DNA from: Enterobacteria phage FrMerlot
Strand: one strand, 5' to 3'
Length of the DNA: 4,222 nucleotides
Sequence record: PP430144.1
In this document: one piece after another, positions 1 through 4,222 of the stretch
Layout of the letters: each line of letters begins with the position of its first letter
How positions within the stretch are numbered: the stretch's first letter is position 1
The notes under the pieces: generated by a model
Seen by the model: only the letters and a program-made list of their open reading frames with translations
Told to the model about the DNA's origin: nothing
Databases searched by the model: none
Translations under genes and position numbers: made by a program

Positions 1-2
1 TC

Positions 3-15
3 CCCCCTTAGGGGG
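3..15 (+). other. 5'-terminal stem-loop in the 5' UTR (CCCCC / GGGGG stem, UUA loop)
   Basis: Direct reading: c3-c7 pairs with g11-g15 around loop t8-t9-a10. A stable GC-rich terminal hairpin is characteristic of levivirus 5' ends. Confidence 0.55.
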
Positions 16-46
16 TCACCTCACACAGCAGTATTTCACTGAGTAT

Positions 47-53
47 AAGAGGA
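47..53 (+). promoter_or_regulatory. Shine-Dalgarno-like AAGAGGA upstream of the A2 start
   Basis: Purine-rich AAGAGGA ends 3 nt before the ATG at 57-59; the GAGG core lies 4-7 nt upstream. Confidence 0.5.
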
Positions 54-56
54 CAT

Positions 57-1319
57 ATGCCTAAATTACCACGTGGTCTACGTTTCGGAGCCGATAATGA
101 AATTCTTAATGACTTTCAAGAGCTCTGGTTTCCAGATCTCTTTATCGAATCTTCCGACACGCATCCGTGGTACACACTGAAAGGTCGTGTGTTGAACGCC
201 CATCTTGACGATCGCCTACCTAATGTAGGTGGCCGCCAGGTTAGACGTACTCCGCATCGTGCTACCGTTCCGATTGCCTCTACAGGCCTTCGTCCGGTAA
301 CAACCGTTCAGTATGATCCTACAGCACTATCGTTCTTGTTGAACGCTCGTGTTGATTGGGATTTCGGTAATGGCGATAGCGCGAACCTGGTCATTAATGA
401 CTTTTTGTTTCGCACTTTTGCACCTAAGGACTTCGATTTCTCGAATTCCCTAGTTCCTCGTTATAATCGGGCCTTCTCCGCTTTTAATGCCAAATATGGT
501 ACTATGATCGGCGAAGGGCTCGAGACTATAAAATATCTCGGGCTGTTACTGCGCAGACTGCGTGAGGGTTACCGCGCTGTTAAGCGTGGCGATTTACGTG
601 CTCTTCGCAGGGTTATCCAGTCTTACCATAATGGTAAATGGAAACCGGCTACTGCTGGTAATCTCTGGCTTGAATTCCGCTATGGTCTTATGCCTCTCTT
701 CTATGACATCAAAGACGTCATGTTAGATTGGCAGAAACGCCACGACAGGATTCAACGCCTCCTTCGGTTTTCAGTTGGTCACGGTGAGGACTATGTTGTC
801 GAATTTGACAACCTATATCCCGCCATCGCCTACTTTAAACTTAAAGGTGAGATTACACTCGAACGCCGTCATCGTCATGGTATAACCTACGCTAACCGCG
901 AAGGATATGCTGTTTTCGATAACGGTTCCCTTCGGCCTGTGTCCGATTGGAAGGAACTTGCCACTGCATTCATCAATCCGCATGAAGTTGCGTGGGAGTT
1001 AACTCCCTACAGCTTCGTTGTTGATTGGTTTTTGAATGTCGGTGACATACTTGCTCAGCAAGGTCAACTATATCATAATATCGATATCGTAGACGGTTTT
1101 GACAGACGTGACATTCGTCTCAAATCTTTCACCATAAGTGGTGAACGAAATGGGCGACCTGTTAACGTTTCTGCTGACCTGTCTGCTGTCGATACATTTT
1201 ATAGTCGATTACATACGAGCAAGCTTCCGTTCGCTACACTTGATCTCGATACTACCTTCAGTTCGTATAAACACGTTCTTGATAGTATCTTTCTATTAAC
1301 CCAACGCATCAAGCGTTGA
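57..1319 (+). CDS. A2: Maturation protein A2 (virion attachment protein; in Q-beta also the lysis effector that inhibits MurA)
   Basis: 420-aa ORF with ATG start and TGA stop at 1317-1319, first gene after a 56-nt leader. The translation (MPKLPRGLRFGADNEILNDFQELWFPDLF...LLTQRIKR) is recognisably the Q-beta A2 protein with scattered substitutions, judged from memory rather than by alignment. Confidence 0.95.
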   Translation: MPKLPRGLRFGADNEILNDFQELWFPDLFIESSDTHPWYTLKGRVLNAHLDDRLPNVGGRQVRRTPHRATVPIASTGLRPVTTVQYDPTALSFLLNARVDWDFGNGDSANLVINDFLFRTFAPKDFDFSNSLVPRYNRAFSAFNAKYGTMIGEGLETIKYLGLLLRRLREGYRAVKRGDLRALRRVIQSYHNGKWKPATAGNLWLEFRYGLMPLFYDIKDVMLDWQKRHDRIQRLLRFSVGHGEDYVVEFDNLYPAIAYFKLKGEITLERRHRHGITYANREGYAVFDNGSLRPVSDWKELATAFINPHEVAWELTPYSFVVDWFLNVGDILAQQGQLYHNIDIVDGFDRRDIRLKSFTISGERNGRPVNVSADLSAVDTFYSRLHTSKLPFATLDLDTTFSSYKHVLDSIFLLTQRIKR

Positions 1320-1339
1320 AACTTTGGGTCAATTTGATC

Positions 1340-1741
1340 ATGGCAAAATTAGAGACTGTTACTTTAAGTAACATCGGGAAAGATGGAAAACAAACTCTGG
1401 TCCTCAACCCGCGTGGGGTAAATCCCACTAACGGTGTTGCCGCGCTTTCACAAGCGGGTGCAGTTCCTGCGCTGGAGAAGCGTGTTACCGTTTCGGTATC
1501 TCAGCCTTCTCGTAATCGTAAGAACTACAAGGTCCAGGTTAAAATCCAGAACCCGACCGCTTGTACTGCAAACGGTTCTTGTGACCCATCCGTTACTCGC
1601 CAGGCGTATGCTGACGTGACCTTTTCGTTCACGCAGTATAGTACCGATGAGGAACGAGCTTTTGTTCGTACGGAGCTTATCGCTCTGCTCGCTAGTCCTC
1701 TGTTGATCGATGCTATCGATCAACTGAATCCAGCGTATTGA
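1340..1741 (+). CDS. cp: Major coat (capsid) protein
   Basis: ATG at 1340-1342 to TGA at 1739-1741, 133 codons. The translation MAKLETVTLSNIGKDGKQTLVLNPRGVNPTNGVA...IDAIDQLNPAY is a Q-beta-type coat protein. The ORF-track start at 1316 is a TTG that overlaps the A2 stop and is not used here. Confidence 0.95.
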   Translation: MAKLETVTLSNIGKDGKQTLVLNPRGVNPTNGVAALSQAGAVPALEKRVTVSVSQPSRNRKNYKVQVKIQNPTACTANGSCDPSVTRQAYADVTFSFTQYSTDEERAFVRTELIALLASPLLIDAIDQLNPAY

Positions 1742-2338
1742 ACACTGCTCATTGCCGGTGGTGGCTCAGGGTCTAAACCCGATGGTCCGGTTATTATTAC
1801 TCCGGATCCACCGATAGATCCGCCGCCAGGTACAGGTAAGTATGCCTGTCCCTTCGCAATTTGGTCCCTAGAGGAGGTTTACGAGTCTCCTACTAAGAAC
1901 CGACCGTGGCCTATCTATAATGCTGTTGAACTCCAGCCCCGCGAGTTTGATGTTGCCCTTAAAGATCTTTTGGGCAATACAAAATGGCGTGATTGGGATT
2001 CACGGCTTAGTTATACCACGTTCCGCGGTTGCCGTGGCAACGGTTATATTGACCTTGATGCGAGTTATCTTGCTACTGATCAGGCTATGCGTGATCAGAA
2101 GTACGACATTCGCGAAGGCAAGAAACCTGGTGCTTTCGGTAACATTGAGCGATTCATTTATCTTAAGTCGATAAATGCTTATTGCTCTCTTAGCGATATT
2201 GCGGCCTATCACGCCGATGGTGTGATAGTTGGCTTTTGGCGCGATCCATCTAGTGGTGGTGCCATACCGTTTGACTTCACTAAGTTTGATAAGACTAAAT
2301 GTCCCATTCAAGCCGTGATAGTCGTTCCTCGTGCTTAG
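1340..2338 (+). CDS. A1: A1 read-through protein (coat protein plus C-terminal extension; minor capsid protein)
   Basis: I translated 1742-1969 by hand and found no stop; the track ORF 1970-2338 is in the same frame (position mod 3 = 2). Total 332 aa if the UGA is read as a sense codon. The extension (TLLIAGGGSGSKPDGPVIITPDPPIDPPPGTGKY...PIQAVIVVPRA) matches the Q-beta read-through domain. Confidence 0.9.
1739..1741 (+). other. Leaky UGA stop codon of the coat gene (programmed read-through site)
   Basis: The frame stays open for 199 further sense codons after this UGA, ending at TAG-TAA at 2336-2341. In Q-beta this UGA is suppressed at low frequency by host tRNA-Trp to make A1. Confidence 0.85.
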
Positions 2339-2343
2339 TAACT

Positions 2344-2348
2344 AAGGA
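2344..2348 (+). promoter_or_regulatory. Shine-Dalgarno (AAGGA) for the replicase gene
   Basis: AAGGA lies 8 nt upstream of the ATG at 2357, in the 18-nt gap between the A1 stop and the replicase start. Confidence 0.55.
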
Positions 2349-2352
2349 TGAA

Positions 2353-2372
2353 ATGCATGTCTAAGACAGCAT
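2353..2372 (+). promoter_or_regulatory. Translational operator hairpin (coat-protein binding site) over the replicase initiation codon
   Basis: AUGCAUGUCUAAGACAGCAU folds as an 8-bp stem (2353-2356 and 2358-2361 paired with 2365-2372), a bulged A at 2357 and a 3-nt UAA loop at 2362-2364. The replicase AUG (2357-2359) sits inside the stem. This is the Q-beta-type operator architecture. Confidence 0.8.
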
Positions 2373-4126
2373 CTTCGCATAACTCTCTTAGCGCACAATT
2401 GCGCCGAGCCGCGAACACAAGAATTGAGGTCGAAGGTAACCTCGCACTTTCCATTGCCAACGACTTACTATTGGCTTATGGTCAATCGCCATTTAGCTCT
2501 GAGGCTGAGTGTATTTCATTCAGCCCGAGATTCGACGGGACCCCGGATGACTTTAGGATAAGTTATCTTAAAGCCGAGATCATGTCGAAGTATGACGATT
2601 TCAGCCTAGGTATTAATACCGAAGCTGCTGCCTGGGAAAAGTTCCTAGCAGCAGAGGCTGAATGTGCTTTAACGAACGCTCGTCTCTATAGGCCTGACTA
2701 CAGTGAGGATTTCAATTTCTCACTGGGCGAGTCATGTATTCACATGGCCCGCAGAAAAATAGTCAAGTTAATAGGAGACGCTCCGTCCGTTGAGGGTATG
2801 TTGCGTCACTGCCGTTTCTCTGGTGGTGCCACAACAACGAATAACCGTTCGCACGGTCATCCGTCCTTCAAGTTTGCGCTTCCACAAGCGTGTACGCCTC
2901 GGGCTTTGAAGTATGTTTTAGCTCTTAGAGCTTCTACACACTTCGATATCAGAATTTCTGATATTAGCCCTTTTAATAAAGCAGTTACTGTACCTAAGAA
3001 CAGTAAGACCGATCGCTGTATTGCTATCGAACCTGGTTGGAATATGTTTTTTCAACTAGGCATCGGTGGTATCTTACGTGATCGGTTGCGGTGCTGGGGT
3101 GTCGATCTGAATGATCAGACGATAAATCAGCGTCGCGCTCACGAAGGCTCCGTTACTAATAACTTAGCAACGGTTGATCTCTCAGCGGCAAGCGATTCTA
3201 TATCTCTTGCTCTCTGTGAGCTCTTATTGCCCCCAGGCTGGTTTGAGGTTCTTATGGATCTCAGATCACCTAAAGGGCGGTTGCCTGACGGTAGTGTTGT
3301 TACCTATGAGAAAATATCCTCTATGGGTAACGGATACACATTCGAGCTTGAGTCGCTTATCTTTGCTTCTCTTGCTCGTTCCGTTTGTGAGATACTGAAC
3401 TTAGACTCGTCTGAGGTCACTGTTTACGGAGACGATATTATTTTACCGTCCTGTGCAGTACCTGCCCTTCAGGAAGTTTTTAAGTATGTTGGTTTTACGA
3501 CCAATACTAAAAAGACTTTTTTTGAGGGGCCGTTCAGAGAGTCGTGCGGTAAGCACTACTATTCTGGCGTAGATGTTACTCCCTTTTACATACGTCACCG
3601 TATAGTGACTCCTGCCGATTTAATACTGGTTTTGAATAACCTATATCGGTGGGCCACGATTGATGGCGTATGGGATCCTAGGGCCCATTCCGTGTACCTC
3701 AAGTATCGTAAGTTGTTGCCTAAACAGCTGCAACGTAATACTATACCTGATGGTTACGGTGATGGAGCCCTCGTCGGATCGGTCCTGATCAATCCTTTCG
3801 CGAAAAACCGCGGGTGGATCCGGTACGTACCGGTGATCATAGACCATACAAGGGACCGAGAGCGTGTTGAATCGGGGTCGTATCTTTACGACCTCTTTTC
3901 GCGTTGCTTTTCGGAAAGTAACGATGGGTTGCCTCTAAGGGGTCCGTCGAGTTGCGATTCTGTAGATCTATTTGCTATCGATCAACTTATCTGCAGGAGT
4001 AATCCTACAAAGATAAGCAGATCTACTGGTAAATTCGATATACAGTATATCGCGTGCAGTAGCCGTGTTCTGGCACCCTACGGGGTCTTCCAGGGCACGA
4101 AGGTTACATCTCTACACGAGGTGTAA
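2357..4126 (+). CDS. rep: RNA-dependent RNA polymerase (replicase beta subunit)
   Basis: ATG at 2357 (MSKTASSHNSL...) to TAA at 4124-4126, 589 aa. The catalytic YGDD motif is encoded at 3425-3436 (tac gga gac gat) in frame. The translation is recognisably Q-beta replicase. An in-frame ATG three codons upstream (2348) overlaps the SD and is less likely to be the start. Confidence 0.93.
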   Translation: MSKTASSHNSLSAQLRRAANTRIEVEGNLALSIANDLLLAYGQSPFSSEAECISFSPRFDGTPDDFRISYLKAEIMSKYDDFSLGINTEAAAWEKFLAAEAECALTNARLYRPDYSEDFNFSLGESCIHMARRKIVKLIGDAPSVEGMLRHCRFSGGATTTNNRSHGHPSFKFALPQACTPRALKYVLALRASTHFDIRISDISPFNKAVTVPKNSKTDRCIAIEPGWNMFFQLGIGGILRDRLRCWGVDLNDQTINQRRAHEGSVTNNLATVDLSAASDSISLALCELLLPPGWFEVLMDLRSPKGRLPDGSVVTYEKISSMGNGYTFELESLIFASLARSVCEILNLDSSEVTVYGDDIILPSCAVPALQEVFKYVGFTTNTKKTFFEGPFRESCGKHYYSGVDVTPFYIRHRIVTPADLILVLNNLYRWATIDGVWDPRAHSVYLKYRKLLPKQLQRNTIPDGYGDGALVGSVLINPFAKNRGWIRYVPVIIDHTRDRERVESGSYLYDLFSRCFSESNDGLPLRGPSSCDSVDLFAIDQLICRSNPTKISRSTGKFDIQYIACSSRVLAPYGVFQGTKVTSLHEV

Positions 4127-4133
4127 CCTGGGA

Positions 4134-4152
4134 GGGCGCCAATATGGCGCCT
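4134..4152 (+). other. 3'-UTR hairpin 1 (GGGCGCC / GGCGCCU stem, AAUAU loop)
   Basis: Direct reading: 4134-4140 pairs with 4146-4152, six G-C pairs plus a closing G-U, around a 5-nt loop. Confidence 0.55.
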
Positions 4153-4176
4153 AATTGTGAATAAATTATCACAATT
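4153..4176 (+). other. 3'-UTR hairpin 2 (AAUUGUGA / UCACAAUU stem, 8-nt A/U loop)
   Basis: Direct reading: a perfect 8-bp stem, 4153-4160 with 4169-4176, around loop AUAAAUUA (4161-4168). Confidence 0.55.
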
Positions 4177-4188
4177 ACTCTTATGAGT

Positions 4189-4216
4189 GAGAGAGGGATC
4201 TGCTTTGCCCTCTCTC
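4189..4216 (+). other. 3'-terminal hairpin (GAGAGAGGG / CCCUCUCUC stem, 10-nt loop AUCUGCUUUG)
   Basis: Direct reading: a perfect 9-bp stem, 4189-4197 with 4208-4216, leaving the last six nt (CUCCCA) single-stranded. Confidence 0.6.
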
Positions 4217-4218
4217 CT

Positions 4219-4222
4219 CCCA
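4219..4222 (+). other. 3'-terminal CCCA, the levivirus genome terminus and replicase initiation site
   Basis: The window ends ...cctccca. Levivirus plus strands end in CCCA-OH, with the final A untemplated. Confidence 0.7.

Follow-up and report, generated by a model that had tools for sequence, protein, structure and literature searches.

The 4,222-nt sequence deposited as PP430144.1 for Enterobacteria phage FrMerlot (the whole stretch is called the window here) is written in DNA letters, and it raises the question of what it represents: the genome of a natural RNA phage, a laboratory strain or its clone, a chimera, or a DNA copy carried by a bacterium. The window is almost certainly the genomic (+) strand of FrMerlot given as DNA, FrMerlot being a naturally occurring Qβ-type phage with F-piliated E. 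coli as its host. The identification is based on four exact protein matches, A2, A1, coat, and replicase being identical to WZB35614.1 to WZB35617.1 in this order, and on the equal length of the record that carries these proteins, 4222 nt; at this level of comparison no difference from FrMerlot was detected. Judged from its sequence, FrMerlot is a member of the species Qubevirus durum in the genus Qubevirus, family Fiersviridae. Aligned end to end, eleven Qβ-type genomes are 91.5-97.0% identical to the window in nucleotides over the whole length, and each protein carries substitutions. Megablast matches were confined to records of the Qβ type and related Qubevirus (Qβ, the Qβ-like Fr isolates, M11, and MX1), with similarity over the whole length to laboratory Qβ (94.2-94.4%) and about 70-75% identity to M11 and MX1. 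In published work, FrMerlot is a plaque-purified, plaque-forming, F-pilus-dependent RNA phage, which was used in two defence-system studies. FrMerlot is thus an already known, deposited isolate, and the identification is correct but ordinary. As a discovery it has little value, being a deposited isolate of the best-studied RNA phage group with all elements as in Qβ; its use is practical, and it shows that the genome of an RNA virus can be recognised when given in DNA letters.

Four genes were recognized on the + strand within about 4.2 kb, through their open reading frames and four Pfam matches (Table 1). Their order, A2 (maturation), coat, read-through A1, and replicase, is the gene order of Qubevirus. 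The initial annotation, made from the letters alone, had proposed the same four genes in the same order with Q-beta-like translations, and each of them matches a Pfam family and solved Qβ structures. It also described the junctions as tight or overlapping. They are tight, with intergenic gaps of 20 nt between A2 and coat and 18 nt between A1 and replicase, but the only overlap between genes is the coat gene nested in A1. In Emesvirus, the MS2 type, lysis is encoded by a separate, overlapping gene, a read-through protein is lacking, and the genome has about 3.6 kb. In the window, a read-through domain is present, no overlapping open reading frame is conserved, and the length is 4.2 kb.

Table 1. 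Features of the FrMerlot window, in window coordinates.
Feature	Position	Strand	Details
5' untranslated leader	1..56	+	5' hairpin CCCCC/GGGGG, bases 2-15 (end alignment, fold)
A2 maturation/lysis protein gene	57..1319	+	420 aa, stop UGA; WZB35614.1
Coat protein gene	1340..1741	+	133 codons, predicted leaky UGA at 1739-1741; WZB35616.1
A1 read-through protein	1340..2338	+	332 aa: coat and 198-codon extension, ends UAG UAA
A1-linker indel hot spot	1783..1800	+	alignment; window 9 nt (3 aa) longer than laboratory Qβ
Coat-protein operator hairpin	2353..2372	+	fold: AUGC-A-UGUC UAA GACAGCAU
Replicase beta subunit gene	2357..4126	+	589 aa, stop UAA; WZB35617.1
Qβ M-site equivalent (S1/replicase internal binding region)	2550..2872	+	putative placement, by +5 offset
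Long-range internal partner AAAGCAG	2978..2984	+	complementary to 4200-4206
Stem-loop inside replicase gene	3586..3675	+	fold -31.2 kcal/mol, z -3.72
3' untranslated domain	4127..4222	+	four hairpins, terminal closing stem, CCCA end
Long-range 3' partner, hairpin loop CUGCUUU	4200..4206	+	complementary to 2978-2984

The A2 product matches Phage_mat-A in Pfam (E 1.5e-135) and the structure of Qβ A2 (PDB 5vlz, E 1.3e-283). By analogy with Qβ, A2 would be the single-copy protein that binds the pilus and delivers the RNA, and it would also be the lysis protein. Seven open reading frames in alternative frames were checked as candidates for extra overlapping genes, and none of at least 40 aa stays open across all 13 genomes. 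The absence of a conserved extra open reading frame would fit lysis by A2 without a separate gene.

The coat protein is assigned to Levi_coat (E 3e-61), and Cys75 and Cys81 (counting Met as 1) are present. Its UGA stop lies in the context UAU UGA ACA. Downstream, the same frame stays open for 198 codons as a read-through domain, about 195-200 codons being expected for Qubevirus; read-through at this position is predicted. The A1 frame has this one internal stop only, and the deposited protein WZB35615.1 is identical to it with Trp at the UGA. A1 matches the Pfam family Read-through (PF16814, E 6.3e-95) and the A1 structure 3rlc in PDB (E 1.1e-125). As in Qβ, a few per cent of ribosomes would decode the coat UGA as Trp, leading to A1. 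In the alignment, the 9-nt insertion in the A1 linker is common to the window, FrHibiscus, and FrBurgundy. An exact 32-nt pattern taken from this insertion gave no match in IMG/VR, JGI metagenomes, or GTDB genomes.

The replicase matches RNA_replicase_B (PF03431, E 1.7e-216) and the Qβ replicase structures 3mmp, 4q7j, and 3agp (E 0), and contains the YGDD motif at residues 357-360 (nt 3425-3436). The operator hairpin at the start of its gene has a 3-nt loop and a bulged A, the first base of the replicase AUG. Its sequence is the same as in Qβ, and the region 2345-2373 does not vary among the 11 Qβ-type genomes. Coat dimers would bind this hairpin and shut off replicase translation, as known from Qβ. 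The M-site of Qβ is located at Qβ nt 2545-2867 (PMC4176380), and its equivalent in the window was placed with the coordinate offset taken from gene starts. This is the region of the window best conserved against M11 (0.84). On the Qβ model, the replicase beta subunit would join host EF-Tu, EF-Ts, and S1 and recognise the internal M-site. A2, coat, and replicase would be translated directly from the genomic RNA, which acts as their messenger in Qβ. Further downstream in the replicase gene, none of 200 shuffled sequences folds as well as the stem-loop listed in Table 1. A preprint from 2026 proposed the FrSangria counterpart of this stem-loop as the trigger sensed by the defence protein ApeA, and the coordinates that it lists for FrMerlot, 3586-3675, fit the window.

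Both ends of the window bear on its completeness. Qubevirus genomes begin with GGGG and end with CCCA. The window ends with CCTCCCA (CCUCCCA as RNA), so that the CCCA terminus noticed in the initial annotation is confirmed, as is the description of the genome as near-complete, the 5' end being short by just 4-5 nt (GGGG or GGGGG). Base 1 is T, and it is A in every compared genome that reaches its 5' terminus. FrBurgundy opens with the same bases as the window, TCCCCCC. The missing G run and the leading T probably reflect a truncated record and not the biology of the phage; a genuine U at this position would be unexpected, as it would disrupt the A-U pair by which the 5' hairpin is extended. 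Users of the FrMerlot record should be aware that its 5' end is incomplete and opens with a doubtful T.

The consensus fold of the 3' domain from eight genomes contains 34 base pairs, and compensatory changes are seen at 10 of these. AAAGCAG and CUGCUUU occur once each in the window. The former is invariant in 13 of 13 genomes, and the latter is kept in eight of the nine genomes whose records reach the 3' loop, the exception being HL4-9 with CUGCUUA. PMC4176380, with reference to Klovins and van Duin, describes a long-range interaction between the internal region and the 3'-terminal hairpin loop. By analogy with Qβ, this pairing would help the replicase to initiate the minus strand at the CCCA end. 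The Rfam scan of both strands returned a single chance match below threshold (P24, 18.9 bits, where the gathering score is 100); the Qβ elements are not covered by any curated Rfam family. With its complete 3' end, FrMerlot is a further natural Qβ-type genome useful for comparative RNA structure work.

FrHibiscus (PP430143) and FrBurgundy (PP430142) show 97.0% nucleotide identity to the window, and they have the same gene layout and a 332-aa A1 with the linker longer by 3 aa. They differ from the window by 10-11 aa in each of A2, the A1 extension, and the replicase, and their records stop 20-25 nt short of the 3' end. They also have a private patch of substitutions in A1, corresponding to window positions 1925-1960. 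HL4-9 and GIII_C show 95.5-95.9% identity end to end. In the neighbour-joining tree, the window falls into a clade with GIII_C, FrHibiscus, and FrBurgundy. Laboratory Qβ (for example AB971354, Qubevirus durum) has diverged from the window by 5.6%, mostly at synonymous sites, with protein identities of 96-98.5%. It shares the genes, the regulatory hairpin, the read-through context, the 3' domain, and the long-range partners; the differences are the A1 linker, longer by 3 aa in the window, and the 5' GGGG, absent from the window. M11 and MX1 make up the other lineage in the genus that is related to Qβ. Their nucleotide identity to the window is about 70% when the full alignment is counted and 74.5-75.3% in the part aligned by BLAST (82% of the window), and their proteins are 64-86% identical. 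Their architecture is as in the window, CUGCUUU and AAAGCAG are conserved, and the pairing of the 3' hairpins is kept through compensatory changes. Purifying selection is seen in all genes, with dN/dS of about 0.06-0.09 in A2 and replicase. The protein-guided scan of IMG/VR found a single close relative, the partial sequence L014 (2890 nt, 91.4% nucleotide identity), and otherwise many distant leviviruses at about 40%.

Many records in the phage collection searched are laboratory-evolved lines of Qβ that match the window at about 94%, and one reading would make the window laboratory Qβ itself, a cDNA clone of this strain, or a line evolved from it. Such an origin is extremely improbable. An identity of only 94.2-94.4% comes with dS of 0.13-0.34 per gene and dN/dS of about 0.05-0.10 against the laboratory strain, the 9-nt insertion in A1 is common with environmental isolates, no plasmid match and no vector flank were found, and the window proteins are exactly those of the isolate FrMerlot. 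The 97.0% identity to environmental isolates, against about 94% to laboratory strains, and the mostly synonymous changes bear out the earlier suggestion of a natural variant. It is very unlikely that two Qβ-type strains are joined in the window, be it by chimeric assembly or by natural recombination. At about 1650-2100, laboratory Qβ is about as close to the window as FrHibiscus is, but this dip is due to the dense substitutions private to FrHibiscus and FrBurgundy described above. Elsewhere, these two are the nearest relatives in 300-nt windows or trail the nearest by no more than about 1%, and the ranking of the relatives is broadly stable across sliding windows, on which ground a mosaic was rejected. 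In addition, an independent, stand-alone Logan contig of 4163 nt (run SRR24145724) is 99.95% identical to the window, with 2 mismatches; no publication on this run was found in the literature.

The probability that the window is a DNA copy carried by a bacterium, in its genome or on a plasmid, is negligible. No copy of the window was found in 72,556 plasmids, in 5,426 complete E. coli genomes, or in 185,579 representative bacterial and archaeal genomes (GTDB, one per species), and the protein-guided scan of the GTDB genomes gave no match either. The phage genome occupies the whole of the window, with the 5' hairpin at one end and CCCA at the other, and neither host nor vector flanks are present. 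These results agree with the initial annotation, which had read the window as an RNA genome in DNA form and not as a prophage. The similarity to Qβ, the divergence, the lack of flanks and of any DNA copy, and the published treatment of FrMerlot as an RNA phage together identify the window as the DNA-letter rendering of an RNA genome. Its life cycle, like that of Qβ, would have no DNA stage.

Klebsiella phage Cute (OP321095), of the Qβ type, is reported to be non-plaque-forming, to grow on Klebsiella pneumoniae, and to belong to the same clade as FrHibiscus (PMC12724129). Its genes have the same lengths as those of the window at a constant offset of +11, its identities to GIII_C and MX1 are similar, and the window contains an exact match to one of its qPCR primers. 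That primer also fits 8 of 12 other compared genomes, the other primer has one mismatch to the window, the Cute genome is reported as 4,387 nt, and the four proteins of the window agree exactly with those on the 4222-nt FrMerlot record. The identity with Cute was rejected on the primer mismatch, the genome length, and the protein matches, and there is very little chance that the window is Cute or a Qβ-like phage of another host instead of FrMerlot.

FrMerlot, or the small clade to which it belongs, has several private features: the A1 linker longer by 3 aa than in Qβ, the form of the stem-loop at 3586-3675, and the A2 residues N137, R138, I257, T277, and S361. These features might alter the phenotype, either in pilus or host range or in sensitivity to ApeA, although this is rather unlikely. 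The authors of the Cute study speculated on phenotypic effects of A2 residues of Cute (PMC12724129), and the ApeA preprint (2026) likewise speculated on a phenotypic effect of the stem-loop.

The window is a Qβ-type phage already deposited and in experimental use. By exact-sequence look-up, its A2, coat and replicase are identical to WZB35614.1, WZB35616.1 and WZB35617.1 of FrMerlot, and the FrMerlot A1 protein WZB35615.1 (332 aa) is the window translation with Trp at the UGA. The first three of these proteins are encoded on a 4222-nt contig, which is as long as the window, and the assignment to FrMerlot is based on the four exact protein matches together with this length. The FrMerlot accession is PP430144.1 according to Table S2 (PMC12724129). 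The Fr set includes four Qβ-like phages, FrMerlot among them, which were provided by M. Baym and S. Owen and plaque-purified and propagated on an F-plasmid-bearing E. coli MG1655 host; bNACHT proteins do not restrict these four phages (PMC12169576). The defence protein ApeA makes FrMerlot plaques smaller (2026 preprint). Klebsiella phage Cute was considered as another source; it is a close relative with identical gene lengths, yet it does not have the window sequence. A stand-alone Logan contig of 4163 nt, SRR24145724_252 from the run SRR24145724, matches window 19-4181 with two mismatches (window 469 and 1943). Both are non-synonymous (A2 R138Q and A1 E202K), and the contig residues at both positions are each found in several other strains. 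These differences probably represent stock heterogeneity.

An ORF scan revealed three long ORFs and one in-frame extension on the + strand, while only short ORFs were found on the minus strand and in the remaining + frames. The proteins were assigned with Pfam as Phage_mat-A (A2, E 1.5e-135), Levi_coat (coat, E 3e-61), Read-through (A1 extension, E 6.3e-95) and RNA_replicase_B (replicase, E 1.7e-216). The order of maturation, coat, read-through A1 and replicase genes proposed in the initial annotation is thus borne out by the ORFs and the Pfam matches for all four. Its description of the junctions as tight or overlapping holds for the tightness, with intergenic gaps of 20 and 18 nt, and not for the overlap, as the coat gene nested in A1 is the only one.

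Coordinates of genes and RNA elements in the window
Feature	Position	Strand	Details
A2	57-1319	+	ORF, 420 aa
Coat	1340-1741	+	ORF, stop UGA
A1 read-through	1340-2338	+	coat frame open for 198 further codons, up to UAG UAA at 2336-2341
Operator-type hairpin	2353-2372	+	AUGC-A-UGUC/UAA/GACAGCAU; folds as expected; bulged A opens the replicase AUG
Replicase	2357-4126	+	ORF, 589 aa
M-site equivalent	2550-2872	+	placed by offset
AAAGCAG	2978-2984		single in the window
Stem-loop inside the replicase gene	3586-3675		-31.2 kcal/mol, z -3.72
3'-terminal hairpin loop CUGCUUU	4200-4206		single in the window

The Q-beta-like character of the proteins also agrees with solved Qβ structures: the beta subunit for the replicase (3mmp, 4q7j and 3agp, E 0), A2 for the maturation protein (5vlz and 5mnt, E about 1e-283), and the A1 read-through domain for the extension (3rlc, E 1.1e-125). 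YGDD is found at replicase residues 357-360, and the UAU UGA ACA read-through context is conserved. Residues 75 and 81 of the coat (Met = 1) are cysteines and match the disulfide-forming pair of the Qβ coat. Seven alternative-frame ORFs were checked among the compared genomes, and no extra overlapping gene was supported. The longest, at 1920-2174, encodes a hydrophobic 84-aa product within A1 in another frame and is open in 9 of the 11 Qβ-type genomes; the frame is broken in TW18, M11 and MX1, and HL4-9 has lost its start, so it has no support as a gene.

In a megablast search against 50,697 phage records, 81 matched the window, every one of them Qβ-type or a related Qubevirus (Qβ, Fr Qβ-like isolates, M11 and MX1). 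The nucleotide identity was 97.0% for FrHibiscus and FrBurgundy, 95.8% for GIII_C, 95.5% for HL4-9, 95.1% for TW18, 94.9% for FrSangria, 94.2% for laboratory Qβ, 91.5-91.7% for BZ1, VK and BR12, and 74.5-75.3% over 82% of the length for M11 and MX1. This ranking was unchanged in a global alignment of 13 genomes, and the window clustered with GIII_C, FrHibiscus and FrBurgundy in a neighbour-joining tree. The sole close relative in IMG/VR is a partial contig of 2890 nt (IMGVR_UViG_3300019216_000421), 91.4% identical to window 5-2903. Synonymous changes predominate among the differences from relatives, and dN/dS against five relatives is 0.06-0.09 in A2 and the replicase, and higher in the A1 extension (0.05-0.36). 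Judged from these substitutions, the divergence pattern is that of a functional natural variant, as had been proposed, and not of a damaged copy. The A1 extension ranges from 195 to 198 residues among Qβ-type genomes, being longest in the window, FrHibiscus and FrBurgundy, and the linker between the coat and the read-through domain (window 1783-1800) is an indel hot spot.

There is no sign that the window is a chimera or recombinant. In most 300-nt sliding windows, FrHibiscus and FrBurgundy either rank first among the relatives or trail the first by at most about 1%. The most evident exception, around 1650-2100, is due to an A1 patch that is dense in point substitutions and private to these two phages; it aligns to window 1925-1960 and changes AVELQPRE to AARLPLRQ. 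The patch contains no indel and is therefore not a compensated frameshift. The absence of a DNA stage, claimed in the initial annotation, is also upheld: no match to the window turned up among 72,556 plasmids and 5,426 complete E. coli genomes, and neither an exact pattern match nor a replicase relative was found in the genomes of 185,579 species (one genome each). The window itself leaves no room for host or vector flanks.

The genome had been called near-complete with a CCCA end, and at the 5' end it is short by only 4-5 G residues. Nothing is missing at the 3' end, which has the canonical sequence (…CCCUCUCUCCUCCCA); the last 20-30 nt are missing from the FrHibiscus, FrBurgundy, FrSangria and GIII_C records. 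The window starts with TCCCCCCTTAGGGGG, while complete genomes start with GGGG(G)ACCCCCC…, and its base 1 is T, where every compared genome reaching its 5' terminus has A. FrBurgundy likewise begins with TCCCCCC, and the T and the missing GGGG(G) are probably artefacts introduced at this end of both records by library preparation or assembly. The length is accounted for by laboratory Qβ (4217 nt) minus 4 nt plus a 9-nt insertion in the A1 linker, giving 4222 nt.

The operator-type hairpin, which is the Qβ coat-protein operator, lies in a segment (2345-2373) invariant in all 11 Qβ-type genomes. The M-site equivalent is the best-conserved region against M11. A consensus fold of eight genomes gave 34 pairs in the 3' untranslated domain, 10 of them with compensatory changes. 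The 3'-terminal loop CUGCUUU is complementary to the internal AAAGCAG. The latter is invariant in 13 of 13 genomes; of the 9 genomes with records extending to the loop, 8 carry CUGCUUU and HL4-9 has CUGCUUA. Minus-strand initiation depends on this long-range interaction between the 3' loop and the internal site (PMC4176380, citing Klovins and van Duin). The coordinates of the stem-loop inside the replicase gene are those given for FrMerlot in the 2026 ApeA preprint, in which the FrSangria counterpart is the proposed trigger of the ApeA defence nuclease; FrSangria differs from the window at 6 bases across it. Rfam contains no family for the RNA elements of the window.

Two database entries related to Qβ proteins were also recognized. 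One, annotated in Lactococcus cremoris as a "hypothetical protein" of 137 aa (TNU90119.1, contig of 428 nt), is in fact the C-terminal portion of a Qβ A1 protein, most likely through contamination of a bacterial DNA assembly. A 90% protein cluster with Qβ replicases also includes many bacterial EF-Ts proteins. The engineered EF-Ts-EF-Tu-replicase fusion chain of PDB 3agp presumably links the two, and the grouping would then be a clustering artefact.

Follow-up and report, generated by a model that had tools for sequence, protein, structure and literature searches.

The A2 gene of Enterobacteria phage FrMerlot raises the question of how this phage lyses its host. The encoded protein may itself be the lysis effector, acting on MurA as in Qbeta, or the genome may hold a separate lysis gene. 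The window, that is, the whole stretch of DNA analyzed here (4,222 nt), is a complete or nearly complete Qbeta-like (Qubevirus) genome. According to the list of open reading frames (ORFs), A2, coat, the A1 read-through and replicase follow one another on a single RNA of about 4.2 kb (+ strand), at the gene offsets annotated for FrBurgundy, FrHibiscus and Qbeta:

49..53, + strand: Shine-Dalgarno-like GAGGA 5' of A2, in the same context in laboratory Qbeta
57..1319, + strand: A2 maturation/lysis protein gene, ATG at 57 and TGA at 1317-1319, 420 codons uninterrupted
1340..1741, + strand: coat protein gene, with the leaky UGA stop at 1739-1741; product an exact match to WZB35616.1
1742..2338, + strand: A1 read-through extension, about 200 codons between the UGA and TAG at 2336-2338, frame open throughout
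2339..2356, + strand: spacer of exactly 18 nt separating the A1 stop from the replicase start, TAACTAAGGATGAAATGC, including the replicase Shine-Dalgarno AGGA
2357..4126, + strand: replicase beta-subunit gene; product an exact match to WZB35617.1

The A2 protein is identical to WZB35614.1, which is deposited under the name 'maturation-lysis protein A2 [Enterobacteria phage FrMerlot]', and there is no protein-level difference from the FrMerlot record PP430144.1 for A2, coat or replicase. This record has the sister records PP430142, PP430143 and PP430145. In a megablast search of 50,697 phage records, FrHibiscus and FrBurgundy gave the best nucleotide identity (97.0%); Qbeta isolates were 92-96% identical to the FrMerlot genome, and M11 and MX1 about 75%. 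As far as a sequence can reveal them, all defining features of a Qubevirus and of a Qbeta A2 are found in FrMerlot. The 3' end of the genome, …CCTCTCTCCTCCCA, is complete. At the 5' end, positions 1-15 read TCCCCCCTTAGGGGG, whereas complete Qbeta-clade genomes begin GGGG(G)ACCCCCCTTAGGGGG; FrMerlot thus starts without the G run and with T, not A, at base 1, and FrBurgundy begins alike. The 5' terminus of FrMerlot is probably incomplete or mis-called in the deposit.

The region between coat and replicase was described in the sequence-only reading as being occupied by the A1 extension and an 18-nt spacer, and the coordinates bear this out, with TAG at 2336-2338 and the replicase start at 2357. 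A1 comprises 332 aa in FrMerlot, as in FrHibiscus and FrBurgundy, versus 329 in laboratory Qbeta. The difference comes from three codons (1783-1785 and 1796-1801) added in the Pro/Gly-rich linker that follows the leaky UGA. The length of this linker varies between isolates: FrHibiscus and FrBurgundy are like FrMerlot, and GIII_C, HL4-9, FrSangria, TW18 and BZ1 each differ. A second in-frame ATG, 9 nt 5' of the replicase start (2348-2356), directly adjoins the AGGA Shine-Dalgarno and gives a mechanical ORF of 592 aa versus 589. The accepted start at 2357 lies within the hairpin of the coat-protein operator (2353-2372, ATGCATGTCTAAGACAGCAT); in FrMerlot this hairpin is identical to the Qbeta operator given in PMC12724129. 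Positions 3586-3675, also in the replicase gene, hold a stem-loop that is apparently sensed by the HEPN defense protein ApeA, and plaques of FrMerlot are smaller on ApeA-expressing cells (preprint 10.64898/2026.03.20.713152).

A2 of FrMerlot is a member of the Pfam family Phage_mat-A (PF03863, E=1.5e-135), and its residues 1-420 align to residues 1-420 of the solved Qbeta A2 in 5VLZ, 5VM7 and 5MNT (phmmer E=1.3e-283). The MurA-A2 complex 5VM7 is a pseudo-atomic model of moderate resolution. As the reference for substitutions, we used laboratory Qbeta AB971354, whose A2 has the PDB sequence. The sequence-only reading had noted several substitutions relative to Qbeta and had proposed an alignment of the two proteins. 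This alignment runs end to end with zero indels and 403 of 420 residues identical (96.0%), so that the several substitutions come to 17 in 420 positions. Six are N-terminal (V69A, S76T, A89T, E125D, T137N and Q138R), and the others lie beyond residue 180 (R219K, N227K, K231R, V257I, S277T, K361S, S374D, L380T, N389K, F404Y and V418I). By segment, there are 3 in residues 30-120, 3 in residues 121-180 and 11 in residues 181-420; residues 1-29 are invariant across the Qbeta clade. All 17 are conservative, with a BLOSUM62 score of at least -1. Among 10 Qbeta-clade A2 proteins, Q138R, V257I, S277T and K361S are private to FrMerlot, and N137 is common only to FrMerlot and FrSangria. At the nucleotide level, the A2 genes of FrMerlot and laboratory Qbeta show 80 synonymous and 21 non-synonymous differences (dN/dS 0.065), and no region is relaxed. 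The maturation and pilus-binding role of A2 alone could account for all of this purifying selection.

Two segments of the A2 gene correspond to regions to which a function in lysis has been assigned in Qbeta:

57..596, + strand: A2 codons 1-180, the reported minimal lytic fragment; 174 of 180 residues identical to laboratory Qbeta, 6 substitutions
144..416, + strand: A2 codons 30-120, the reported MurA-contact segment; 88 of 91 residues identical to laboratory Qbeta

In PMC12856241, a 2026 paper on A2 which cites Cui et al. 2017, residues 30-120 of Qbeta A2 are described as an exposed beta-region that makes most of the MurA contacts, and residues 1-180 as the shortest lytic N-terminal fragment. 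Within the contact region as reported there, only V69A, S76T and A89T distinguish FrMerlot from laboratory Qbeta. Other cultured isolates also carry each of these three, and FrHibiscus and FrBurgundy have the full set. The C terminus of A2 matters for lysis as well. Truncation at R417 or beyond reduces or abolishes lysis by free A2, Q416P abolishes lysis and T415I partly reduces it, and R417E and R417L are tolerated; deletion of V418, K419 and R420 leaves lysis unaffected, and at position 418 itself V418S and V418E are tolerated but V418K abolishes lysis (PMC12856241). FrMerlot A2 ends in ...LTQRIKR, with T415, Q416 and R417 intact, and its I418 (V418I) is found in every field isolate compared.

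Across the genus, residues 30-120, the segment reported to face MurA and the pilus, are the most divergent segment of A2. Their identity is 97% within the Qbeta clade, 49-53% for M11/MX1 and 26-32% for SP/FI, with values of 48-76% for other A2 segments. Because this segment is so divergent there, MurA inhibition should not be assumed in distant Qubevirus species.

FrMerlot has been plaque-purified and titred on the F+ E. coli strains MG1655 F' and W1485 (two papers) and therefore lyses its host. Plaque formation shows lysis, yet neither its effector nor its target. The prediction of the sequence-only reading that A2 is the lysis effector agrees with what we found, namely a near-identical orthologue of Qbeta A2 and no dedicated lysis cistron. 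Qbeta A2 is the only protein for which experiments have demonstrated lysis by Qbeta through inhibition of MurA. We consider it highly likely that FrMerlot lyses its host by A2, most likely through MurA as in Qbeta. In the proposed course of events, A2 would accumulate late in infection, and its exposed N-terminal beta-region would bind host MurA in the closed, UDP-GlcNAc-bound (substrate-bound) state. The first committed step of peptidoglycan (murein) synthesis would stop upon this block of MurA, and growing cells would then rupture at the next division. For Qbeta, binding of the A2 beta-region to closed, UDP-GlcNAc-bound MurA and the resulting block of murein synthesis are described in the review PMC10610835. 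Binding and inhibition of MurA by FrMerlot A2 are very probably retained, because residues 30-120 are so nearly identical, the variants in this segment are shared with plaque-forming isolates, FrMerlot itself forms plaques and there is no conserved alternative ORF for lysis.

The last of these points comes from a search of the + strand, in which all alternative-frame ORFs of at least 25 aa were listed. We know of no translation of the minus strand in these phages, and minus-strand ORFs were for this reason left out as lysis candidates. There were 15 such + strand ORFs, versus 16.9+-2.6 after shuffling of codons within each gene, and 4 with a membrane-like 19-residue stretch, versus 5.1+-1.8; both counts are thus at or below chance. 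No + strand alternative-frame ORF of at least 25 aa crosses the A1/replicase junction (2300-2400). None of the 15 is intact in all relatives compared, and none is preceded by a Shine-Dalgarno sequence. Searched against Pfam, the alternative-frame ORFs gave no match and, against PHROG, one non-significant match (E=0.56). The earlier claim that the genome has no dedicated lysis gene holds in this set, in that no ORF among the 15 is supported as one. The four membrane-like ORFs and, separately, the counterpart of a cryptic lysis frame described in Qbeta are as follows:

562-726, + strand: membrane-like ORF, interrupted in FrSangria
1138-1299, + strand: membrane-like ORF, start codon missing in every relative
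1920-2174, + strand: membrane-like ORF of 84 aa with an ATG start, within the A1 read-through domain; maximum KD19 2.67
3660-3788, + strand: membrane-like ORF, stop lost in FrHibiscus, FrBurgundy and GIII_C, giving a different C-terminus by read-through
2430..2561, + strand: counterpart of the cryptic +1 lysis ORF, 43 codons and a stop following the GAGGUYG site

If MurA inhibition were weakened or lost, lysis could be brought about by a small membrane protein embedded in another gene at 562-726, 1138-1299, 1920-2174 or 3660-3788. Single-gene lysis genes of this kind are common in other single-stranded RNA phages (PMC7693330), and the membrane-like stretches of the four ORFs reach maximum KD values of 1.9-2.7. 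We nevertheless regard this reading as extremely improbable. Membrane-like ORFs are no more frequent than codon shuffling predicts, and each candidate is disrupted, startless or stop-less in at least one close relative; the ORF at 1920-2174, for example, is truncated in TW18, M11 and MX1, has lost its start in HL4-9 and is consistent with chance in the codon shuffles. The candidates also lack a Shine-Dalgarno sequence and a credible family match, and the A2 determinants of lysis reported for Qbeta are conserved. A different second product has been proposed for Qbeta itself. PMC12856241 attributes to Nishihara et al. 2004 a frameshift at GAGGUUG near the replicase start, which yields a 67-aa product that lyses via a non-A2 route, and PMC12856241 invokes this product to explain the release of particles without A2 function. 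The same source describes a Qbeta mutant, A2-V418K, which is infectious but has a defect in cytosolic lysis, so that a degree of A2-independent release in Qbeta is conceivable. With A2 as the main effector, the ORF at 2430-2561 might in FrMerlot add to lysis or back it up via rare frameshifts or an internal start of translation. This frame is uninterrupted in FrMerlot and shares its stop with laboratory Qbeta, it has an in-frame TTG at 2424, and it is open in FrHibiscus, FrBurgundy and HL4-9 as well. However, five of the nine Qbeta-clade relatives compared, and MX1 too, lack the open frame: GIII_C, TW18 and FrSangria, the last a well-characterized plaque former, carry a TAG right at the site of the shift, and the frame stops after 12 codons in BZ1 and BR12 and after 16 in MX1. 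A frame that is lost so freely, being broken in over half of the close relatives, does not look like one that is maintained as a gene. In FrMerlot, moreover, the site reads GAGGUCG, so that the proposed UUG restart is replaced by UCG, a Shine-Dalgarno sequence was not found before 2424, the peptide is not hydrophobic (maximum KD19 0.48) and no family match was found in Pfam or PHROG. A contribution of this frame to lysis therefore appears very unlikely.

A further reading leaves A2 and MurA in place and concerns the timing of lysis. MurA inhibition would be kept but quantitatively altered, with E125D and T137N/Q138R shifting the amount or the affinity of A2. All three changes fall within the reported lytic fragment 1-180. 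Residue 125 is reported to be one of the 'por' suppressor sites, and por mutations raise A2 synthesis. A single change in A2, U830C (residue 256), lengthens the latent period (PMC10248866). Against such retuning stand the conservative nature of all A2 changes and the frequency of D125 in field isolates, where it is found in FrHibiscus, FrBurgundy, GIII_C and BR12. We consider altered timing unlikely, if less so than a second lysis product; it would fit with lysis by A2 as the main explanation.

Lysis by A2, as predicted for FrMerlot, is of an already known kind, in a genome that is deposited and in which A2 is already annotated as maturation-lysis protein. Qbeta A2 is the textbook 'protein antibiotic', and the finding is of little importance beyond correct annotation. 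It does provide a list of natural A2 substitutions with which a phage can still form plaques, of use in A2 engineering and in mapping of the MurA and pilus interfaces, as well as comparative data indicating that the cryptic +1 lysis frame known from the literature is not kept across Qbeta-like isolates. There is a slim chance of a greater significance: either the +1 frame open in FrMerlot, FrHibiscus, FrBurgundy, HL4-9 and laboratory Qbeta provides a real low-level second lysis function, or N137/R138 and S361, together with D125, retune A2 synthesis or affinity for MurA. On either reading, natural Qbeta-like phages would differ in lysis timing.

Among known systems, MS2-type phages carry their lysis gene where FrMerlot has the A1 read-through extension. 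The MS2 L-type and Sgl genes share with A2 the outcome, lysis of the host by a single product without a muralytic enzyme; their characteristic feature, a small conserved ORF at the coat-replicase junction or elsewhere, was not found in FrMerlot. From the cryptic +1 ORF of Qbeta (Nishihara et al. 2004, as cited in PMC12856241), FrMerlot keeps the 43-codon frame and its stop but differs at the shift/restart site, where Qbeta has UUG. Klebsiella phage Cute (OP321095, PMC12724129), described as 'plaque-invisible', has the same gene layout as FrMerlot, shifted by 11 nt; of the two qPCR primers published for Cute, one has a mismatch to FrMerlot, at a position where FrMerlot and all Qbeta-clade genomes have the same base. 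The closest counterpart is laboratory Qbeta A2 (UniProt Q8LTE2; PDB 5VLZ, 5VM7 and 5MNT), which also has 420 aa, is encoded at the same genome position and has in common with FrMerlot A2 both the Phage_mat-A family and the C-terminus LTQRxKR.

Follow-up and report, generated by a model that had tools for sequence, protein, structure and literature searches.

What does the reading frame that continues past a coat-gene stop codon encode, and by which route would ribosomes enter it? The question is raised by positions 1,340 to 2,338 of the window, as the whole stretch of DNA analysed here is called (4,222 nt; Enterobacteria phage FrMerlot, PP430144.1), in which a coat gene ending in UGA is followed in phase by a long frame free of stops. 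The locus is almost certainly the coat/A1 pair of a Qbeta-type ssRNA coliphage (Qubevirus durum), in which A1 is predicted from the sequence to be made by read-through of the coat UGA.

The window has three long ORFs on the plus strand (57-1319, 1340-1741 with continuation to 2338, and 2357-4126). They follow the order A2 (maturation/lysis), coat/A1 and replicase on a plus strand of about 4.2 kb, which is the Qubevirus (Allolevivirus) organization. When the entire window was compared by megablast with 50,697 phage records, 81 records were matched, every one of them Qbeta-type (Qubevirus), and 33 Qbeta-type records are collinear with the window over at least 80% of its length. FrHibiscus (PP430143) and FrBurgundy (PP430142) are the top matches, with 97.0% identity across 99% of the window; the Qbeta strains HL4-9, GIII_C and TW18 and laboratory Qbeta show 94-96% identity, and M11 and MX1 about 75%. 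No identical record was found among the 50,697, and the window therefore represents one more Qubevirus durum strain, whose novelty amounts to a 3% difference from the nearest record in the searched collection. Each annotated relative has a pair of nested CDS in the homologous stretch, one labelled 'coat protein' and the other 'A1 read-through protein', and FrBurgundy has the same CDS coordinates as the window (coat 1340-1741, A1 1340-2338), those of the replicase also being identical.

Several features of the genome outside the coat/A1 gene were recorded. Base 2 of the window aligns to base 7 of full-length Qbeta records, the 5' end (GGGGA...) being short by about 5 nt, whereas nothing is missing from the 3' end (...CCUCCCA). 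In the mechanical ORF list the replicase begins at ATG 2348 (MKCMSKT...), and homology to all annotated relatives places its start at ATG 2357, within the coat-binding operator hairpin AUGCAUGUCUAAGACAGCAU (2353-2372). The A2 gene also terminates in UGA A (1317-1319), with the next in-frame stop, again UGA, five codons on (1335-1337); leakiness at the A2 stop would add 6 residues only. An Rfam scan of the window at E<=1 gave as its only match a sub-threshold one to P24, a Pseudomonas sRNA, in the structured 3' region (3947-4189; 18.9 bits against a gathering score of 100, E = 0.047), which is most likely a chance match.

The coat stop stands in the context CCA GCG UAU UGA ACA CUG CUC, the last coat codon being UAU (1736-1738). 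The open frame after it (1742-2335, 594 nt) is closed directly by TAG (2336-2338) and TAA (2339-2341). An earlier note, made from the sequence alone, had placed a programmed read-through feature at 1739-2338, with the context UAU UGA ACA and the double stop TAG TAA, and all of these are exact in the sequence. The long in-frame extension that it described is present as well, but the extension has 198 sense codons and not 199, the latter number being reached only if the UGA is counted as a Trp codon. The frame is fully open, with no in-frame stop between 1742 and 2335, and the predicted A1 has 332 aa (331 without Met) and a mass of 36.3-36.4 kDa, in agreement with the product of about 36 kDa expected in the note. 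The coordinates of the features are collected in Table 1.

Table 1. Features of the coat/A1 locus of FrMerlot and its surroundings, in positions of the window.
Feature	Position	Strand	Evidence and remarks
Major coat protein CDS, also N-terminal part of A1	1340..1738	+	133 codons including initiator Met; Levi_coat PF01819, 3e-61, full length
Conserved hairpin in the last coat codons	1699..1727	+	RNAalifold helix 1: 12 pairs, 3 compensatory, 94% of cells paired; ends 11 nt upstream of UGA
Coat stop UGA, predicted leaky (read-through site)	1739..1741	+	Sequence; UGA kept by all 16 Qubevirus genomes and all 3 environmental contigs
Predicted A1 read-through extension, 198 sense codons	1742..2335	+	Shuffles, Pfam, PDB, PHROG, dN/dS
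Conserved stem enclosing the linker-coding region	1759..1828	+	RNAalifold helix 4: UGGUGGC 1759-1765 / GCCGCCA 1822-1828
Length-variable part of the linker	1784..1801	+	Protein and DNA alignments
ACGA loop of stem-loop RT4, within the extension	1881..1884	+	Homologous to the Qbeta cryo-EM gRNA model
Tandem terminators UAG UAA closing A1	2336..2341	+	Sequence; 15 nt upstream of the replicase AUG (2357)

From base composition, the probability of 198 open codons is about 5-8e-5. In dinucleotide-preserving shuffles of 1742-2335, frame 0 was free of stops in 0 of 20,000 cases and had on average 9.7 stops, and the remaining five frames of the same segment contain 7, 23, 3, 12 and 19 stops. The extension matches the Pfam Read-through domain PF16814 over residues 20-197 (6.3e-95; cut-off 27 bits). 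In the PDB it matches only the Qbeta A1 read-through domain (3RLC/3RLK; 1.1e-125), to which residues 11-198 align with a handful of substitutions. It corresponds to positions 134-331 of PHROG 7959, 'minor head protein', and coat and extension together to positions 1-331. The extension opens with a flexible Gly/Ser linker (about 1742-1771), which is followed by a Pro-rich segment and then by the globular read-through domain.

For comparison, the coat/A1 region was taken from 15 annotated genomes of both Qubevirus species, which with the window makes 16 sequences. The Q. durum set (n=11) comprised FrHibiscus, FrBurgundy, FrSangria, HL4-9, TW18, BZ1, VK, GIII_C, Qbeta Anc(P1), M11 and MX1, and the Q. 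faecium set (n=4) SP, FI, NL95 and HB-P22. The coat ends in Pro-Ala-Tyr-UGA in all 16 sequences, the extension is 195-199 codons long throughout, and amino-acid conservation runs unbroken across the stop (NPAY-stop-[T/A][L/A]L). At +4, all 12 genogroup III sequences have A and all four genogroup IV sequences have G; A1 is terminated by UAG UAA in 12 of 12 genogroup III sequences and by a single UAA in genogroup IV. A nine-sequence profile drawn from both species has 59 invariant extension columns. Nei-Gojobori dN/dS between the window and ten genogroup III relatives is 0.05-0.36 in the extension and 0.02-0.33 in the coat, and among the ten closest genomes the variable sites of the extension fall on codon positions 1, 2 and 3 in the numbers 21, 13 and 68. 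The purifying dN/dS and the excess of third-position changes indicate that the extension is evolving under coding constraint in the phase of the coat gene.

Scans of IMG/VR and JGI metagenomes with an extension profile added three non-redundant new contigs, all three with the UGA kept; with just three new contigs, the diversity past the 16 isolates is thinly sampled by these scans. The coat UGA is present in a genogroup IV-like metagenomic contig (MAVO01000006.1, 1876-2197), but its extension frame is interrupted at the conserved RCRGNGY motif, 106 codons in, probably by a frameshift introduced in sequencing or assembly.

The extended frame had been taken in the earlier note as the hallmark of a Q-beta-type phage. 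Genome identities of 94-97%, the annotated A1 of the relatives, PF16814, 3RLC/3RLK and the invariant UGA all support that reading, and the locus carries every sequence-testable defining feature of a Qubevirus coat/A1 read-through gene.

The anticodon of tRNA(Trp), CCA, is near-cognate to UGA. Ribosomes starting at AUG 1340 would mostly terminate at UGA 1739-1741 and release the 132-residue major coat protein. On a small share of ribosome passages, Trp-tRNA(Trp) would outcompete release factor 2 at the UGA, a misreading that the A at +4 would favour; Trp would then be inserted and 198 further codons read, up to the UAG UAA at 2336-2341. The junction peptide of A1 would be ...DQLNPAY-W-TLLIAGGGSGSK... 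(NPAY-W-TLLIAGGG), and in A1 the coat domain would be joined through the flexible Gly/Ser linker and a polyproline segment to the globular read-through domain. A few A1 copies would co-assemble into the capsid via their coat domain and would be needed for infectivity. For the Trp residue, the frequency of read-through, the incorporation into virions and the requirement in infection, this account draws on the literature or on inference.

In Qbeta, the low-level reading of UGA as Trp is credited to Weiner and Weber (1971; cited in PMC6526423 and PMC6071253), and the read-through rate has been given as about 5% (PMC6071253) or as 1/15 (PMC8067240). The requirement of A1 for infectious particles is attributed to Hofstetter et al. 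(1974; via PMC13114773) and is also stated in PMC8067240. In these papers, A1 is described as essential and as present in few copies per capsid (PMC6526423, PMC8067240, PMC6071253, PMC13114773). With mutations in the read-through domain, both the burst size and the efficiency of entry change (PMC12469967). How often UGA is read through in Escherichia coli is determined by competition between Trp-tRNATrp:EF-Tu:GTP and RF2 (PMC10570021), and tRNATrp misreads UGA particularly readily when the next base is A (Engelberg-Kulka, 1981, as cited in PMC5289835). The tetranucleotide of the window, UGA A, is exactly this misreading-prone context. Since genogroup IV has UGA G, an A at +4 is not an absolute requirement in the genus, and the context rule explains no more than part of the read-through.

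RNA structure around the site is conserved as well. An RNAalifold consensus was built over 15 genomes, and 93% of the cells of the whole structure are paired, compared with 22-51% in slid controls; the segment 1694-1844 is more stable than its shuffles (MFE z = -3.3). The stem around the linker-coding region begins 17 nt past the UGA and has 7 pairs, of which 4 show compensatory changes between genogroups III and IV, with 96% of cells paired. A weak 4-bp helix brackets the UGA (1732-1735 / 1746-1749) with zero compensatory changes. No stimulatory structure at the canonical spacing of about 8 nt is evident in the RNAalifold consensus, the supported stem beginning at 1759. The flanking helices are regarded as part of the general genome fold.

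A further contact involves the extension itself. In the cryo-EM gRNA model of the Qbeta virion, the ACGA loop of RT4 (1876-1879) kisses UCGU in the replicase gene (2844-2847) (PMC8880383). The two partners are AUGA and UCAU in BZ1, VK and M11, a compensatory pair that supports the cryo-EM kissing contact. In the window, the replicase-gene partner (2849-2852) is UCGC as compared with UCGU, a change from Tyr to His that leaves an A·C mismatch with the ACGA at 1881-1884. The same UCGC change is carried by HL4-9, and it is the U2847C/Y165H change found in an experimentally evolved Qbeta clone (PMC12469967).

Three other explanations of the extension were weighed against read-through. It is very improbable that the extension is a separate protein made by internal initiation after the UGA, or that it is joined to the coat by a frameshift. 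Frameshifting is not needed, the extension being already in the coat frame. Internal initiation could use four in-frame start-type codons (UUG 1970, AUG 2087, GUG 2222 and GUG 2315), but an SD-like sequence at -16 to -4 was found at none of the four. The first 76 extension codons contain no in-frame AUG, GUG or UUG, so only ribosomes that have passed the UGA can translate them, and yet these codons are conserved as protein and lie within the crystallised domain. According to the literature, moreover, A1 and coat share their initiation codon (PMC6526423).

Equally improbable is a UGA recoded by a dedicated mechanism, such as selenocysteine insertion directed by a SECIS-like hairpin, or a host code in which UGA means Trp. 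Conserved RNA structure near the UGA would suit such a mechanism. However, the first helix with covariation support starts 17 nt downstream, and its strands pair over a long range instead of forming a compact hairpin, and no Rfam family was matched near 1739 at E<=1, a result that reaches as far as Rfam's coverage of bacterial SECIS elements. Classical protein chemistry is reported to have found Trp (Weiner and Weber, cited in PMC6526423 and PMC6071253). Against a code in which UGA is Trp stand the nearest relatives, all of which had Escherichia coli, a bacterium with the standard code, as their isolation host, and the A2 gene, which terminates in UGA too (1317-1319). A UGA read entirely as sense would leave no free 14 kDa coat, yet coat is the major capsid component.

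That the frame after the UGA is an untranslated chance ORF, or is open merely through RNA structural constraint, is the least probable explanation and effectively refuted, for although conserved RNA structure does exist there (covarying helices and the kissing-loop contact), no shuffle was open, the frame matches a solved protein domain and PF16814, its dN/dS is low with variation mostly at third positions, and all 16 genomes keep 195-199 open codons although synonymous divergence has reached saturation between the two species. Jointly, the three explanations hold at most a very slight probability, and read-through of the coat UGA, against which no feature of the sequence speaks, is the preferred reading.

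Inside the extension, the +1 frame of the plus strand has a 100-codon stretch without stops (1872-2171, to 2174 with its stop), which includes an ORF of 84 aa from ATG 1920 with a hydrophobic product. The stretch is kept in most Qbeta-proper strains. As a hidden gene it was rejected: it is cut to 54 codons in TW18, and its position is not conserved in M11, MX1, SP, FI and NL95. It is probably a by-product of codon usage or due to chance.

The extension of the window differs in length from that of classical Qbeta. Its linker has three codons more, GGT at 1784-1786 (G) and ATT ACT at 1796-1801 (IT). An extension of 195 codons is found in classical Qbeta, TW18, BZ1, VK, M11 and MX1, one of 196 in HL4-9 and FrSangria, one of 197 in GIII_C, and one of 198 in the window, FrHibiscus and FrBurgundy. 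Identity to the two closest genomes is uneven along the gene. Over 1345-1644, the coat gene shows 100% identity with FrHibiscus and FrBurgundy; in the segment 1645-2094, which holds the N-terminal half of the extension, identity to them falls to 94.7%, lower than anywhere else in the genome; and 1795-2094 is nearest to laboratory Qbeta (96.3%). This profile points either to a mosaic (recombinant) ancestry or to a part of A1 whose evolution is relaxed or diversifying.

Set beside known systems, the locus is closest to Qbeta A1, with which it shares the stop and its full context, the tandem UAG UAA and the 15 nt before the replicase AUG. Apart from the longer linker, it differs from classical Qbeta by the substitutions KYT>KYA, YEP>YES and DAT>DAS and by a genome identity of about 94%. 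FrHibiscus and FrBurgundy are the closest genomes (97%), and their A1 equally has 332 codons, but the extension of the window differs from theirs at 12 nonsynonymous and 10 synonymous sites. Genogroup IV phages SP, FI and NL95 (Qubevirus faecium) have the same NPAY-UGA junction and a homologous extension of 197-199 codons with 41-45% identity; unlike the window, they have G at +4, a single UAA, a different linker and a 3-residue insertion in the domain. Emesvirus (MS2-type) phages share the homologous Levi_coat fold and the gene order, but MS2-type coat genes are without a read-through extension, and A1 has been described as unique to Qubevirus/Allolevivirus (PMC6071253, PMC13114773).

Eukaryotic viruses offer a more distant parallel. 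In read-through of the MuLV gag-pol UAG, with its downstream pseudoknot, and in that of tobamoviruses and alphaviruses, a near-cognate tRNA likewise competes with a release factor, and a product sharing the N-terminus is made at a fixed low ratio, as outlined in PMC13517186. The phage system differs in that the factor is RF2 and not eRF1, in the lack of homology, and in that its supported helix, 17 nt after the UGA, lies farther away than theirs.

The UGA read-through feature itself is already known, and the differences from classical Qbeta are minor. Read-through in Qbeta has been on record since 1971 and serves as a platform for phage display. The value of the present analysis is one of annotation: the window is typed as a Qbeta-type genome, and the boundaries of coat and A1 are fixed for this strain. 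The two conserved helices (1699-1727 and 1759-1765/1822-1828) might in addition tune the frequency of read-through and hence the ratio of A1 to coat, though this is considered unlikely. If they do, the linker indels of 0-3 codons, which lie inside the enclosed loop, would let strains adjust their A1:coat ratio, and RNA structure would then be modulating a read-through signal in a bacterial system.

What the first reader, a model, noticed from the sequence alone, without database searches (positions are those of the whole stretch)
1754..1840. Gly/Pro-rich hinge in A1 with a probable 9-nt in-frame insertion relative to Q-beta
Just after the leaky stop the extension encodes AGGGSGSKPDGPVIITPDPPIDPPPGTG, a flexible Gly-rich then Pro-rich linker. 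As I recall Q-beta, the matching stretch is shorter by three residues around DGPVIITPDPP. That agrees with this A1 being 332 rather than 329 aa, and with the replicase start lying about 5 nt downstream of where I recall it in Q-beta. A linker-length polymorphism in the hinge connecting the capsid to the read-through domain would be tolerated and could mark a distinct lineage.
Basis: partly seen in the sequence, partly recalled or inferred. Interest (0 to 1): 0.4.

Follow-up and report, generated by a model that had tools for sequence, protein, structure and literature searches.

The report
Length-variable hinge in Qβ-like phage A1
The flexible tether joining the coat domain to the read-through domain of this Qβ-like phage's minor capsid protein is three amino acids longer than in Qβ, an ordinary strain-level polymorphism already in GenBank (phage FrMerlot), though it sits at the one place in the genome where Qβ-type phages repeatedly change length.

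Summary
Observation confirmed, and ordinary. The window is the complete genome of Enterobacteria phage FrMerlot (Qubevirus). Its A2, A1 and replicase proteins are identical to the deposited WZB35614, WZB35615 and WZB35617, all on a 4222-nt contig.

A1 (1340-2338) is 332 aa against 329 in Qβ. The extra 9 nt are not one block. They are GGT (1784-1786) plus ATT ACT (1796-1801). Removing these two blocks reproduces Qβ exactly, whereas any single 9-nt block leaves 5 mismatches in 18.

Natural isolates form a nested series:
- 0 extra codons: Qβ, TW18, VK, BZ1, BR12.
- +1: HL4-9, FrSangria.
- +2: GIII_C.
- +3: the window, FrHibiscus and FrBurgundy (one clade, 98% bootstrap).
- +5 and +9: two metagenomic variants.

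Among 12 Qβ-group genomes this hinge is the only coding site with any indel.

The insertions lie at the C-terminal end of the disordered linker (WTLLIAGGGSGSKPD^PVI^), just before the proline-rich PDPPIDPPPG. At RNA level they lie in the loop and at the 5' foot of a predicted hairpin (GAUCCGG/CCGGAUC). That hairpin is nested in a stem where Gly codons pair with Pro codons.

The inserted codons look like tandem triplet duplications, consistent with replicase slippage. Evidence for RNA-level constraint is moderate. No phenotype is shown. Interest is low.

The parts
1340..1741 (+). Coat protein CDS, ending in the leaky UGA at 1739-1741
   Evidence: ORF list and translation. Pfam Levi_coat matches residues 2-133, E=3.8e-60. 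Coordinates are identical to the FrBurgundy annotation.
1340..2338 (+). A1 read-through protein CDS, 332 aa with UGA read as Trp
   Evidence: Translation. Identical to WZB35615.1, the FrMerlot A1. Pfam Read-through PF16814 matches residues 154-331, E=2.8e-94. PDB 3RLC/3RLK match, E=1e-124.
1739..1801 (+). Inter-domain linker WTLLIAGGGSGSKPDGPVIIT (residues 134-154). It is the counterpart of the Qβ linker WTLLIAGGGSGSKPDPVI.
   Evidence: It lies between the two Pfam domains. The Qβ segment 133-150 (mature numbering) is reported as disordered in AlphaFold 3 models in PMC12469967 and mapped to sequence. It is the most variable 12-column stretch of A1.
1784..1786 (+). Insertion 1: GGT (Gly149). 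It is GAT in FrHibiscus and FrBurgundy, where it is a tandem copy of the preceding GAT.
   Evidence: Codon alignment and MAFFT DNA alignment. Present only in the window, FrHibiscus and FrBurgundy.
1796..1801 (+). Insertion 2: ATT ACT (Ile153 Thr154), inside G(TTA)3CT at 1790-1801. The exact placement can slide by a few nt within the repeat.
   Evidence: Intermediate states are HL4-9 ATC ATT, FrSangria ATC ACT and GIII_C ATT ACT CCT.
1802..1831 (+). Pro-rich segment PDPPIDPPPG, invariant in length and nearly invariant in sequence in the Qβ group. It opens the read-through domain, whose N-terminal part is reported to form a polyproline-II helix.
   Evidence: Alignment. The crystal construct 3RLC/3RLK starts at SKPDPVIPDPPIDPPPG. 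The PPII helix is described in PMC8067240 and PMC6526423, citing Rumnieks & Tars 2011.
1757..1764 (+). RNA outer stem, 5' arm GGUGGUGG (Gly codons)
   Evidence: Predicted to pair with 1820-1827 in the 201-nt fold, in every isolate and by RNAalifold.
1820..1827 (+). RNA outer stem, 3' arm CCGCCGCC (Pro codons)
   Evidence: All its four-fold-degenerate sites are invariant in 12 isolates.
1769..1780 (+). Small hairpin GGGU-CUAA-ACCC
   Evidence: It has one compensatory pair, U-A to G-C, in the VK/BZ1 group. It is duplicated in the +9 variant L018.
1783..1810 (+). Inner hairpin: 5' arm UGGUCCGG (1783-1790), 11-nt loop UUAUUAUUACU (1791-1801), 3' arm CCGGA(U)CCA (1802-1810). Insertion 2 is in the loop and insertion 1 is in the 5' arm.
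   Evidence: Fold of the window. The homologous stem GAUCCGG/CCGGAUC has a loop of 5 nt (Qβ, TW18, VK, BZ1, BR12), 8 nt (HL4-9, FrSangria) or 11 nt (GIII_C, FrHibiscus, the window).

Best explanation
The region encodes the flexible tether of the minor capsid protein A1. A Gly/Ser-rich disordered segment is followed by a Pro-rich segment that opens the globular read-through domain displayed on the outside of the capsid.

The few residues between the invariant GGGSG and PDPPIDPPPG anchors are a length- and sequence-hypervariable spacer: 7 aa in Qβ and 10 aa here. In the lineage leading to this phage (FrMerlot) the spacer grew stepwise by codon-sized tandem duplications. GAT became GAT GAT and then GAT GGT. 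ATT became ATT ATT, with ACT alongside. These are most likely replicase slippage or copy-choice events.

The insertions persist because the spot is permissive on two levels. In the protein it is the end of a disordered linker. In the RNA it is the loop and the 5' foot of a local hairpin, so the frame and the surrounding base-paired Gly-codon/Pro-codon domain are both preserved.

The +3 state is a shared derived character of the FrMerlot, FrHibiscus and FrBurgundy clade. It is probably neutral or nearly so.

Shown: the indels, their positions, their phylogenetic nesting and their uniqueness as coding indels. Inferred: slippage as the mechanism, RNA-level constraint and near-neutrality.
For: - Identity of the genome: A1, A2 and replicase are identical to the FrMerlot proteins on a 4222-nt contig.
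- Two-site insertion with an exact match to Qβ once removed.
- Nested series 0, +1, +2, +3 on a hinge-masked tree, with bootstraps of 70, 97 and 98.
- Independent +5 (L017) and +9 (L018) variants. L018 is a 27-nt tandem duplication.
- The hinge is the only coding indel site among 12 genomes and the most variable 12-residue stretch of A1, with 7 of 12 columns variable against a mean of 1.6.
- It lies between the Pfam Levi_coat (2-133) and Read-through (154-331) matches.
- The Qβ linker 133-150 is reported as disordered (PMC12469967), and that segment ends exactly at ...DPVI.
- The hairpin with a variable loop is predicted in every isolate and in 200-nt context.
- The native hinge RNA is more stable than 95-99% of synonymous recodings.
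- Silent four-fold sites in 1757-1831 are 1 of 14 variable, against 36.6% genome-wide (P=0.015).
- The lab-selected synonymous mutation C1760U lies at the foot of the outer stem and is predicted to stabilise it from -35.1 to -38.5 kcal/mol.
Against: - No phenotype was measured, so neutrality is assumed and not shown.
- Covariation support for the RNA structure is weak. Only 2 of 31 pairs show compensatory change, and most never vary.
- The Gly/Pro/Asp codon composition alone already gives about -22 to -28 kcal/mol.
- The isolates are related, so the recoding and silent-site tests are not independent replicates.
- For the window itself the recoding result is borderline (z=-1.8, 4.6%), and its short-hairpin z-score is only -1.9.
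- Slippage is inferred only from the tandem-copy look of the inserted triplets.
- My own structure model failed (pLDDT 35), so linker disorder rests on a published AlphaFold 3 description and on reviews.
Confidence: 0.78

Rival explanations
1. Adaptive tether tuning. Linker length is selected because it sets the reach or mobility of the read-through domain, and so affects entry efficiency, particle stability or escape from a host or environmental factor. The stepwise lengthening would then be directional selection in this lineage.
For: - The series 0, +1, +2, +3 is nested and monotonic along the lineage.
- The hinge core also differs between the window and FrHibiscus at 3 of 21 nt, against about 3% genome-wide.
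- Point mutations in the A1 read-through domain are known to alter entry and burst size (PMC12469967).
Against: - Only four or five events are involved, so a monotonic trend can arise by chance.
- Lengths of 7 to 16 residues all occur in nature.
- The segment is reported as disordered.
- There are no functional data for any length variant.
Confidence: 0.12
2. An RNA element comes first. The hinge-coding RNA (1757-1827) is a functional structured element, for example one that modulates UGA read-through, replication or packaging. On this view loop size is the selected trait and the protein change is a passenger.
For: - Frozen silent sites (1 of 14 variable, P=0.015).
- Stability beyond synonymous recodings.
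- Stems are preserved in all length variants, including +5 and +9.
- The lab-selected synonymous C1760U is predicted to strengthen the outer stem.
Against: - Loop sizes of 5, 8 and 11 nt, and a loop containing a whole extra hairpin, all occur, so loop size itself looks unconstrained.
- The structure starts 13-15 nt after the UGA. From general knowledge, known read-through stimulators sit about 8 nt after the stop.
- No Rfam family matches.
- Covariation is weak.
Confidence: 0.08
3. A single 9-nt insertion or a recombinational patch from another phage.
For: The net difference from Qβ is exactly 9 nt.
Against: - The best single-block alignment needs 5 mismatches in 18, and the two-block alignment needs none.
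- GIII_C, HL4-9 and FrSangria have insertions at site 2 without site 1.
- The inserted codons copy their neighbours and do not look like foreign sequence.
Confidence: 0.01
4. Sequencing or assembly artefact in a low-complexity repeat.
For: The site contains short tandem triplets, (TTA)3.
Against: - The insertions are in frame.
- The +3 length is found in three separately deposited isolates with different hinge sequences, DGPVIIT and DDPVVVT.
- Intermediates come from the USA and Japan.
Confidence: 0.01

Closest known systems
Qβ minor capsid protein A1 (UniProt Q8LTE1, 329 aa; read-through domain structure PDB 3RLC/3RLK)
   Same: - Same gene, produced by the same leaky-UGA read-through.
- Same GGGSG and PDPPIDPPPG anchors.
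- The read-through domain is nearly identical (E=1e-124 to 3RLC).
- The genome is about 94-96% identical.
   Different: - The spacer is SKPDGPVIIT (10 aa) and not SKPDPVI (7 aa).
- Window-unique substitutions are Gly149, Ala169 (KYACPF) and Ser183 (YESPT).
A1 of Enterobacteria phages FrHibiscus and FrBurgundy (WZB35611, WZB35607; 332 aa)
   Same: - Same +3 hinge length with insertions at the same two sites.
- Sister clade to the window at 98% bootstrap, and 97% genome identity.
   Different: - The hinge sequence is DDPVVVT against DGPVIIT, which is 3 nt differences in 21.
- They also carry a cluster of 5 substitutions in AVELQPRE, giving AARLPLRQ.
Intermediate-length natural Qβ isolates: HL4-9 (330 aa), FrSangria (330 aa), GIII_C (331 aa)
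   Same: The insertions are in the same hairpin loop after GTT ATY.
   Different: They have one or two extra codons only, and none has the GAT/GGT codon at site 1.
M11 and MX1 A1 (329 aa)
   Same: Same overall architecture, with Gly-rich then Pro-rich segments. A hairpin is predicted at the equivalent place (CGGGUCC/GGACCCG) inside a Gly/Pro-codon outer stem.
   Different: - About 70% genome identity.
- The hinge has one codon fewer (Ala) and one more (Gly) than Qβ, for no net change.
- The hairpin is in a different register.
Metagenomic Qβ-like variants P0001/L017 (+5 aa) and P0018/L018 (+9 aa)
   Same: Extra residues lie at the same spot between GGGSG and PDPPIDPPPG, and the RNA stems are retained.
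   Different: The insertions are larger. L018 is a 27-nt tandem duplication that adds a second small hairpin. L017 extends the inner stem with AUCAAC/GUUGAU.

Membership tests
Qubevirus (Allolevivirus) A1 read-through protein | A coat cistron ending in a leaky UGA, followed in frame by an extension of about 195-200 codons | tested here: met
   UGA at 1739-1741. The frame stays open to 2338, giving 198 further codons.
Qubevirus (Allolevivirus) A1 read-through protein | The extension is homologous to the Qβ read-through domain (Pfam PF16814; PDB 3RLK) | tested here: met
   PF16814 at 314.5 bits against a cut-off of 27, residues 154-331. 3RLC E=1.1e-124.
Qubevirus (Allolevivirus) A1 read-through protein | Genome order A2, then coat/A1, then replicase, on an RNA of about 4.2 kb | tested here: met
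   ORFs at 57-1319, 1340-1741/2338 and 2357-4126, co-linear with 13 annotated Qubevirus records.
Qubevirus (Allolevivirus) A1 read-through protein | UGA is actually read through (as Trp) and A1 is incorporated into virions | not testable with these tools
   Established for Qβ in the literature cited in PMC6071253. Not measured for this isolate.
Enterobacteria phage FrMerlot (deposited isolate) | Proteins identical to the deposited record, and the same genome length | tested here: met
   A1 = WZB35615.1, A2 = WZB35614.1 and replicase = WZB35617.1, all exact matches on a 4222-nt contig. The nucleotide record itself could not be fetched.
Disordered flexible inter-domain linker | Low-complexity Gly/Ser/Pro composition lying between two folded domains | tested here: met
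   Residues 134-153 fall between the Pfam matches 2-133 and 154-331. The sequence is read directly.
Disordered flexible inter-domain linker | Lack of fixed structure | tested here: inconclusive
   My own AF2 model was unusable (pLDDT 35). Published AlphaFold 3 models call Qβ 133-150 disordered (PMC12469967). Reviews report no A1 density in cryo-EM (PMC8067240).
Disordered flexible inter-domain linker | Length and sequence variability among close homologues | tested here: met
   The spacer is 7, 8, 9, 10, 12 or 16 residues. It is the most variable stretch of A1 and the only coding indel site.
Conserved functional RNA structure | Thermodynamic stability beyond what composition or coding gives | tested here: met
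   201-nt fold z=-3.4 for the window and -6.8 for Qβ. The hinge domain is in the lowest 0.6-4.6% of synonymous recodings.
Conserved functional RNA structure | Compensatory base changes across relatives | tested here: inconclusive
   2 of 31 pairs show changes on both sides, and 177 of 500 shuffles do as well. The covariation score was reached by 1 of 500 shuffles.
Conserved functional RNA structure | Suppressed synonymous variation | tested here: met
   1 of 14 four-fold sites is variable, against 214 of 585 genome-wide. P=0.015, in the lowest 1.6% of sliding windows.
Read-through-stimulating downstream RNA structure | A stable structure beginning within about 8 nt of the stop codon (spacing taken from general knowledge of viral read-through signals) | tested here: not met
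   The outer stem begins at 1755-1757, which is 13-15 nt after the UGA at 1739-1741.

The most novel reading that the evidence does not exclude
The hinge-coding RNA (1755-1830) may be a selected structural domain in its own right. In it the Gly codons (GGUGGUGG) pair with the Pro codons (CCGCCGCC) and enclose two hairpins. On this reading the RNA fold, and not only protein tolerance, decides where the A1 tether can change length (only in the inner hairpin's loop or foot), and it may help explain the Gly-then-Pro composition of the hinge. The lab-selected silent mutation C1760U would then act by strengthening this domain.
Probability: 0.3. Interest if true: 0.4.

Novelty: already known. Interest (0 to 1): 0.15.

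Why it matters
It matters little for biology at large. This is a strain-level length polymorphism in a known linker of a known protein, in a genome already deposited.

Practical value:
- It gives a simple lineage marker for genogroup III F-RNA phages: hinge length 7, 8, 9 or 10 residues.
- Primers or probes spanning 1780-1805 will fail or mis-size across strains.
- It points to the spot between Asp and PDPP as a naturally permissive insertion site in A1, tolerating at least +9 residues. That could help Qβ display engineering, which currently uses the C-terminus.
- It is a compact example of protein tolerance and RNA structure possibly constraining jointly where an RNA virus can gain codons.

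Tried and rejected
- Flank-anchored pattern scans of viral contigs and metagenome contigs found only Qβ-length hinges, seen as 50-nt matches.
- The AF2 model of the read-through extension, built from a 4-sequence alignment, had mean pLDDT 34.6. It was unusable, so no fold search was run and no structural claim is drawn from it.
- The primary structure paper (PMC3218364) is not held. Which hinge residues are ordered in 3RLK could therefore not be read. I relied on the construct sequence and on secondary descriptions.
- The presumed accession PP430144 is not in the phages collection, so identity with FrMerlot rests on three exact protein matches and the contig length.
- Rfam gave no family at gathering threshold.
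- The covariation analysis gave too little signal to prove the RNA structure.
- A single 9-nt block was rejected.
- A read-through stimulator was considered and set aside on spacing.
- A coat-protein operator-like hairpin was considered and rejected from general knowledge. The Qβ operator has a 3-nt loop and a bulged A, whereas this hairpin has a 5-11-nt loop of variable sequence.
- Literature searches found no paper that describes the hinge-length series.

Full report
**What the window is.** The 4222-nt window is a complete Qβ-like (Qubevirus) genome. It has A2 at 57-1319, coat at 1340-1741 ending in UGA at 1739-1741, the read-through protein A1 at 1340-2338, and the replicase from the ATG at 2357 to 4126. 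Megablast against phage records gives 97% identity to Enterobacteria phages FrHibiscus and FrBurgundy and 91.5-96% to natural Qβ isolates. The window's A1, A2 and replicase are exact matches to WZB35615.1, WZB35614.1 and WZB35617.1 of Enterobacteria phage FrMerlot, each recorded on a 4222-nt contig. The window is therefore the deposited FrMerlot genome. FrMerlot is one of four Qβ-like phages used in recent defence-system studies (PMC12169576). Its nucleotide record was not in the searchable collection.

**Checking the observation.** Positions 1754-1840 encode AGGGSGSKPDGPVIITPDPPIDPPPGTGK. I aligned A1 from the window with 13 annotated relatives. A1 is 332 aa in the window, FrHibiscus and FrBurgundy. 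It is 331 aa in GIII_C and 330 aa in HL4-9 and FrSangria. It is 329 aa in two Qβ records, TW18, VK, BZ1, BR12, M11 and MX1. The replicase start is 5 nt further along than in Qβ AB971354. That equals +9 from the hinge and -4 from a shorter 5' end.

**One correction.** The 9 nt are not one block. The codon alignment puts GGT at 1784-1786 and ATT ACT at 1796-1801, with CCG GTT ATT between them. Deleting a 3-nt block and a 6-nt block turns the window's 27 nt into Qβ's 18 nt with no mismatch. The best single 9-nt deletion leaves 5 mismatches. GIII_C, HL4-9 and FrSangria have extra codons at the second site and none at the first.

**How it arose.** I built a neighbour-joining tree on 4024 aligned positions with the hinge masked. 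It gives (GIII_C, (window, (FrHibiscus, FrBurgundy))) with 97% and 98% bootstrap. HL4-9 is sister to that group at 70%. Qβ and TW18 branch separately, FrSangria is unresolved, and VK/BZ1/BR12 and M11/MX1 lie outside. Hinge length therefore rises in nested steps (0, +1, +2, +3) toward the window, and the outgroups show that the short form is ancestral. At least four events are needed within this clade.
- Two further lineages seen only in sequencing-run assemblies carry +5 residues (ENPGPINPKPVD, L017) and +9 residues (DNPDPGGSGGNPGPIH, L018) at the same spot.
- Nearly every inserted unit is a tandem copy, exact or one base off, of its neighbour. Examples are GAT GAT (FrHibiscus) and GAT GGT (window); ATT ATT (window) and GTT GTT GTT (FrHibiscus); ATC ATT (HL4-9); and A CTC CTC CG (GIII_C). 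L018 has a 27-nt unit repeated at 22 of 27 identity. The +5 insertion in L017 shows no obvious duplication.
- This is the usual signature of polymerase slippage or copy-choice. That mechanism is an inference.

**Is the site special?** In a whole-genome alignment of the 12 Qβ-group isolates (down to 91.7% identity), the only internal indels in any coding region are those at window 1783-1801. The only other internal indel is a single base in the A2-coat spacer of BZ1. The hinge is also the most variable 12-residue stretch of A1, with 7 variable columns against a mean of 1.6. The window and FrHibiscus differ at 3 of 21 nt here, against 3% overall. All Qβ laboratory-evolution records in the collection share one length per series, which suggests such indels are rare on laboratory time scales.

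**Protein context.**
- Pfam places Levi_coat at residues 2-133 and Read-through at 154-331, so residues 134-153 are the inter-domain gap.
- A recent paper reports that in AlphaFold 3 models of Qβ A1 the linker segment 133-150 (mature numbering) is disordered (PMC12469967). That segment is WTLLIAGGGSGSKPDPVI and is followed by PDPPIDPPPG. Both insertion sites therefore lie at the C-terminal end of the disordered tether.
[quoted passage not shown] A1 extensions are reported to be invisible in cryo-EM maps (PMC8067240 and PMC6526423, citing Rumnieks & Tars 2011).
- The crystallised construct begins at SKPDPVIPDPP. I could not read which of these residues are ordered, and my own structure model failed.

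**RNA context.** The Qβ sequence GAUCCGG-UUAUU-CCGGAUC is a perfect 7-bp hairpin. It is predicted in every Qβ-group isolate with a loop of 5, 8 or 11 nt that tracks hinge length, and it persists in 200-nt folds of the window and of Qβ.
- The hairpin is nested, together with a small hairpin GGGU-NNNN-ACCC, inside an outer stem. In that stem the Gly codons GGUGGUGG pair with the Pro codons CCGCCGCC. RNAalifold recovers the same architecture.
- Insertion 2 lies in the loop. Insertion 1 lies at the 5' foot of the stem. In the window its GGU is predicted to pair with the downstream CCA, giving an 8-bp stem with one bulge.
- The +9 variant places its duplicated unit, which forms a second small hairpin, between the two arms. 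The +5 variant keeps GGUCCG/CGGAUC and adds AUCAAC/GUUGAU.
- M11 and MX1 have a different 7-bp hairpin at the equivalent place.

**How strong is the RNA evidence?** It is moderate.
- In favour: native hinge RNA is more stable than 95.4-99.4% of 1000 synonymous recodings in each of ten isolates.
- In favour: four-fold-degenerate sites in 1757-1831 are 1 of 14 variable, against 214 of 585 genome-wide (P=0.015, lowest 1.6% of sliding windows).
- In favour: the synonymous mutation C1760U, co-fixed with A1930G in Qβ evolved at high host density and attributed by its authors to RNA structure, is the third base of the Ala codon at the 5' foot of the outer stem. It is predicted to lower the domain's energy from -35.1 to -38.5 kcal/mol.
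- Against: only 2 of 31 pairs show compensatory change, and most never vary.
- Against: the peptide's codon composition alone already gives about -22 to -28 kcal/mol.
- Against: the sequences are related, and no Rfam family matches.
- The structure starts 13-15 nt after the UGA, which is further than typical read-through stimulators. I do not propose that role with any confidence.

**Verdict.** The finding is real and correctly interpreted in its essentials, but ordinary. It is a codon-sized length polymorphism in the disordered tether of a well-known protein, in a genome already in GenBank with A1 annotated at 332 aa, and it is shared with two sister isolates. The difference is two sites and several events, not one 9-nt insertion. 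This spot is the single coding place where Qβ-type genomes change length. And it coincides with the loop of a predicted hairpin inside a Gly-codon/Pro-codon stem, so protein and RNA tolerance may jointly define it. I found no paper that describes the series, but it is evident from deposited annotations.

Noticed in passing
window 1-20: The 5' end begins TCCCCCCTTAGGGGG, as in FrBurgundy. Complete Qβ-type genomes begin GGGG(G)ACCCCCC. The window therefore lacks about 5 terminal bases and its first T is probably not genuine. The 3' end (...CCCTCTCTCCTCCCA) is complete.
   Followed up: partly
window 1757-1764 with 1820-1827: The Gly-rich and Pro-rich halves of the hinge are complementary at RNA level (GGUGGUGG pairs with CCGCCGCC). 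The amino-acid composition of the linker and a stable RNA stem are therefore encoded by the same bases.
   Followed up: partly
window 1910-1951 (A1 residues 191-204): This is a second hypervariable patch of A1, with 6 of 12 columns variable. FrHibiscus and FrBurgundy read AARLPLRQ where the window and Qβ read AVELQPRE, by substitutions only. The experimentally selected Qβ mutation A1930G (Q195R, mature numbering) falls in this patch, at a column whose natural states are P, Q, R and S.
   Followed up: partly
window 1844-1846 and 1886-1888: Two A1 residues are unique to this genome among the 14 compared: Ala169 (KYACPF; others Thr) and Ser183 (YESPT; others Pro or Ala). The A-to-G change at 1844 turns a predicted U-A pair of the next hairpin (1829-1851) into U-G and does not break it.
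   Followed up: no
Qβ nt 1760 = window 1756: The synonymous mutation C1760U reported in Qβ experimental evolution maps to the last base of the Ala codon immediately 5' of the outer stem. It is predicted to extend that stem. M11 and MX1 naturally have U at the equivalent positions, forming U-G pairs.
   Followed up: partly
public records: Three database oddities. NC_001890.1, labelled Escherichia phage Qbeta, has the same length, match coordinates and score as MX1 AF059242.1 and is only 74.5% identical to this Qβ-like genome. LC710219 labels the coat coordinates 'lysis protein A2'. The 90%-identity protein cluster holding the replicase also contains many bacterial EF-Ts proteins, which I suspect reflects fused replicase/EF-Ts constructs.
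   Followed up: no
L019 520-610 (P0003, about 49% identical read-through domain): A more distant, possibly genogroup-IV-like relative has a shorter hinge (SGGGGENPSPTDPKQPAS) that lacks the PDPPIDPPPG run altogether. The polyproline segment is therefore not universal in the genus.
   Followed up: no

Follow-up and report, generated by a model that had tools for sequence, protein, structure and literature searches.

A hairpin identical to the Qβ coat-protein operator contains the replicase start codon in the Qβ-like phage isolate FrMerlot

The element described here is already known: it is the replicase operator of phage Qβ, now found in a new Qβ-like isolate. The operator of MS2 has a 4-nt loop, a 7-bp stem and a bulged purine at −10, with the AUG at the 3′ foot of the hairpin and not in the bulge, and wild-type MS2 coat protein discriminates against the Qβ hairpin. 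Common to the MS2/R17-type operator (Emesvirus) and the Qβ type are a hairpin over the replicase start, a coat dimer as the ligand, adenine pockets and a stacking tyrosine, as well as a double role as repressor site and capsid contact (PMC3561173, PMC10610835), whereas loop size and stem length are unlike (PMC12724129, PMC11724954). In the model established for Qβ, coat protein represses replicase translation late in infection (PMC2978339, PMC10610835), and the replicase initiation site becomes accessible when the coat gene is translated (PMC2978339). The Qβ operator is defined, in PMC12724129 (citing Lim et al. 1996), by a 3-nt loop, an 8-bp stem and an adenine as the last loop base, which sits in the adenine-binding pocket of the coat protein; efficient binding requires the 3-nt loop and a 4-bp upper stem (PMC11724954).

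The pocket itself is formed by Asn30, Thr49, Ser51 and Gln65, as given in PMC7354602 (citing Rumnieks & Tars 2014; PDB 4L8H). According to PMC11724954 and PMC12724129, A+8 enters this pocket in PDB 4L8H, and Tyr89 from one of the two coat monomers forms a stack with the bulged A; the same role of A+8 appears in PMC7354602. In the model of the Qβ virion, the operator is stem-loop 34, which contacts a C/C coat dimer and is one of 33 operator-like stem-loops (PMC8880383). Because it is one of 33 such stem-loops, we regard the operator as a capsid contact rather than as a unique packaging signal.

How does the locus in FrMerlot compare? The stretch of DNA that we analyzed (the window, 4,222 nt) comprises nearly the entire genome of a Qβ-like single-stranded RNA phage (Qubevirus durum), and its set of open reading frames is that of Qβ (Table 1). 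In a megablast search of a phage collection, FrHibiscus and FrBurgundy match the window at 97.0% identity over their full length, many records of Escherichia phage Qβ/Qubevirus durum match at 91.5–95.8%, and M11 and MX1 match at about 75%; laboratory Qβ is ~94% identical. No record identical to the window was present in the collection searched, the best match being 97%, and FrMerlot is therefore a distinct isolate. Comparative statements below refer to two sets: 11 Qβ-like genomes including the window, and 17 Qubevirus genomes, of which those beyond the Qβ-like clade are 58–71% identical to the window.

Table 1. Positions of the operator hairpin and associated features in the window
Feature	Position	Strand	Remarks
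A2 maturation protein	57-1319		
Coat protein gene	1340-1741	+	Ends at leaky UGA; product is the trans-acting repressor binding the operator as a dimer
Coat-gene segments in predicted long-range pairing with 2324-2350	1587-1600 and 1647-1655	+	Full-length minimum-energy structure
Read-through protein A1	ends at 2336-2341		Tandem stops UAG UAA
Upstream hairpin, UCGU-G-CUUAG-UAA-CUAAG-G-AUGA	2329-2351	+	Pair probabilities 0.9-1.0 (121-1401 nt contexts)
Shine-Dalgarno region, AAGGAUG	2344-2350	+	Read from the sequence; 7-13 nt upstream of the AUG, outside the operator hairpin
Replicase translational operator hairpin, AUGC-A-UGUC-UAA-GACA-GCAU	2353-2372	+	Lower stem 2353-2356/2369-2372, upper stem 2358-2361/2365-2368
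Bulged A (A+1 of the replicase AUG)	2357	+	Predicted unpaired, 0.99-1.0 (contexts of at least 200 nt)
Triloop UAA (+6 to +8), A2364 = A+8	2362-2364	+	Minimum-energy and centroid folds
Replicase (β subunit) gene	2357-4126	+	Start AUG 2357-2359; aligned starts of relatives and PDB 3MMP

Folded alone, the 20-mer AUGCAUGUCUAAGACAGCAU adopts ((((.((((...)))))))) as both its minimum-energy and its centroid structure, at −5.7 kcal/mol: four base pairs, the bulged A2357, four further pairs and the loop U2362-A2363-A2364, with eight pairs in total. All eight are retained in the minimum-energy structure of contexts of 41, 71, 121, 201, 401, 801 and 1401 nt and of the full-length 4222-nt sequence, and their probabilities reach 0.8–1.0 in contexts of at least 200 nt. 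An earlier note on this DNA had claimed an 8-bp stem, a single bulged A and a 3-nt loop at this position, of the Q-beta rather than the MS2 type, and had named RNA folding as a check. Folding returns precisely that structure from 20 nt to the full genome, the local hairpin being the minimum-energy solution in every context, and the loop of 3 nt and stem of 8 bp are those published for the Qβ operator (PMC12724129, PMC11724954); MS2-type dimensions do not describe a hairpin with this loop and stem and a bulge at +1. The same note had placed the AUG inside the stem, which is correct for U2358 and G2359, paired at the first two positions of the upper stem, and incorrect for A2357, which is bulged.

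The stability of the hairpin is modest, with a z-score of −2.4 for the 20-mer and 7 of 200 dinucleotide shuffles folding at least equally well. When only Watson-Crick pairs are allowed, the geometry (4 bp, a 1-nt 5′ bulge, 4 bp, a 3-nt loop) occurs at a single site in the window, 2353, and on average 0.033 times per dinucleotide-shuffled genome (300 shuffles). With G-U pairs permitted, five sites in the window compare with 2.1 expected, and geometry by itself is therefore no more than moderately rare. We accordingly give most weight to the position on the replicase AUG and to the comparative data, rather than to geometry. A 3-bp extension of the stem (2350–2352/2374–2376, with C2373 bulged) appeared in the 41- and 71-nt folds and was rejected: it is gone in longer contexts, and BZ1 carries a U-to-C change in its 3′ arm.

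The position on the start codon is well defined by the relatives. In all 16 that are annotated, the replicase start aligns to AUG 2357, and residue 1 of the Qβ replicase β-subunit (PDB 3MMP, chain G) aligns to the Met of this codon. For annotation, the hairpin fixes the true replicase start as AUG 2357. A mechanical open reading frame call had set the start at AUG 2348 and was discarded, since the relatives and the 3MMP chain begin at 2357; that AUG, in frame with the gene and located within the Shine-Dalgarno sequence, would extend the protein by Met-Lys-Cys. A third AUG, at 2353, is out of frame and coincides with the first three operator bases. At the position of the Shine-Dalgarno sequence, a purine-rich AAGGAG/AAGGAU motif is conserved in the relatives.

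Base for base, the window hairpin matches laboratory Qβ (AB971354) and nine other Qβ-like genomes at 20 of 20 positions, and it equals the operator sequence printed in PMC12724129. The element is without any difference from the Qβ operator as represented by the RNA of PDB 4L8H and by stem-loop 34 of 7LHD; its placement on the replicase AUG, with A+1 bulged and A+8 last in the loop, and the surrounding genome organization are also the same. What differs is the host genome, which is that of a distinct isolate, and three residues of the coat protein (G9S, S34A and A113I). Taken with the comparative data below, we hold with high confidence that the hairpin at 2353–2372 serves a Qβ-like phage as its coat-protein translational operator.

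What does this identity say about selection? The earlier note had described the sequence as apparently identical to the Q-beta operator, which the comparison with AB971354, the nine other genomes and PMC12724129 bears out, and had argued from this identity to strong constraint. That argument is weak when taken alone, because the 11 Qβ-like genomes share 92–97% genome identity, 82% of the columns in their alignment are invariant, and 6.6% of all 20-nt windows show no variation at all. The conclusion itself stands on other grounds. The longest invariant run in the 11-genome alignment, 59 nt at 2315–2373, contains the hairpin and extends from the end of A1 across the intercistronic region and the Shine-Dalgarno sequence to the operator. 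Across the 17 Qubevirus genomes, 12 of 14 columns of the core at 2355–2368 are invariant, which places it in the top 1.3% of 14-mers, and the genus-wide fixed core reads GCAUG.C.AAGACA. The bulged A2357 is present in 17 of 17 genomes, as is a loop of 3 nt in which the two A's are invariant and the first base, the freely varying third position, is U or A. The third ground is covariation in the lower stem: the comparison of operators across relatives that the note had suggested finds no variation in the 20-mer among the 11 Qβ-like genomes and, at the level of the genus, covariation at the two bottom pairs.

We counted covariation in a structural alignment of eight distinct operator sequences. 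The first MAFFT alignment had set two extra bases of M11 and MX1 at the 3′ end, and the structural register was obtained by re-aligning sequences cut at the stem ends. In this register, pair 2353/2372 is A-U, U-A or C-G among the relatives and pair 2354/2371 is U-A or A-U; all changes at these two bottom pairs are double-sided, and 98.4% of cells are paired. None of 500 shuffles matches the observed covariation score or the percentage paired, sliding the 3′ partner by 1–3 columns lowers pairing to 16–44%, and RNAalifold returns the same structure as the window hairpin. The remaining six pairs are invariant, except for a C·A mismatch in SP that is present in three of three SP records and is therefore not a sequencing error. 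These six pairs say nothing for or against pairing, and the need to encode Met-Ser-Lys-Thr, together with the demands of the ribosome-binding site, could explain much of their constancy.

One may ask, then, whether overlapping coding and ribosome-binding-site constraints alone account for the conservation, the hairpin being incidental. The upper stem is indeed built from AUG UCU AAG ACA, the first four replicase codons, which encode Met-Ser-Lys-Thr in most relatives, and invariant 20-nt windows are, as noted, not rare among Qβ-like genomes. An incidental hairpin would, however, be hard to reconcile with double-sided changes at both variable pairs without a single-sided break, with the absence of any variation across the genus at G2365 (AAG) and A2368 (ACA), synonymous third positions in the stem for which alternatives exist, or with a Watson-Crick geometry expected about 0.03 times per shuffled genome. 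It also has to contend with M11 and MX1, which encode Thr-Ser-Gln where the window has Thr-Ala-Ser and yet rebuild a lower stem of 4 bp (CUGC/GCAG), its 3′ strand lying 2 nt further downstream. Because the lower stem persists despite these amino-acid changes, the comparison argues that the stem rather than the peptide is the selected feature. An incidental hairpin is thus disfavored by the covariation, and we give that explanation almost no credence.

A scan of IMG/VR with the 16-nt core GCAUGUCWAAGACAGC provides a natural control for the operator interpretation. The core occurs at 29 loci, three of them in Qubevirus contigs (two partial Qβ-like and one FI) and 26 in unrelated contigs. Complementary flanks accompany the core in 3 of 3 Qubevirus contigs versus 1 of 26 unrelated matches; the latter are chance matches, and the scan with this core yielded no new operator variants.

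The operators of M11, MX1, SP, NL95 and FI resemble that of the window in having a 3-nt loop ending in AA, a 4-bp lower stem, an unpaired A of the AUG and an upper stem of 4 bp made from the start codon and the codons that follow. The bottom two pairs are UA/AU, AA/UU, UU/AA or CU/AG in other Qubevirus operators, in contrast to AU/AU in the window, and the first loop base, U in the window, is A in MX1, SP, NL95, BR1 and BR8. The SP operator (2438–2457) has its C·A mismatch at the third upper-stem pair, where a Pro codon CCA replaces Ser UCN. In M11 (2348–2369) and MX1 (2347–2368), the shifted 3′ strand of the lower stem results in either a 1x2 internal loop or an A-U pair with a bulged C. The survey thereby offers a compact view of the operator positions that vary in the genus, namely the first loop base and the two bottom pairs.

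The likely protein partner is also nearly unchanged. The window's coat protein is identical to that of Qβ at 129 of 132 residues, the exceptions being the three substitutions given above. Taking as contact residues those named for the Qβ coat–operator complex in papers that cite its structure, we find N30, T49, S51, Q65 and Y89 all kept, and the basic residues R59, K60, K63 and K67 near the contact site are kept as well. A crystal structure of Qβ coat protein bound to an RNA identical to the window 20-mer exists (PDB 4L8H, cited in PMC11724954 and PMC7354602). Because the RNA is identical and the protein nearly identical to their Qβ counterparts, we infer that the same mechanism operates in the isolate; by this analogy, the coat protein of FrMerlot would bind the 20-mer. 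A point against it is that S34A alters a residue sharing its β-strand with Val32, which faces the RNA; M11, MX1 and FrHibiscus, however, carry Ala34 as well.

In conjunction with the published work on Qβ, we propose the following model for FrMerlot. The RNA would fold into the 8-bp stem, with a bulge formed by the first base of the replicase AUG, and the UAA triloop. As coat protein accumulates, a dimer would bind the hairpin across its β-sheet surface, with A2364 (A+8) inserted into the adenine pocket of Asn30, Thr49, Ser51 and Gln65 and the bulged A2357 stacked on Tyr89. The bound dimer would hold the start codon in the helix and thereby block 30S initiation, so that replicase synthesis would be switched off late in infection. 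Within the virion, the contact between hairpin and dimer would remain, one among about 33 operator-like contacts with the capsid. Both the translational repression and the capsid contact are assigned to this isolate by analogy. Given the modest stability (−5.7 kcal/mol, z −2.4), the RNA alone would probably be insufficient to block initiation, which agrees with, and does not prove, a protein-dependent switch. We found no evidence contradicting the operator explanation.

The operator does not stand alone at this junction. Immediately upstream lies a strongly predicted hairpin, 2329–2351, which includes the stop codons of A1 and whose 3′ arm carries the Shine-Dalgarno sequence. Its triloop, UAA in the window and CAA in most members of the SP/FI group, ends in AA like that of the operator; RNAalifold includes the hairpin in its consensus, and compensatory changes occur in it across Qubevirus. 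Its apex, 2334–2346, corresponds to operator-like stem-loop 33 (Qβ 2329–2341; Chang et al. 2022 Table S1, PMC8880383). In the full-length minimum-energy structure, this local hairpin is replaced by pairing of 2324–2350 with two segments of the coat gene, 22 bp in all. These pairs are kept at 22 of 22 in the Qβ-like genomes and at 19–20 of 22 in M11 and MX1, with one double-sided change; in SP, FI and NL95, checked in the register of the alignment, 8–12 of the 22 hold. The first of the two coat-gene segments falls inside 1566–1605, which likewise ranks among the longest invariant runs of the 11-genome alignment. Both alternatives retain the operator hairpin.

The predicted long-range pairing would constitute an alternative partner for the Shine-Dalgarno region, and it may couple replicase translation to that of the coat gene, which fits the published model of opening. 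Does the operator hairpin then act mainly in cis and without protein, throttling initiation together with the Shine-Dalgarno hairpin or the coat-gene pairing, with coat binding adding little? The Shine-Dalgarno sequence is predicted to be sequestered outside the operator, either in the hairpin at 2329–2351 (probabilities 0.9–1.0) or in the helix with 1587–1655, and because the replicase site opens when the coat gene is translated (PMC2978339), there is a layer of control that does not depend on protein. Such a layer, however, is complementary to control by protein and does not exclude it. The operator hairpin is itself weak, at −5.7 kcal/mol; pure occlusion would not constrain the sequence of the loop, in which the A's and the 3-nt length are invariant in 17 of 17 genomes; and the identical RNA has been crystallized with Qβ coat protein (4L8H; PMC11724954 and PMC7354602). 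We therefore consider a role chiefly in cis improbable, with a slim chance of being correct, and favor the coat-protein operator.

We also entertain, as a rather unlikely speculation, an extension of the operator model in which the hairpins at 2329–2351 and 2353–2372 would together offer two coat dimers a tandem site, clamp the Shine-Dalgarno sequence and the AUG, and compete with the 1587–1655 pairing. Both hairpins are modeled as operator-like capsid contacts in the Qβ virion, as stem-loops 33 and 34 (PMC8880383). If true, the junction would behave as a switch with three states: closed when the long-range pairing forms, open while the coat gene is being translated, and locked once coat protein binds.

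With regard to mechanism, the locus contributes nothing new, as work on Qβ has already described the operator, how coat protein binds it and where it sits in the virion. In practical terms, the isolate should be compatible with tools based on the Qβ hairpin, such as packaging tags for virus-like particles and coat-protein tethering.

Scanning the whole window against Rfam at E values up to 1 gave no match to an operator family, and Rfam has none for the Qβ operator. Its single hit was a weak one to the Pseudomonas sRNA P24 at 3947–4189, in the 3′ terminal domain, at 18.9 bits versus a gathering score of 100 (E 0.047); we judged this a chance match to a structured region. At its 5′ end, the window begins with UCCCCCCUUAGGGGG, in comparison to GGGGGACCCCCCUUAGGGGG in complete Qβ genomes, and about five terminal bases (GGGGA) are absent. 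The first base of the window differs from Qβ (U for A), and the start of FrBurgundy (PP430142) is identical to that of the window. The 3′ end of the window is complete (…CUCUCCUCCCA).

Follow-up and report, generated by a model that had tools for sequence, protein, structure and literature searches.

The loop of the 3'-terminal hairpin (U1) of Enterobacteria phage FrMerlot is complementary to a site inside the replicase gene, and this pairing is very probably the long-range replication pseudoknot already known from phage Qβ. The window, i.e. the whole stretch of 4,222 nt that was analysed (PP430144.1), is a near-complete genome of Qubevirus durum, a levivirus of the Qβ group. In megablast comparisons, phages FrHibiscus and FrBurgundy match it at 97% identity across 99% of its length, and Qβ isolates at 94-96% (94% for AB971354). 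The maturation, coat, read-through and replicase genes are annotated in relatives under full-length matches of 94-97%, for a genome of about 4.2 kb, and ORFs of the expected sizes were found in the window. The replicase start that matches the annotated relatives is the ATG at 2357; a second in-frame ATG lies three codons 5' of it (at 2348), which is why the mechanically delimited replicase ORF has 592 aa instead of 589. Relative to Qβ, the 5'-terminal GGGG is missing from the window and the first base is U instead of A (window 1-20). The read-through (A1) extension contains in-frame insertions of 3 nt (1783-1785) and 6 nt (1796-1801) relative to Qβ, which are likewise found in FrHibiscus-type isolates.

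In the letters of the window, the loop segment 4200-4207 is CUGCUUUG and the upstream site 2977-2984 is UAAAGCAG. The two strands pair in antiparallel orientation through seven Watson-Crick pairs and one G·U (C4200-G2984, U4201-A2983, G4202-C2982, C4203-G2981, U4204-A2980, U4205-A2979, U4206-A2978 and G4207·U2977), and 1216 nt separate position 2984 from position 4200. The site covers the third base of Asn207, the codons of Lys208 and Ala209 and the first base of Val210 in the replicase ORF. Both strands are the same as in laboratory Qβ (AB971354), where they occupy positions 2972-2979 and 4195-4202. A later study (PMC3561173, citing Klovins & van Duin 1999, J Mol Biol 294:875) describes a pseudoknot between the U1 loop of Qβ and a site about 1200 nt upstream as essential for replication. 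The Qβ pseudoknot shares with the FrMerlot pairing the species, loop, site, hairpin, distance and position at an interdomain junction, and the identity with Qβ 2972-2979 and 4195-4202 suggests that the published base pairs are the ones given here. The differences between FrMerlot and Qβ are strain-level substitutions outside the pairing nucleotides, for instance an A-U instead of a G·U at U1 pair 4194:4211, and FrMerlot presumably behaves like laboratory Qβ. The preliminary description, made from the letters alone, had thus given the coordinates and the pairing exactly, had correctly placed the upstream site in the replicase gene and the loop in a 3'-terminal hairpin at 4189-4216, and had recognized the resemblance to the Qβ pseudoknot, which the same species, identical strands and spacing of about 1200 nt bear out.

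RNAfold, applied to the last 103 nt, predicts a 9-bp stem (4189-4197/4208-4216) that closes a 10-nt loop (4198-4207). The 3' domain, which is very stable (fold energy of -49.3 kcal/mol, z = -7.1), contains four hairpins, U1 being the last, and the pairing of the terminal CUCCCA with 4129-4134 closes it. The U1 stem covaries across the genus (e.g., pair 4194:4211 appears as A-U, G·U and U-A). The predicted closing helix agrees with the cryo-EM model of the virion, in which the last six nucleotides of Qβ pair with Qβ 4124-4129 (PMC8880383), the equivalent of window 4129-4134. The elements discussed here are gathered in Table 1. No Rfam family corresponds to the pseudoknot; the sole hit in that database, to the Pseudomonas sRNA P24, was spurious and below threshold (18.9 bits, with the gathering score set at 100).

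Table 1 Elements of the putative pseudoknot and of its surroundings in the FrMerlot window
Feature	Position	Strand	Basis
Upstream (5') pseudoknot strand, UAAAGCAG	2977-2984	+	Sequence; invariant run; unpaired probability 0.68; synonymous constraint
5' strand of the predicted nested long-range helix (span of ~1.07 kb)	2986-2993	+	MFE of 2701-4222; covariation
3' strand of the predicted nested long-range helix	4054-4061	+	MFE of 2701-4222; covariation
5' strand of the 3'-domain closing helix, partner of the terminal CUCCCA	4129-4134	+	RNAfold; match to cryo-EM model
U1 5' arm, GAGAGAGGG	4189-4197	+	RNAfold; stem covariation
AU linker from the U1 5' arm to the pseudoknot strand	4198-4199	+	RNAfold loop boundaries
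Downstream (3') pseudoknot strand, CUGCUUUG, 8 of the 10 loop nucleotides of U1	4200-4207	+	Sequence, fold, conservation
U1 3' arm, CCCUCUCUC, 0-nt junction with the pseudoknot strand	4208-4216	+	RNAfold; stem covariation
3'-terminal CUCCCA, minus-strand initiation site, in the closing helix directly 3' of U1	4217-4222	+	Fold; covariation data; cryo-EM model

The accessibility of both strands was estimated with a partition function computed over 2701-4222. Mean unpaired probabilities are 0.93 for the loop 4198-4207 and 0.68 for the upstream site, the latter value ranking at the 95th percentile among 8-mers. The site is flanked on one side by a domain closing at approximately 2762-2982 and on the other by a predicted helix of about 1 kb (2984-2993/4054-4063). 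According to this model, the site would be accessible and single-stranded, at a junction between domains downstream of the M site. In the thermodynamic model the partner of G2984 is C4063 and not C4200, but the SP/FI group does not keep this pair; since pair 2985:4062 is broken in SP/FI, G2984 is free there for the pseudoknot. The part of the long-range helix that begins one nucleotide after the pseudoknot site is supported by covariation: between the Qβ group and the SP/FI group, U-A is replaced by C-G at 2986:4061 and A-U by U-G at 2992:4055. [quoted passage not shown] 1998. That interaction involves the same genome region and is reported to be needed for replication as well, but, as a conventional nested helix by which the 3' part of the replicase gene is closed, it differs from a loop-to-strand pseudoknot.

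The complementarity taken by itself is unremarkable. Among 1000 dinucleotide-preserving shuffles of the window, an equal 8-bp partner (at most one G·U, with any part of the loop) was found somewhere in 44%, with a mean of 0.71 per shuffle, and a partner within ±50 nt of position 2977 in 1.2%. These figures agree with the caveat of the preliminary description that so short a match is expected by chance somewhere and that its position carries the weight. Moreover, the best complement of the loop in the window is another sequence, AAGCAGAU at 4015-4022, which makes eight Watson-Crick pairs with loop nucleotides 4198-4205 and has a duplex energy of -9.6 kcal/mol, compared with -8.9 kcal/mol for the site at 2977-2984. 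With the match at chance level and a better decoy present, the pairing cannot be established from the window alone, and a comparison with relatives was therefore needed.

Fifteen complete or almost complete genomes of Qubevirus (Qβ strains, M11, MX1, SP and FI) were compared with the window. In all 16 sequences the site reads UAAAGCAG, and it is the only conserved loop complement in the region about 1200 nt upstream. Fourteen of the 16 cover the whole loop octamer, which is the same in 13 of them. The exception is Qβ strain HL4-9 (L009), with CUGCUUAG, in which a U-to-A change at the equivalent of window position 4206 produces an A·A mismatch with an unchanged site; either a sequencing error near the terminus or a 6+1 helix that the phage tolerates could explain it. 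At the equivalent of loop position 4206, the deep lineage P0015, described below, has an A as well. Among 12 non-redundant Qubevirus lineages sharing 58-96% genome identity with the window, the 11-nt run AAUAAAGCAGU (2975-2985) ties as the longest invariant run genome-wide, out of 860 runs, and contains three consecutive invariant third codon positions, compared with 15% invariant third positions in the gene.

A codon alignment of 16 replicase lineages (46-97% replicase identity) makes it possible to separate constraint on the protein from constraint on the RNA. The residues N-K-A are invariant as protein in all 16 lineages. The lysine is encoded by AAA in every one of them, which is unique among the 11 conserved lysine columns (overall AAA usage, 41%). 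The third base of the alanine codon is only A or G, the two bases able to pair with U4201, and this is the sole purine-restricted column of the 35 conserved four-fold-degenerate columns. Among the 21 triplets of consecutive conserved residues, none has a third-position entropy as low as that of N-K-A. Judging from this alignment of 16 lineages, the synonymous constraint on the N-K-A codons is the strongest in the replicase gene, and protein coding does not suffice to explain the site 2977-2984.

Because both strands are invariant in the cultured phages, the search for covariation was widened beyond them. One protein-database search recovered intermediate replicase lineages at 46-73% identity, whose contigs were retrieved. 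The site varies among these lineages (CAAAGCAG, UAAAGCAA, CAAAGCAA, CAAAGCGA and UAAAGCGA), and the Thr-codon lineages P0005, P0008, P0012, P0013, P0016 and P0017 all have an A at the position of 2984; P0002 and P0009 have AAC as the Asn codon. Most of the 21 contigs from intermediate lineages end within the U1 5' arm, where the inverted repeat presumably interrupts the assembly, and complete hairpins could be obtained from P0014 and P0015 only. In P0014 (50% identity) the terminal hairpin is preserved because its contigs, L114 and L115, are concatemer-like assemblies: its U1 stem is GGGGACAGG/CCUGUUCCC, its loop UUUGCUUUG and its site CAAAGCGA. In these JGI contigs (L114 3395-3560 and L115 1-90), the 3' end (...CCCCUCC or ...CCCCUCCC) runs directly into the 5' end (GGGGUAGGGCCCC...). 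The P0015 contig (46% identity, L121) ends in ...ACCCCA plus an added A-tail, and has the U1 stem AGAGGAGGC/GCCUCCUCU, the loop GUGUUGCUUA and the site AAGCAACA.

The pair 2984:4200, which is G-C in Qβ, M11 and SP, is A-U in both P0014 and P0015. In P0014 the pairing strands are CAAAGCGA in the site and UUGCUUUG in the loop: G2984-C4200 has become A-U by changes on both sides, U2977·G has become C-G, A2983-U has become G·U, and 8 bp are retained. In P0015 the strands are AAGCAACA and UGUUGCUU, and the helix has slid 2 nt downstream with the addition of a C-G and an A-U pair, which results in eight Watson-Crick pairs. The cognate duplex has 8 bp in all four lineage types, with energies of -8.7 to -10.4 kcal/mol. 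In a gap-free alignment of 10 distinct rows, 97.5% of the cells are standard pairs in the proposed register, compared with 25-48% after a shift of the partner by 1-3 columns; one pair changed on both sides, and two changed on one side with pairing kept. The covariation score was reached in 5 of 500 control shuffles, a level that related sequences without structure can also reach. In a neighbour-joining tree the A-U pair is found on deep branches, which are only 41% identical to each other, and G-C in the crown groups, among which P0005 and P0008 are nested; on this topology the compensatory evidence is counted as a single certain event and not as several. It is a small sample, made up of two uncultured lineages known from assemblies, one of which (P0014) is represented by concatemer-like contigs. 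The covariation analysis that the preliminary description had proposed as a check therefore finds invariance in the cultured genomes and a joint change from G-C to A-U, counted as one certain event, in P0014 and P0015. Independent drift of the two sites, which it had named as a refuting outcome, is not what the Qubevirus genomes present, since both strands are invariant in all 16 apart from the single loop base of HL4-9.

Further sampling added little. A scan of IMG/VR yielded 80 loci; besides SP, FI and Qβ-like contigs (L016-L018), all of them are at most 49% identical. These distant loci encode NK[VI][VI] instead of NKAV and none of them reaches a true 3' terminus, so their distance and truncation make them uninformative on covariation. 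A scan of metagenomes yielded a single Qβ-like contig, which is partial. In the P0002 lineage, the JGI contig L103 has at 3-1037, upstream of the maturation gene, an additional ORF of 344 aa with a high content of Q, Y and S (...YYSKQQNYRGSYDYSKQQDY...); this ORF resembles no levivirus gene, and the contig may be a chimeric assembly.

Two other explanations of the complementarity have to be weighed. The functional partner of the loop in FrMerlot could be the decoy at 4015-4022, which would form a local pseudoknot about 180 nt upstream and either replace the 1.2-kb pairing or compete with it. Its duplex is the stronger of the two in the window, and the two variants found within the Qβ cluster, AAGCAGGU and AAGUAGAU, still pair through G·U wobbles; nevertheless, both are transitions, which keep a wobble by default, and they carry little weight. 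The decoy is entirely different in M11, MX1, SP and FI despite the same loops, and the partition function buries it in a local hairpin (mean unpaired probability of 0.25, 44th percentile). As it is neither conserved nor accessible, this candidate was dropped as the loop partner; we regard it as highly improbable, and 4015-4022 is at most a strain-specific competitor.

The complementarity could also be a coincidence, the octamer being fixed by the replicase residues N-K-A-V and the U1 loop by its role as a protein-binding site, recognised either by the replicase or, in the virion, by the maturation protein A2. The frequency of equal matches in the shuffles, the invariance of NKA as protein and the conservation of a UGCUU-type U1 loop even in MS2, SP and AP205, reported in PMC3561173, are all compatible with it. 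Yet coding leaves unexplained the all-AAA lysine column, the purine-only third base of the alanine codon and the minimal third-position entropy, and the change from a Val to a Thr codon (G to A at 2984) is matched by a loop C to U in both lineages whose loop is known. Neither would a coincidence account for the two pairs that P0015 gains when its helix slides, or for the mutational evidence that PMC3561173 reports for Qβ. A coincidence is extremely improbable in view of these observations, and the Qβ replication pseudoknot is the reading retained here.

The 10-nt loop of U1 would then pair, through 4200-4207, with the junction between the M-site-containing domain and the nested helix of about 1 kb. 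The loop helix would be continuous with the U1 3' arm, owing to the 0-nt junction, and may stack coaxially on it, and the loop bases AU (4198-4199) would bridge to the 5' arm, probably by crossing the deep groove of the loop helix, as in the general stereochemistry of H-type pseudoknots. U2985 would separate the loop helix from the nested helix, and three helices may converge at the base of the 3' domain. In Qβ, the S1 protein of the replicase holoenzyme recognises the internal M site, and long-distance interactions bring the 3' end near the active site (PMC4200798). The pseudoknot and the adjacent helix would tie the 3' terminus to the internal region where the holoenzyme docks via S1 at the M site, so that the CCCA-3' end would be presented to the polymerase active site for the initiation of minus-strand synthesis. 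Of the elements of this scenario, the complementarity, the hairpin, the predicted accessibility, the conservation, the synonymous constraint and one natural compensatory change come from the present analysis; essentiality for replication and the S1/M-site recruitment model come from the Qβ literature.

The state of the RNA in the virion has to be considered as well. The cryo-EM model of the virion has U1 in contact with the maturation protein, and its description makes no mention of a pseudoknot (PMC8880383). Since U1 is bound in this way, the pairing is not permanent and is presumably specific to one state of the RNA, and the contact also places the loop under a second constraint. Other long-range tertiary contacts that involve replicase-gene sequence have been observed in the same genome, namely the kissing loops of packaged Qβ (2844-UCGU-2847/1876-ACGA-1879 and 2811-UUUUC-2815/2749-GAAAA-2753), which were described as a conserved feature of Qβ-like phages (Chang et al. 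2022, PMC8880383). Those contacts were observed in virion RNA, and a role in shaping packaging was proposed for them; both are mismatched in the window (UCGC at 2849-2852 and UUCUC at 2816-2820, with the partners 1881-1884 and 2754-2758 unchanged), whereas the pseudoknot is intact. One tentative and rather speculative reading is that the U1 loop has two states: it would pair with the replicase-gene site for minus-strand synthesis and be caught by the maturation protein for packaging, and so act as a switch between replication and packaging. The same tentative reading would make the pairing both ancient and mobile: uncultured Qubevirus-like lineages would have preserved it through compensatory changes and shifts of register, and in Emesvirus (MS2 and GA) its partner may have been relocated to replicase codons 151-152.

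Pseudoknots of the U1 loop have been proposed in other Fiersviridae, such as the pairing of UUGCU with AGCAA 1215 nt upstream in phage M, and PMC3561173 describes the U1-loop pseudoknot as unverified in phages other than Qβ. The phage M site was reproduced here (AGCAA, L102 2168-2172, 1215 nt upstream of the loop). MS2 has CAAGCA (L097 2211-2216, 1339 nt upstream) and GA has CAAGCAA (L098 2199-2205, 1247 nt upstream), each the perfect complement of its own U1 loop and both at the same replicase codons 151-152 (Gln-Ala); MS2 also has a second CAAGCA at 1402. These three phages resemble Qubevirus in having a UGCU-containing U1 loop and a complement in the replicase gene 1.2-1.3 kb upstream, but the partner is not homologous, as it lies about 120-145 nt upstream of the VPK motif and not 16 nt as in Qubevirus. 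The matches, of 5-7 nt, are at chance level and represent candidate pairings. At the homologous site, no complement of the loop was found in MS2, GA, PP7, AP205, PRR1 or M, and for that reason phages outside Qubevirus do not test the Qubevirus pairing.

For FrMerlot, the known picture is unchanged, and the additions are modest, consisting of natural compensatory evidence from uncultured lineages. A testable prediction arises for lineages whose 3' ends are missing, P0005 and P0008 in particular, and the comparison with the virion is a reminder that the U1 loop also contacts the maturation protein. In eukaryotic plus-strand RNA viruses, e.g. tombusviruses, long-range pairing between the 3' end and internal sequences activates minus-strand synthesis. 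The likeness is one of mechanism only, in that a pairing over kilobases positions the 3' terminus relative to an internal element that recruits the replicase; the viruses, proteins and sequences are unrelated. The pseudoknot explains how a replicase docked internally reaches a 3' end that is folded away, a textbook case of the control of viral replication by RNA tertiary structure over kilobases.
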